A DNA stretch of 64,000 bases from Paramoeba atlantica (GCA_977017575.1 CDRNVI010000021.1:372001-436000), one strand, 5' to 3'. Counted from the first letter of the stretch, positions 1 to 64,000 are shown. Numbers and translations are program-made. Notes: a model not told the origin generated them from the letters alone.

Positions 1-1245
1 CTGCAGGCCGTCCACGGATGTCTGTCAACAGGAAAGGAAGCTAACGTGTACTACTCCACCCAAGCCCAGGGAGATCCCGTCGCGATCAAGGTCTACCGCA
101 CTGCTATTCTTCTTTTTAAGGACAGGGAGCGCTACGTCAGGGGGGATTTCCGCTTTCAGCGCTATTGCAAGACAAACCCACGTAAGATGGTGCGCGCTTG
201 GGCAGAGAAGGAGGCCAGGAATTTACGCCGCCTTGAGGCAGCAAAAATATTAGCCCCTCGGGTGCTGCAACTTCGGTTACACATTTTGGTCATGACTTTT
301 CTGGGGTCCAAGGAAAGGGCATGGGAGCGTCTTCACGATGTCCGTTCGCTCCGTGAGCGTTTTGGTCTCAATTTGTACCGGCAAGCAATTCAAATATTGA
401 AGGACATGTACCAACTTTGCAGGCTTGTGCACGGTGATTTTAGTGAATTTAACCTTCTAGTGGAGCCAACAGGGGAAAAGCAAGGTGACCCAGCCTCGAA
501 TACAGAAACATTGCTACGAACGAATACTCGCTCCCCTCGCGATTCATACGACGATGAAGTTCCACCCCGTCTTTATGTAATTGACGTCTCCCAATCCGTG
601 GAACCGGATCATCCGAATGCTTCCACCTTTCTGCGACGTGATATCGCTAATGTTAATCGTCTGTTTGTACAGTACATTCCACCAGAAGAGCGCGCTACTG
701 TGGAAAATATTTATCGTTATGTCACCGGAAAAGCAGAAATCTTGGCTGTTGGGATCGCCCAGGGGTCAGATCCGCTGCGTGATAAAGTTTTCGAACAAAT
801 TCCATTGCCAAATTCTTTCGGGAATTACACCACTGCGCACTGCAGTGAAGATGTAGAACGTCAATACGATGAATTGAAACAAACTCCTATATTGGAAAGT
901 CAATTCAAAGAAATGTGCATTAAAGAAATCGAGAATGCGAATTTGCATGAAAAAATGAAAATTTCAATACCTTCTGCACTTTGTGACGAAGTTAAGGAAG
1001 ATGATGCACATAGCAGTAGCTCCATTCCTCTTACGCATCAAGCTCTATCGGAAACTGAGATGCCGTACGTTCGAGCTGGTAAGTCAAAGGACGAAAGGAA
1101 GTCGCACCGCAAGGAAATTAAGGTTGAAAATAGAGAACGGCGGAAGCAAAAAGTGCCAAAACACCTCAAGAAAAAGGGTAAGGCTCGAAAACAAGTGGAG
1201 CCCGTTTTAGTATCGGACTCACAGGTATTTTCAGTGGCCATGTAA
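1..1245 (+). CDS. RIO1: RIO1 atypical serine kinase (5' partial, begins upstream of window)
   Basis: Frame 1 is open from base 1 (LQAVHGCLSTGKEANVYY = STGKEANVY motif); AIKVYRT, WAEKEARNL, LVHGDFSEFNLL, IDVSQSVEPDHP; Lys-rich RKEHKKxVK-like C-terminus. Confidence 0.93.
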   Translation: MQAVHGCLSTGKEANVYYSTQAQGDPVAIKVYRTAILLFKDRERYVRGDFRFQRYCKTNPRKMVRAWAEKEARNLRRLEAAKILAPRVLQLRLHILVMTFLGSKERAWERLHDVRSLRERFGLNLYRQAIQILKDMYQLCRLVHGDFSEFNLLVEPTGEKQGDPASNTETLLRTNTRSPRDSYDDEVPPRLYVIDVSQSVEPDHPNASTFLRRDIANVNRLFVQYIPPEERATVENIYRYVTGKAEILAVGIAQGSDPLRDKVFEQIPLPNSFGNYTTAHCSEDVERQYDELKQTPILESQFKEMCIKEIENANLHEKMKISIPSALCDEVKEDDAHSSSSIPLTHQALSETEMPYVRAGKSKDERKSHRKEIKVENRERRKQKVPKHLKKKGKARKQVEPVLVSDSQVFSVAM

Positions 1246-1396
1246 AAAAGTTATCATTTTTTAAATCAGGATTCATATCATTTTAATCATGTGCTCCGGC
1301 ACGCGGGTGAAATACTTTTAAGATATTTTTGAAACAATGTCATTGGCTGAACGTTTTTTATGTGTGTGATTTATTTTCCTTTCACACTACATTTGA

Positions 1397-1882
<486 letters not shown>

Positions 1883-2241
1883 CTATGGGCGAAATTGACA
1901 TGGCGTAGTTATTTCGAATTACTAAGAAAGTATTGAACTCGATTCACTAATATGGAATTAATAATTTTTGGAAGTGTAAACCTGCATCTGAAGTGAAATA
2001 TGCTCTGAAAAGAGTGCATTTTTGATATGTTTCACAATGGTGAAGGGACGGATGTATTGAGCGTCAGACTCCCCTCAAAGTCGAAAATTTTGTATTGCTA
2101 TATGGAAAATCTAGTCTCGTAATGTAGGGGCATTATTGGTATCATTTGTTGGACAACAAACTCCTGCCCACTACACATTTTTTATACACAGTCAAATTTC
2201 ATTGAGTTTCTTTCTATTACCGTCAATAAGTTGGTACCCCA

Positions 2242-3468
2242 ATGACCGAAGAAGTTAAAAATGGAGATTGGAAACAAGGACTACGAGCCCCCGAAAAGGA
2301 TACTCGTATTAAAACCGATGATGTTCGTTCCAGGCAGCAACTTACCTTTGAAGACTACCAACTCAAGCGCGAGCTTTTAATGGGAATATTTGAAAAGGGA
2401 TTCGAACGTCCTTCTCCCATCCAAGAGGAAGCGATTCCTGCCGCCATCTCCGGCAAAGATATTATGGCTCGCGCGAAGAACGGAACCGGAAAGACAGCCT
2501 CTTTCATTATCCCCGCCTTAGAAAAGGTAAACGTGAAGAACCACAAGATTCAAGTTCTTATACTCGTCCCCACACGGGAACTGGCACTGCAGACGGCTCA
2601 GGTGACCAAGGAGCTCGGTAAGCACATGGAGGTGAACGTCATGACCAGCACCGGAGGTACTTCCCTACGTGGTGACATCCAACGTTTGTTTAACCCCCCT
2701 CACATCCTAGTAGCCACCCCAGGCCGAATCTTCGACTTGGCTTCGAAAAACGTAGCTAACTTGTCTAGTTGTCACATGGTGATTTTAGACGAGGCAGACA
2801 AACTGTTGTCCTCCGAGATGATGGAATTGGTGGACAAGGTGATTCGGTACGCGAGCCCGAAACGACAGTTGCTAATGTTTTCTGCAACCTTTCCTGTCGC
2901 AGTCAAGTCTTTCTGTCACAGTCACTTGCGCAAAGCGCATGTGATCAATCTAATGGATGAACTAACCCTCATCGGGGTATCGCAATTCTACGCTTATGTA
3001 GAGGAAAAGCAAAAGATTCACTGCTTGAACACGCTGTTCACACGATTACAAATCAACCAATCCATCATCTTTTGCAACAGTGTAAATCGTGTAGAGTTGC
3101 TTGCGAAAAAAATTACGGCGCTAGGGTATTCTTGCTACTATATTCACGCTCGGATGCCCCAGGAACACCGTAATCGTGTTTTTCATGACTTCCGCCAAGG
3201 TTTGTGCCGGAACCTTGTGTGCTCGGATCTCATTACCCGTGGTATTGATATTCAGGCAGTGAATGTGGTGGTTAATTTCGATTTTCCTAGGGCCGCTGAG
3301 ACTTATCTTCATCGTATCGGTAGAAGTGGCCGTTTTGGTCATCTGGGGTTGGCCATTAATTTTATAACAAAAGAAGATCGTGAGTCGGTAGTATGCATTG
3401 AGAAGGAGCTCGACACAGTAATAAAACCCATGCCAAAGGAGATTAGCCTTGACTTGTATGCAAAATAA
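2242..3468 (+). CDS. DHH1: DEAD-box RNA helicase DHH1/DDX6
   Basis: [59 protein letters not shown]. Confidence 0.97.
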
Positions 3469-4207
3469 TAGATCAGAATAAACGACAATACGGTCGTATC
3501 CATGAACGAAGTGAACTACAGTGTGGAAATATCTTGACATGAGTTTTCGTAAGTTTGTCGTGTGAGCAAGAAATAATCTTCAAACTTTTTCTGGCAAAAC
3601 TAGACGTTCTGTGTTTTTAATATGGATGCTTTGTATAGGAAGTACAACTAAAAGTTCCATGATGAATACAAATTAGCTTTTATATAACATTAGCATTATT
3701 TATCAAGACTCATATTTTTTGGTTTGTGTATAGTTGCCAGCATTTCAAACTTTTAGCATCGAATCCTTTTTATATCCTATGAAAGTAGAAGACAGACAAA
3801 TGAAGTAAAAAAACGGCAATTTCTGTTTGTATTATTCCATTTTTATAGCAGTTTCACAATAGGGTTTTATGCAAGACATACACACGACAACTTGCGTTTT
3901 TTATTTGCTTTTTTTAATAGTATTCTACCTATTCGCAATATTTTAAGGTTTGGTGTTTTGATTTTATACCGACGTTATTTGGGCCCGTTGTTAGTACACA
4001 TACATATTTGAAAGTTAAAGTTATATATGTTGAAGTTAATGCTATGCCATTTTATTTGTAGCAATATTTTGAAACTACCAGAAAGCTAGAACATAAGAAT
4101 TCCGGCCGTGTGCAAATTACACTGGCCTACTGGAACGGTTTTTCTCTAATGGCGGATAGTGTAGCTCTTAGAGATATTTTGAACTAGCCTTTTATAGTCG
4201 CATTTTT

Positions 4208-5248
4208 ATGACGAAAAATCTTCTTTGTGTGTGCAACCCTTTACTTGACATTTCCAATACAGTAACACCGCAATTTTTGGAAAAGTACAAAATTGCCCCC
4301 TCCAGCGCCGCTCTTGCTGACCCGGAACTACATGGACCATCTTTTTTTCAAGAACTTTCTGAACAGAAAGGGACGGAGTACATAGCAGGCGGTAGCGGAA
4401 TGAACACCGCTCGAGTTTGTAGTTGGATGCTAGAGGAGAATAATAAAGTACACTACATGGGTGCCGTGGGAAAGGACCACTACGCCACGACACTCAAAGA
4501 CAACGCGACACAGAGTGGAGTTGACGTAAGCCCAATGATGGAAATTACAGATGAAACTCCGACAGGTCTATGCGCTGTGTGTATTACGGGTAAAGAGCGC
4601 TCACTGGTAGCTTCCTTACAGGCCGCAAACAAATTCGCTTATGAGCACATAAAATCTGACGCCGTGCAAAAATGTGTGAAGGATGCCTCGATCGTCTATG
4701 CCTCGGGATTTTTTCTTACCGTCTGCCCAGAGGCCCTGTGCGATCTAGCAGAAAAGTGCAAGGCAAGAAATCTTACTTTCTGCATGAATATGTCGGCGCC
4801 ATTTATTATGCAATATTTTAAGGATCCTCTCATGAAGTTACTACCGTACTGCGATATTATTTTCTGCAATGAGGACGAGGCCAGAAGCCTGGCTCAAATG
4901 CTTGGAATTGGAGAAGGAAATCTTGAGCCCAACGAGATTGCTTCTCAGATTGCATCAAATCAAATTTTGAAAGCGAACGGTTTACAGACCGTAGTATTTA
5001 CCCAAGGGAAGGATCCAGTAGTGCTATCCTGTAGCAATAGCCCTACAGAGCTTGTTGAAGTACCTACCGTACCCTTCGAAGAGATAGTGGATACGAATGG
5101 AGCCGGTGATGCCTTTGTGGGAGGTTTTCTAAGTGGCTTATGTCGAGGCATTCCGCTGAAAAAATGCGTAGAGCTCGGAAGCTATGCTGCTGGAATAGTG
5201 ATCCGACAGAGTGGTTGTCAGACACCTGGAAAACCTTCTCCACCTTAA
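4208..5248 (+). CDS. ADK: Adenosine kinase (PfkB family)
   Basis: CNPLLDIS, AGGSGMNTAR, PTGLCAVCITGKERSLVA, DTNGAGDAFVGGFL. Confidence 0.95.
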   Translation: MTKNLLCVCNPLLDISNTVTPQFLEKYKIAPSSAALADPELHGPSFFQELSEQKGTEYIAGGSGMNTARVCSWMLEENNKVHYMGAVGKDHYATTLKDNATQSGVDVSPMMEITDETPTGLCAVCITGKERSLVASLQAANKFAYEHIKSDAVQKCVKDASIVYASGFFLTVCPEALCDLAEKCKARNLTFCMNMSAPFIMQYFKDPLMKLLPYCDIIFCNEDEARSLAQMLGIGEGNLEPNEIASQIASNQILKANGLQTVVFTQGKDPVVLSCSNSPTELVEVPTVPFEEIVDTNGAGDAFVGGFLSGLCRGIPLKKCVELGSYAAGIVIRQSGCQTPGKPSPP

Positions 5249-5939
5249 CAAGGGGCATGCAGAACAGTTAATAAGAAACATACTTAACATTTCACAAGAG
5301 TTAGATGAGCTAACTTAAAAAAACATAGAGCTACACTTTTTCCATAAAGTATATCCATTTTTTCCTATAGTTAATACTCTATTTTCTATCGTATGTCTCA
5401 AATTATTTTGCTTATTTCAACAAATCTCGCTATCTTGAGTAGACACCAAAGAAATTGAATTGTCATAAGAATTACGAGTCTGACTTAGATTGCATAATAG
5501 ATTTATAGTGGTTTCTTAATGAGTTACTCAAACTTTTCATGTGCGCTAATGAGATATTTAATACTTTTAAAGAACTATAATAGTAAGTGAAGTATTCTGG
5601 TAATGCTAGCCACATCGCTTTTTTTCATCTCTGGTTTCATCAATTTTAAGCACTGACTTTTCGTAATATTGAAAAACAGGCAGTTAAAATTTTGGTCTTA
5701 TTCAGTCTTCTCATTGTATGACTCCATGAGCGTTTCCCAATTCCTTTGATTATTGTAGTGTAAAGTTTCGTTCATCTATTTACAACATTTCATTTATGAG
5801 ACGACGTTGATTAAATAACTGATACGCATTTTAAACGTTTTTAAAGCGATATAGTCAGAGGTAAGGAATCTTAATCTAGTATTTGATAATACTAAATAGG
5901 TTTATCTCGATTTTTGAATTTCGTTCATGCTATACGAGC

Positions 5940-7175
5940 ATGATAACCGCTTCCGTAAAATCACGTACAAAGCCTGAGTCACCAGAAACTCAGGCTGGGT
6001 GTCTTGGCACGCACAAAGATACTTACCAAACGTTTGTTCCCGAAAGAGTGCTTGGACAAGGTTGCTTTGGGACGGTCTACCTTGCCCGGATTTGTCACGG
6101 ACCATATTGGGAGCACAAAGGTTCTATTTCTGGTACATGCGGCACATTGCCACCTGCAGTAACACTTGCACGTAACACAAATACAAATTCGAAAACTTTT
6201 GTTGAGAATTCTACATGCTCTCACGTCGCGATAAAAAAAGTGCTGCAGGACAGAAGATACAAAAACAGAGAGCTGCAGCTCATGCTACGAGTTAGTCACC
6301 CGAATTTTGTTTCCTTACATCAGTACTATTACACGAGGGAAGAGAAATCCGAGGAGGTATATCTCAATTTGGTTTTAGAGTTTGTACCCGAGACGATACA
6401 GCATTTCTACAAAAGCTACTTGCGCTCAAGGCAACTTGTACCAGATCTGTATCTGAGATTATTCTCCTACCAACTCTTACGCGCCATGCTTTACTTGCAT
6501 TCTCCAGAGGTAAATATTTGTCATCGCGATGTGAAGCCACATAATGTTTTGGTTAATCCAACCACTGGTGAGCTTAAATTATGTGACTTGGGAAGTGCAA
6601 AACAACTTGATGCTCAAGAGCCTAATGTGGCGTATATCTGCTCTCGATATTACAGAGCTCCGGAGCTTATTCTGGGTGCAACGCAGTACACCACGGCGGT
6701 AGACTTATGGTCTGTGGGATGTGTGATCGCAGAGCTCGTACTAAGAAGACCATTGTTTATGGGTGATAATAGCGAATCACAATTTGTTGAAATAGTTAAA
6801 ATTCTTGGTCTTCCTACCGCACACGAGCTTAAAGCAATGGGTGCAAGCAATGGTATATCTTCAATGCATATTTTGATGAACGGAATGCGTAAAAAGGGAG
6901 TGTGTGGTGCAAAGTCTTCGTGGCGTGAACTGTTCCCCCCTCACATCTCAAGCGACCTGGTAGATTTAATAGCTCGTCTGCTACTCTACTCACCAAGTCA
7001 TCGTATTCTACCTGCCGATGCCCTTTGCCTTCCGGTATTCGATGGACTTCGGAATTCCTCATCAAATTTGCCCTCTGGCATTCCCATCCCTTCACTTTCT
7101 AATTTTCAAATAGAAGAAATACGGTGTATGAGCGAAGCTCATCTGAGAAAGTTGGTGGTACGACCCCCACAATAA
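5940..7175 (+). CDS. GSK3: Glycogen synthase kinase 3
   Basis: GQGCFGTV, VAIKKVLQDRRYKNRELQ, CHRDVKPHNVL, EPNVAYICSRYYRAPEL; first in-frame ATG at 5940 (track starts at TTG 5883). Confidence 0.95.
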   Translation: MITASVKSRTKPESPETQAGCLGTHKDTYQTFVPERVLGQGCFGTVYLARICHGPYWEHKGSISGTCGTLPPAVTLARNTNTNSKTFVENSTCSHVAIKKVLQDRRYKNRELQLMLRVSHPNFVSLHQYYYTREEKSEEVYLNLVLEFVPETIQHFYKSYLRSRQLVPDLYLRLFSYQLLRAMLYLHSPEVNICHRDVKPHNVLVNPTTGELKLCDLGSAKQLDAQEPNVAYICSRYYRAPELILGATQYTTAVDLWSVGCVIAELVLRRPLFMGDNSESQFVEIVKILGLPTAHELKAMGASNGISSMHILMNGMRKKGVCGAKSSWRELFPPHISSDLVDLIARLLLYSPSHRILPADALCLPVFDGLRNSSSNLPSGIPIPSLSNFQIEEIRCMSEAHLRKLVVRPPQ

Positions 7176-7344
7176 AATTAGAAAGTCTTGTATTACTAGT
7201 ATGTACATAGCCAAATGATTTTCTATACGCGTCTCGACGCAGCGTATTAATAAATTGGAAGGATCTAAAAATCCATGTCAAAACATTCAAGTAATCGCTT
7301 GAGTATTTTAGAGAAATCATTTTTGAAGGCCACATTTCTTTTAA

Positions 7345-8775
7345 ATGGAAGAGTCACACACTGCGATAGCAGAGATGCAGGAGAAATTACAAACACTCCA
7401 AGCAAGTTTTCTTCCATCTCCTCAGCAATTATTCGCTCTGAAGCGGTATATGATGGCTGAGATGGATACTGGTTTACGTGGTTCAAGTTCTCTTGCAATG
7501 CTACCTACTTTTATAGAAAAACCGAATCAACGAAGAAGCGTTTCTCCTGGAATCTATTACGCTGTAGATCTTGGTGGTACTCATTGTCGTGTCTTGTGTT
7601 TAGCCCAGTGGAGTCACCGAAAGAAATGCCTTTTGCAGCAATCCCGTATAGTGCCCGATGCTGTAAAGAAAGGATCCTTGAACGCCTTGTTTGACTTCGT
7701 AGTCGAATGCGTGGCTACAGCTGAGTCTCTATCCACCAACGATTCTATATCACGAAGCAATTCTTGCCGCATCCCACTTGCCTTTACTTTTTCATTTCCT
7801 GTAAAACAAACCGGATTGTGCAGTGGTACTCTTCTGCGGTGGACGAAGGGTTACGCCATTTCGGATGGGAATCAGCGAGATATTGTTGAGTGCTTGCGAG
7901 AGGCACTGATAAGGAAAGGGTTACACCACTTTCATGTGGTTGCACTATGTAATGACACAGTCGGCACCCTCCTTTCGCAAGAATTTTACGGACATGAAGC
8001 TGATATTGGTTGTATATTGGGTACAGGAACGAATTCGTGCTATTGGAGGAAATCTTATAACACTTCAAGTGACTCGGACAAGGAAGATGAGACAGATCTT
8101 CGCTTAACGGCCACGAACATTGAGTGGGGTAATCTTGGCAGTGGACAAAAAAATACACCGCTTCCAGATACTTCTTACGATCGCACTTTAGATCAAAACA
8201 GCACGAATCCTGGCGAGCAGAGATTCGAGAAATTGATTTCTGGGAGGTACCTGGGTGAAATTTCACGACTCATACTTCTGGACATACTTCCTCTTCATAG
8301 TCACTCTCGTAAGTTGCTCTCGAAAGTCAATGCCATAACATCTTCCACGATGAGCAGATTTATGAACAATTCTATCAAGATAAATGGAACCTCTGGTTTC
8401 GATATGACTGATTCAAGTGAAACTCGAATTTTTAAAACTGTTTTCAAAATTGTGAGAAATCGCTCAGCACTGCTTGTTGCCGGGGCATTGTCTGCACTAG
8501 TAGACGTGATCATCAAGGAAAGAAACATTTCCAGAGAAATACGAATTGCAGTAGATGGGGGCTTATTTGAGTGCATGCCTCAATACCGAAAGATTCTTAC
8601 CCTAGGTTTACAGCAGTTATGTGGTTTGTACAGTGCAAAAATTATACATGTCAAACAAGGCAGTGGGTTGGGCGCTCTCTGGCTAGCCACTCATGGAGAA
8701 ATCAAGGAGAGACCATCTGCTTGTCACACCGAAAAGGAAGCTCAGATAGTTGGTACTAGTGTATCCAAATTATAA
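7345..8775 (+). CDS. HK: Hexokinase with C-terminal PTS1 (-SKL)
   Basis: DLGGT, FTFSFP, RWTKG, NDTVGTL, GTGTN, NIEWG, FEKLISGRYLGEI, DGGL; ends tcc aaa tta taa (SKL*). Confidence 0.93.
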   Translation: MEESHTAIAEMQEKLQTLQASFLPSPQQLFALKRYMMAEMDTGLRGSSSLAMLPTFIEKPNQRRSVSPGIYYAVDLGGTHCRVLCLAQWSHRKKCLLQQSRIVPDAVKKGSLNALFDFVVECVATAESLSTNDSISRSNSCRIPLAFTFSFPVKQTGLCSGTLLRWTKGYAISDGNQRDIVECLREALIRKGLHHFHVVALCNDTVGTLLSQEFYGHEADIGCILGTGTNSCYWRKSYNTSSDSDKEDETDLRLTATNIEWGNLGSGQKNTPLPDTSYDRTLDQNSTNPGEQRFEKLISGRYLGEISRLILLDILPLHSHSRKLLSKVNAITSSTMSRFMNNSIKINGTSGFDMTDSSETRIFKTVFKIVRNRSALLVAGALSALVDVIIKERNISREIRIAVDGGLFECMPQYRKILTLGLQQLCGLYSAKIIHVKQGSGLGALWLATHGEIKERPSACHTEKEAQIVGTSVSKL

Positions 8776-8839
8776 GCACATTTCTGAAAACTGAGAAAGT
8801 GCTTTTGTATTGCTATTTGCGTTTACGACCTACCGTTTA

Positions 8840-9143
8840 CCGTGCACCCCCAGTAAGAGAATGGGTTTTGGGTCAAAATGGTCAAATCTCTCTTACTGGG
8901 GGGGATGCTTTTTTGGACAGTTTTCTCCCAACTTTTCTCCCAACTTTTTTTTGTGAAAACGTGTTAAAGCATTTAGCGCCCACAATTAAAATGTGGGTTA
9001 CCCCCGAGGCCCCCAACATGCGGACACTCACCCCCTACTCCCTATACGCCTCCTATAGGGATCCCGTGCCAAATCTCTCTCACCGGGGGTCTCTTACTCA
9101 GCTCGAAAAGGGCTGAGTCTCTCTTACTGGGAGGGGTCTACGG
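8840..9143. mobile_element. MITE-like non-autonomous element, Tc1/mariner type (imperfect ~22-bp TIRs, TA flanks)
   Basis: TA|CCGTGCACCCCCAGTAAGAGA ... TCTCTTACTGGGAGGGGTCTACGG|TA; extra internal TCTCTTACTGGGGG at ~8889. Confidence 0.65.
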
Positions 9144-9384
9144 TAGTGATCCGAAAGATGTTGCAGCATACGGGAGAACGACAGGGTTAGTTATGCTACA
9201 CCCAAGCCAAAAATTATTATCGTTAAAATTCATGGTACAAAAATTATTGTTTTTTAATTGAAAGTTGATTAGTTTCGACAATAATTAAAAACTCAATAAT
9301 ATTAGTCGGCAGTGTATTTACATAGTAGTTATATTTAGAAAGCTACTTCTGGGCAAAGTCTTATTTTCTTATATTTTATTTTAG

Positions 9385-10029
9385 ATGCCTGTACCAACCA
9401 GTCTACAAACCTCTGAGTACGACTACCTGTTCAAAATCCTTTTGATAGGAGATAGTGGAGTCGGAAAAAGTTGCTTGTTATTGCGTTTCGCCGATGACAC
9501 CTACGCCGAGAGCTTTATCTCTACGATTGGGGTCGACTTCAAGATACGTACTGTTCGGATGGATGGAAAAACAATCAAACTGCAATTGTGGGACACTGCC
9601 GGACAGGAAAGGTTTCGCACCATCACGTCAAGTTATTATAGAGGAGCTCATGGTATTATTGTAGTATATGATGTCACTAACCGCGAAAGTTTCGAACATG
9701 TAAAAGGGTGGCTTCATGAAATCTCTAAGCATGCCAGTGACAATGTGAATAAAATTCTCATCGGGAACAAATGCGATCTCGTGGGTCAAAGAAAAGTGGA
9801 AAAGGAAACTGCGCAACAGTTTGCGGATTCACTGAGTATACCTTTTATGGAGGCCTCTGCGAAAAAGGCTACGAATGTAGAGGAGGCATTTAACAAGATG
9901 ACAATGGAAATTAAGCGTCGTGTGACAGCACAAAGGGCGTCTACGGGACAAAGGTCCAGTGGAATACGTCTCAACCCTCCAGGAGCAAGAAACACAGTCA
10001 AGTCGAAAGGATGTTGCTCTATCATGTAG
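9385..10029 (+). CDS. RAB1: Rab1/Ypt1 GTPase
   Basis: [57 protein letters not shown]-terminal CC prenylation motif; pyrimidine tract+AG directly before ATG. Confidence 0.96.
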
Positions 10030-10328
10030 CATGTGCACAACATGTAGCTGTTGTGTAGCTTTTCATAGTTGTAGGCTCAAAAAATGATTATCTGGAAGAA
10101 TTTTATGCAAACGTACTCTTTCAATCCTAATATCTCGTTCAACAAGTTGCTATTTTATACCTGTTCTGCTAATCGGATATGCATTTTTATAAGTATTACG
10201 TATATTCACTCTTCACATTAGTCTTCAGATATCCTTCTACTCGGTCGTTTAGGGTGATTTATTTTTAAATTAAATCAAAATAGCCATAAAGTACATCTCT
10301 GGGTAATGCACTTTCTTACGCCGCATCC

Positions 10329-10700
10329 ATGGACGAAAATGGGGACAGATTTTCGCCAACATTAGCGGACAGTTTTAGAAGTGGTCTGCCTTCCGCAATT
10401 TTGCATGCATTTGCACCACTTTATGACTCTATCCCACATATTCAACGTCTTGTTGAGGCAGCACAGGATTGTGCTTTCTGGTTTTCAGATCCAACATATT
10501 GTCGGGAGAAAGATGCCGCAGTTGTAAACGTATTTATGCAAGCAACGGAAGAATCTTTCCGGGTATGTCCTCAAGAAAGTAAAGAGCTTGCTCGGTGTTA
10601 TGAAAGCAAAGGAAATAAATCCTCAGAGTTATGTACACATGCTCGGCACAGTTGGATGAAATGCTTATACGACAAAGCGAATATCAATGTCTGGCGGTAG
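10329..10700 (+). CDS. NDUFA8: NDUFA8-like CX9C protein of the mitochondrial intermembrane space
   Basis: SAILHAFAPLY resembles NDUFA8 SAVLKAAAHHY; Cys spacing C-x9(DP)-C-x9-[V]-x11-C-x9-C-x11-C-x9-C; C-terminal CLYDK resembles CVLDK. Confidence 0.75.
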   Translation: MDENGDRFSPTLADSFRSGLPSAILHAFAPLYDSIPHIQRLVEAAQDCAFWFSDPTYCREKDAAVVNVFMQATEESFRVCPQESKELARCYESKGNKSSELCTHARHSWMKCLYDKANINVWR

Positions 10701-11029
10701 GAGAATTAAGCTTTCTTCTTTTTAAGTGGTCTTTTTCTTCAATTTCCAAAACGCTACCCTGATGGCAGTGTATGATTAGCTTTACTTCAGACTGCTTCGC
10801 AATGCCTTCCCTTCCGTAGCTTTAAGCTTTTTTAAGCTTTTTTGCTCATTTCTTCCTATTCGAGAGATCTCGTTCCATAGGCCTTTCAATCACACGAAAA
10901 AAAAATTACTTTTGTTTTATCTCAAAGTCAAATAAATTCAAATACTAGTAAATAATCAATCACTCATTCCAATTCTAAAATACTTCTATAGTGTTTTACT
11001 AGCTCTCCTCGTACACCATCACTTGCAAA

Positions 11030-12310
11030 ATGAGCGTGTCGGAGGCTGTACAAATGGAAATTGAGGAGACCATTACCTGTCTAATGGTCCCTCAAGCCTT
11101 CTCACGACCCTCCGGACCCTTTGAACCCACCTCCACCCCCGACCTTGGGTCAAACCACCACCCCTACGTCGCCGCCGGCACCGCCGAAGGCCACGTCTAC
11201 ATTGTCCGCAACCCCTCTCTCCACGACCCCTCCGCCCCATACGACGACACCACCCCCCGTACCCACGCCGCGCTCTCCCCCGAGCTCTCCTCCCCCACTC
11301 CCATCCCCGAACTCCTTGAATGTCACACCCTCCCCGGTTCCCCCGCCATCACCGCTGGATCCCTCATCCACACCCGTCCCGGTGCCACCCTCGTCGGTGA
11401 CAGCACCGGACACGTCCACCTCCTCCACCCCCTCCACACCCATGGCACCCCTTTACAAACCGTACGTATCATCCCCGACCACCACAATAACCACAACAAC
11501 AACAACCGTAACCCCATCGGTTCCTCTTCGTCTTCTCGTGCCTTCATCTCCCACATCACCACCTCCCTTCGCCACGGCCACCTCACCGCGGTCACCGACA
11601 GCACCGGCGTCACCCGGCTCTACGACACCCACACCATGACGCACCGCTCCACGCTCCCCGGGACCCACCCCGCGGGGGTGCTCGGCCTCGGGGACTACAC
11701 CGTGCTCGCCCCCACCCCCTCCCCCTGCCTGCGGCTCTGGGACCTGCGGTTTGACAAAACCCACGTGCTGAGTTTCTGCACGGAGGACGTGGTGAGTGTG
11801 GTGGGGGAGCCGGTGGGGGGGGCAGCGGGGGCCGGTGGGGGAGGGGGGGACCCCGGGGGCGGGGCGCTCCCCTTTGTGGCGTGTGGCACCGTGGGGGGGC
11901 GGTGCTTCTCGTTAAGGGTGGGGGAGGGGGGGAGAGGGGGACGGGGAGAGGGGAGGGAGGGGGTACAAGCCTGGAATCGGTGTTTTGTGCCGTGTGATCG
12001 GGCACAGAGGGCAGATTTAACGAGTGTGGGGGTAACGGAGTGGGGTGCGGTGGTGACGGGGGATAGTGCGGGACAGTTGAGTGTGGTGGATGCGGCGACC
12101 GGGCGGTTTCTGTTGTTGGATCATCTAACGACGGGAAATGGCGCGTTCGAGGAGATTGATCCTAAGGCGTGTGCGGTTGTCGGGGGTCAAGGGATTGGGA
12201 ATACCCACACCTATGTGTATGCCTATGTTCTGCGCAATGGTATGTCGTGGGTACGTTGGGCGAGGGGGAAAACGGAGTCGCGGCCGCCTTCCACAGCGTG
12301 GTATCCGTGA
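11030..12310 (+). CDS. Divergent WD40/beta-propeller-like protein
   Basis: Repeated WD-type strands: VAAGTAEGHVYIV, LVGDSTGHVHLL, AVTDSTGVTRLYD, CLRLWDLR, VACGTVGGRCF, VVTGDSAGQLSVVD. Confidence 0.55.
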   Translation: MSVSEAVQMEIEETITCLMVPQAFSRPSGPFEPTSTPDLGSNHHPYVAAGTAEGHVYIVRNPSLHDPSAPYDDTTPRTHAALSPELSSPTPIPELLECHTLPGSPAITAGSLIHTRPGATLVGDSTGHVHLLHPLHTHGTPLQTVRIIPDHHNNHNNNNRNPIGSSSSSRAFISHITTSLRHGHLTAVTDSTGVTRLYDTHTMTHRSTLPGTHPAGVLGLGDYTVLAPTPSPCLRLWDLRFDKTHVLSFCTEDVVSVVGEPVGGAAGAGGGGGDPGGGALPFVACGTVGGRCFSLRVGEGGRGGRGEGREGVQAWNRCFVPCDRAQRADLTSVGVTEWGAVVTGDSAGQLSVVDAATGRFLLLDHLTTGNGAFEEIDPKACAVVGGQGIGNTHTYVYAYVLRNGMSWVRWARGKTESRPPSTAWYP

Positions 12311-12550
12311 ATTTGTTTCTTGTGTAGGTTGTGTAACGGGTTTGTCGTTCGTGTACGTACGGTCACTTGCATTTAGGATCTACTAGTATCGTTTATGTAT
12401 ATTACATAGGATGGATCTTTTTTGGCCGTCGGAGGATAAATCGAAAGGTCTTCTTTTTTAACTCTTTGATTTCATTGTAAAAATTTGAAGAACGTCATAT
12501 TTTTTTATTAGAATTCCAATATATTTTGTATATTCGTAAGCTCTTTAAAG

Positions 12551-12811
12551 ATGGTTTTTCTTGACACCGATCTCGCGTACCCTTCGGAGCGGTCAGAAGC
12601 GCAAAAGCACAAGCGCAAAAGACTCGTACAGGGACCCAATAGCTTTTTCTGGGATGTAAAGTGTAAGGGATGCTACCAAGTGCAGACGGTATACAGCCAT
12701 GCGAAAACAGCAGTGATTTGCGCTGGTTGCAATACCACCCTCGCTCAACCAACCGGTGGCAAAGCACGGCTTACGGAAGGGACAAAGTATCGCAGAAAGC
12801 CGGATCGCTAA
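12551..12811 (+). CDS. RPS27: 40S ribosomal protein S27 (eS27)
   Basis: [23 protein letters not shown]...VICAGC...[12 protein letters not shown]. Confidence 0.97.
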
Positions 12812-13067
12812 TTCTGTAAGACGAGGCAACAGGTAAAGATGTCCCATGTTGGTTAAGATAAGTATAAGAAGGTAAGTTCGAATACGCTGTTTGGAAAGTT
12901 AGATTCGTATTGAAGTAGCAATTTCTTTAGCATTGTTATTACATCCGAAGATACAACAACAGATTCACTTCATTCCAACAATTGCGATAGTTTTCAACAA
13001 TAATTTACTACCAAATTTGTGTTCTTTACAACGTAACCAATATTTATTTCTGGATCCGATTCACTTT

Positions 13068-14321
13068 ATGACAATTCATCTGGTGCAGCTCAAAGCTCAT
13101 GTACAACACTACTTGTGGGGTCAACATACCAAAGACAGCATTATCAAGGACTTTCTCAAGGTTAATGGAGACGTAGACATTAGAGAAGACGATACCTTAG
13201 CCGAAATCTGGGCAGGTGATCATCCAACTCTTCCCTCTCAAATATTATCAACAGATTTAGAGAATACCGAATTCTTGTCTACGTGGTTGAAGAGAAATGG
13301 TTATAACCATTCTTTACCGTTCCTATTTAAGATATTAACTATTCGTAGGGCATTATCTATCCAGGCACATCCAGATAAAATTCTCGCCGCAACACTGCAC
13401 CAACGAGACTCGATACACTACCCTGACTGTTATCACAAGCCTGAAATTGCAGTAGCGATTTCCCCAATGGAAGCGTTATGCGGCTTTCGGCCCATTTCCG
13501 AAATTGCTCACTTCTGCAATACAATTCAAGAATTTTCTTTGGTTTGGACGGATTTCCATTCTTCGGAATCAGAGATAGATAGCATTCGACATGGTGTACA
13601 AAGAATGTATGATTTGTCGTCCGCGTTTATTGAGGAACAAACTTATAGCCTTACTCAAAGATATGACAAGAAATCTAACAGTCTTATTCCCGAAGTTAAC
13701 CTTTTTTTGAGGCTGCAAGAACAGTTTCCCAATGATGTTGGTTGTTGGTTTGTTTTCATATTGAGATATGTGCGACTACAACCTTTTGAGGGTCTCTTTC
13801 TAAGGCCGAATGAACCTCATGCCTATATATCCGGAGATTGCCTTGAAGTTATGCGTAGTTCAGACAATGTTGTTCGCGGCGGTCTTACGCCAAAGTTTAA
13901 AGATATTGAAACGTTTCTGAGTATGATAACATATGATTCTCAAAACGGACTAAATATGAGGCTTACGCCCCAATTCTCAAATTCCGTTTACGAATACTTT
14001 CCAACACCAGCAAAAGACTTTCCGGAATTTCGTATGGTCGTATTTCATCTCGATGCGAAAAGAAGGAGTGCTTCATACAGCATAGATCCTTCGGGAGACC
14101 AGGATTCTAAGACGCACAATGGCTGTCCTATTTTAATTTATGTCATTAGAGGTACAGTTGAAATGAAATACAGCACAGATACGACTGGAATAGCACGCTA
14201 TTTGAGTTCTTCCACTGTTTGGTGCCTGTACACTACAGTACTTCCTCTGCGCATTTCACTCCATCTTACTCAAGAGAGCGATGGGACTCTTGCGATGGCT
14301 TTGCCAAATGCCATTATTTAA
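13068..14321 (+). CDS. MPI: Mannose-6-phosphate isomerase (type I PMI)
   Basis: QHYLWG, AEIWAGDHP, LPFLFKIL, ALSIQAHPDK, YPDCYHKPE, EPHAYISGDCLEVMRSSDNVVRGGLTPKFKD; first ATG at 13068. Confidence 0.94.
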   Translation: MTIHLVQLKAHVQHYLWGQHTKDSIIKDFLKVNGDVDIREDDTLAEIWAGDHPTLPSQILSTDLENTEFLSTWLKRNGYNHSLPFLFKILTIRRALSIQAHPDKILAATLHQRDSIHYPDCYHKPEIAVAISPMEALCGFRPISEIAHFCNTIQEFSLVWTDFHSSESEIDSIRHGVQRMYDLSSAFIEEQTYSLTQRYDKKSNSLIPEVNLFLRLQEQFPNDVGCWFVFILRYVRLQPFEGLFLRPNEPHAYISGDCLEVMRSSDNVVRGGLTPKFKDIETFLSMITYDSQNGLNMRLTPQFSNSVYEYFPTPAKDFPEFRMVVFHLDAKRRSASYSIDPSGDQDSKTHNGCPILIYVIRGTVEMKYSTDTTGIARYLSSSTVWCLYTTVLPLRISLHLTQESDGTLAMALPNAII

Positions 14322-14476
14322 TGTCTTTAAAAAAACGTATTATCTAACGTATAACTGAAACAAACATTTTTTGCTTATGGAAGCATTGTGAAATATGTAT
14401 CTTTCCAAGCTAATATCAGGTTGATGTGTATTGCAATCTTTTTACTACTTGTTACTCGCATCATCCTCTCTCTTAA

Positions 14477-16003
14477 ATGGGTGGAGTTCTTCCAAAGCCT
14501 GTCACCACCAAAGTTTTGGAACGTCGCGGAAATGAGCTCTTCTCCGTCGGCCTTTGCAGCATGAACGGCTACCGAGAACACATGGAAGACGCCCACACGT
14601 GTCACTTTCAGCCCGCGGTACCGGAGTCCAACAAACCTCCATGGGGAATGTTTGCCATCTTTGACGGGCATGTTACGGACAAATGCAGCGCGTACGTCGC
14701 CCAAGCCCTTCCCAACGCCATACGCTCCTGGTATGACGCCTCAAACGCAACTGTCACAAGCGCCACGGGATTACCTCCGGACGCAGAAGTGCAACGCCTT
14801 GCCCTAGACGTGGACCGAATGTGGATTGAGCAGGGTCAGGAGGGAGGCTCCACAGGGGTATGGATCCTATCCAGCTTTGTGAATGATCGCTACCATTTGC
14901 AGATTGGCAACCTTGGGGATAGCCGTGTGATTGTTGGGCGTCAGAACCAAACTTTTGAGTGGCTCACACGAGACCACAAACCAGAGCTCCCGGAGGAACG
15001 TGCACGGATCCTGAAATGTGGCGGCCATGTGGAGAACAACCGGGTGGACGGTGGGCTGGCAATCTCGCGCGCCTTTGGAGATGCCTCATACAAGCAGCAC
15101 GCCCCCACAACCGACCAGCAACATCAGAAAGTGATTGCAGTATGTGACGTCACCCACGCAACGATTGAAAAGGATTCAGAAGATTTTGTCCTCATCTTTT
15201 GTGACGGAGTTTATGAGGGAGATTTTACCAATGAACAGATTGCGCAGTTTACTGCGAAGCAGTTGGAACACACAAGTGATCTAGCGGCAGTGTGTGCGTC
15301 TGTATGTGACGAGGCCCTTCATCGTGGGTCTAGGGATAACATATCCTGTATGCTAATAAAGTGTCATAGCGGGATCCCGTTGGTTACGGGGCATCAACTA
15401 GACGAGCTCTTACCCGGAACGTTTAGCAACCCGGACTCTAAGGCGTTTGTGAGTGCGTACTGTGACATGTTGGAGTACGGCAAGTCTACCCTGTCACTTC
15501 CTCAGGCCTTGCACTACCGCTATCATCACACGCAGAAACAACTTCCCGAGCTGCAAAGGAAGTTTGAATCTCACCCAGAGACGGATCTCACGTGGCATGA
15601 GATCTGTGCTATCCTTCAACCTGCGGCCTCCCAACGGCAAGCCCTGCTGGAAGCCCCACGAGAGGATCTTCACCAGCAGATCCGGGAAAAACGTCAGGCT
15701 GAATTGATTACCCATATTGAGGTTCTGCAGGAGATGAAGGAAGAGTTGGAACGCTTTGGGTCCGGACCTGGGGAGGCACTTGATCTAATGCAGCAAATGG
15801 AGTGGTTTGAAGATTGGGCTGCAAAACATGTCACGTGTGGTCCCGCGGATTCTCACGGGGGCCTCACGGACAGCACGCTGCAACAGATGCTCGCGGCGCA
15901 GCAGCAATTAGGGGTACCGCTGCACTCCTTACTTGATATGATCACGTCACAGGAGAATAACCCCCCCGAGCCTACAGAAGACTGCGAGGACGGTACTGAG
16001 TAG
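14477..16003 (+). CDS. Protein phosphatase 2C with C-terminal extension
   Basis: MG (possible myristoylation) start, MNGYREHMEDAH, FDGH, GNLGDSR, DHKP, LAISRAFGD, CDGV, GSRDNIS. Confidence 0.92.
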   Translation: MGGVLPKPVTTKVLERRGNELFSVGLCSMNGYREHMEDAHTCHFQPAVPESNKPPWGMFAIFDGHVTDKCSAYVAQALPNAIRSWYDASNATVTSATGLPPDAEVQRLALDVDRMWIEQGQEGGSTGVWILSSFVNDRYHLQIGNLGDSRVIVGRQNQTFEWLTRDHKPELPEERARILKCGGHVENNRVDGGLAISRAFGDASYKQHAPTTDQQHQKVIAVCDVTHATIEKDSEDFVLIFCDGVYEGDFTNEQIAQFTAKQLEHTSDLAAVCASVCDEALHRGSRDNISCMLIKCHSGIPLVTGHQLDELLPGTFSNPDSKAFVSAYCDMLEYGKSTLSLPQALHYRYHHTQKQLPELQRKFESHPETDLTWHEICAILQPAASQRQALLEAPREDLHQQIREKRQAELITHIEVLQEMKEELERFGSGPGEALDLMQQMEWFEDWAAKHVTCGPADSHGGLTDSTLQQMLAAQQQLGVPLHSLLDMITSQENNPPEPTEDCEDGTE

Positions 16004-16366
16004 TTAGGGTTGTATAAAAATGTGGTATAAAGTTTGAAATTTGCTTTTCTTCTTGGTCTCGCGTAAACTTTCTATTTCCAGTTCCAGACATATCATTAAT
16101 ATAGCTTTGGGCTTACCTTAAATTTGATATTTAGCAAACAGTTTTTAGTCTTTAGCCCTAAACAAAGAATACAATTATTTTCTTCACTATAATCGACACA
16201 CCAGAAACGTTTTGTTTCAATAATTTTAATTTTAATACAGAGATTACGTCGCTTTCAAATTCGTAATATCGAATTGATCTTTTTATAAAAAGAAGGTCGA
16301 TATATGCTTTACTTTTTCTTCTATTGCGCTTTTCTGAAATCTTTTCATAGCTCTCACAGCTCACAC

Positions 16367-16750
16367 ATGTCAGACGGTGTCAGCGATAAAGCATTTCCTT
16401 TGGCTCAGGACACTTTGGCGAGAGCCATATATGATTTGGTACAACAGTCTTCCAACTATAAGCTTTTAAAAAAGGGAGCAAATGAGGCCACAAAAGCTCT
16501 GAATCGCGGAACTGCAGAGTTGATAGTCATGGCAGGTGATACGAATCCTGTTGAGATTGTGTTACACCTCCCACTTTTGTGCGAAGACAAAAATGTGCCA
16601 TACGTGTTTGTTCCTTCGAAGACGGCGCTTGGTCGTGCGGCGCAGGTGTCACGGAATGTTGTTGCCTTGGCAATTACAAGTGCAGATGGATCACCGCTCC
16701 GTTCTCAAATCGACTCCATAAAGCTTGAAGTCGAAAAACTTTTGGTGTAA
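16367..16750 (+). CDS. SNU13: SNU13/NHP2L1 (15.5K) L7Ae-family protein
   Basis: [46 protein letters not shown]; ATG at 16367. Confidence 0.95.
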
Positions 16751-17141
16751 AATAGAACCGTTCAAGTAATTTCAAGCTATTTTTGTGTTGGATATTAGTG
16801 AATTTTTGTTGGCTATGCAAACATGTTCGTAGCGTAATCATCGCAGACGTAGGATTTTCTTTTGTTTTTATTCGAAGACTTGTACTGTAAAAATGGAAAA
16901 TTACTCGAAATAGGCCGCTAGCAAAAGAACGCATTTATTTTAGGAAGAATGAGTATACATACATATACATATGTAGTTTCCTTTGTTTAGATCTCAAGCA
17001 TCTACAGTACAGATAAACTATTATCCCCTCTATTTTTGTACGCTTACACAACTACTAAAAAAGGAGATAGAAAGCAAAATATTCTTTTTAGTAAAAATAA
17101 TTTACTTTTCCATTTTTTATAGTCTGTCAATATTTATAAAG

Positions 17142-17702
17142 ATGATAAATGTCGAACATTCAATTTCCCCTGGACGTCGGCACGCTAGACTGGTGTCTCA
17201 AGCTTTAGCAGAGCTGGACGAAATCAAAGAAATCATTTTTGATCGGCGTAGCGAACAGTGTCCCACTCAAACTCTTGGGAATTTTCATGTCACCGAATCG
17301 CAACTTTTTACTGATGTTCCTGCAAAATATATTATTGACCACATCGAGAATTCTGTCCCCACAACAAGAGAATCACTTGATATTCGTTCATCTAAAGTAA
17401 AAACAACGCTCAAGAAAAAAATGTCATTTGGGACAAACAGCTTCTCGGAAGAAACGGAGCAAACGTATCGTACGGAAAGCACTCAATTGCAAGACTTCGA
17501 AACACAGACTCACTCAGTGCATCCGGATGCAGAGGCCTTAGAATTATCTGATGTGAACAACAAGTTTGTTGAAGAAGACCAAGTAAAATACAAAAAGGAA
17601 TTAGAAAATGTCACGTCTAAACCTGTATCTGAGGACGATACTCAAAATGATCACTTTTTACTTCATAAGACCAGTGATCGATCTGAAATAGTTCAGCCAT
17701 AG
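17142..17702 (+). CDS. Hypothetical acidic protein
   Basis: Open frame on cluster strand with ATG at 17142 after a T-rich tract; no recognisable motif. Confidence 0.45.
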   Translation: MINVEHSISPGRRHARLVSQALAELDEIKEIIFDRRSEQCPTQTLGNFHVTESQLFTDVPAKYIIDHIENSVPTTRESLDIRSSKVKTTLKKKMSFGTNSFSEETEQTYRTESTQLQDFETQTHSVHPDAEALELSDVNNKFVEEDQVKYKKELENVTSKPVSEDDTQNDHFLLHKTSDRSEIVQP

Positions 17703-18193
17703 AAGTCGGAATATCGATGAATATGATAGTTTTCTGATTTTGGAGAGTGACAGCTGATTCAATACTTGCGAATGATTGTCATGTGTGCCCATTTGAATGA
17801 TTCGTAAGATAAGATTCCAAGTAAATGATAATGGATACAATAATTTTTACTGCATAAATTATTCAATTCGTATTGCAATTAAGCCGAGTAATTTTCGTTT
17901 GTACACTGCGTCATCTTTATGTATCTGTATCCTCTATTTGTACGAAGGCCGTCATCTGAAAAGCTGCTTGTTCTGAAATAGAACACGTTTTTACTTATTA
18001 CATTTTGCTTATCAGCAGTAAACAGTAAAAGTGGGACTCAACATCAGGGTTGTACAAGTGCTCTTTTCTCTACTTCGCTATTAAAAAGACTGTTTCGAAA
18101 GTTATAAATTATGTAATTCTTTAGTAGTTAAAAATTTAGTAGTTTAAAATTAGTAGTTTAAAAATTGTTATATTGAATTTATTTGAGTTTTAA

Positions 18194-19918
18194 ATGGAGA
18201 TTTTGCTACAAGAACACCACATATGCCCAGATTATAAATACTTCTGGAACTCGAGTCGGCTTCCCAACTTAGGGGCCCTACCCAATTTGCTTGACGATTT
18301 CACTGGAATTCATCGATTTCTCAGACCGCATAGCTCAGATGTTTCTGTATGTACTGCATACTGTCCTGCAGCACGAGAAACAAAAGTTTTAGCAGCACTA
18401 AAAACGTCCGCAAATGCGTGCCACGTATGCAATCTTTTCGATAAAGTTTCATTTTGCACGCATTATCTGGACGATTCTCAACAACTAATAATAAAAATAT
18501 CATATAATGGTTCACAGCAGAGAACTTTCAATGTTCACCATTCCGAATCTACGCTTCTCAGTTTTCTTGCAGACCTTCAATTACTTCTCCCCCACCTTTG
18601 TGTTCCACATTATGAGGAAAATCTTTTTTCCAAGCCTGCAAGCTATATTGACTGGCTGCTTCAACACATTGTTACACTCCTAGGACACGATGGACGAACG
18701 CTCCTTCTTTTATTCCTAAATTCTACAGACTATGACAAAGAAGTAGTCCCATTACGAGAGCATGTCCGGTGTTCTGCCGTTCGGCGAGAGAACAGATCTA
18801 TGTACAACGTCATGAAAAACACTACCCGGATGGCTGCTTCAACTTTGCTATCAGGCTGGCGTTTAGAACAGGGCACTAGAAAGGGGGAAAATTCAACTAT
18901 CACGTATGTGAATTTGTACGCTTCGAATTTGGAGGCCTTACACAATGCACTTTTTCGTTTTAGAAGGCTGTTAAATTCTTGTAACAAAGCTTGTTTGTCT
19001 TTATTTGGGTCTAATAATTCTGATACTTCGAACGGTATAAAGACTCAGGTCACGTATGCAGAGGATCAGTTGCATCTAGCAATGGAATCCCTAATCGAAA
19101 TCCTACGTATTCACGGTTTTACGAAAATAGGCCTCCTGGAGCCAAACATTAAAGATCTACATGAAGAAAAGAATTTAGAATTGCATAGTTGTCTATCACA
19201 TAGTGCTGGACCCCCCAAAAACATGGCGACATCACAGAATCAAGAAACGTTCAAGTCCACTGATTCCCTAACCAAAGACGAAAATGTGGAAAACGGCTTA
19301 CTGGAAAAGGTTTTTCCAGAACTGTCGTGCTTCTTGGATCGTTTCAATAATAGAGGCGTGGAACTGTTTCTTAGCTGTTCTAATGAAGTGTGGGATATGG
19401 TCTGTTCTATCGTAGACTCTTTAATAGATTTTCTTCGAAGAGCTGCTGAGTGCGCTTACAATTTCGAGCTAGGAAAAACTTCTAGAGCTCAATCACTGAA
19501 TAATGAAGAAATCGACGAACAAAAGCAATCGAAATATTTTGTTGTGCGTGATCTCTTTGACGAATTCAATACAGGTCTTTCGAGTCACTTTTTGAGACCA
19601 TGCTTGTTTACTTTATATGTGTTTTTTCGGCATTTTGTGAAACGTTTCGCGCAGTGGAAAATAAGCCAAACTAACCAGAATAAAAATGTTTCTTTAGACC
19701 TCTTCAATGTTGAGTCTGAACTGGCGCATGAAGACTCGTTGGCTAATCTAAGTCAAGATTTTTTTGTATGTTCGCAATCACCAGAAGAATCTTTACCAGA
19801 CGCTGATAGCCAAGAAGTAAAGCATGTGGGCATGACTGGAGAAGGTAAAGTCAGTAGTCCTATTGGGAAAACACTGGAAGAAATGTTTGCGTCCGACTGG
19901 ACTCGTGAGTGTACGTAG
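18194..19918 (+). CDS. Hypothetical protein, 574 aa
   Basis: Long uninterrupted ORF on cluster strand; no motif recognised. Confidence 0.65.
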   Translation: MEILLQEHHICPDYKYFWNSSRLPNLGALPNLLDDFTGIHRFLRPHSSDVSVCTAYCPAARETKVLAALKTSANACHVCNLFDKVSFCTHYLDDSQQLIIKISYNGSQQRTFNVHHSESTLLSFLADLQLLLPHLCVPHYEENLFSKPASYIDWLLQHIVTLLGHDGRTLLLLFLNSTDYDKEVVPLREHVRCSAVRRENRSMYNVMKNTTRMAASTLLSGWRLEQGTRKGENSTITYVNLYASNLEALHNALFRFRRLLNSCNKACLSLFGSNNSDTSNGIKTQVTYAEDQLHLAMESLIEILRIHGFTKIGLLEPNIKDLHEEKNLELHSCLSHSAGPPKNMATSQNQETFKSTDSLTKDENVENGLLEKVFPELSCFLDRFNNRGVELFLSCSNEVWDMVCSIVDSLIDFLRRAAECAYNFELGKTSRAQSLNNEEIDEQKQSKYFVVRDLFDEFNTGLSSHFLRPCLFTLYVFFRHFVKRFAQWKISQTNQNKNVSLDLFNVESELAHEDSLANLSQDFFVCSQSPEESLPDADSQEVKHVGMTGEGKVSSPIGKTLEEMFASDWTRECT

Positions 19919-20340
19919 AGTGTATCCGATGCTCTTTTTTAAACGCGTGTAGGATTTACTATGAACAGAGCATTCAGAAATCGCCACGGCGAACATGCAT
20001 TGTTTTTCTGTCATGTCGTGTTGTAGCAAAATCAATAATTATCGCCCTTAACACTCCTAACACTAACGTTTCATTAGATTTCATTATCTAACATTTCATT
20101 AGATCAAAGCTGTAACTCGTTAAAACAAGAGAATCTTCTTCAGAATGCTAACGCCAGGAGAACCCCAAACAATGTGAATTCAACTTTACAAAACGATTAT
20201 TTGACTTTGGACACATGGTTATCAAAAATTACACGAACCTTTTATATGTACAATCAGTCTAAACACTTAAATGATATTTTATGTTGGACGTGTTTTTCTA
20301 ATAATTGGATGAGAAATGTGTTTGATTTGTTTCAAGGTTA

Positions 20341-20805
20341 ATGTCAGTTGCGATAACTAGGTGGCTTGAAAGCATACTTCGATGTAACATTACCGGTTCA
20401 TCTCGAAGTGCCAACTCATCAGAACTGAGTGAGCCTGTCGAGACTCCGCATCTGAGTCTGTCCGAGCGTTGGGAAAATACATTATTTGGTTCAACAAACT
20501 TGAGAGGAGGACGAACTTCATATCCACAACAAGATATATCCGAATACTCTAAGATGGAAAACACAAACCTATATTGGTTCAATAATAAAAATATGCGCTG
20601 GGAGCCTCGCCCGGAAGCGCCGATTCATATTGTTGAGCAGTTTAAAAAGGCATTGCTGGAAACAGAATCGGACTCCGCCCAGAACGCATCAGCTCCACCG
20701 CCTATGCCAACTGCTTTTGGACCTGGTCCCGCTACTCCGAATCCCATACTGTTTGATTCCGATGGTTGCTCCCAGAGATATGCGCCTAACTCATTTTTTT
20801 CGTGA
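20341..20805 (+). CDS. Small protein with Sec16-C-terminus-like motifs
   Basis: ENTNLYWFNNKNMRWE, then APPPMPT, then terminal QRYAPNSFF; resembles the Sec16 C-terminal layout (YYD.K.KRW / PPPP / RY). Confidence 0.4.
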   Translation: MSVAITRWLESILRCNITGSSRSANSSELSEPVETPHLSLSERWENTLFGSTNLRGGRTSYPQQDISEYSKMENTNLYWFNNKNMRWEPRPEAPIHIVEQFKKALLETESDSAQNASAPPPMPTAFGPGPATPNPILFDSDGCSQRYAPNSFFS

Positions 20806-21026
20806 AACAGATTGCCTTTAAGCGAGCGTTAGCATTTTTGTTTTCGAATTTACGTGGCAATTCTGCAAACGAATTGAAGTCTCTGAATAAATACAACCAA
20901 AATCTTTTTTTGGATTTGCTGAAAATATTCTACCTCGCGTCATGCGACTATTATTTACACTTTGCTTTTTTTGAATATTCGTCTAATTCTTTACAATTCA
21001 ACAATAATATATTTCACTAGCTCTTT

Positions 21027-22124
21027 ATGAAGGCTGTCATTCAGCTACACAAACTGTTCAAGAAAGATGAAGACTACAAAAAACGTAAACAAGCCTTCAC
21101 GCAGGATCAGGATTCAAAGGTATCTAATGGTGAACAAGACTTAACTCGTCAAAAGGAAACATTGATCGCCCTCGAAGCTCATTTTCGTGAATTAGAGAAA
21201 GGGTTTCTAAGCAAAGCCTATCATGAGGCTGTCACAGCAACAAAGTGCTTGACAGTTAAAGGTCTTCACACACCTACGTGCATTTTGCGTTATGGCTGTC
21301 CTCGAGATTCTCGACGCGAAATTTGGCTTGCAATCACCGGGGCCCGTGACTTGAAACATCAGCATGGAGGACCACGGTATTACACGCAGTGCATTCAAAA
21401 TGCGACCGAATCCAACACGAAGCAGATTGCAAAAGATCTTCACCGCACCTCACCTCTTTTAGCTGTGTTTCACGATTCGATGAACACAGAATCTCTCCGT
21501 CGAGTTTTGTTCGCTGTGGCGACACATTTAAAGCATTCCTATTGTCAAGGAATGAATGTGGTTGCGGCTTTACTGCTTCTTGTTTACACACCGCGTCATG
21601 AACTAGATGTATTCTATACTCTCATCTCGCTGGTTGAGCGGAACAAGTATAGTGCCGGGTATTATGATGCAACTCTCTCTGGTGTACAACGAGACATCAG
21701 AGTTTTAGATTATTTGATTTTTCAGGACGATCCGTTATTTAGCACCCATTTACAAAATATTCTTGGGATACGCCCTGCAGGTCTTTTTGTGGATTGGCTA
21801 TTGTGCTTATTCGTTGGTGTTGTCCCAACCGAGTGGGTTCTGAGGATTTGGGATTTGTACATACTACGTGGCATTCCCGCAATACTTACTATTTTTCGCT
21901 CCCTTGTACGACATTCTTCGACAACCCTTGCAAATAGTGACGTGAACACGGCAATTGATAAGGTGCAACAAGTCCGAAGGCAACTTCGAAATTTAGTAGC
22001 GTTGGATAAAGTTTTGATCCCCACATTTTCCGAAAATATGCACAATATTTCTTTTGATGAATTGAGACAACTACGAACCAAAGCTATTAATGGCGAGCTA
22101 CTTTTAGACGAATCAAGTGATTAA
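21027..22124 (+). CDS. TBC-domain Rab GTPase-activating protein
   Basis: GCPRDSRREIWLAITGA, QIAKDLHRT (IxxDxxR), YCQGMNVVAALLL (YxQ), DWLLCLF, LRIWDLYILRG. Confidence 0.92.
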   Translation: MKAVIQLHKLFKKDEDYKKRKQAFTQDQDSKVSNGEQDLTRQKETLIALEAHFRELEKGFLSKAYHEAVTATKCLTVKGLHTPTCILRYGCPRDSRREIWLAITGARDLKHQHGGPRYYTQCIQNATESNTKQIAKDLHRTSPLLAVFHDSMNTESLRRVLFAVATHLKHSYCQGMNVVAALLLLVYTPRHELDVFYTLISLVERNKYSAGYYDATLSGVQRDIRVLDYLIFQDDPLFSTHLQNILGIRPAGLFVDWLLCLFVGVVPTEWVLRIWDLYILRGIPAILTIFRSLVRHSSTTLANSDVNTAIDKVQQVRRQLRNLVALDKVLIPTFSENMHNISFDELRQLRTKAINGELLLDESSD

Positions 22125-22454
22125 CTTGATAATACAGATATCCAGATAACTTGCTAAAACCGATGCAAATTAAATGTCTTTCCCGCTACATTAAACGAGG
22201 TGCTTGTTTTCAGCGAAGAGGGCGTCATCGCTGAGCACTTCATATTCACAGTTCCTTGGACGGAATAACTACCGGTTAAAAGATTCCAGCAGTGCCTTTT
22301 CCCCTTTTCTGAAATTTACACTACTTTGATCGATGAAGGACGTAGTAAGGTTGTACTGTACCTTAGGTGCAGTACTACTACCACGCCCTCTATATAAGAA
22401 CTAATTATAAATTACCCCGTTCTCAGGATTCATGAACATTTTAGGCTCTTTGTA

Positions 22455-22652
22455 GGTGGTTGTTTTCAACACAGAAGTCACGCATTCTGCGCGCTTCGCG
22501 TTGAAAACTACCTCCTTAGTGACGATGTATCGGGGGAAAAATCCCTTTTGACCAAAAAATGCAACTGGACGTATTTTATTTTTCCGGAGAAATTCAAATT
22601 GTTTTATTTTTTTTGCACACGAGATATCTTGTTCCCTTAGCGAAGAGCTTTG
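22455..22652. mobile_element. Decayed transposon-end fragment
   Basis: 22610-22652 matches the GAGATCTCGTTCCCCTAGCGAAGAGCTTTG motif of the Tc1 TIRs; 22455-22515 matches the reverse complement of the core of 44087-44181. Confidence 0.6.
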
Positions 22653-22850
22653 ACGTACATGTAATTTTCTTATTGACACCCTCCTCCCCTCTGGCCGCAG
22701 AATATGTGGTTTTCCGAGTAAATTTTCTGGTATTACAAATCTTTTTTACTTTTCTTCAATTTCCTTTTGGAGCTACTTATTCAGATATTTTTATGTCACC
22801 CCAAATGCGCATTAGTTCATTCAGGTTTAATTAATTTTGTTTCGCCGTTG

Positions 22851-23510
22851 ATGCTCCTTTTTCTTTCGCATTTCTTGGGCGTCTTCCATCACTTGTCTAC
22901 ATGTAAGTCCATTGAGGCACCGTATGTGATGCAGCGGCGACAAGTTTTACCTACAGTAGAAATACAAATCTCGATAGACAATGGACACAGTTGGAATTCC
23001 CGTTATTTTGACTCCCAAAGAGAAGGATACTCTCCGCAGAAAGTGAACCTTTGGTCAAAAGAATTGACCTTGAATGATTGTATGGGAAGTGTACATGGAA
23101 AAATGTACATACGGACACGTTCTTCTCTAGGGTCACAAAACTCGTTCGTGCAGATTCGCATTCCTACGTGCTCTCTCACACTAAATGATGTTCATCCCCG
23201 GATCGGAATTTTCTTTGGTGAAAGAGGGGAAGTACTTGGGCTGCAATGGCTGGGAATGTTTGTCACCAAATGTCATGCTCGTCGAAACGTGATTCCTCAT
23301 TACTCAATGTTCGTGATAGTTGCTGAAACTGAAATGGAAACGAAAATTCCCTCATGGGGCACCACTGCCGAAATACACCACAAGTCGCTCAACCAGAGTG
23401 AAAATCTCAGCACAGAGCAGAAGACAAATTGGTGGCCATATGTGTTCACATTTTTCTTATCGTGGATGTTAACACGATTATTTTTCAGTCCATTATCCAA
23501 GGATTCTTGA
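22851..23510 (+). CDS. EMC10: ER membrane protein complex subunit 10-like
   Basis: Hydrophobic N-terminus from ATG 22851, QIRIPTCSL...GEVLGL, C-terminal TM NWWPYVFTFFLSWML. Confidence 0.65.
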   Translation: MLLFLSHFLGVFHHLSTCKSIEAPYVMQRRQVLPTVEIQISIDNGHSWNSRYFDSQREGYSPQKVNLWSKELTLNDCMGSVHGKMYIRTRSSLGSQNSFVQIRIPTCSLTLNDVHPRIGIFFGERGEVLGLQWLGMFVTKCHARRNVIPHYSMFVIVAETEMETKIPSWGTTAEIHHKSLNQSENLSTEQKTNWWPYVFTFFLSWMLTRLFFSPLSKDS

Positions 23511-23655
23511 CTCTTGTGGGTTCTTGATTCTTGCCCAGTGATAACCATACCACTATGGTGTGTATAAGATATACAAAGATGTACAGATGTATGAACGATC
23601 TGTACCGGCTTAATGGAAAATAGGGAAATTATTACTTGTAATCCTTCACAAACAC

Positions 23656-24252
23656 ATGATTCAAAAATATCTAGATGCTGCAGTCCAGAATGTCGAAATA
23701 AATTATCGTTGTGAAATACAGTTATCTGGCCCTGCCTTGCAACTCTTGGGGAAAACGATAAAGTTTTATGGAAGGGAGCTCTACACAGTGTCTTGCCATT
23801 TTGCATGTCAAAAGCAGGAAAATGATACAGAAATTCTGTCCCATACGACGCGCTGTACAAAGGAACTATCACGTGGGGACCCGGATGGCGTTGCGAATTC
23901 CCCCAAAAATGCTTTAGCGAAACATTGCAGCGCTATTTCTACGATTAATTTGAAAAGAAGCATCTTAATATTTCCTCTGCATTCCCACTTTTTCGTTGAT
24001 CTGGAAAATAAGTGGATAAATATTGTCCATGAAAGAAACATGTTAAATAGTGTGGCTGTTAGAATCTGTGCTCCTACAAAGGCAGACCGTACTGTTCAGC
24101 AGAATGGTCCACAACTTTATACCCGGTCAAGCGTTGAACTTGTAACATCACATCATACCTTAAACGAAAGACCTCGACCAAAGAGAATTCGAGTTATTAC
24201 TTCACGTCAAACGTCAAGTGCAGCAAAGATGGAAAGTTCACATGAGACGTAG
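23656..24252 (+). CDS. Hypothetical protein, 198 aa
   Basis: ORF on cluster strand, ATG start; no motif. Confidence 0.4.
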   Translation: MIQKYLDAAVQNVEINYRCEIQLSGPALQLLGKTIKFYGRELYTVSCHFACQKQENDTEILSHTTRCTKELSRGDPDGVANSPKNALAKHCSAISTINLKRSILIFPLHSHFFVDLENKWINIVHERNMLNSVAVRICAPTKADRTVQQNGPQLYTRSSVELVTSHHTLNERPRPKRIRVITSRQTSSAAKMESSHET

Positions 24253-24352
24253 CCTCATTGATCTGGGACGTGGGTCGTGCTCCCCCATTTGAGAAGGGTA
24301 TTGGTCCTGTGGGCGAAAGCCTGTCCGAGAGCGATGCAATATTCAGTACATA

Positions 24353-25931
24353 CACTCATGGTCAGAAGTGTGCCCCCGGCCTGGCAAATGTCAATTTTTT
24401 TATCCAATTTTTCTCATTTTTGCAGCATTCGAGAGATCTCGTTCCCCTAGCGAAGAGCTTTGCCGCCTTTTTTTCATAGGGACCCCCTGGTGCTCTGGTG
24501 GTGACCCCAAAGTAGACCAAAAACAAAAAATGGTACATTAGACATCCAGAAGAAAACATCACCCTTTCAATGATAAAATGAGAAAAAAGGAAGAAGTATC
24601 AATATCCGCAGTGCTCCCCATTGGTCTGAATAACTATTTGCATACGTTTGGGAACAGAATTGATGGAATTCAACACTTTCTGTTTGTGTGGGGCACGTTT
24701 TAGAGCATTAAACGCCTTTTCTATGGCCTTTGTCAGGGTTACATAGTTATGTGGCTTAAATTTTTTTTGTACCATTTTGTTCATCAAGCTCCAAACGTTC
24801 TCAATAGGATTGAGATCTGGAGAGTTGGGGGGCCAATTCATAAGAGGAATGGTATAGTTTATAAGCTCATGCTTTACCAAATTATGGGTTGTGGCGCTAT
24901 CCATTTGAACCCATACAATTTCCTTATTTTCCTTCAAATACTCTAAGAATCATTGTCGTTTTTTGAAGGCCCTTAGAATAGTTTCGCCCTTTACTTTGTG
25001 GGCGTCTGCATGGCTCACACCCCCAATTGGCTTGAAGATATGCAAGAAGAAGCCGTGGGTTTTGCTTATTCCCATCCATGCCATAACACCCTTCCCCCCA
25101 TACCATCGTCTGTTGCGACACCGTATCTTTTTGGGGCCCCCCTTTTTCCCAATAAAAAAATGCCCAACCCCATGAACACCACACATAAAGAGTTTTTCGT
25201 CGGTCCAAATTATATTATCCAACTTTTGGGGGGGAAGAGAAAGCAACTCGTTAGCCAATGCGACACGAAGGGCTTTATGCCGTTCGGTGAGGTCACAGTT
25301 CCGTGCCTTGGCCATTCTCGTGTACCCTGAGTTATGTAATACACGAACGACTTTCTTAATGGAACAATTGTACCCTTTCCTTTTTAATTGATCATGAACC
25401 AAGTTGTACGTCAAGCAACCCTCTTCCTTTGTATTTTCCTTATCAACTATTGATTTCACCTTTGATACAAATCTTTTTGAAGGCTTTGGCCTACCTGATT
25501 TCAGTGGAGATGACAGTTCATTACCCTTTTTTGAGAGATTAATAAATTTTCTAATTGTACGGCGGTCACGATCAAAGTTTTTATGAAGTTGGGTGATGCT
25601 GACGCCAGATTTGTGCTGTTTAACTATCTCTGTTCTCTCCGAAATGGACAAAGCGATGTTTCGTTTGTGACTTATACGAGGCGGGGTCCTCATGAAGAAA
25701 AAACAGGGAGAAAAAAGGATGATATACTAAAAGATTTGACTGTGATCCGAAAAAATGGGTAAAAAAAACCATGTTTTTTGGACCCAGGGGGTACCAGGGG
25801 GTCCCTATGAAAAAAAGGCGGCAAAGCTCTTCGCTAGGGGAACGAGATCTCTCGAATGCTGCAAAAATGAGCAAAAACGGATAAAAAAATTGACATTTGC
25901 CAGGCCGGGGGCACACTTCTGTCCATGGGTG
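24353..25931 (-). mobile_element. IS630/Tc1/mariner DNA transposon, 1579 bp, ~139-bp TIRs, TA target duplication
   Basis: TA at 24351-52 and 25932-33; 24353-24491 is the near-perfect reverse complement of 25793-25931; internal transposase ORF. Confidence 0.93.
24599..25693 (-). pseudogene. Tc1-like DDE transposase interrupted by one in-frame TGA (24950-24952)
   Basis: Track ORFs 24950-25693 and 24599-24937 are in the same frame; N-terminal HTH (SGVSITQLHKNFDRDRRTIRK, SGRPK), IIWTDEK, GGKGVMAW, QMDSATTH, WPPNSPDLNPIENVW. Confidence 0.9.
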
Positions 25932-26517
25932 TATATGCAAACTACAGTTGGTTCTACATACAATGTTGAGGGAGATACTACTCCCTCGCTATCCCATATT
26001 AATAAAATTTGGCCCGAAATTTGGCCCGACAAAAACTTTTCCGGAAGAAGTTTTTTCACAAAGAACCAAAGGCAGCACCATAAATACATGTAGATAGTTT
26101 TAGGAGAGAAAAACGCACCTTTTGGACCACTCGAGACTTCGGAAGCGATTTGCAAACCCCAATTTTCCAGATACTTTTTTCAACTTGAAGCGTGGGATGC
26201 GCAAGACCGTAGAAAAAATCCAGATCCAAATCATTCCGGATTGCTCCGGACGGTCACTGGCAAGCCAGACCCTTCACAGACAGATTTTGAAGTTCCGAGA
26301 CCGATGTCCTCTACCAGTTTCTGCTTGTCCAAGGCGGCACCAACGTGCTGTTACCAACACGCTGCGTCGACGAATTGTACGTCAACACGGCTTACTCAAG
26401 AGGTGTAAGCCGGGTAAGGGAGCTGGTTCCCTGAGGGGAGGGTCCGGGACGGTCCTCCGAGTACTGGGCCTAGTCGGTTCTCCGCCCAGCCTCTTAGAGT
26501 GAGGCCGCCAGGAATAA

Positions 26518-26596
26518 TGCGATGAGCGGGTTTGAACTCGCCATCTCAGCACCATGTGCTTCAAACTTTGAATTCTTGCCACTCCGCCACCTCCGC
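26518..26596 (-). ncRNA. Degenerate tRNA-like sequence (Leu-CAA-like) retaining A- and B-boxes
   Basis: Minus strand GCGGAGGTGGCGGAGTGG (A box)...TTCAAAG...AGCAC-ATG-GTGCT (variable-arm-like)...GAGTTCAAACCC (B box)...ATCGCA; D-stem and anticodon stem broken. Confidence 0.5.
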
Positions 26597-26736
26597 TTAA
26601 GAGAAGACCGTAGAGGAAGGAGGAGGCGCAAGTCATAAGGGCAGAAGGCGGAGCCTTCTGCCTTTTTGCCGCAGCGACGACAACTTCCTCGCGTGGGAAG
26701 CTGTAAGGAGTCCTAGGGAACATGTTTTTACTATGT

Positions 26737-26920
26737 AACCCAGGGTAAAGGGGACGAGGGAGATACCAATAGTGTAGGTGCAGCAGTTTCACACAGGAAA
26801 TACGGTGTCTCCCTTATGGCATGAAGACCGGTGCCTAAAAAGGTGGAGATGCCGTTTTTCCCGTGGGAAACTGCCGAACCTACACTATTGATATCTCCCT
26901 CGTCCCCTTTACCCTGGGTT
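26737..26920. repeat. Fold-back inverted repeat, ~76-bp arms and ~30-bp spacer
   Basis: 26737-26812 is the reverse complement of 26845-26920 with 8 mismatches; outer 42 bp have 1 mismatch. Confidence 0.85.
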
Positions 26921-27030
26921 TAATAATGAATTTATGGCACATGATTATGTGCGAAACAAGTGCAGAATTTGCTTCTTTATTTCGTACTTCCCTTAATTCA
27001 TATTTCATCCTTTTTCGAATTTTCAAACGC

Positions 27031-27828
27031 ATGATAACCTGTCCTGTGTCTGTGTTGGCAACCCTGACAGTAATCTTTTGTCCAGATGCTCCTCGAGACG
27101 CAAAAAGACGGAAAATGATGGCCAGTACTGCTGAAGAAGGGGGGCTTCGTACTTTTACCCAACATTTGACTTACTATCGCTTTTCTTCGGAAGCACCTAC
27201 GTGGCTATGGCCTGGTGTCTTTACTAATGAAATTCGCGAGATAACTGCCCTAGATTGGTCACACTTTAATCTTCAGGGAAACCTAACTTGGGAAACGCTT
27301 CCAGAAACAATGCGAGATATAAATTTGGAGAATAACTGGCTTCGTGGGTCGGTGCGTTTCGAAAATTTGCCCGCCATGTTGCAGTACTTAACGGTCGCCT
27401 CAAATCGTCTGTCTGGTCCCATTGATCTGACAAATTTGCCCCTCGCACTCAAATCACTTATTGTGGTGGACAACATGTTTTCTAGTAATATTGCTCTGGA
27501 TCGACTTCCTCCGTCACTTGAAGAATTGAATTTGGGACGTAATCGCTTATATGGGACGCTCAATTTTACATCGCTGCCTAAAAGTTTACGTCGCTTAGAG
27601 CTTCATAGAAACAGTTTCAGTGGAGAAATAGATTTGCAACGATTACCTGAAAATATGAACCGTTTGAAACTTTACAATAATGATCTTTGCGGGCAATTGA
27701 GCTTCACGCAACTTCCCTCCAAGTTACAAGTTTTATATTTGGAAGGTAATGTGTTTAGCGGTTTTTCTCGACCACCACCTCAAGGAACAAATGCCTTGTT
27801 CGTTAATGATACTGTCATATATGTATAA
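27031..27828 (+). CDS. Leucine-rich repeat protein (7 x 23-aa repeats), hydrophobic N-terminus
   Basis: LPxxLxxLxLxxNxLxGxIxLxx repeats (LPETMRDINLENNWLRGSVRFEN, LPAMLQYLTVASNRLSGPIDLTN, ...); ATG 27031 or 27115. Confidence 0.88.
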   Translation: MITCPVSVLATLTVIFCPDAPRDAKRRKMMASTAEEGGLRTFTQHLTYYRFSSEAPTWLWPGVFTNEIREITALDWSHFNLQGNLTWETLPETMRDINLENNWLRGSVRFENLPAMLQYLTVASNRLSGPIDLTNLPLALKSLIVVDNMFSSNIALDRLPPSLEELNLGRNRLYGTLNFTSLPKSLRRLELHRNSFSGEIDLQRLPENMNRLKLYNNDLCGQLSFTQLPSKLQVLYLEGNVFSGFSRPPPQGTNALFVNDTVIYV

Positions 27829-28185
27829 TGCCCTGATAAATACCATCTCATGAAGGTACGCATAGAATTAGAAGAGATTTATACATACAGGCGTGAAAAT
27901 TTTCATCTACTGCAGGGGGTCTAAAATTTGCAAAAGAAAATATAGATACATAAGGTATGTACTCGACCGCGAACCCAGCAAAAAAAAGCTTTTTCCTACG
28001 ATAAATATGAGAAGCATTACAATTTTCAACATGGTGGATTTACGAACCTCTTATTTAATGGGTAATTTATTGCACTACTACATGTACTATGGAATAAATT
28101 GAAAATAACTTGCAATGTCTCCAGAATACTACTCTAGGTAGTTATAAATCCCCTGGATCTTTCGTGTACATTGTAGTATGATAAC

Positions 28186-28887
28186 ATGGAAAATAGGTCA
28201 GTGCGTCGGGGTTGTAAATATAAGAAAGAAAGGGCTCATCGTACGAAAGAAACTACAATCGATGCTTTTGAGTTCGTTGAACGTAACGTTCTCTTTTTCG
28301 TGAATCCTTTCGAAGGTCTGCGCACGATTCCTTTTGATTTTGATCAAACGTCTAATGTACGAACAAGCAGAGGTAGTTCAGGTACCAAATCAATAAATGT
28401 GTGTGGATGTCACGAATTTTATTCTACTAAATCAGACTTAGGTATTCTACCCAATGAGTCGTGCGAAGCTTATGCAGAGGTTGAAAATTTTTGTGTAAAC
28501 CACCACGAAGAGCGAGCTCATTGTGTACACGGACTTCTTGAGGGGTCAGGATTATTACGGGATATAGATTATATGGTTCATAATCCTCTACGGATTGCTA
28601 GTTACACTCAACTATATATTTTGTTTATTTGGCATGGAGAGAACTCCTGGGTAACCCGTCCATATTGGCATCTCGCATACATGGCTCTCGATGTTGCGCG
28701 GCACTATGAATCAAGCTGGGATCTTTCTCGAACCCATGATGAATTCGGATCAAGTATATTCTTATTAAAATGTCGTAACGATTTCTATAAAGGTCGTGAA
28801 CATGAATTGATGACAAGTATAGTCTTTACAAGTAACGATTCTTTACATCAATGGATAGCAGAGCATTCTGAAAATACAGAAAAATAA
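28186..28887 (+). CDS. Hypothetical protein, 233 aa
   Basis: ATG-started ORF on cluster strand; no motif. Confidence 0.5.
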   Translation: MENRSVRRGCKYKKERAHRTKETTIDAFEFVERNVLFFVNPFEGLRTIPFDFDQTSNVRTSRGSSGTKSINVCGCHEFYSTKSDLGILPNESCEAYAEVENFCVNHHEERAHCVHGLLEGSGLLRDIDYMVHNPLRIASYTQLYILFIWHGENSWVTRPYWHLAYMALDVARHYESSWDLSRTHDEFGSSIFLLKCRNDFYKGREHELMTSIVFTSNDSLHQWIAEHSENTEK

Positions 28888-29165
28888 GTATAGAAAATTT
28901 TCCTCTTGTAACGTTTTGAACCTCTGACTTCGGGAGCTATGCTGCCGAAGTGGGTGGTCTCGGACGATAGCCTATCATAGGACGATAAATATTTTTTGAC
29001 ATAGTCAAGCCAATATTACTCGAACTTTCTCTGTTTGTTTGTTCCCCTTTTTTCAATAATCGAGGATAGAGCGGTAGTTATACAACCACCGCAATAGTTT
29101 AACATTCATGATTTTTATTAGCCGGACGGATCCAATGCTATTTTTTGTTTCATAATTTCAGTATA

Positions 29166-29503
29166 CTCCCCCTCTGATTAATTTTGGTAAATGGACTTTT
29201 TTTTAATTTTTCTCCCCCATTATTTTGATAATGATTTATCAAAAGATTCTATTTTTGATAAATAATAAATCAATTGTTTGCCTCGTTTCTATATATTTCG
29301 TTCTCTAGAACAGCGAAGTCACAATTTTTTCAGTTCGAATACCCAAAATGCCCCAAATCTGGGGTAAAAAGTTGCCGTTTTCGCCCAGAAATCGGGTATT
29401 TTTTCCCGAAAGCTGTTTTCAAATCTTATTTATTTTGATAAATGATAAATGGTAATAATAAGTCACTTTTATTTATTATTATCAAAATTAATCAGAGGGG
29501 GAG
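29166..29503. mobile_element. Stowaway-like MITE, 338 bp, perfect 21-bp TIRs, TA flanks
   Basis: TA|CTCCCCCTCTGATTAATTTTG ... CAAAATTAATCAGAGGGGGAG|TA; AT-rich interior with recurring TTTTGATAA. Confidence 0.88.
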
Positions 29504-29586
29504 TACACATTTTGAGGATTGATCATTTCATATTTCACAAAATTTGAATTTGGTTGTCAAAAGATAAATCAAGGCTTTCATACACT

Positions 29587-31122
29587 ATGAGTGGTCTGGG
29601 AAGAGACTCGGAAAAGAATTCAGTGAGTTTAAGTGCCGAAGCGCTTCCCAAAGTACATCATGAGCCGCCACAACACTTCGTATTGGCACACTACGGAAAC
29701 ACGCCAGGCACGTACTGGTGTCCGCAATACATTCCCCGCGACGATACGATTGTGCAGCGACTTAGTACCGCGTTCTCGCTCGTTATTGATCCAGCTTCCG
29801 AACAACTTCCACAACCACCGGTTCAAATTTTCGTCCGTTCGATATGTGTGTCTTACCTCATTGCGTCAGAATGCTTACTTCAACAAAGTTGCCCCCACCT
29901 CCATAAAGGCGAAAAGGAGATTCAAACAGAAGTAAGAAAACGATTACGGCGCGAAAATACAGTGGGAACCATTCCAGAGTCAGTTGATATTTCGGAACAG
30001 AAGGAACCATGCGTCAGCACGGAAAAAATTGCTGAATGGGTAAAGACACAACCTCGATTTTGGTTAGCCACTTTTTCCACGAATCGAGTAATTCTCTGGC
30101 TTCGACGATTCGAGGAAGTCGTACAGGGACGGCCATGGGATTCGTCCCGGTGGCTAATTACTCCTTTACAGGGTATTGTTTTGGTGTGTGACCCACATAT
30201 TCCTGACTTAGCTCATGCCGAACCAATTCAACTTTATTCAAGATTGATATGTAAAAACTATTTTCAATCACTAACATGTGATCGTCCAAACTGTACGCTA
30301 CTGCATCGCTTGGAGTCCGAACTTCGTGAAGCTGTAGGTAAGCGATATTTTGAACTTAAGGCTATGGGCAAGTTGGATCGTCTACAACAAATTGTCCACT
30401 TTGATTCAACCGGACAGCCTACACAATTGTCAACAACTCAACTACTTCGATTACAGCTGGAACAAAAAGAGGCTCGACGTACAGCTCGCTTGACTATGAA
30501 AATACTTCAGTCAGAGAGTTTGACGGAGGATTCTAGTTCTGGTACTCAAGTGAAATTAGATGAAAAGAACGAAAGCATCTTTTCTCGGAAATTATCTCAG
30601 TCCGGTCACTCCTTTGATCCGTTGGATAGCTTGGAATCAAATAAAGGAAAAGAGGCATATACATCCTCAACGCCAAGCGCACGTAGAAATGCGTCCGATA
30701 GACCTGAAGTGAGTGATGCTTCTTCGCGAGACAGTCGCATACCATACAGAAATGGTTCGCAACATCATTCTTGGAAAAGGAGAGCTGGAAGTCGTAGTCC
30801 TAGTCGTAGTCCTAAAGTAGCACGCGCAACCTCCTCTTCAAAGCATGGTCGAGATTACCACTGCTCCCCAGGGAACAACTCATCGTCCCGTAGAGGCCGT
30901 GAAGACAGGAGTCACAGATCAGAAATCGTCAGGAGACGATCCTCACGCTCGCCGGATCGTGATCGTGAATCTCGCATTAGAGATGATCGAAAAGGAAAAT
31001 CTAATGAGTATCGAGGGGAAAGGAGAAGAAGCACTCGTGAGTCAGAGGACAGTGGTGGATACCGATCTCGTCATTCAGAACGATCTTACCGTCACTCTAG
31101 TTACGAAAAATCTTATCGATGA
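29587..31122 (+). CDS. CCCH zinc-finger protein with C-terminal RS/RE-rich domain
   Basis: C-x8-C-x5-C-x3-H (CVSYLIASECLLQQSCPHLH) and C-x8-C-x4-C-x3-H (CKNYFQSLTCDRPNCTLLH); SRSPSRSP, RRRSSRSPDRDRESR. Confidence 0.75.
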   Translation: MSGLGRDSEKNSVSLSAEALPKVHHEPPQHFVLAHYGNTPGTYWCPQYIPRDDTIVQRLSTAFSLVIDPASEQLPQPPVQIFVRSICVSYLIASECLLQQSCPHLHKGEKEIQTEVRKRLRRENTVGTIPESVDISEQKEPCVSTEKIAEWVKTQPRFWLATFSTNRVILWLRRFEEVVQGRPWDSSRWLITPLQGIVLVCDPHIPDLAHAEPIQLYSRLICKNYFQSLTCDRPNCTLLHRLESELREAVGKRYFELKAMGKLDRLQQIVHFDSTGQPTQLSTTQLLRLQLEQKEARRTARLTMKILQSESLTEDSSSGTQVKLDEKNESIFSRKLSQSGHSFDPLDSLESNKGKEAYTSSTPSARRNASDRPEVSDASSRDSRIPYRNGSQHHSWKRRAGSRSPSRSPKVARATSSSKHGRDYHCSPGNNSSSRRGREDRSHRSEIVRRRSSRSPDRDRESRIRDDRKGKSNEYRGERRRSTRESEDSGGYRSRHSERSYRHSSYEKSYR

Positions 31123-31573
31123 CGTTATAATTCATTACGAAAGTCTTTTAGAAGACCTTCTCTTAAGGTAGTGTTTACTACTTTTTATACTTCTATAATT
31201 GTTCGCTGGACACTACGTTTGACAATACGCGTCTTCGTGAATAGCGCACAGAGGCAAATCGAGGTGATGTAGCGAAGCATAGTTGAGCAATGCAATAAAT
31301 CGTGCTTTTTTACTCAAGGAATTGCTCTCAAAAGCACAATGCTAGATCTAGAAATATTATAGGCAACAAGTGGAGAATAAAGAAAGGATACAGAAATTAT
31401 TTCATATATCTATATTATTAATATACAACCCAGCCAACATTCAGTGCTATTTACCTTTTTGAACATACAAGGTACATGGTGGATGAAGCGAAAAGACTAC
31501 CTTGGCCAAATATCGAACATTATTTATACAACATTCAACGCTCTGTATGTTTTACAGTATTTTTCTAAAATCA

Positions 31574-33676
31574 ATGAATCAAATTAACCAATCGTGTGTG
31601 ATTCAGCGAAAGCTACCACATAAACCAATGGATTTGGCGACGTGGAACGCGTACGTCAAAAGTGAAGAAAACAACTCATTTCCTATAAAGACGATGTTGT
31701 TGGCCATAAAGGGTGCACTACCCATGTTATTTTCACTTTCCTCGGATAAGAGCGCGGATTTAAAGACTCTGGCTTCGCAGCTTGGAGTCAAAAAAGATGC
31801 TGTTCGTGTAGCTTCAAAGGAGGTTATTCACAGAATCTTTGGTGCAGATGCACCGCATCCTCTTTCTGCACTGTGTATCGACGCTCTTCCGTCTTTTCCT
31901 GGTGAGTCACCGGTATCAATTGCGCTGGACAACGAAATTTTGCAGCTTCCTGACGATTCTCTCCTTGCATGTCTTGATGTCGAAGGGTCGGGGTCTGTAT
32001 TTTTGACTAAGAGAGAATTCCTCCAGTGTGTTACTCGAAACCTTTCTGGCGAAGTCTTAAACGTAAAGCTGGAAGGCTTACCAGACGGAATTTCATCTAA
32101 CGTTGGGAAAAATGCTGTAGCGGAAAAGAAAGGTCACATCGAAGCGGGTATTTCTCGTCTTGGTTTAGAGGTACGAAAGGAAACTAATTTCGTTGAGTGG
32201 TACAGTCAAATCTTAACAAGGTCGGAGCTGATCGAGTACTATGATATTTCTGGGTGCTACATTCTTCGTCCGTGGGCGTATGAAATATGGGAGAACGTAA
32301 AGTCTTGGTTTGACCGTCGCATCAAAGCTATAGGTGTGAAAAACTGCTATTTTCCAATGTTTGTGAGCAAGAGTGGTCTTGAGCGTGAAATGGGGCACAT
32401 TGAAGGTTTTGCCGCCGAGGTGGCATGGGTCACCAAAAGCGGGAACTCGGACCTTTCCGAACCTATTGCAATTCGTCCCACCTCGGAAACAGTAATGTAC
32501 CCGAGTTATGCAAAATGGATTCGTAGTCACCGAGATTTGCCCCTGCGATTAAACCAGTGGTGCAACGTCGTGAGATGGGAATTCAGTCACCCTACTCCGT
32601 TTATTCGCACGCGTGAGTTTCTGTGGCAAGAAGGTCACACCGCATGGGAGAGCCAAGAACAAGCTGGTGCGGAAGTAACGGAAATTTTAGGGCTATACAG
32701 ACGGGTGTACGAAGAGTTGCTTGCAGTCCCCGTTATTCCTGGTACGAAAACCGAAAAGGAAAAGTTTGCCGGAGGTCTGTACACAACAACTGTCGAAGCC
32801 TTTGTCCCCTCCACTGGCCGCGGCTGTCAGGCGGCTACTTCACATTGTCTAGGGCAAAATTTTGCCAAAATGTTTGGCATTGAATTTGAGGACGATAAAA
32901 AACAGAAACGCTTGGTGTGGCAGAACAGCTGGGGTCTAACCACGCGCTCTCTCGGGTTACTTATCATGGTACACGGTGATGATAAAGGTCTGGTATTACC
33001 ACCGCGTGTGGCTCCCTACCAGGTTGTCATTATCCCGTGCGGTATTACGGCCTCCATGGACGCCGATTTGCGTCAACGATTACTTTCTAGCGTGAACAAA
33101 TTAGCGCGTGAACTGGGGGACCAGGATGTGCGGGTTCATGCGGATACCCGAGTGCACTATTCCCCTGGCTGGAAATACAACTACTGGGAGCTCAAAGGAG
33201 TGCCACTGAGAATTGAGTTCGGTCCCAAAGAGCTGGATGGTCAGACGTACACAGTGTGTCTGCGGCACGACGGAATTAAGACAACCGTAAGGAAGAATTA
33301 CTTAGTATCTGACATTAACGTGGTGCTTGAGCGCATTCAGAAGGAGATGTTTGAAAGAGCTCAAGCAGTTCGTAAGGAAAGAATAATGAGGGTGTCGAAT
33401 TGGGTGGAATTTGTATCTGTCTTGAACAAAAAATGTTGCCTTCTTTCTCCGTGGTGTGGTAGAGAAGTATGTGAAGACAATATTAAGAAGGTGAGTGCGG
33501 AGGAAAGCAAGCAACTGCTACAGGCTGATGAAGAGGATACGCGGGCTCCAAGCATGGGGGCCAAGGCACTTTGCATACCTTTTGATCAAACGCACAATGT
33601 TAGCGACCAGAAGTGCATATTTCCGGGATGTAATGAAATCGCAAAGTTTGAAGTTTTGTTCGGAAGATCTTATTGA
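31574..33676 (+). CDS. ProRS: Prolyl-tRNA synthetase (eukaryotic/archaeal type) with N-terminal YbaK/ProX-like domain
   Basis: EWYSQIL, YDISGCYILRPW, AIRPTSETVMYP, NQWCNVVRWEF, REFLWQEGHT, QAATSHCLGQNF, SWGLTTRSLG, terminal FGRSY; start 31574 or 31628. Confidence 0.96.
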   Translation: MNQINQSCVIQRKLPHKPMDLATWNAYVKSEENNSFPIKTMLLAIKGALPMLFSLSSDKSADLKTLASQLGVKKDAVRVASKEVIHRIFGADAPHPLSALCIDALPSFPGESPVSIALDNEILQLPDDSLLACLDVEGSGSVFLTKREFLQCVTRNLSGEVLNVKLEGLPDGISSNVGKNAVAEKKGHIEAGISRLGLEVRKETNFVEWYSQILTRSELIEYYDISGCYILRPWAYEIWENVKSWFDRRIKAIGVKNCYFPMFVSKSGLEREMGHIEGFAAEVAWVTKSGNSDLSEPIAIRPTSETVMYPSYAKWIRSHRDLPLRLNQWCNVVRWEFSHPTPFIRTREFLWQEGHTAWESQEQAGAEVTEILGLYRRVYEELLAVPVIPGTKTEKEKFAGGLYTTTVEAFVPSTGRGCQAATSHCLGQNFAKMFGIEFEDDKKQKRLVWQNSWGLTTRSLGLLIMVHGDDKGLVLPPRVAPYQVVIIPCGITASMDADLRQRLLSSVNKLARELGDQDVRVHADTRVHYSPGWKYNYWELKGVPLRIEFGPKELDGQTYTVCLRHDGIKTTVRKNYLVSDINVVLERIQKEMFERAQAVRKERIMRVSNWVEFVSVLNKKCCLLSPWCGREVCEDNIKKVSAEESKQLLQADEEDTRAPSMGAKALCIPFDQTHNVSDQKCIFPGCNEIAKFEVLFGRSY

Positions 33677-34002
33677 AACTTCTATTATTGTTTTAGTGGT
33701 GTAAATCTCATATCTTACAGTATGCTTTACACAAATTTTATGACGTATTACATGGCTTTTTTTGGAAATTTGTCAGCTCGAAAACTGCGAGTGTAAGATA
33801 TCTTTGGCAAACGCTTCGTCGCTAAAGTTTTACTCATTTTTTATTCGTGTGTCCCACAGCAAATAGTATTTCACACAGCAAATATTACGTGTTTATCCAA
33901 GGATCGATTTTTGTTTATGCACGCTACTTTCTAAAACTAGTACATAAAATGTTGGGATCTTTTACAATCTTATTTTACAATCTTATTTTCATCTGAATTC
34001 GA

Positions 34003-34941
34003 ATGCAATATTCGTTTTCCGTTGCCACAACGCGGTTACGAATGCAGTACGCCAGCGCATTGCGACATTGCTTTCTTTTGAGAAACACACCGAATGAAGC
34101 CATCATCTCTTATCAAAGAAGGTACTACAATTTCACGTTCCGATTATTAAAATCCGGTAGTTCTCTGGACACTTTTCCAGATGACGTCTCCCGTTCAAAA
34201 ATGGGTAGCAAATCGCTCAAAGCTGATGGCGACGTTCCAGTCACGAATGTTTCCGATGGTGACAGTACAAATACATCTTCGAAAACCAACATATCTTCGA
34301 TAACGTACGTTTCACATACTGAAAGATTCGTTTGTGAAACCGAATCTCCCGAGTTGACTGATTATGGGGATATCCCAACTATCACCGTCTCTGATTCTAG
34401 CGCGGAAGAGATGAAGAGCTACTCTCCTATATCCCTCATTTCCGTTTTGGGCAAAGAATCAAGAGCTCGAGCTGACCATATCGATTGCAGTCAGCAAAAA
34501 GATAAAATGGGCGAAAATTTTGATTCAAGGAAATCATCCGATAATCCCCATCATCTTAATATGTCGAAGGATGAAACATTAGAGAGTATTGCGGTCGAGG
34601 ACAGCTCTATAAATTTTTCGGATGATGTTCATGATTCTCTGAACGCAGGCGAGATGCTCACGGAAAAATTGGGAACAGAAATTAACACAGAAGTTGAATT
34701 AGAAATGCAGGCGAATATTACCATTACGGAAGATAAAACATCTGAGGATGCTTGTTCGACCTTTACAACGGAAGACTCATTAGAGTTCCAGGAGCTTGAG
34801 GTAGGGGAATTGCAAAGTGCCGAAACCGTTAAGGTGACGCCTAACGATAAGGGAGTCGCCACGGAGACTTCGGAATTAGAAGATAGTGATTGGCTAGAAG
34901 GGAGTCTTTTCGATTCAGAGAATTCCTTCAAGGGGCCTTGA
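34003..34941 (+). CDS. Hypothetical protein, basic presequence-like N-terminus and acidic disordered body
   Basis: 312-aa ORF on cluster strand; R/L/S-rich first ~50 aa. Confidence 0.5.
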   Translation: MQYSFSVATTRLRMQYASALRHCFLLRNTPNEAIISYQRRYYNFTFRLLKSGSSLDTFPDDVSRSKMGSKSLKADGDVPVTNVSDGDSTNTSSKTNISSITYVSHTERFVCETESPELTDYGDIPTITVSDSSAEEMKSYSPISLISVLGKESRARADHIDCSQQKDKMGENFDSRKSSDNPHHLNMSKDETLESIAVEDSSINFSDDVHDSLNAGEMLTEKLGTEINTEVELEMQANITITEDKTSEDACSTFTTEDSLEFQELEVGELQSAETVKVTPNDKGVATETSELEDSDWLEGSLFDSENSFKGP

Positions 34942-35749
34942 ATTTCATTGAATTTTATGCCTTGCTACGCGATTTCGGGATCAAAATCGAACTCTTCGAC
35001 TTAACACCTTTCAATTCTTTTGTAAAAAAGACCCCCTTTTCAACCTTTACTGGAGTTCAGTAATCTCCCGAACTTGCTATTCCGAAACACTAATTGAGCT
35101 ACCACATTCACCTTCGAATATATCCCATGTGACTGTGATCAGAACACCTCACTACTGTACTCTTGTTACTTAGATAATAAGAGCGGAATCACAACTACGC
35201 TTTTTATTTCATCAATCATTCTTGGAGGACGAGATTACTGGAGAACGAGCTTGTTTGTGACGTCTTACCCGCAGCTATGAAGTCAGTATTGCAGATGCGA
35301 TGCTGTATGTCTTCCAATGTCCCGAAACAGTAAAAAATCCATTGAAAGGTGGATTCAATGCTTCGTCGCCTAAGTTCATAGGCAGCCGTTTTGAAAATCT
35401 TTGGTCGAGGTGCAGCGAAGAGGAACAAAAAAATTAGAAGTTACCTTGGTATTGGTCGTAATGAGGTCATAGTGAGAAAGAGCAAAAGTCCTTTTCGTAA
35501 CCTTTCTGTTAAATGTATCTTGTACTTCGTACAAAAATAACTTTATAAACGAAATTTACATGTCATAAATTATACATCAAAATACTGGTACATCAATGTG
35601 TTCCAGACGCCATACTACACCTACTGTATGTAGACACATACTGTATCTAGTTTTTGGTTCCTTGCATGATGGCCAGGAATATCGAAAGTGGACTTCATTT
35701 CCCTATGCTACCCACGTGCACGATTTCGTGGAGTCTCCTCTAGCGCGAG

Positions 35750-37507
35750 ATGTTTGGTTTAATATTAGTTTGTGTTTCGCGCTTATGCAAACTATGTAAA
35801 AGCATACAGCTAAAAAAGAAGTGCTCCTGTAATGGTCAGCTAAAATTGGACAGCGGAAGATACGTTTATTGGATGCAGCTTGACTCAGAGATTCCCTCTT
35901 CTGATGTAAAAGATTCAACAACTCCCATTGACGAAGTGCTGGATAATACCAACTCGTCGGAAATGATTTTACAGAGAGAATCCCAATCAACTTCATTATC
36001 CGTGGAGGGATCAGAGGTCTATACGTTTGCCAGACTCGGCTCGTTTTTTCGTGAGTTGTCCTTAAATTTGCCCCCATTCTTTGTTTGCTCTTCGCACTTG
36101 AATTTTCTTGATGGACCTCACAATTTTTATCGTGAGCTGCAGAATCTAATTACTACGGCGACAAGACGGTTAGTTCTGGCATCTCTTTATTTCAGCGGCA
36201 ATACCAATGCTGAAAGATTGCTCTTGAAGTTACTACGCGCTCAGCTAGAAAAAATGCCCTTACTTAAGGTGTATCTCATCTTTGATTACAATCGAATGAA
36301 GCGTAGTGGGGAGTATGCTGCAGTATTCTTCGAAGAATTGAAGAAATCTTTTCCGGATCGCGTTTACTACGCACTTTTTCGAGTCCCAATGACACCTTTT
36401 TGGGTAAATTGGGTCAACAATAAAAAGTTGCGAGAATTTGCGGGTGTTTTTCACATTAAAATGTACGTTTCTGATAACACAGTTCTATGGTCAGGTGCCA
36501 ATCTCTCTGAGCACTACTTCACGTCACGTACGGATCGGTACATGAAAATTCGTGACGAGCCGGATCTCTGCGATTGGTGCCTCAAACTTGCCGAAGCACT
36601 ATGGAACTACGCGCATTCGCAAATGAACGGATGCATGGATGCTACAGGTAGTATTGGAAGTACATGTACATCTGACTCTCTCATTAAAGTGGCGAATTTA
36701 GTGAATACAAACATCTCTCTATATGATGTCCTTAGTCCCTTTTGCAGACCAGCTCCTGTGACGTCAACAGTAACAGATACTGTGATTTTTCCGTATCTTC
36801 AACTTGGAACCGTCGGTCTTTTCTACGACAGCATTGTTACTGTACGTTTATTGCAGCATGCACGGACTATACCTAGCAGTCATGCTGTCATATCTAGCGC
36901 CTATTTTAATTTTACAAACGAAGTTTTACGCACAACTCTTCAAGAAGCGAGGAATGAGGTGCATATTATTACTTCCGCCCTGGAATGCAATTCTTTTCAC
37001 GGGGGCACTGGGATTACTCGTTTTGTTCCTCGTATGTATGCTTACCTCGCTCGCTCTTTTCATCGTATTGTACGGGATTATGGGCAATCACATCGCTTGA
37101 AACTTTGGACTTGGGAAAAGGCGGATTCTACTTATCACGGAAAAGGGTTCTGGCTTACACTACAGGAATGCGCAGCAAGGAAATATGCGCGCGATTCTTC
37201 ACATGACCCGAGAAATCTTGAAGCAAAGCGGCATTCAAGATGTCCTGCCATGACCATCGGAAGCAGCAATTTGGGTAAACGGTCAGAAGAAAGGGACTTG
37301 GAGCTGAATATCCTTATTTTGACAGCCAATTCCGAGCTACAAAAATGCTTTTCCGAAGAGAGAAATTATATTTTTAAGCGGGCTTCACTAATTGATGATG
37401 TTACTCCATTACGGAAACCAAACGAACACCTGTATAGCGCAATGAAAAGATTTTTTCTGCGCCCTTTCGTTGCTCTTCTGGCTGAGCTCGCAAAAAGTTA
37501 CCTTTGA
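35750..37507 (+). CDS. PGS1: Phosphatidylglycerophosphate synthase (PLD-superfamily PGS1)
   Basis: RRLVLASLYF, FHIKMYVSDNTVLWSGANLSEHYFTSRTDRY, YHGKGFW, TIGSSNLGKRSEERDLE. Confidence 0.92.
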   Translation: MFGLILVCVSRLCKLCKSIQLKKKCSCNGQLKLDSGRYVYWMQLDSEIPSSDVKDSTTPIDEVLDNTNSSEMILQRESQSTSLSVEGSEVYTFARLGSFFRELSLNLPPFFVCSSHLNFLDGPHNFYRELQNLITTATRRLVLASLYFSGNTNAERLLLKLLRAQLEKMPLLKVYLIFDYNRMKRSGEYAAVFFEELKKSFPDRVYYALFRVPMTPFWVNWVNNKKLREFAGVFHIKMYVSDNTVLWSGANLSEHYFTSRTDRYMKIRDEPDLCDWCLKLAEALWNYAHSQMNGCMDATGSIGSTCTSDSLIKVANLVNTNISLYDVLSPFCRPAPVTSTVTDTVIFPYLQLGTVGLFYDSIVTVRLLQHARTIPSSHAVISSAYFNFTNEVLRTTLQEARNEVHIITSALECNSFHGGTGITRFVPRMYAYLARSFHRIVRDYGQSHRLKLWTWEKADSTYHGKGFWLTLQECAARKYARDSSHDPRNLEAKRHSRCPAMTIGSSNLGKRSEERDLELNILILTANSELQKCFSEERNYIFKRASLIDDVTPLRKPNEHLYSAMKRFFLRPFVALLAELAKSYL

Positions 37508-37687
37508 ACCACAGGAGCTTTAGACTAAAAGGTCTTCCAAAAGGATCTCGTACAGAATTCTAATGTGTACACATCCGTTGTTTTATATCCCCAGATTCGT
37601 ACGGGTTACAGTTTCGTACTTTTTTAATTAACTATAAACTATTTGGATCTGCACTTCAATTTCAATAAACAAACATTTTTTTCACAG

Positions 37688-38758
37688 ATGGATGACTCCT
37701 CTGAGAAATTGTCTGACATTGTGAGGTCCTTGGAGAAGGTTATTGTTGAAGTTCGACAATCATCAGAAACGAAGCCCAAACCTAACAAAAAAACGACGGA
37801 AAATGAAATTGCTTCACTCGAATCTGTCCTGTCCATTATTTCCCAGCTGGAAAACATCAAAGCGAACTGTGATTTCCTAGCCAATGACCTCGAAACGTGG
37901 AAAGCTGGAGATCTCAAAATGATCGCGGAACGCTGCAAACTCCAAACCGAGCTCCACAAACTCCAAAAAGAGTCCAAACGCACCGCAGGTTGCCCCCACG
38001 ACACCCCCCACTCCGAGGCCTCCGACAACCCCCTCCGTGGTCACCCCAACGACCCCTCCGGTTGGGGCATTTCCCATGTCCCCACCCCTCTCGCCGTCGC
38101 CACCCCGGAACCTCCCCCTCCCCCACCGGAATCACACCACCGTGTGGTCCTCCCCCCCACCACCCTCTCCCCCACCACACTACGCTACACGAGTACCGAT
38201 CCCCCCCACCACAGCGCACTCCCCCTCCTGCCCTACCCCCACGGTGTCGCCTCGGTGAGTTCCTCTCCTGAGCCCATGCCCTTGGCCCCTCTCCCCTCCC
38301 ACACCTCCCCAGGGCGTCGTCACCCCCATCACGGTGCTCACCATGACTATGATCATCATAAAGATAACCCAAAGAATAAAAATAGCCAAAATATGTTAAT
38401 TAAAAATAATAAAAAGGACCATCCAAATCCTCAAACACCCTTTTCACCCCATGAAGGCCTTTTCCCTAAGACCGTAAGAAAAGGGGGAGAAGGCCGGTGG
38501 GGGATTCCCCCGTGGGTGGACACCGTGAAAACGGTGCTGTGGGAGAACCTCACACCGGATGCGGTGCTCCGCGGGGTGGGGCTGGTGGGTCTCGGGGTGG
38601 GGGTGGGGGTGGTGTCGCGGAGAGGGGGGGAAGGGGGGGAGGAGGAGGGGAGAGAGAAGAGTGTTGTGGGGGTGGGAAGTAAAATATCGACTTCAAGTGG
38701 GTCGATTCCGGCGTATGCTGATTTTGTGGTACAGGGGGGAAAAAGGGGTGGAAGGTAA
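37688..38758 (+). CDS. Hypothetical protein: N-terminal coiled coil, Pro/His-rich middle, Gly/Val-rich putative TM near C-terminus
   Basis: ATG preceded by ttttttcacag; heptad-like LSDIVRSLEKVIVEV...LQTELHKLQKE; VLRGVGLVGLGVGVGVV. Confidence 0.55.
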   Translation: MDDSSEKLSDIVRSLEKVIVEVRQSSETKPKPNKKTTENEIASLESVLSIISQLENIKANCDFLANDLETWKAGDLKMIAERCKLQTELHKLQKESKRTAGCPHDTPHSEASDNPLRGHPNDPSGWGISHVPTPLAVATPEPPPPPPESHHRVVLPPTTLSPTTLRYTSTDPPHHSALPLLPYPHGVASVSSSPEPMPLAPLPSHTSPGRRHPHHGAHHDYDHHKDNPKNKNSQNMLIKNNKKDHPNPQTPFSPHEGLFPKTVRKGGEGRWGIPPWVDTVKTVLWENLTPDAVLRGVGLVGLGVGVGVVSRRGGEGGEEEGREKSVVGVGSKISTSSGSIPAYADFVVQGGKRGGR

Positions 38759-39012
38759 AGGAGTGTAAGAAAGGGCGAAGGAAAGGGAGAAGAGGGGTGT
38801 GGTTTGAGATGGCGGAGAGTCCCGCGACAGGGGTAGGTGTTTATAGTTTATAGTCGTGCTGAATATCTGATGCTAGATAGAGGATAATGTGTATGTTGTT
38901 TGCTAGATTTACGAATGTTTACTAGAAGCGTTGAATCTAATCCATAGCTAGAACTGTAGAATTATACGTGTACTGATTCGTAGAAAACAATTAACTGTTT
39001 TTGTGTTAACGT

Positions 39013-39951
39013 ATGTGTCTACCTTTTCGTATGTGCCTTAGTCAACGTATCTGCTCTACCCATCAGCCAGCTATAAATTTGCGCAGTGTAACTTCCGTCT
39101 CCGTTGAGCGGTTTTTCAACTATTCAGCAAGACACAATAGCACAACACTTTTCTGTCGCAGTACGACAAAAAACTTATTAGTTCCGCCCAACGTGCTAAC
39201 CACCCCGCGTCGGTCTTTTAGTGGGGCCAATGCTCAAAAGAAAATACCCGGTTCGGCGGACATAGAACGTGAAAAGGATCTTGATACTTTGGTGAACATT
39301 ATCAAATACTCCGTGTCCGCGCTTATTCTCACTGTGGGCACTTATTATAGCTACAAGCACGCCACGAAGCGCTACGCCAACCCCGACGTAGGAGCGCATG
39401 TCTATATCAAATCGCACGGCAAGCCTTGTCTCGGGGGGCCTTTCGTCCTCGTAGATACCACGGGGAAGCCGCGATCCCAGAAAGACTTCCTAGGATCCTG
39501 GACGTTCTTCTATTTCGGGTTTGTCAACTGCCCCGAGATCTGTCCGATTGAGCTAAACCGCATGTCCAAAGTCGTAGACGGCATACGAAAGCGCCATCCG
39601 GGGATCCAGATAGTACCCCTGTTTGTGTCCTGTGATCCCTTGCGCGACTCTTTGGATCGCATTCAGGAATATGTTGCAGATTTCCACCCCGACTTTGTGG
39701 GATTGGTCGGTACCCCGGAGCAAGTAGACCACGTGTGTAAATCGTACCGTATTTACTACTCTGTGCCCGATGCGGATGCGGTAAAGGATGGGGACTATCT
39801 CATTGACCACAGCATCGCGTCCTTCCTTTTCGATCCACAGGGACGGTTCGTGGATTTTTTTGGCACACGCTACACGGACGAGGAAATTTTAAACAAGATG
39901 GATGGGTACGTGAAGAACTATGAAGCGGATCCCACATGGACGACGTGGTGA
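39013..39951 (+). CDS. SCO1: SCO1/SenC copper chaperone for cytochrome c oxidase
   Basis: Presequence, TM segment, LGGPFVLVD, YFGFVNCPEICP (CxxxC), SCDPLRD, YLIDHS. Confidence 0.95.
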   Translation: MCLPFRMCLSQRICSTHQPAINLRSVTSVSVERFFNYSARHNSTTLFCRSTTKNLLVPPNVLTTPRRSFSGANAQKKIPGSADIEREKDLDTLVNIIKYSVSALILTVGTYYSYKHATKRYANPDVGAHVYIKSHGKPCLGGPFVLVDTTGKPRSQKDFLGSWTFFYFGFVNCPEICPIELNRMSKVVDGIRKRHPGIQIVPLFVSCDPLRDSLDRIQEYVADFHPDFVGLVGTPEQVDHVCKSYRIYYSVPDADAVKDGDYLIDHSIASFLFDPQGRFVDFFGTRYTDEEILNKMDGYVKNYEADPTWTTW

Positions 39952-40202
39952 AGACGCCTGTCTTTGCTTCTGCAACTCTGCTGCCCTAATCTTCAGCACT
40001 ATCCTAGGTCATCCTAAGAAACCTTCTAGCTCACTCTTTTTCCCATTTTACTTACCATTTCCTGTTCTGTATCAAAAAACCGTATTTTTTTGTATTTTGT
40101 TACCCATTTTTCTCTTACCTTTTCGTTTCGATTCTCCTCTATCTTTCCTTCTACACTTTTCCCCCCTCCCTCCCTGCCTCCCCTCTTTTTCTCTTCTCCC
40201 CC

Positions 40203-41075
40203 ATGAGCACGGCCCGGGACCACACGGAGGCTGCGGAACGCAAACTCACCGGATTCTTCTCCTATTTCAACAGCGCCAAATACGACCAGGCCGCGACGCT
40301 GTTCCACCGCGCGGCGGTCCTCCACAAATCCGAGGGACAGTGGGCGGAGGCCGGGGAGGCGTTTCGCCGCGCCGCGGCATGTACCAAAGAGGCGGATGAC
40401 AACTACACCACCGCACAGTATTACACCGAGGCGGGTGGCTGTTTTCTACGTGCGGGGGCCACTACTCGAGTCCCCGAGCTGTGGAACTGTGCCATCGAGA
40501 TCCATATTTACCACAACCGGTTTGTGTTGGCGGCAAAACTAGAGGCTGACCTTGCGGGGATGTTTCATGAGGCTCATGACTACGAAGAGGCGGTGCGACA
40601 TTATGAGAGAGCACTGCGGTTTTATGCAGCAGAGAGTGGGGGGAGGAGTGCGGGGGGGAAGATACGACAGCGGTTGGCGACGCTGCATCGCGAGCATGGG
40701 GCATATCGACCTGCGGTTGCGGTGTTGGAGGAGATGGGAAAGGAGGCGATGGGGGGAACGTTTCGTCTGGCCGCAAGGGAGCATTTTTTTCATGCTCTAT
40801 TGTGTCATTTTCCGTTGTTGACAAAGGAAAATATGGCCGAGACGCTGGCGGAAATTGGTGAGAAAGTGGAGTGCTACAGTGCACAGGATAATACGCTGCG
40901 TGGCTCCCGAGAAGCGGAATTAATTACGTCCGTGTGTTCAGGTATTGAAATTTCTAATGCGGAGGCAGTGCGTGCGGCAGTACAGAAATACAACGAATTT
41001 AAGCCACTGGAAGATGAAAAAATCAATTTGCTTTTCTGTGTTCTTGAATTACTTGAAAATGATGATGAACGATGA
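40203..41075 (+). CDS. NAPA: Alpha-SNAP (soluble NSF attachment protein)
   Basis: AERKL..FF, KYDQAA, WAEAGEAF, TPR-like helices, GSREAELI, YNEFKPLED. Confidence 0.9.
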   Translation: MSTARDHTEAAERKLTGFFSYFNSAKYDQAATLFHRAAVLHKSEGQWAEAGEAFRRAAACTKEADDNYTTAQYYTEAGGCFLRAGATTRVPELWNCAIEIHIYHNRFVLAAKLEADLAGMFHEAHDYEEAVRHYERALRFYAAESGGRSAGGKIRQRLATLHREHGAYRPAVAVLEEMGKEAMGGTFRLAAREHFFHALLCHFPLLTKENMAETLAEIGEKVECYSAQDNTLRGSREAELITSVCSGIEISNAEAVRAAVQKYNEFKPLEDEKINLLFCVLELLENDDER

Positions 41076-41339
41076 GTGCATATTTTGAGGAATTGTTTCG
41101 GTGAGTTAAAGTTTTTTGACTACATGGAACAACTCGTTAAATAGTTAGATTCTACTCACAAGCATGTACACAGATGTTTGAGATGCTCATCAGTCAGCTA
41201 CTTTTGGGGGTACATTTTTTACTCATACAAAGAGGGACTTTGGAACGTCTTTTTCTGTTTTACGTTAATAACTCTACTTTTTTTCTTACATGCTTAAACG
41301 CTTGGTATCGCTTCACAAAATTTGTACTGTCTTGCTACA

Positions 41340-42077
41340 ATGGTTCATCTAAAGCCAGAAAGCAGTAGCAGCGTAGCTAGAAAAAAGCGTGTGCCGCGCT
41401 CGGCGAAGGGGTTTGGTCATAATTGGGCACAGCTTCCTACCCCATGTGCGGAGACCTGCTCGAATGACACCTCGAATACGACAACCTTGTCTCACACGTC
41501 CTCAGTCCTGATGGAAGTGAACAATAGAATGGATACGGTGCCACTTCCTGGGCCAGTGGCGAGACAGTGGAAGTCTCGTGTGGAAACGTACACCCATCAC
41601 GTCCAAATTTCTCACAATATCTTACCCCTATTGTTGCAACCATTGGATCTTATGGATAGCATGGGTCGCGCGACCTATGAAGGGATCTCCGGCGTTCCAA
41701 CCCAAGAAACGTCATGCATGAAGCCTGGTAGGGTAATAAAAATGTACGGGCAATATCTCCCGGATGGACAAGGATTGCATGATTTTGAGTGGATGGACCA
41801 CGATGCTATCGTACCACCTGAAGAAATGGATTTTGAAGCTCTTCACCGAGCGCGTGCGCTGCTAGAAGAAAATGACAAGGATATAGACCAATATTTTTCG
41901 TGGAAGTCACGAATCAATGAAGCGGATAAAAAGGCATTACATTATCTGATCGAACAATGGGAACAAAGATTTAAACAGAAGCCCCCGTTAACGGATCACA
42001 AGCACACTGAAAAGGGTGATATTAGTGAACCTTTGAAGAAAAAAATACGGACTTTCACAAAAAAATATGTTCGATAG
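41340..42077 (+). CDS. Hypothetical protein
   Basis: ~245-aa ORF on cluster strand; no motif recognised. Confidence 0.5.
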   Translation: MVHLKPESSSSVARKKRVPRSAKGFGHNWAQLPTPCAETCSNDTSNTTTLSHTSSVLMEVNNRMDTVPLPGPVARQWKSRVETYTHHVQISHNILPLLLQPLDLMDSMGRATYEGISGVPTQETSCMKPGRVIKMYGQYLPDGQGLHDFEWMDHDAIVPPEEMDFEALHRARALLEENDKDIDQYFSWKSRINEADKKALHYLIEQWEQRFKQKPPLTDHKHTEKGDISEPLKKKIRTFTKKYVR

Positions 42078-42289
42078 CACGAGTACGCAGACCAATAAAA
42101 CTGCGGGAAAGAGCCCTATAAGCAGTAGTAGTAAAGACAAATTTGCTGCTACAAAAGACATTGGTAAATTAGTATAGCGAAGTATGTGTACCTGTGTATT
42201 GCGGTGGTTATATAACTACCGCTCTACCCTCGATTAAAGAAAAAAAAGTGAGCAAAAACAGTGAAAATATAAAGAGGAACACAGTAATA

Positions 42290-43583
42290 CAGCGGTTTCA
42301 AGATATCTTCCCCCGCGGAAATTTGATTTTTTTATCCGCTTTTGCCTATTTTTGCAGCATTCGATAGATCTCGTTCTTCTGGTGAAGGGCTTTGCCGCTT
42401 TTTTTTAGTGTAGGTACCCCCTGGGTTCAAAAAACATGGTTTTTTAGGATATTTTTCTGGAACACATCCATTTTTTTACCTTTTTTCATCATGAAAACAA
42501 GACCAAGCATCCCCAAGCGAGGTGAATATGCTGAGGGATGGAGCAACAAAAAAGAAGACAACCCCCCCTATCAGATAAATCTACTTGCTCTGTCCCCCTG
42601 TCGCAGAGAGTGTAAATAATTAAACAATGCAAAAACGGCATGTCCATTAACAAATTAGCGTCAACTTTTGGGCGTGACCGCCGTGCAGTACGAAAATTTA
42701 TCAACTTGTGGAAAAAAAAAGGTATGGGAAGGGGGTGATGGCTTGGTTGGGGATAAGTGTGGATCATGGGCTCTTTTTGCATGTTTTTGAGCCCAACATT
42801 GGGTGCACATACGAGAATGCACACAAGGTCACTGGGAAAGTGATTCTTCAGTCATTCGAGAAACCAAACGGTTTCATCGGGTACCTTGTGGGACACGTGT
42901 CCAATGTTACATTACAAATGTTGGACTGCCCTCCCAATTCCCCCGACCTTAACCACGTAGAGAATGTTTGGCATCAAACGAATAAAATTGTGCCTAACAA
43001 ATTCAAGCCTCACAACCACGAATCTCTTATAGAGGCCATAAAAAAAGCTTTTAATACCTTAAAAAGATCCCCCCTTAAACAAAAGGTTCTGAACTCAATT
43101 AATTCGGTTCCAAAGACTCAGAAAAATACTACAAAAAGGTGGAGGGCACTCTGGGTACTAATATACTGTCCCCCTTCCCCTTAAGCGCACCCGGTCAGCC
43201 CCCCGTTTAAGCGCATATAGAGTTGAGGTGCGGACTCCGGCGCCGCGAAGCGGCGCCAAATTTTTTTTTATGTACTGATTCAGACCTCCCCGTTTAAACG
43301 CACTTTTCACGGAAAACGAGGTGCGCTTAAACGGGGGGGGACAGTACAACTTTTAAATTCGTTTTTTCCTCCATTTTACTGTTTTTTTCCAAGGTTCATA
43401 TTTACCAATAATCTTGTTTTGGCCGTTTTTCGGGTCACCATATGAGCACCAGGGTGTGCGTATGGAAAAAAAGGCAGCAAGGCTCTTCACTAGGGAACGA
43501 GATCTCTCGTTTGCAACAAAAATGAGCAAAAACGGATAAAAAAATCAAATTTCCACGTGGGGGAAGTTCAATTGAAACTACTG
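42290..43583 (+). mobile_element. Decayed Tc1-like transposon related to the 24.3-kb element (internal deletions, frameshift)
   Basis: TA at 42288-89 and 43584-85; ~135-bp imperfect TIRs sharing the GATCTCGTTC...GAAG(A/G)GC motif; remnants GMSINKLASTFGRDRRAVRKFIN, GKGVMAWLGIS, PPNSPDLNHVENVW; second catalytic Asp region deleted. Confidence 0.88.
43166..43344. mobile_element. 179-bp MITE nested just after the transposase stop
   Basis: TA|CTGTCCCCCTTCCCCTTAAGCGCAC ... GTGCGCTTAAACGGGGGGGGACAG|TA; internal CCCCGTTTAA(G/A)CGCA repeats. Confidence 0.82.
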
Positions 43584-44086
43584 TATACTATAGAAGAAAA
43601 AAATATTAAAGGGGCCCCCGTGGTCCAAAACTGAAAAAAAAAAAAAAAAACAATGGGAGGTCTAGGGGGTTCCAGGGGGGGCATACGTCACGTTTTTTGT
43701 CGAATTTTTTGCTTTTCAAAATCGAGCGCAGGGAAGTGTTAGAGTATGCCGCGGCGATGATTTTCCACCTCGGGTGACCCCCCCTGGTACGCGCAGGAGG
43801 GGCCCGACAAGTTTGAAAATTCCGAAATCTTTGGCATGACCAAAAAGAAAATGACGAAAAAGTAAAAACATTATTTTTCCAAAATCGGCTCATAAAACGT
43901 ATTTTAAGAGTTTGGACCTCAGCTACAATTCTACGACGTTTTTTTCGTCAGATTCGCCACCTACCCCTACTGGTAAGGCATCAAAAACAGCCCAAATTTG
44001 GGGTAGAATTTCGCAATTTTCGCAAAAAATCGAGCTTTTTCACTCCAAAGGATCATTTATGATCTTTCGGCAATTTTCCTTTTTTA

Positions 44087-44181
44087 GTGGCTTCGTTAAA
44101 CGCGGAGGTAGTTTTCAACGCGAAGCGCGCAGCATGAGTGACTTCTAAGTTGAAAACAACCACTGCGTTTAAGGAAGCCAC
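44087..44181. repeat. 95-bp fold-back mini-element
   Basis: TA|GTGGCTTCGTTAAACGCGGAGGTAGTTTTCAAC ... GTTGAAAACAACCACTGCGTTTAAGGAAGCCAC|TA. Confidence 0.75.
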
Positions 44182-44216
44182 TAAAAAAGATTAATAGATT
44201 ATCAAGATTTCTTCTT

Positions 44217-46724
44217 ATGGGAGGTACGAAGAAATGTACTAAGTTTATGCATTTAAAGACGAAGTCCAGAAGATCGGGAGAGTGGTTCATGCTAGGTGGG
44301 CACTTTGTTCGTAGCATCTTACTTTGCAGGCTTTCTTGGAGGAAAAATCTCTCTGAGTATGAGGTTGCGATGTGTCCATGGAGTGGCCCGATCGCGCTAA
44401 TCCCAATGTCACTTTTCCATTCAGATCACAAAACATCTAGTGAGATAGAGGTATATTCGTGTAGCGGAAAAAGATTGGGATCGATTCAATATCGCCTGTC
44501 CTCCGCTTTGCTTTCTTGTTTTTGGGTCGGTGCAGAAAGATTGTGCTTATTGGCTCAGGAAGGAATTGTGGAAATCTATTCAGCTCTTGGGGCACTTTCG
44601 GTCTCTCTTGATGTGTGCGGCTCCACCGTTATTCATTGGAACTTTTCTCGAACCAATATTGCACTCATAACTCAAGATCCGCGTCTTGTTCTTGTATTGC
44701 TAACCGAAGATGGAGAAAACATAGGAGCTGTGCACAACTTAACACTACATTTCGCACCATATTGTGTAGCAGTGCGCGGTAACACTGCTCTACCTTACTC
44801 GGTGGAACATTCATTTACTTGTGAGGTTCTACTGGCAGGTACATTTAACGAATCACCTGGGTTGTATAGCGCTTGTCTCTCCCTGAATCATCTATCGCTT
44901 CGGAGCGTCTCATTCTTTTTAAACGACGAAATATCATGTCTCTCCTTTTCACCGAATGGTCGTCGTGTGATAATTTGTGAGGGCTCCACAGTAATCCACG
45001 TGGTTTCATCTCAATTAAACAAATACTACGTTCGAGCTACACTTCCAACGGGCATGGAAAAGATCGAATGGGCAACACATCTAGTGTGGTGTGGCAGCGA
45101 CATGATTGGTTTGTGCTCACCTTTGGGGGGGCAGATCCTAGTGATGAGTATCAAAGGCCACTCTGAAGACAGAAATCCTTGGCATTGTACAATTTCTTTC
45201 TCTCATATTGGGTCCCCATTTAATCATGCGAATCGTAGGCGCAGTGCAACATTATTACCGGAACAAGATGGACTCCGCATACTGGACGAAGACACTACAT
45301 ACTTTATTCAGCGTGTCCCTTCTTCTGTTGAACGAGCGTATTGGGTTTCCTCCCACAATGCCCTCGCTCATTTATTGGCGATAGCAAGTACGTCCGATAC
45401 TTTAGATAATACTCAAAATCGAGATTTGCTACTAAAGTTCCGGTCTACATCATCTGTAGAAATGGTGGAAGCTATTCAATCTCTTCTCAACGTAGCTCTG
45501 TATGAGGTAGAAAAGGAACTTCGATTTCAAGCACTTGCAGCTGCGAAAGTTGGAATAGGTCAACAAAGAAGCCCAAATCAATTCGATGCAAAATATGACT
45601 TTGCACGCAGCGTAGTGCAATTTCTTATATTACTTCAGAACAGTGGTATATTCGTTACTTACACAGAGTTAAAATCGGTCGGCATACAGTACTTCCTTCG
45701 CTGCCTTGCGAGGCGAGAAGAGGTTTCTAGGTCTTACCAATTAGCTAAACTTGTTGGATGTGATTCTACGGAAGTTGTAATATTTTGGGCTTGCTCGAGG
45801 TCTTATTCTGATGACCAAATTAGCACGATCGTAGAGCATCACATTAGTCACAATACGATTGATTCACAATATGATTGTGATCTTGCGGAACTGTTTTACG
45901 GACAGGGAAAAATTTCTTTGTCTCATAAATATCTTGTTTTGAACCCTTCACTTCGATCCCAAGCTTTGCATTTCATGAAATGGAAGGAATACGCATCGGC
46001 ACTTCAAATTAGTACTGAATTGCGTGATGAATATTTGTTAGCTGAAACCATTAGAAGAATGAGACGAGAATATGCCGATGATTTACGAGTTCTTCGAGAA
46101 CTCGCGAAATCTCCTGTGGCTTTTGATTTGTTTCGTATAATGCTCGAAGATACTAGCTCTGCGATTGTCTCCGAATATTACGCGACAGTTGAACAAGCAG
46201 ATATGAGCGCCTACTTAACTTTGGACCGTATCAGTCGAAAAATTGTAAGTCGCACTCATGCGCTGAAAGAAAAGAGCGATGAGTTTTGGAAGGAAGTGTT
46301 AAAAGTATCACAAGTTGTCATTGGATGTTTACGTGGACACGGCAGTGCTACTTCCATAAAGAATGCTCAATATATATGTTTGTATTTCTACTTACTAGAA
46401 ATGCAACACAAAATTAAAACGTCTAAGACAGATAATAATTTTGTGGGATTCTCTCTCTTCCAGACCGTGGAATTTTGTATTGAGCACGACATGAAGCAAG
46501 AACTGGAAGCTCTTTCGAGTTCATTTGAGATTTCAGATCGCGAAATGATGTGGTGCCGGTTGCGTACCTATGAGAAGCAGAAACGTTGGGAAATGTTTGA
46601 TATTCTTTCCCAGATTAATGTTCCCAATTCAATTTGTCCTTGCATCGGTTATCGTCCGTTCTACGATATCCTGAATGATCATAAGAAGTTTCATCAAGCT
46701 CAGTTTTATAAAAAACTGCTGTAA
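44217..46724 (+). CDS. VPS16: Vacuolar protein sorting 16 (HOPS/CORVET subunit)
   Basis: PWSGPIALI, IEVYSCSGKRLGSI, CFWVGAERLCLLAQEGIVEIY, LVWCG, C-terminal helical region with CIGYRPF; start 44217 or 44289. Confidence 0.82.
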   Translation: MGGTKKCTKFMHLKTKSRRSGEWFMLGGHFVRSILLCRLSWRKNLSEYEVAMCPWSGPIALIPMSLFHSDHKTSSEIEVYSCSGKRLGSIQYRLSSALLSCFWVGAERLCLLAQEGIVEIYSALGALSVSLDVCGSTVIHWNFSRTNIALITQDPRLVLVLLTEDGENIGAVHNLTLHFAPYCVAVRGNTALPYSVEHSFTCEVLLAGTFNESPGLYSACLSLNHLSLRSVSFFLNDEISCLSFSPNGRRVIICEGSTVIHVVSSQLNKYYVRATLPTGMEKIEWATHLVWCGSDMIGLCSPLGGQILVMSIKGHSEDRNPWHCTISFSHIGSPFNHANRRRSATLLPEQDGLRILDEDTTYFIQRVPSSVERAYWVSSHNALAHLLAIASTSDTLDNTQNRDLLLKFRSTSSVEMVEAIQSLLNVALYEVEKELRFQALAAAKVGIGQQRSPNQFDAKYDFARSVVQFLILLQNSGIFVTYTELKSVGIQYFLRCLARREEVSRSYQLAKLVGCDSTEVVIFWACSRSYSDDQISTIVEHHISHNTIDSQYDCDLAELFYGQGKISLSHKYLVLNPSLRSQALHFMKWKEYASALQISTELRDEYLLAETIRRMRREYADDLRVLRELAKSPVAFDLFRIMLEDTSSAIVSEYYATVEQADMSAYLTLDRISRKIVSRTHALKEKSDEFWKEVLKVSQVVIGCLRGHGSATSIKNAQYICLYFYLLEMQHKIKTSKTDNNFVGFSLFQTVEFCIEHDMKQELEALSSSFEISDREMMWCRLRTYEKQKRWEMFDILSQINVPNSICPCIGYRPFYDILNDHKKFHQAQFYKKLL

Positions 46725-46952
46725 AGTTTGGTATAAGTTTGGTATAAATCTAAAATAATTTTCGTATAAGTTTTAAAAGAAGAAGTGGTCTGTTCCACAT
46801 GCAGTTTAAGTATTTCAGATGAACATATCGCTGTTATTATTTTGTTTCGCACTTGGAAAAGTCTTCCAATATTTATCGGATGTAAGCAAGATTAATATTA
46901 GGCTAACTTGTATATTCTTGGTGTCAGTAATAATTGATAAGTCTTGTTTTCA

Positions 46953-47291
46953 ATGATTCGCGTTACCTTGGCATTGGGGAATGTATCTCGCTCCAATATC
47001 AGTATTCGTTTTCGTTACGGTTCGGGACGACAACGCGTATCTTCGACGCATTCAGATACGACGTCTGCTGAATTAGCCGAAATACACACCGGAATAACAC
47101 GAAACCATGATCAGAAATCTACCACGAAATCTTCGTCGTCGGGCAACGCCCGGGCAAATCATAGCTATTCTATCACGACATCTTTGTATCGAGATTTTTC
47201 ACCGGACGAAATGGCGGCTGTGAATTCAGGCGGAGCAACCTCACTGGCGGGTTTTGTTAATGCTGCAAAAAACTTGCGCAAGCGAACATGA
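46953..47291 (+). CDS. KGD4: KGD4/MRPS36-like 2-oxoglutarate dehydrogenase adaptor
   Basis: Presequence-like start, SIRF motif, Ser-rich linker, C-terminal FSPDEMAAVNSGGA matching the family S.EE...INSGGA helix. Confidence 0.6.
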   Translation: MIRVTLALGNVSRSNISIRFRYGSGRQRVSSTHSDTTSAELAEIHTGITRNHDQKSTTKSSSSGNARANHSYSITTSLYRDFSPDEMAAVNSGGATSLAGFVNAAKNLRKRT

Positions 47292-47652
47292 TACTGTTTC
47301 GTTCGGAAGGTGTTCATCATTCGGAAGATATATCAAATCATACAGAACCACTTTGATAAAAAAAATAGTACATGGATTGTTCAGAGGTGTCAAGCAGTAT
47401 TTTTTGATTTTTGGATATCAAAAAATAGACTTGCGTATCTTTTAGCATTTTTTGCGCATTTGTGTGCATCATCTTTTAAGCTCCCCAACTTTTATGTCTT
47501 CACACCGGTATAGACCAGATTAGCGTTGTAGCATTGTATCTAGTATGTTGAACGTGCTTTACGCTTTCCGAAAGTACGCCCACACAAATTGTACATATTG
47601 TAAAGTATTTTTCAAGTGTATATTTTTCACGCTACTTTGACATCCTACTCAA

Positions 47653-49338
47653 ATGCAAACGGCACTTGCACCGGCACCCCAACAGAAGGCACAAACGATT
47701 CTCGGGATTAATGGAGTTCGTACCACAGGGGAAGACGTGCGTGAGGAAAATGTTACTGCTGCCCTTGCAGTGGCAAACCTTGTACGCAGCTCATTGGGTC
47801 CTGTGGGACTGGACAAGATGTTAGTGGATGAAGTTGGGGAGGTGACCGTGACGAACGACGGTGCTACGTTGCTACGCAAAATGGAAGTCGAGCACCCTGC
47901 AGGTTGCATGCTGGTTGAATTAGCAAAACAGCAAGATGAGGAAGTGGGAGACGGAACAACGAGCGTCGTGCTTTTAGCAGCTGAACTCTTGCGCAACGCT
48001 CAGAGTCTTATTCGTCATCATATACATCCGACAAGCATTATAACGGGATACAAGATAGCAATGCGAGAATCCATACGAATCATTACGGAAAAATTATGTA
48101 CTCCTATCAAAGCTGAAAATAAAGAACTTTTGTTGAGCATAGCACATACTTCCCTTGCATCTAAAATTTTGGGACATGCTGATCCAAACGTTTTCGCGCA
48201 CATCGTTGTTGACGCAGTGACATCGGTACGTACTGTAGATGAGGATACTGGCGACTTGAAGTTTCCCAGAAAGGCCATCGGTATATTAAAACAACATGGC
48301 AAGTCTCTGACGGAGAGTACTTTAATTCGTGGATACGCTCTTAGCGGCAGCCGCGTTTCTCAAGGGATGCCAACTCGAGTGAGTACGGCACGACTAGCCC
48401 TTCTTGACTTTGATTTACGTGCCGTGAAACTTCGACTTGGCATTTCAGCCACTATTCACGATCCCTCCAAGGCCGAGGATATGCGGCGACGAGAGTTAGA
48501 TATTACGCGAGAGCGGGTACGAAAGATACTTGCGTCAGGTGCAAACGTAATCCTAACTTCTTGTGGAATGGAGGACGCAATCCAAAAGATTCTAGTCGAC
48601 GCCGGGGCCATGGGGCTACGTCGTGTACCCAAGGAAGACCTGCGACGCATCGCGCGAGTGACAGGAGCAAAAATTTGTACGACAATGTGTGATCTCGAGG
48701 GGGGGGAAACATTTAGCTCTAGTGATCTTGGAACCGCCGCCTCGGTTTCCGAAATACGCTTCGGGGAGGACGAATGTGTGGTGATCGAGGGAACTACTGG
48801 GTGTGCTGCAGCTTCCATTCTACTTCGTGGATCCTCATCGCTCACACTTGATGAAGGCGAAAGGGCACTGAACGACGCACTTTGTGTAGTGTCGAAGGCG
48901 TTAGAAACCGGATCCGTGGTAGCAGGCGGCGGTGCTGTAGAGGGATATCTCCATGGCTACCTTGAAGCATTCGCTCAAAGTCTCAATTCTCGCGAGCAAA
49001 TAGCCATCGCTTCTTTTGCGGAAGCACTGTTGATTATTCCCAAACAACTGGCCTTGAATGCCGCACTTGATGCCCCGGATCTTGTAGCAAAACTTAGAAC
49101 TCAACATGCCATTGCCTTCGAACCAGTACAAACTCCATCATCGAAATCTATGCACAGCGGGCTCGATCTCCAGGGAAATTGTTTGCGAAACAATATGCAG
49201 GCTGGGGTAGTAGAGCCTCGTGCGTCGAAGATAAAAGCCCTTCAGCTCGCTACTGAGGCCGCCGTAACAATTTTGCGCATAGACGATTGTGTGCGTCTGA
49301 ACCCTCCACCTGAACCCGAGGATCCAAGACGAAGATAA
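47653..49338 (+). CDS. TCP1: T-complex protein 1 subunit alpha (CCT1)
   Basis: GEDVREENVTAALAVANLVRSSLGPVGLDKMLVD, VTNDGAT, EVGDGTTSVV, ATEAAVTILRIDD. Confidence 0.96.
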   Translation: MQTALAPAPQQKAQTILGINGVRTTGEDVREENVTAALAVANLVRSSLGPVGLDKMLVDEVGEVTVTNDGATLLRKMEVEHPAGCMLVELAKQQDEEVGDGTTSVVLLAAELLRNAQSLIRHHIHPTSIITGYKIAMRESIRIITEKLCTPIKAENKELLLSIAHTSLASKILGHADPNVFAHIVVDAVTSVRTVDEDTGDLKFPRKAIGILKQHGKSLTESTLIRGYALSGSRVSQGMPTRVSTARLALLDFDLRAVKLRLGISATIHDPSKAEDMRRRELDITRERVRKILASGANVILTSCGMEDAIQKILVDAGAMGLRRVPKEDLRRIARVTGAKICTTMCDLEGGETFSSSDLGTAASVSEIRFGEDECVVIEGTTGCAAASILLRGSSSLTLDEGERALNDALCVVSKALETGSVVAGGGAVEGYLHGYLEAFAQSLNSREQIAIASFAEALLIIPKQLALNAALDAPDLVAKLRTQHAIAFEPVQTPSSKSMHSGLDLQGNCLRNNMQAGVVEPRASKIKALQLATEAAVTILRIDDCVRLNPPPEPEDPRRR

Positions 49339-49767
49339 ACTCCAATTCTGAGCAACTGGGCATTATTGCTAATAAGACAACTTACAACATGAGACCAGAC
49401 CTACTATAGAAATTTACCTCCATACTCAAAGATCACACGTAGCAACAAATAAAAAGCAAGCCACCGGATCAAAAGAATGCAAAGAATTCTCTTTCAAAAA
49501 AAAATCGAATACTCAAGTTCATTCATTTACCTTACTATTTCACCGATAAATCATTTTTTAAATGCCTACATGCACTCGGCATAGATTCCTTTCATTTATA
49601 ACACCTTTTCAGGATAATTCAGTAACAAATCTATAAATCGGGGAAATCAATCGAACGACTGGCGTTGCAACAATACAAACATCAAACAGTGATTAACAAA
49701 CAGCAATCCAACAACTCATTTATCGTCCAATGTATTCTGTAAATTCGTATTCCTTTTTTCTATAACC

Positions 49768-50157
49768 ATGGCTACCCCGAAGAGCAGCAAGAAGGCGAAG
49801 AGCAGCCAGAAGAGCCGTGGCGCGAAGACGGGTCTGATCTTTCCCGTGGGCCGCATCGGCTCCATGCTCCGCCGTGGACGCTACACCAAGCGTGTGGCCT
49901 CCGCCGCCCCGGTGTACCTCGCCGCTGTGTTGGAGTACCTCACTGCCGAGCTTCTCGAGCTCTCCGGTAAGGTTGCGGGCCAGCACCACAAGAAGCGTAT
50001 TACCCCTCGTGCCGTCACACTCGCCGTCCGTCACGACGAGGAGCTTTCTCAGCTGCTAAGCAACGTCACCTTCACTCAGGGCGGCGTACTTCCCAACCTT
50101 CACGACATGCTCAAGAAGAAGAAGGCATCCCGCAAGGCGAGCAGCCAACAGGTGTAA
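49768..50157 (+). CDS. H2A: Histone H2A, copy 1 (3-aa shorter tail)
   Basis: [37 protein letters not shown]; lacks the STK tripeptide. Confidence 0.96.
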
Positions 50158-50484
50158 GGTGCAATGAGTGCGTTATAATACGTTGGCCCGCGTCACGTCA
50201 CACAATCGGTACCCTTGTGAAATCCTTCTACCATGGTGCTTCCCTTTCTTATGCACCATCCTAGGCATGTATTGACATGTACCTTGGCTCAGTAGAGCTA
50301 CATTTTGTGAAGTTTCGGCAGATGCAATCAACGACATTGCGCACATCATACTAGGATACTGGTGGAGTATCGCGTGGGTGATACTTACCACGGTTCTCAA
50401 TACATGTAAAACTTAAACCGTTCATTACGTAACCTCAATTCTTCGCCCTTATCCTTCTTTTTCTCCTACTCTACTTTATAACAC

Positions 50485-50811
50485 ATGGCGAAAGCAGCTA
50501 AAGTCGCAAAGAAGAGCTCTGGTCACCGCAAGTCCAAGAAGACGTTCAACACCTACATCTACCGCACCCTGAAGCAGATCCACAAAAACGTGGGATTCAG
50601 CAGCAAAGGGATCAAAGTTGTGAACTCTTTCGTGCGAGACATCTTTGAGCGCCTTGCCGTCGAGGCAGCCTCCCTCACGCGCTTCAACAAGACCAAAACG
50701 TTGACTTCCCGCGAAGTACAAACCGCAGTGCGCCTGACTCTTCCCGCGGAGCTCGCAAAGCACGCAATGGCTGAGGGAACGAAGGCTGTCGCCAAGTTGG
50801 CCTCCCACTAA
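50485..50811 (+). CDS. H2B: Histone H2B, copy 1 (FVRD variant)
   Basis: [49 protein letters not shown]. Confidence 0.96.
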
Positions 50812-51136
50812 ATGCTGTGTGGTTCGACCAGGTAGCATGCAGAGGTGCAGCATCCGATCGTCATGAACTTTGTTGTAAAAAATGTTATTCAAACGTACAA
50901 AGCCGTCGTGTTCACTATTAAGGTATACTTAGCAGTGAGTTTCATTCTGTGACGGACAAGTACGATTTACACTATATTCATGACATTATGAGAATGTATG
51001 CATGCACCGGCTCCATCTTATGTGAGGTACATTCTTGATATTGCTCGCCCCTCTTTTCAAAATTTATTGTGACAAACCGAAAAAACGTGTTCTATTGAAA
51101 ACCAGACATTTTTACTATCTATCCTCATTTTCACTC

Positions 51137-51565
51137 ATGGCTCGCACCAAGGAATCGTCTCGTAAATCTACGGGGAAGGTACCACGCGCCGGTCTCGTCT
51201 CCAAAGGCAAGAAGACAAGCTCTTCCAAGGCGAAGAAAGCGTCCAGCGGCTCCAGTGGCACCAAGAAGCCCCACCGCTTTCGCCCGGGGACCGTCGCCCT
51301 CCGTGACATCAAAAAGTACCAGAAGGGCACTGAACTTCTCCTCCGCAAGCTTCCCTTCCAGCGTCTGGTCCGTGAGATTGCTCTCAGCGGCAAAGATGGT
51401 CTGCGTTTCCAAGCCAGCGCCGTCCTCGCCATGCAGGAGGCAACGGAGGCCCACATGGTCAACTTGTTCGCTGACACCTGTCTGTGCGCTATCCACGGTC
51501 GCCGGGTAACCATCATGCCGAAGGACGTCCAGCTCGCCCGCCGTCTCCGCGGCGAACGCTTCTAA
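51137..51565 (+). CDS. H3: Histone H3, copy 1
   Basis: [46 protein letters not shown]; ATG at 51137. Confidence 0.96.
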
Positions 51566-51899
51566 GCGTTTGTGAAATCCATTGAGTTCGGGAAGCCTCG
51601 CATACCCACTACGACAGCAACGATCTGAGGTTCTTTGTGCATTTCCTTCATTTTTGCACAAAGCCTTAATATGCTTTCTATGACATTAATGTTATTTGTA
51701 GTATCGGGTATAGGATGAATGCTTCACCTCCCATTCCCTCAACATAGACCACAGCGGCGTCGTGGGGCAAAACACACGCACACTGTGTGCGACGCTCCAC
51801 AAACGAAATGGTTGTGTATTATGACGGATCTTGGCGCTCGTACGTAGTTTCTTTTTATCGTACTTTAGATTTTTTCATCTTACTTCCTATTCATTTCAA

Positions 51900-52208
51900 A
51901 TGGCGAAAGGCAAGAAATCTGGTGATGCTAAGGGCGCACACGGCACGAAACGCCAAAAGAAGGCATTGAAGGACAACATCCGCGGAATCACAAAGCCCGC
52001 AATTCGCCGCCTTGCGCGCCGTGGTGGTGTCAAGCGCATCAGCGGAATCATGTACGAAGAGGTCCGTGGGATCCTCAAGTCTTTCGTGGAGGGCGTTGTC
52101 CGTGACAGCGTGACGTACACTGAGCACAGCAAGCGCCAGACGGTCACTGCTCTCGACGTCGTGTACGCTCTCCGCAAGCGTGGACGCATGTTGTACGGAT
52201 ACGCATAA
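51900..52208 (+). CDS. H4: Histone H4, copy 1
   Basis: Trypanosome-type MAKGKKSG tail; [31 protein letters not shown]; ATG at 51900. Confidence 0.96.
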
Positions 52209-52528
52209 GGATGACACTGAACACATGTTGATGCAACGGGTCTGAATCTCCACAAGGGTAATCGTCGGGTTCTCTCTCTGTCCCCGTGAATCATTTCTGT
52301 GCGCATTTTCTTTCGTATGAGTCTTGAGTTGCTTCTCTGGTATCATACTAGCGCTTGAAACATTCCGCCGTTTGGAGAAAACAATTGACCTATGAATCAA
52401 CTCTTCGTAAGAAAACTATAATGTGCTCATAAGCAATACATCACGTCTTCTTTGTCCATTCACTCATTCGTAACAACTACTATTTTTTGAAAGAACTCTT
52501 ATTACTTTTCTCTCTTATTCCTATCACT

Positions 52529-52927
52529 ATGGCTACCCCGAAGAGCAGCAAGAAGGCGAAGAGCACCAAGAGCAGCCAGAAGAGCCGTGGCGCGAAGACG
52601 GGTCTGATCTTTCCCGTGGGCCGCATCGGCTCCATGCTCCGCCGTGGACGCTACACCAAGCGTGTGGCCTCCGCCGCCCCGGTGTACCTCGCCGCTGTGT
52701 TGGAGTACCTCACTGCCGAGCTTCTCGAGCTCTCCGGTAAGGTTGCGGGCCAGCACCACAAGAAGCGTATTACCCCTCGTGCCGTCACACTCGCCGTCCG
52801 TCACGACGAGGAGCTTTCTCAGCTGCTAAGCAACGTCACCTTCACTCAGGGCGGCGTACTTCCCAACCTTCACGACATGCTCAAGAAGAAGAAGGCATCC
52901 CGCAAGGCGAGCAGCCAACAGGTGTAA
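52529..52927 (+). CDS. H2A: Histone H2A, copy 2
   Basis: As copy 1 plus STK. Confidence 0.96.
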
Positions 52928-53251
52928 GGTGCAATGAGTGCGTTATAATACGTCCCGCGTCACGTCACACAATCGGTACCCTTGTGAGATCCTTCTAGCA
53001 TGGTGCTTCCCTTTCTTATGCACCATCCTAGGCATGTATTGACATGTACCTTGGCTCAGTAGAGCTACATTTTGTGAAGTTTCGGCGGATGCAATCAACG
53101 ACATTGCGCACATCATACTAGGATACTGGTGGAGTATCGCGTGGGTGATACTTACCACGGTTCTCAATACATGTAAAACTTAAACCGTTCATTACGTAAC
53201 CTCAATTCTTCGCCCTTATCCTTCTTTTTCTCCTACTCTACTTTATAACAC

Positions 53252-53578
53252 ATGGCGAAAGCAGCTAAAGTCGCAAAGAAGAGCTCTGGTCACCGCAAGT
53301 CCAAGAAGACCTTCAACACCTACATCTACCGCACCCTGAAGCAGATCCACAAAAACGTGGGATTCAGCAGCAAAGGGATCAAAGTTGTGAACTCTTTCGT
53401 GCAAGACATCTTTGAGCGCCTTGCCGTCGAGGCAGCCTCCCTCACGCGCTTCAACAAGACCAAAACGTTGACTTCCCGCGAAGTACAAACCGCAGTGCGC
53501 CTGACTCTTCCCGCGGAGCTCGCAAAGCACGCAATGGCTGAGGGAACGAAGGCTGTCGCCAAGTTGGCCTCCCACTAA
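53252..53578 (+). CDS. H2B: Histone H2B, copy 2
   Basis: FVQD allele. Confidence 0.96.
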
Positions 53579-53903
53579 ATGCTGTGTGGTTCGACCAGGT
53601 AGCATGCAGAGGTGCAGCATGCCATCGTCATGAACTTTGTTGTAAAAAATGTTATTCGAACGTACAAAGCCGTCGTGTTCACTATTAAGGTATACTTAGC
53701 AGTGAGTTTCATTCTGTGACGGACAAGTACGATTTACACTATATTCATGACATTATGAGAATGTATGCATGCACCGGCTCCATCTTATGTGAGGTACATT
53801 CTTGATATTGCTCGCCCCTCTTTTCAAAATTTATTGTGACAAACCGAAAAAACGTGTTCTATTGAAAACCAGACACTTTTACTATCTATCCTCATTTTCA
53901 CTC

Positions 53904-54332
53904 ATGGCTCGCACCAAGGAATCGTCTCGTAAATCTACGGGGAAGGTACCACGCGCCGGTCTCGTCTCCAAAGGCAAGAAGACAAGCTCTTCCAAGGCGA
54001 AGAAAGCGTCCAGCGGCTCCAGTGGCACCAAGAAGCCCCACCGCTTTCGCCCGGGGACCGTCGCCCTCCGTGACATCAAAAAGTACCAGAAGGGCACTGA
54101 ACTTCTCCTCCGCAAGCTTCCCTTCCAGCGTCTGGTCCGTGAGATTGCTCTCAGCGGCAAAGATGGTCTGCGTTTCCAAGCCAGCGCCGTCCTCGCCATG
54201 CAGGAGGCAACGGAGGCCCACATGGTCAACTTGTTCGCTGACACCTGTCTGTGCGCTATCCACGGTCGCCGGGTAACCATCATGCCGAAGGACGTCCAGC
54301 TCGCCCGCCGTCTCCGCGGCGAACGCTTCTAA
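53904..54332 (+). CDS. H3: Histone H3, copy 2
   Basis: Same protein as copy 1. Confidence 0.96.
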
Positions 54333-54666
54333 GCGTTTGTGAAATCCATTGAGTTCGGGAAGCCTCGCATACCCACTACGACAGCAACGATCTGAGGTTC
54401 TTTGTGCATTTCCTTCATTTTTGCACAAAGCCTTAATATGCTTTCTATGACATTAATGTTATTTGTAGTATCGGGTATAGAATGAATGCTTCACCTCCCA
54501 TTCCCTCAACATAGACCACAGCGGCGTCGTGGGGCAAAACACACGCACACTGTGTGCGACGCTCCACAAACGAAATGGTTGTGTATTATGACGGATCTTG
54601 GCGCTCGTACGTAGTTTCTTTTTATCGTACTTTAGATTTTTTCATCTTACTTCCTATTCATTTCAA

Positions 54667-54975
54667 ATGGCGAAAGGCAAGAAATCTGGTGATGCTAAGG
54701 GCGCACACGGCACGAAACGCCAAAAGAAGGCATTGAAGGACAACATCCGCGGAATCACAAAGCCCGCAATTCGCCGCCTTGCGCGCCGTGGTGGTGTCAA
54801 GCGCATCAGCGGAATCATGTACGAAGAGGTCCGTGGGATCCTCAAGTCTTTCGTGGAGGGCGTTGTCCGTGACAGCGTGACGTACACTGAGCACAGCAAG
54901 CGCCAGACGGTCACTGCTCTCGACGTCGTGTACGCTCTCCGCAAGCGTGGACGCATGTTGTACGGATACGCATAA
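54667..54975 (+). CDS. H4: Histone H4, copy 2
   Basis: Same protein as copy 1. Confidence 0.96.
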
Positions 54976-55295
54976 GGATGACACTGAACACATGTTGATG
55001 CAACGGGTCTGAATCTCCACAAGGGTAATCGTCGGGTTCTCTCTCTGTCCCCGTGAATCATTTCTGTGCGCATTTTCTTTCGTATGAGTCTTGAGTTGCT
55101 TCTCTGGTATCATACTAGCGCTTGAAACATTCCGCCGTTTGGAGAAAACAATTGACCTATGAATCAACTCTTCGTAAGAAAACTATAATGTGCTCATAAG
55201 CAATACATCACGTCTTCTTTGTCCATTCACTCATTCGTAACAACTACTATTTTTTGAAAGAACTCTTATTACTTTTCTCTCTTATTCCTATCACT

Positions 55296-55694
55296 ATGGC
55301 TACCCCGAAGAGCAGCAAGAAGGCGAAGAGCACCAAGAGCAGCCAGAAGAGCCGTGGCGCGAAGACGGGTCTGATCTTTCCCGTGGGCCGCATCGGCTCC
55401 ATGCTCCGCCGTGGACGCTACACCAAGCGTGTGGCCTCCGCCGCCCCGGTGTACCTCGCCGCTGTGTTGGAGTACCTCACTGCCGAGCTTCTCGAGCTCT
55501 CCGGTAAGGTTGCGGGCCAGCACCACAAGAAGCGTATTACCCCTCGTGCCGTCACACTCGCCGTCCGTCACGACGAGGAGCTTTCTCAGCTGCTAAGCAA
55601 CGTCACCTTCACTCAGGGCGGCGTACTTCCCAACCTTCACGACATGCTCAAGAAGAAGAAGGCATCCCGCAAGGCGAGCAGCCAACAGGTGTAA
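55296..55694 (+). CDS. H2A: Histone H2A, copy 3
   Basis: Same protein as copy 2. Confidence 0.96.
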
Positions 55695-56018
55695 GGTGCA
55701 ATGAGTGCGTTATAATACGTCCCGCGTCACGTCACACAATCGGTACCCTTGTGAGATCCTTCTAGCATGGTGCTTCCCTTTCTTATGCACCATCCTAGGC
55801 ATGTATTGACATGTACCTTGGCTCAGTAGAGCTACATTTTGTGAAGTTTCGGCGGATGCAATCAACGACATTGCGCACATCATACTAGGATACTGGTGGA
55901 GTATCGCGTGGGTGATACTTACCACGGTTCTCAATACATGTAAAACTTAAACCGTTCATTACGTAATCTCAATTCTTCGCCCTTATCCTTCTTTTTCTCC
56001 TACTCTACTTTATAACAC

Positions 56019-56345
56019 ATGGCGAAAGCAGCTAAAGTCGCAAAGAAGAGCTCTGGTCACCGCAAGTCCAAGAAGACCTTCAACACCTACATCTACCGCA
56101 CCCTGAAGCAGATCCACAAAAACGTGGGATTCAGCAGCAAAGGGATCAAAGTTGTGAACTCTTTCGTGCAAGACATCTTTGAGCGCCTTGCCGTCGAGGC
56201 AGCCTCCCTCACGCGCTTCAACAAGACCAAAACGTTGACTTCCCGCGAAGTACAAACCGCAGTGCGCCTGACTCTTCCCGCGGAGCTCGCAAAGCACGCA
56301 ATGGCTGAGGGAACGAAGGCTGTCGCCAAGTTGGCCTCCCACTAA
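56019..56345 (+). CDS. H2B: Histone H2B, copy 3
   Basis: Same protein as copy 2. Confidence 0.96.
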
Positions 56346-56670
56346 ATGCTGTGTGGTTCGACCAGGTAGCATGCAGAGGTGCAGCATGCCATCGTCATGA
56401 ACTTTGTTGTAAAAAATGTTATTCGAACGTACAAAGCCGTCGTGTTCACTATTAAGGTATACTTAGCAGTGAGTTTCATTCTGTGACGGACAAGTACGAT
56501 TTACACTATATTCATGACATTATGAGAATGTATGCATGCACCGGCTCCATCTTATGTGAGGTACATTCTTGATATTGCTCGCCCCTCTTTTCAAAATTTA
56601 TTGTGACAAACCGAAAAAACGTGTTCTATTGAAAACCAGACACTTTTACTATCTATCCTCATTTTCACTC

Positions 56671-57099
56671 ATGGCTCGCACCAAGGAATCGTCTCGTAAA
56701 TCTACGGGGAAGGTACCACGCGCCGGTCTCGTCTCCAAAGGCAAGAAGACAAGCTCTTCCAAGGCGAAGAAAGCGTCCAGCGGCTCCAGTGGCACCAAGA
56801 AGCCCCACCGCTTTCGCCCGGGGACCGTCGCCCTCCGTGACATCAAAAAGTACCAGAAGGGCACTGAACTTCTCCTCCGCAAGCTTCCCTTCCAGCGTCT
56901 GGTCCGTGAGATTGCTCTCAGCGGCAAAGATGGTCTGCGTTTCCAAGCCAGCGCCGTCCTCGCCATGCAGGAGGCAACGGAGGCCCACATGGTCAACTTG
57001 TTCGCTGACACCTGTCTGTGCGCTATCCACGGTCGCCGGGTAACCATCATGCCGAAGGACGTCCAGCTCGCCCGCCGTCTCCGCGGCGAACGCTTCTAA
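56671..57099 (+). CDS. H3: Histone H3, copy 3
   Basis: Same protein as copy 1. Confidence 0.96.
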
Positions 57100-57433
57100 G
57101 CGTTTGTGAAATCCATTGAGTTCGGGAAGCCTCGCATACCCACTACGACAGCAACGATCTGAGGTTCTTTGTGCATTTCCTTCATTTTTGCACAAAGCCT
57201 TAATATGCTTTCTATGACATTAATGTTATTTGTAGTATCGGGTATAGAATGAATGCTTCACCTCCCATTCCCTCAACATAGACCACAGCGGCGTCGTGGG
57301 GCAAAACACACGCACACTGTGTGCGACGCTCCACAAACGAAATGGTTGTGTATTATGACGGATCTTGGCGCTCGTACGTAGTTTCTTTTTATCGTACTTT
57401 AGATTTTTTCATCTTACTTCCTATTCATTTCAA

Positions 57434-57742
57434 ATGGCGAAAGGCAAGAAATCTGGTGATGCTAAGGGCGCACACGGCACGAAACGCCAAAAGAAGGCAT
57501 TGAAGGACAACATCCGCGGAATCACAAAGCCCGCAATTCGCCGCCTTGCGCGCCGTGGTGGTGTCAAGCGCATCAGCGGAATCATGTACGAAGAGGTCCG
57601 TGGGATCCTCAAGTCTTTCGTGGAGGGCGTTGTCCGTGACAGCGTGACGTACACTGAGCACAGCAAGCGCCAGACGGTCACTGCTCTCGACGTCGTGTAC
57701 GCTCTCCGCAAGCGTGGACGCATGTTGTACGGATACGCATAA
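57434..57742 (+). CDS. H4: Histone H4, copy 3
   Basis: Same protein as copy 1. Confidence 0.96.
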
Positions 57743-58062
57743 GGATGACACTGAACACATGTTGATGCAACGGGTCTGAATCTCCACAAGGGTAATCGTC
57801 GGGTTCTCTCTCTGTCCCCGTGAATCATTTCTGTGCGCATTTTCTTTCGTATGAGTCTTGAGTTGCTTCTCTGGTATCATACTAGCGCTTGAAACATTCC
57901 GCCGTTTGGAGAAAACAATTGACCTATGAATCAACTCTTCGTAAGAAAACTATAATGTGCTCATAAGCAATACATCACGTCTTCTTTGTCCATTCACTCA
58001 TTCGTAACAACTACTATTTTTTGAAAGAACTCTTATTACTTTTCTCTCTTATTCCTATCACT

Positions 58063-58461
58063 ATGGCTACCCCGAAGAGCAGCAAGAAGGCGAAGAGCAC
58101 CAAGAGCAGCCAGAAGAGCCGTGGCGCGAAGACGGGTCTGATCTTTCCCGTGGGCCGCATCGGCTCCATGCTCCGCCGTGGACGCTACACCAAGCGTGTG
58201 GCCTCCGCCGCCCCGGTGTACCTCGCCGCTGTGTTGGAGTACCTCACTGCCGAGCTTCTCGAGCTCTCCGGTAAGGTTGCGGGCCAGCACCACAAGAAGC
58301 GTATTACCCCTCGTGCCGTCACACTCGCCGTCCGTCACGACGAGGAGCTTTCTCAGCTGCTAAGCAACGTCACCTTCACTCAGGGCGGCGTACTTCCCAA
58401 CCTTCACGACATGCTCAAGAAGAAGAAGGCATCCCGCAAGGCGAGCAGCCAACAGGTGTAA
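58063..58461 (+). CDS. H2A: Histone H2A, copy 4
   Basis: Same protein as copy 2. Confidence 0.96.
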
Positions 58462-58785
58462 GGTGCAATGAGTGCGTTATAATACGTCCCGCGTCACGTC
58501 ACACAATCGGTACCCTTGTGAGATCCTTCTAGCATGGTGCTTCCCTTTCTTATGCACCATCCTAGGCATGTATTGACATGTACCTTGGCTCAGTAGAGCT
58601 ACATTTTGTGAAGTTTCGGCGGATGCAATCAACGACATTGCGCACATCATACTAGGATACTGGTGGAGTATCGCGTGGGTGATACTTACCACGGTTCTCA
58701 ATACATGTAAAACTTAAACCGTTCATTACGTAATCTCAATTCTTCGCCCTTATCCTTCTTTTTCTCCTACTCTACTTTATAACAC

Positions 58786-59112
58786 ATGGCGAAAGCAGCT
58801 AAAGTCGCAAAGAAGAGCTCTGGTCACCGCAAGTCCAAGAAGACCTTCAACACCTACATCTACCGCACCCTGAAGCAGATCCACAAAAACGTGGGATTCA
58901 GCAGCAAAGGGATCAAAGTTGTGAACTCTTTCGTGCAAGACATCTTTGAGCGCCTTGCCGTCGAGGCAGCCTCCCTCACGCGCTTCAACAAGACCAAAAC
59001 GTTGACTTCCCGCGAAGTACAAACCGCAGTGCGCCTGACTCTTCCCGCGGAGCTCGCAAAGCACGCAATGGCTGAGGGAACGAAGGCTGTCGCCAAGTTG
59101 GCCTCCCACTAA
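58786..59112 (+). CDS. H2B: Histone H2B, copy 4
   Basis: Same protein as copy 2. Confidence 0.96.
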
Positions 59113-59437
59113 ATGCTGTGTGGTTCGACCAGGTAGCATGCAGAGGTGCAGCATCCGATCGTCATGAACTTTGTTGTAAAAAATGTTATTCAAACGTACA
59201 AAGCCGTCGTGTTCACTATTAAGGTATACTTAGCAGTGAGTTTCATTCTGTGACGGACAAGTACGATTTACACTATATTCATGACATTATGAGAATGTAT
59301 GCATGCACCGGCTCCATCTTATGTGAGGTACATTCTTGATATTGCTCGCCCCTCTTTTCAAAATTTATTGTGACAAACCGAAAAAACGTGTTCTATTGAA
59401 AACCAGACACTTTTACTATCTATCCTCATTTTCACTC

Positions 59438-59864
59438 ATGGCTCGCACCAAGGAATCGTCTCGTAAATCTACGGGGAAGGTACCACGCGCCGGTCTCGTC
59501 TCCAAAGGCAAGAAGACAGCTCTTCCAAGGCGAAGAAAGCGTCCAGCGGCTCCAGTGGCACCAAGAAGCCCCACCGCTTTCGCCCGGGACCGTCGCCCTC
59601 CGTGACATCAAAAAGTACCAGAAGGGCACTGAACTTCTCCTCCGCAAGCTTCCCTTCCAGCGTCTGGTCCGTGAGATTGCTCTCAGCGGCAAAGATGGTC
59701 TGCGTTTCCAAGCCAGCGCCGTCCTCGCCATGCAGGAGGCAACGGAGGCCCACATGGTCAACTTGTTCGCGGACACCTGTCTGTGCGCTATCCACGGTCG
59801 CCGGGTAACCATCATGCCGAAGGACGTCCAGCTCGCCCGCCGTCTCCGCGGCGAACGCTTCTAA
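59438..59864 (+). pseudogene. H3: Histone H3, copy 4, frameshifted (or assembly error)
   Basis: Two 1-nt deletions: gacaagc to gacagc (~59517) and cccggggacc to cccgggacc (~59586). Confidence 0.6.
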
Positions 59865-60198
59865 GCGTTTGTGAAATCCATTGAGTTCGGGAAGCCTCGC
59901 ATACCCACTACGACAGCAACGATCTGAGGTTCTTTGTGCATTTCCTTCATTTTTGCACAAAGCCTTAATATGCTTTCTATGACATTAATGTTATTTGTAG
60001 TATCGGGTATAGGATGAATGCTTCACCTCCCATTCCCTCAACATAGACCACAGCGGCGTCGTGGGGCAAAACACACGCACACTGTGTGCGACGCTCCACA
60101 AACGAAATGGTTGTGTATTATGACGGATCTTGGCGCTCGTACGTAGTTTCTTTTTATCGTACTTTAGATTTTTTCATCTTACTTCCTATTCATTTCAA

Positions 60199-60507
60199 AT
60201 GGCGAAAGGCAAGAAATCTGGTGATGCTAAGGGCGCACACGGCACGAAACGCCAAAAGAAGGCATTGAAGGACAACATCCGCGGAATCACAAAGCCCGCA
60301 ATTCGCCGCCTTGCGCGCCGTGGTGGTGTCAAGCGCATCAGCGGAATCATGTACGAAGAGGTCCGTGGGATCCTCAAGTCTTTCGTGGAGGGCGTTGTCC
60401 GTGACAGCGTGACGTACACTGAGCACAGCAAGCGCCAGACGGTCACTGCTCTCGACGTCGTGTACGCTCTCCGCAAGCGTGGACGCATGTTGTACGGATA
60501 CGCATAA
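60199..60507 (+). CDS. H4: Histone H4, copy 4
   Basis: Same protein as copy 1. Confidence 0.96.
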
Positions 60508-60827
60508 GGATGACACTGAACACATGTTGATGCAACGGGTCTGAATCTCCACAAGGGTAATCGTCGGGTTCTCTCTCTGTCCCCGTGAATCATTTCTGTG
60601 CGCATTTTCTTTCGTATGAGTCTTGAGTTGCTTCTCTGGTATCATACTAGCGCTTAAAACATTCCGCCGTTTGGAGAAAACAATTGACCTATGAATCAAC
60701 TCTTCGTAAGAAAACTATAATGCGCTCATAAGCAATACATCACGTCTTCTTTGTCCATTCACTCATTCGTAACAACTACTATTTTTTGAAAGAACTCTTA
60801 TTACTTTTCTCTCTTATTCCTATCACT

Positions 60828-61226
60828 ATGGCTACCCCGAAGAGCAGCAAGAAGGCGAAGAGCACCAAGAGCAGCCAGAAGAGCCGTGGCGCGAAGACGG
60901 GTCTGATCTTTCCCGTGGGCCGCATCGGCTCCATGCTCCGCCGTGGACGCTACACCAAGCGTGTGGCCTCCGCCGCCCCGGTGTACCTCGCCGCTGTGTT
61001 GGAGTACCTCACTGCCGAGCTTCTCGAGCTCTCCGGTAAGGTTGCGGGCCAGCACCACAAGAAGCGTATTACCCCTCGTGCCGTCACACTCGCCGTCCGT
61101 CACGACGAGGAGCTTTCTCAGCTGCTAAGCAACGTCACCTTCACTCAGGGCGGCGTACTTCCCAACCTTCACGACATGCTCAAGAAGAAGAAGGCATCCC
61201 GCAAGGCGAGCAGCCAACAGGTGTAA
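60828..61226 (+). CDS. H2A: Histone H2A, copy 5
   Basis: Same protein as copy 2. Confidence 0.96.
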
Positions 61227-61553
61227 GGTGCAATGAGTGCGTTATAATACGTTGTCCCGCGTCACGTCACACAATCGGTACCCTTGTGAGATCCTTCTAG
61301 CATGGTGCTTCCCTTTCTTATGCACCATCCTAGGCATGTATTGACATGTACCTTGGCTCAGTAGAGCTACATTTTGTGAAGTTTCGGCGGATGCAATCAA
61401 CGACATAGCGCACATCATACTAGGATACTGGTGGAGTATCGCGTGGGTGATACTTACCACGGTTCTCAATACATGTAAAACTTAAACCGTTCATTACGTA
61501 ACCTCAATTCTTCGCCCTTATCCTTCTTTTTCTCCTACTCTACTTTATAACAC

Positions 61554-61880
61554 ATGGCGAAAGCAGCTAAAGTCGCAAAGAAGAGCTCTGGTCACCGCAA
61601 GTCCAAGAAGACCTTCAACACCTACATCTACCGCACCCTGAAGCAGATCCACAAAAACGTGGGATTCAGCAGCAAAGGGATCAAAGTTGTGAACTCTTTC
61701 GTGCAAGACATCTTTGAGCGCCTTGCCGTCGAGGCAGCCTCCCTCACGCGCTTCAACAAGACCAAAACGTTGACTTCCCGCGAAGTACAAACCGCAGTGC
61801 GCCTGACTCTTCCCGCGGAGCTCGCAAAGCACGCAATGGCTGAGGGAACGAAGGCTGTCGCCAAGTTGGCCTCCCACTAA
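61554..61880 (+). CDS. H2B: Histone H2B, copy 5
   Basis: Same protein as copy 2. Confidence 0.96.
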
Positions 61881-62205
61881 ATGCTGTGTGGTTCGACCAG
61901 GTAGCATGCAGAGGTGCAGCATGCCATCGTCATGAACTTTGTTGTAAAAAATGTTATTCAAACGTACAAAGCCGTCGTGTTCACTATTAAGGTATACTTA
62001 GCAGTGAGTTTCATTCTGTGACGGACAAGTACGATTTACACTATATTCATGACATTATGAGAATGTATGCATGCACCGGCTCCATCTTATGTGAGGTACA
62101 TTCTTGATATTGCTCGCCCCTCTTTTCAAAATTTATTGTGACAGACCGAAAAAACGTGTTCTATTGAAAACCAGACACTTTTACTATCTATCCTCATTTT
62201 CACTC

Positions 62206-62634
62206 ATGGCTCGCACCAAGGAATCGTCTCGTAAATCTACGGGGAAGGTACCACGCGCCGGTCTCGTCTCCAAAGGCAAGAAGACAAGCTCTTCCAAGGC
62301 GAAGAAAGCGTCCAGCGGCTCCAGTGGCACCAAGAAGCCCCACCGCTTTCGCCCGGGGACCGTCGCCCTCCGTGACATCAAAAAGTACCAGAAGGGCACT
62401 GAACTTCTCCTCCGCAAGCTTCCCTTCCAGCGTCTGGTCCGTGAGATTGCTCTCAGCGGCAAAGATGGTCTGCGTTTCCAAGCCAGCGCCGTCCTCGCCA
62501 TGCAGGAGGCAACGGAGGCCCACATGGTCAACTTGTTCGCTGACACCTGTCTGTGCGCTATCCACGGTCGCCGGGTAACCATCATGCCGAAGGACGTCCA
62601 GCTCGCCCGCCGTCTCCGCGGCGAACGCTTCTAA
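62206..62634 (+). CDS. H3: Histone H3, copy 5
   Basis: Same protein as copy 1. Confidence 0.96.
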
Positions 62635-62968
62635 GCGTTTGTGAAATCCATTGAGTTCGGGAAGCCTCGCATACCCACTACGACAGCAACGATCTGAGGT
62701 TCTTTGTGCATTTCCTTCATTTTTGCACAAAGCCTTAATATGCTTTCTATGACATTAATGTTATTTGTAGTATCGGGTATAGGATGAATGCTTCACCTCC
62801 CATTCCCTCAACATAGACCACAGCGGCGTCGTGGGGCAAAACACACGCACACTGTGTGCGACGCTCCACAAACGAAATGGTTGTGTATTATGACGGATCT
62901 TGGCGCTCGTACGTAGTTTCTTTTTATCGTACTTTAGATTTTTTCATCTTACTTCCTATTCATTTCAA

Positions 62969-63277
62969 ATGGCGAAAGGCAAGAAATCTGGTGATGCTAA
63001 GGGCGCACACGGCACGAAACGCCAAAAGAAGGCATTGAAGGACAACATCCGCGGAATCACAAAGCCCGCAATTCGCCGCCTTGCACGCCGTGGTGGTGTC
63101 AAGCGCATCAGCGGAATCATGTACGAAGAGGTCCGTGGGATCCTCAAGTCTTTCGTGGAGGGCGTTGTCCGTGACAGCGTGACGTACACTGAGCACAGCA
63201 AGCGCCAGACGGTCACTGCTCTCGACGTCGTGTACGCTCTCCGCAAGCGTGGACGCATGTTGTACGGATACGCATAA
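62969..63277 (+). CDS. H4: Histone H4, copy 5
   Basis: Same protein as copy 1. Confidence 0.96.
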
Positions 63278-63597
63278 GGATGACACTGAACACATGTTGA
63301 TGCAACGGGTCTGAATCTCCACAAGGGTAATCGTCGGGTTCTCTCTCTGTCCCCGTGAATCATTTCTGTGCGCATTTTCTTTCGTATGAGTCTTGAGGTG
63401 CTTCTCTGGTATCATACTAGCGCTTGAAACATTCCGCCGTTTGGAGAAAACAATTGACCTATGAATCAACTCTTCGTAAGAAAACTATAATGCGCTCATA
63501 AGCAATACATCACGTCTTCTTTGTCCATTCACTCATTCGTAACAACTACTATTTTTTGAAAGAACTCTTATTACTTTTCTCTCTTATTCCTATCACT

Positions 63598-63996
63598 ATG
63601 GCTACCCCGAAGAGCAGCAAGAAGGCGAAGAGCACCAAGAGCAGCCAGAAGAGCCGTGGCGCGAAGACGGGTCTGATCTTTCCCGTGGGCCGCATCGGCT
63701 CCATGCTCCGCCGTGGACGCTACACCAAGCGTGTGGCCTCCGCCGCCCCGGTGTACCTCGCCGCTGTGTTGGAGTACCTCACTGCCGAGCTTCTCGAGCT
63801 CTCCGGTAAGGTTGCGGGCCAGCACCACAAGAAGCGTATTACCCCTCGTGCCGTCACACTCGCCGTCCGTCACGACGAGGAGCTTTCTCAGCTGCTAAGC
63901 AACGTCACCTTCACTCAGGGCGGCGTACTTCCCAACCTTCACGACATGCTCAAGAAGAAGAAGGCATCCCGCAAGGCGAGCAGCCAACAGGTGTAA
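63598..63996 (+). CDS. H2A: Histone H2A, copy 6
   Basis: Same protein as copy 2. Confidence 0.96.
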
Positions 63997-64000
63997 GGTG

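Follow-up and report, generated by a model that had tools for sequence, protein, structure and literature searches.

A tandem array of same-strand core histone quartets in a prokinetoplastid and its probable ancestry

Introduction

How is the balance of nucleosome subunits kept where genes have no promoters of their own, and does the layout of the histone genes have a part in it? Kinetoplastids have no gene-specific promoters and exert almost no control at transcription start; thus, gene number and position set the output, and copy number is the main route to raising it. The textbook layout of kinetoplastid histone genes rests on trypanosomes and Leishmania, in which each histone type has an array of its own. 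A stretch of 64,000 nucleotides from the Paramoeba atlantica assembly GCA_977017575.1 (CDRNVI010000021.1:372001-436000; hereafter, the window) has all four core histone genes in one repeated unit, and the comparison of linked with unlinked histone genes is a natural one for nucleosome subunit balance without promoters. An earlier note, made from the sequence alone, proposed that this operon-like unit fixes dosage at 1:1:1:1 and is either ancestral to kinetoplastids or convergent. If an ancestral, dosage-locked quartet is the right description, histone gene layout would serve as a marker and as a test case for stoichiometry under polycistronic transcription.

Results

Structure of the array

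From 49768 to the end of the window at 64000, the plus strand carries 5.14 head-to-tail copies of a 2761- to 2770-bp unit, and the array continues past the window end. Self-comparison of the window gave a period of 2767 bp, which was found by direct scanning; Tandem Repeats Finder (longest period, 500) gave no array report. When 60-mers from the 3' ends of all four genes were followed, they recurred at spacings of 2765 to 2770. The H2A coding sequences begin at 49768, 52529, 55296, 58063, 60828, and 63598, which gives unit lengths of 2761, 2767, 2767, 2765, and 2770 bp and leaves 403 nt of an incomplete unit before the window ends. In each unit the order is H2A-H2B-H3-H4 on one strand, with proteins of 132 (129 in unit 1), 108, 142, and 102 aa, respectively, and spacers of about 320 to 334 nt between the histone genes. 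H1 is absent, and an ORF scan of the spacers found no plus-strand ORF of more than 42 aa wholly inside any of them. The unit, its order, strand, size of about 2767 bp, copy count, and absence of H1, all read from the sequence in the earlier note, were confirmed by the period scan, alignment, and ORFs. By the definitions in PMC13525598, a histone quartet is a unit made up of the four core histones and nothing else, and a quartet array is that unit in tandem repetition; the locus, with four core histones only, tandemly repeated, is such an array.

Unit 2 (52529-55295; 2767 bp) was taken as the reference copy. Its H2A (52529-52927; 132 aa) ends in SQQV and matches Pfam PF16211 and PF00125 as well as H2A proteins of solved structure. 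H2B (53252-53578; 108 aa) matches PF00125 (E value, 7e-16) and has homologues named H2B, H3 (53904-54332; 142 aa) matches PF00125 (E value, 1.7e-40), and the best solved-structure match of H4 (54667-54975; 102 aa) is 8com chain B (Histone H4; E value, 6e-43). Unit 3 (55296-58062; 2767 bp), with H2A at 55296-55694, H2B at 56019-56345, H3 at 56671-57099, and H4 at 57434-57742, is 1 substitution away from unit 2. Unit 5 (60828-63597; 2770 bp) holds H2A at 60828-61226, H2B at 61554-61880, H3 at 62206-62634, and H4 at 62969-63277, and the start of unit 6 (63598-64000) contains a complete H2A (63598-63996) before the window ends. In unit 4 (58063-60827; 2765 bp), H2A (58063-58461), H2B (58786-59112), and H4 (60199-60507) are intact, and the H3 copy (59438-59864) is broken by 1-bp deletions after nt 80 and nt 149 of the coding sequence, with loss of the frame and 55 aa left. 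This copy is either a pseudogene or the product of an assembly error. All of these units and genes are on the plus strand.

The edge copy, unit 1 (49768-52528, plus strand; 2761 bp), diverges most, with 11 to 14 substitutions versus the other units. Its H2A (49768-50157; 129 aa) has an in-frame 9-bp deletion, its H2B (50485-50811) has R51 in place of the Q of the other units, and its H3 and H4 lie at 51137-51565 and 51900-52208. In the unit alignment, 33 of 2770 columns vary and pairwise identity is 0.995 to 1.000; the variants are distinct between units, and some are common to several.

At the left edge, a unique spacer (49339-49767, plus strand) separates the first H2A from the single-copy gene for the CCT (TCP-1) alpha subunit (47653-49338, plus strand), which was identified by Pfam PF00118 (E value, 1e-149), homologues, and a tree. 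This spacer and the H4-to-H2A spacer are dissimilar (local alignment score, only 21). Upstream, 25 of the 26 ORFs of at least 200 aa in 1-49800 are on the plus strand. The GC content at third codon positions (GC3) is 0.67 to 0.79 in the histone genes versus 0.43 in CCT-alpha, and the higher histone value may reflect selection for expression.

Source of the array

Judged by its genes, the source of the array is a prokinetoplastid related to, yet distinct from, Perkinsela sp. CCAP 1560/4. A quick tree of CCT-alpha, a single gene, grouped the window with P0123, P0122, and the Perkinsela clade (aLRT, 100), and a single-gene quick tree of H2B placed it with the Perkinsela clade (aLRT, 94). The window thus clusters with Perkinsela, apart from trypanosomatids and neobodonids, as a member of Prokinetoplastina. 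Its H4 is of the kinetoplastid type, with the T. brucei nucleosome entry 8com as the best match, and is 89 to 92% identical to the H4 of its relatives. An origin from the host amoeba or from a virus was rejected because both the array and its flanks are of the kinetoplastid type and a spliced leader is present.

Histone transcripts

Leader-bearing contigs were found in the RNA-derived run X5 for three of the four histone mRNAs (H2B, H4, and H2A), with the leader joined 31 to 35 nt before the start codons. The spliced leader in these contigs ends ...ACAGTTTCTGTACCTTGTTG, with junctions at 50453, 51868, and 52493, and this leader is similar to the motif given for prokinetoplastid leaders in PMC7859406. 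For H4, the junction falls just after the AG at 51867-51868 (5' untranslated region [UTR], 51869-51899, plus strand), and for H2A, just after the AG at 52492-52493 (5' UTR, 52494-52528, plus strand). The 5' UTR of H2B (50453-50484, plus strand) is 32 nt long and pyrimidine-rich; the leader is joined at 50453, at the loose end of one X5 contig, and this joint, for which that single contig is the evidence, is preceded by genomic AT, not AG, in every copy. These joints upstream of the H2B, H4, and H2A starts indicate that each mRNA is released on its own. Polycistronic transcription is suggested, indirectly, by the leader on three mRNAs and by the one-strand context.

As a rough measure, word depth in one run was 1180 to 1618 for the four histone mRNA contigs, i.e., within 1.4-fold, and 9 to 10 for CCT-alpha. 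The histone RNA depth is about 15-fold above the level explicable by copy number alone, contig depth being a poor measure of expression. Conserved 3' UTR cell-cycle motifs across the four spacers had been named in the earlier note as something to check; k-mer and motif searches found no motif in common, with no shared 7-mer and no shared 9- to 12-mer with 1 or 2 mismatches. Nor do the four spacers contain the cycling element of trypanosomatids, [CA]ATAGAA, or the PUF9 motif, TTGTAC. In 49300-55400, on both strands, Rfam gave no family match up to an E value of 5, and the 3' stem-loop that marks metazoan replication-dependent histone genes was not detected.

Histone gene linkage in other organisms

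Same-strand quartets were also found in Perkinsela sp. CCAP 1560/4 (GCA_001235845.1) and in assemblies ERZ25071330 and ERZ25074155, all of the prokinetoplastid lineage. As in the window, the four genes share a strand and fit into about 2 kb; the histones are 70 to 90% identical to those of the window, and the H2A tail ending in SQQV is shared. In contrast to the window, the cyclic order is H2B-H2A-H3-H4 (H3-H4-H2B-H2A in CCAP 1560/4), with H2A and H2B swapped, the spacers are about 140 to 210 nt rather than about 320 to 334 nt, and the quartets are single or dispersed at 2 to 4 or more loci with no long tandem array.

Tandem quartets on environmental contigs (L005-L010, L017, and L018; L097; L099-L103) came from at least four kinetoplastid-type lineages, which were placed only by a 110-column H2B tree and H2A tail motifs. 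Two of these lineages group with metakinetoplastids, as the H2B of L097 and L099 stands beside Phytomonas and Trypanoplasma (aLRT, 100). Like those of the window, these quartets are tandem and on one strand; they repeat every 2575, 2595, or about 2775 to 2989 bp, and their H4 is 64 to 92% identical to that of the window. The L099-L103 group has the same cyclic order as the window, L097 differs from it (3-4-B-A), and the L005 group has the order A-B-4-3 with an optional fifth gene for a lysine-rich HMG-box protein. Three cyclic orders (A-B-3-4, B-A-3-4, and A-B-4-3) thus occur across lineages. H2A is beside H2B and H3 beside H4 in all three, which is not significant, given that four of the six possible orders have this pairing. 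The metagenome scan yielded mainly other eukaryotes, whose divergent H2A/H2B pairs were used as a contrast. Among kinetoplastids, the comparison covered Perkinsela, the two ERZ assemblies, the environmental contigs, and trypanosomatids; H2B homology searches gave no entry from Bodo saltans, the free-living organism closest to trypanosomatids.

Thus, the arrangement is not special to this genome: in the sequence data it is standard in related kinetoplastids, the outcome that the earlier note had named as a refutation, although none of the literature consulted reports linkage of the core histone genes for a kinetoplastid. The contrast drawn with trypanosomatids is valid. T. brucei has a separate array for each histone type: its H4 genes, about 43 in number, are spread over two arrays of about 15 kb, and its H3 array adjoins tubulin. 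A Phytomonas H2B gene lies alone among non-histone genes. T. brucei and Leishmania share with the window kinetoplastid-type histones, same-strand tandem repeats in polycistronic clusters, and dosage through copy number; the T. brucei arrays are of a single type, whereas the unit in the window alternates four types and is therefore not an array of the trypanosomatid kind.

In animals, tandem arrays of histone quartets or quintets are known from sea urchin, grasshopper, Drosophila, and newt (PMC13525598), and PMC2794192 describes a tandemly repeated five-gene cluster in sea urchin. These arrays likewise have all core histones in one head-to-tail unit with homogenized units, and those of echinoderms and grasshoppers share with the window a single coding strand for all genes (PMC13525598). 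The view that multi-histone units usually include divergent pairs was therefore too narrow, since same-strand units were already known. The unit in the window, at 2.77 kb, is smaller than the animal range of 3.7 to 13 kb (PMC13525598), and the array has about ten copies versus dozens to hundreds. It also differs in having no H1, no histone 3' stem-loop detected by Rfam, spliced leaders on the mRNAs (shown for three of four), and genes in a long one-strand cluster, probably with no promoters of their own.

Discussion

The reading that we prefer, at a probability of roughly 0.75, is that of an array of about ten same-strand quartets in a prokinetoplastid polycistronic cluster, from which the mRNAs are cut out singly, with the quartet inherited from a kinetoplastid ancestor. 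By analogy with kinetoplastid biology, RNA polymerase II would read through the array from upstream. Each histone mRNA would be released alone by the leader joined 31 to 35 nt before its start codon, as seen for H2B, H4, and H2A, and contig ends suggest that the mRNA 3' ends lie about 100 to 165 nt past the stop codon. Amplification of a unit with one gene of each type would raise all four jointly, and each unequal crossover would leave the 1:1:1:1 gene ratio intact. The 99.5 to 100% likeness of the units would be maintained by recombination among them, with the edge copy staying the most divergent. The quartet would later have been split into single-gene arrays on the trypanosomatid line.

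Of the proposed 1:1:1:1 effect, the gene dosage part holds: lock-step dosage follows from the structure, and the four mRNA contig depths are in keeping with it. A selected "operon" function is inference. Linkage is not necessary for stoichiometry, since trypanosomes balance their histones from separate arrays. The unit may thus have no selected operon-like role, an inherited quartet having merely been amplified by unequal crossing-over, with balance set post-transcriptionally and equal gene numbers a by-product. The single or dispersed quartets of relatives, the varying order within the unit, and the lack of a common spacer motif agree with this explanation, as does the 15-fold excess of RNA depth over copy number, which points to post-transcriptional control. 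However, four-gene linkage persists across deep kinetoplastid lineages despite the reshuffling of order, suggesting some constraint, at least four lineages have multiplied the quartet as a whole, and the mRNA depths lie close together. On balance, we give the explanation without a selected role slightly less than an even chance. Similarly tentative, and somewhat short of even odds, is the full claim that a same-strand, tandemly repeatable quartet was ancestral in Kinetoplastea and was kept because, where genes have no promoters of their own, it locks dosage and co-transcription at 1:1:1:1, with the trypanosomatid arrays being its break-up.

Between the two origins left open by the earlier note, ancestry is favored over convergence. 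Because quartets occur in Perkinsela, the other two assemblies, and environmental lineages that include two grouping with metakinetoplastids, quartet linkage was probably already present in the kinetoplastid ancestor, and the single-gene arrays of trypanosomes probably represent a derived state; with three cyclic orders among lineages, this may apply to the linkage and not to the order. Those three orders, together with the unlinked arrays of the trypanosomatids examined, also fit independent origins in the window lineage and others from an ancestor with unlinked genes, and the quartet may have been assembled repeatedly. Nevertheless, every examined non-trypanosomatid kinetoplastid-type contig that was long enough to cover four histone genes had all of them on one strand, on both sides of the H2B tree. 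In addition, the window order recurs in the distant L099 group and the Perkinsela-clade order in L097, and the usual divergent H2A/H2B pairs are found instead on the non-kinetoplastid contigs from that scan. Convergence is therefore unlikely. Kinetoplastids outside the trypanosome group commonly keep the four genes on one strand, often in tandem, which changes the view of the ancestral state. The layout is real and informative and not unique; its parts, proteins, and repeat type are all of known kinds, and the gain is comparative and modest.

Independent contigs and copy number

An assembly artefact, in which one or a few quartets were wrongly expanded or a repeat was collapsed or misjoined, is highly improbable: the two single-base deletions in the unit 4 H3 could be consensus errors and the outside sequence compared with the window consisted of assembled contigs, not raw reads, but the units have distinct, partly shared variants with the most divergent copy at the edge, as in real arrays, and the unit is present in contigs from public runs of two studies. 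A separate ENA contig (L004; 4606 bp) has the order H4-H2A-H2B-H3-H4-H2A-H2B, head-to-tail as in the window. One run contig is 2797 nt long, which is the period plus 30, the length that a closed repeat yields at the word length of Logan contigs, 31. A flank contig of 5655 nt spans the spacer between CCT-alpha and H2A and stops at 49797, 30 nt inside the array. In an exact-sequence look-up, no record was found for the window H4, and the look-up with H2B was successful. With the CCT-alpha flank as the baseline, depth in run X4 was 691 to 714 for the array contigs versus 75 for the flank contig, an approximately 9-fold difference by contig depth, which is a poor measure of copy number; this suggests an array of about 9 to 10 units.

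Array structure and independent support

The region 49768-64000 is a head-to-tail repeat whose self-comparison is strongest when shifted by 2767 bp; the final 60 nt of all four histone genes recur every 2765-2770 bp. With the unit boundary set at the H2A start codon, units on the + strand begin at 49768, 52529, 55296, 58063, 60828, and 63598. The unit lengths are 2761, 2767, 2767, 2765, and 2770 bp, plus a 403-nt piece up to the window end, which amounts to 5.14 copies within the window. Each unit encodes, all on the + strand, H2A (132 aa; Pfam, with further matches to solved H2A chains), H2B (108 aa; Pfam), H3 (142 aa; Pfam), and H4 (102 aa, with its true start at 54667 in unit 2). H4 was weak against Pfam and was assigned by structure match, the top solved structure being 8com chain B, Histone H4 (E 6e-43). 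The spacers at 52928-53251, 53579-53903, 54333-54666, and 54976-55295 measure 324, 325, 334, and 320 nt. Since no + strand ORF in these spacers exceeds 42 aa, the unit is without H1. Thus, self-comparison and gene calls bear out the earlier note's description of a one-strand H2A-H2B-H3-H4 unit of ~2767 bp, lacking H1 and present in at least 5.1 copies.

Only 33 of 2770 columns vary among the five full units, with pairwise identities of 0.995-1.000. Unit 1, at the array edge, is the most divergent of them. Its H2A carries a 9-bp in-frame deletion at 49798 that removes residues STK from the N-terminal tail, and residue 51 of its H2B is R rather than the Q of the remaining units; this is classic edge-of-array divergence. 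In unit 4, H3 (59438-59864) lacks one base at each of CDS nt 81 and 150 and yields just 55 aa. It represents either a dead copy within an array that is otherwise uniform or an error in the consensus.

The CCT-alpha gene (47653-49338) lies upstream of the array. No similarity was found between the CCT-alpha-to-first-H2A spacer and the H4-to-H2A spacer; therefore, the left edge of the array is placed near the start of the first H2A. The unit is present in five public sequencing runs from two studies, the contigs of which were compared over 49000-54900. In run X4, a 5655-nt contig runs through the unique flank into the repeat and ends there after 30 nt, at 49797. In run X1, a single 2797-nt contig covers 50154-52953; its length, one period plus 30 nt, is that given by a closed repeat at a word length of 31. 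A separate ENA contig (L004, 4606 bp) reads H4-H2A-H2B-H3-H4-H2A-H2B. The word depth in X4, a rough measure, was 691-714 for array contigs versus 75 for the flank, and this ratio suggests about 9-10 units.

Trans-splicing and expression of the histone genes

In run X5 (2015, second study), the off-genome 5' ends of contigs are a kinetoplastid spliced leader ending ...ACAGTTTCTGTACCTTGTTG, which resembles the prokinetoplastid motif TTACAGTTTCTGTACTT (PMC7859406). The leader at these ends indicates that the contigs derive from mature RNA and that the histone mRNAs are individually trans-spliced, with joints covering three of the four (H2B, H4, and H2A). The joints for H4 (51868) and H2A (52493) are preceded by AG, at 51867-51868 and 52492-52493. 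The H2B joint at 50453, 32 nt upstream of the start codon and seen in a single contig, is preceded by genomic AT, not AG, in every copy (50451-50453; L004 1213-1215). The roughly 110 nt preceding the H2B start codon contain no AG. Either the trans-splice acceptor is non-canonical here, or the joint is an artefact of the library. The mRNA contigs end at 50973, 52368, 53031, and 54475, 104-162 nt past the stop codons, which suggests short histone 3' UTRs.

The X5 word depths (again a rough measure) were 1448 for H2B, 1181 for H4, 1589-1618 for H2A, and 1478 for H3, compared with 9-10 for CCT-alpha. The four histone depths are alike and far exceed that of CCT-alpha even when about ten copies are allowed for. 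The GC content at third positions was 0.67-0.79 in the histone genes versus 0.43 in CCT-alpha.

The data thus directly support equal numbers of the four genes in each unit, separate trans-splicing for three of four mRNAs, high and similar contig depths, a strong codon bias, and near-identical units with a divergent edge copy. Transcription would read through the array, with 3' end formation coupled to the next splice site; the units may be homogenised by unequal exchange or conversion, and dosage may be the reason for amplification. The earlier note proposed looking for conserved 3' UTR motifs across the four spacers; no motif common to all four was found, nor any stem-loop in the unit. Trypanosomes keep their histones balanced without linkage, and a selected stoichiometry role for the quartet is only possible.

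Affiliation of the window organism

Upstream of the array, 25 of 26 long ORFs lie on the + strand. By CCT-alpha, trypanosomes, at about 60% identity, and Perkinsela CCAP 1560/4, at 58%, are the nearest named relatives, and metagenome proteins reach 63-68%. A quick maximum-likelihood tree puts the window sequence, Perkinsela CCAP 1560/4, an MMETSP sequence, and ENA and JGI sequences in one clade (aLRT 100), within which the window is sister to P0123 and lies outside the Perkinsela subclade. From these results, we read the window organism as a prokinetoplastid related to, and clearly distinct from, sequenced Perkinsela.

Linked quartets in relatives and their probable ancestry

The four window histones were searched against fetched loci by tblastn, and all layouts found in relatives were same-strand. 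Perkinsela CCAP 1560/4 has H3-H4-H2B-H2A inside 2 kb with an HMG-box gene next to it on the H2A side (L001), and H3-H4-(H4 fragment)-H2B-H2A (L002). The order H2B-H2A-H3-H4 occurs at at least four places in ERZ25071330 (L011-L014), where a DDE transposase gene interrupts one of the copies, and at three places in ERZ25074155 (L003, L015, and L016). Freshwater and other metagenomes carry tandem H2A-H2B-H4-H3, to which a fifth gene is added in some cases (L005-L010, L017, and L018; period 2989 in L005). The JGI metagenome locus L097 reads H3-H4-H2B-H2A and has contig ends overlapping by 73 nt, hence a tandem of period 2595. Five JGI samples (L099-L103) contain a tandem of period 2575 in the cyclic order of the window, H2A-H2B-H3-H4. 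In the short contigs L020, L021, L052, and L079, H2A adjoins H2B on one strand. Non-kinetoplastid contigs in the same scan showed classical divergent H2A(-)/H2B(+) pairs, and a Phytomonas H2B gene stood alone amid unrelated genes.

An H2B tree with non-kinetoplastid sequences as the root, which with only 110 columns is moderate evidence, unites L097 and L099 in one clade (aLRT 100) with Phytomonas and Trypanoplasma borreli and groups the window with the Perkinsela clade (aLRT 94). The H2A tails are concordant with this split. The window H2A ends in SQQV (52913-52924), and SQQV or SQAV is found across the window, the Perkinsela clade, L005, and L017 (loci compared: L001, L003, L005, L011-L015, and L017; SQAV in L017); L018 ends in SQAAV. 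This conserved SQ motif, at the extreme terminus of a canonical H2A, is H2A.X-like. L097 and L020 end in ...ATPSA, the trypanosomatid type.

The layout is not special to the window organism, as relatives carry quartets. Between the ancestral and convergent origins raised in the earlier note, the simplest history is an ancestral linked quartet, broken into single-type arrays on the line to trypanosomatids. Linked same-strand quartets are present on either side of the deepest split among the kinetoplastids compared, and tandem amplification occurs in at least four lineages besides the window's. The within-unit order has changed several times, giving three cyclic orders. All three keep H2A beside H2B and H3 beside H4, but four of the six possible orders do so, and this adjacency carries no weight. 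In T. brucei, an H3 array adjoins the tubulin array.

Comparison with known arrays

Tandem quartet or quintet arrays are known in animals, with units of 3.7-13 kb and same-strand units in echinoderms and grasshoppers (PMC13525598). The window unit is smaller (2.77 kb), contains neither H1 nor a stem-loop, and follows the kinetoplastid mode of expression. The array is thus of a known kind and adds a useful comparative point for kinetoplastids. We found no description of core histone linkage for a kinetoplastid in the literature. Histones go unmentioned in the Perkinsela genome paper, a 2026 review of >250 species includes trypanosomes only for H1, and the Bodo saltans and prokinetoplastid genome papers are silent on histone arrangement. 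Even so, the public Perkinsela annotation shows the histone genes side by side. In sequence data the layout is standard among related kinetoplastids, the refuting condition named in the earlier note, although no paper that we found reports it.

Several features of the related loci were also observed. In L002, an extra partial H4 (7523-7792) lies between H4 and H2B of the second Perkinsela quartet, and H2A (8603-8836) is missing from the public record's gene calls. In L003 (8450-9784), public minus-strand gene calls overlie plus-strand H2A, H3, and H4 detected by tblastn. The transposase gene in ERZ25071330 (DDE_3; L013 14537-15802 / L014 9162-10427) lies on the opposite strand between H2A and H3. 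An HMG-box protein is linked to the quartet in L005 (2527-2961), L006 (677-1111), and L001 (9073-9588). In the environmental tandem units it is the product of the optional fifth gene; it has 144 aa, and its front half is H1-like and rich in lysine and alanine. In Perkinsela CCAP 1560/4, an HMG-box gene comes immediately after H2A. The histone-gene spacers of any one species have almost the same length but unrelated sequences, measuring about 320-334 nt in the window, 139-158 in the ERZ assemblies, 152-208 in Perkinsela, and 189-225 in L005 (loci L001, L005, L011, L012, and L015).
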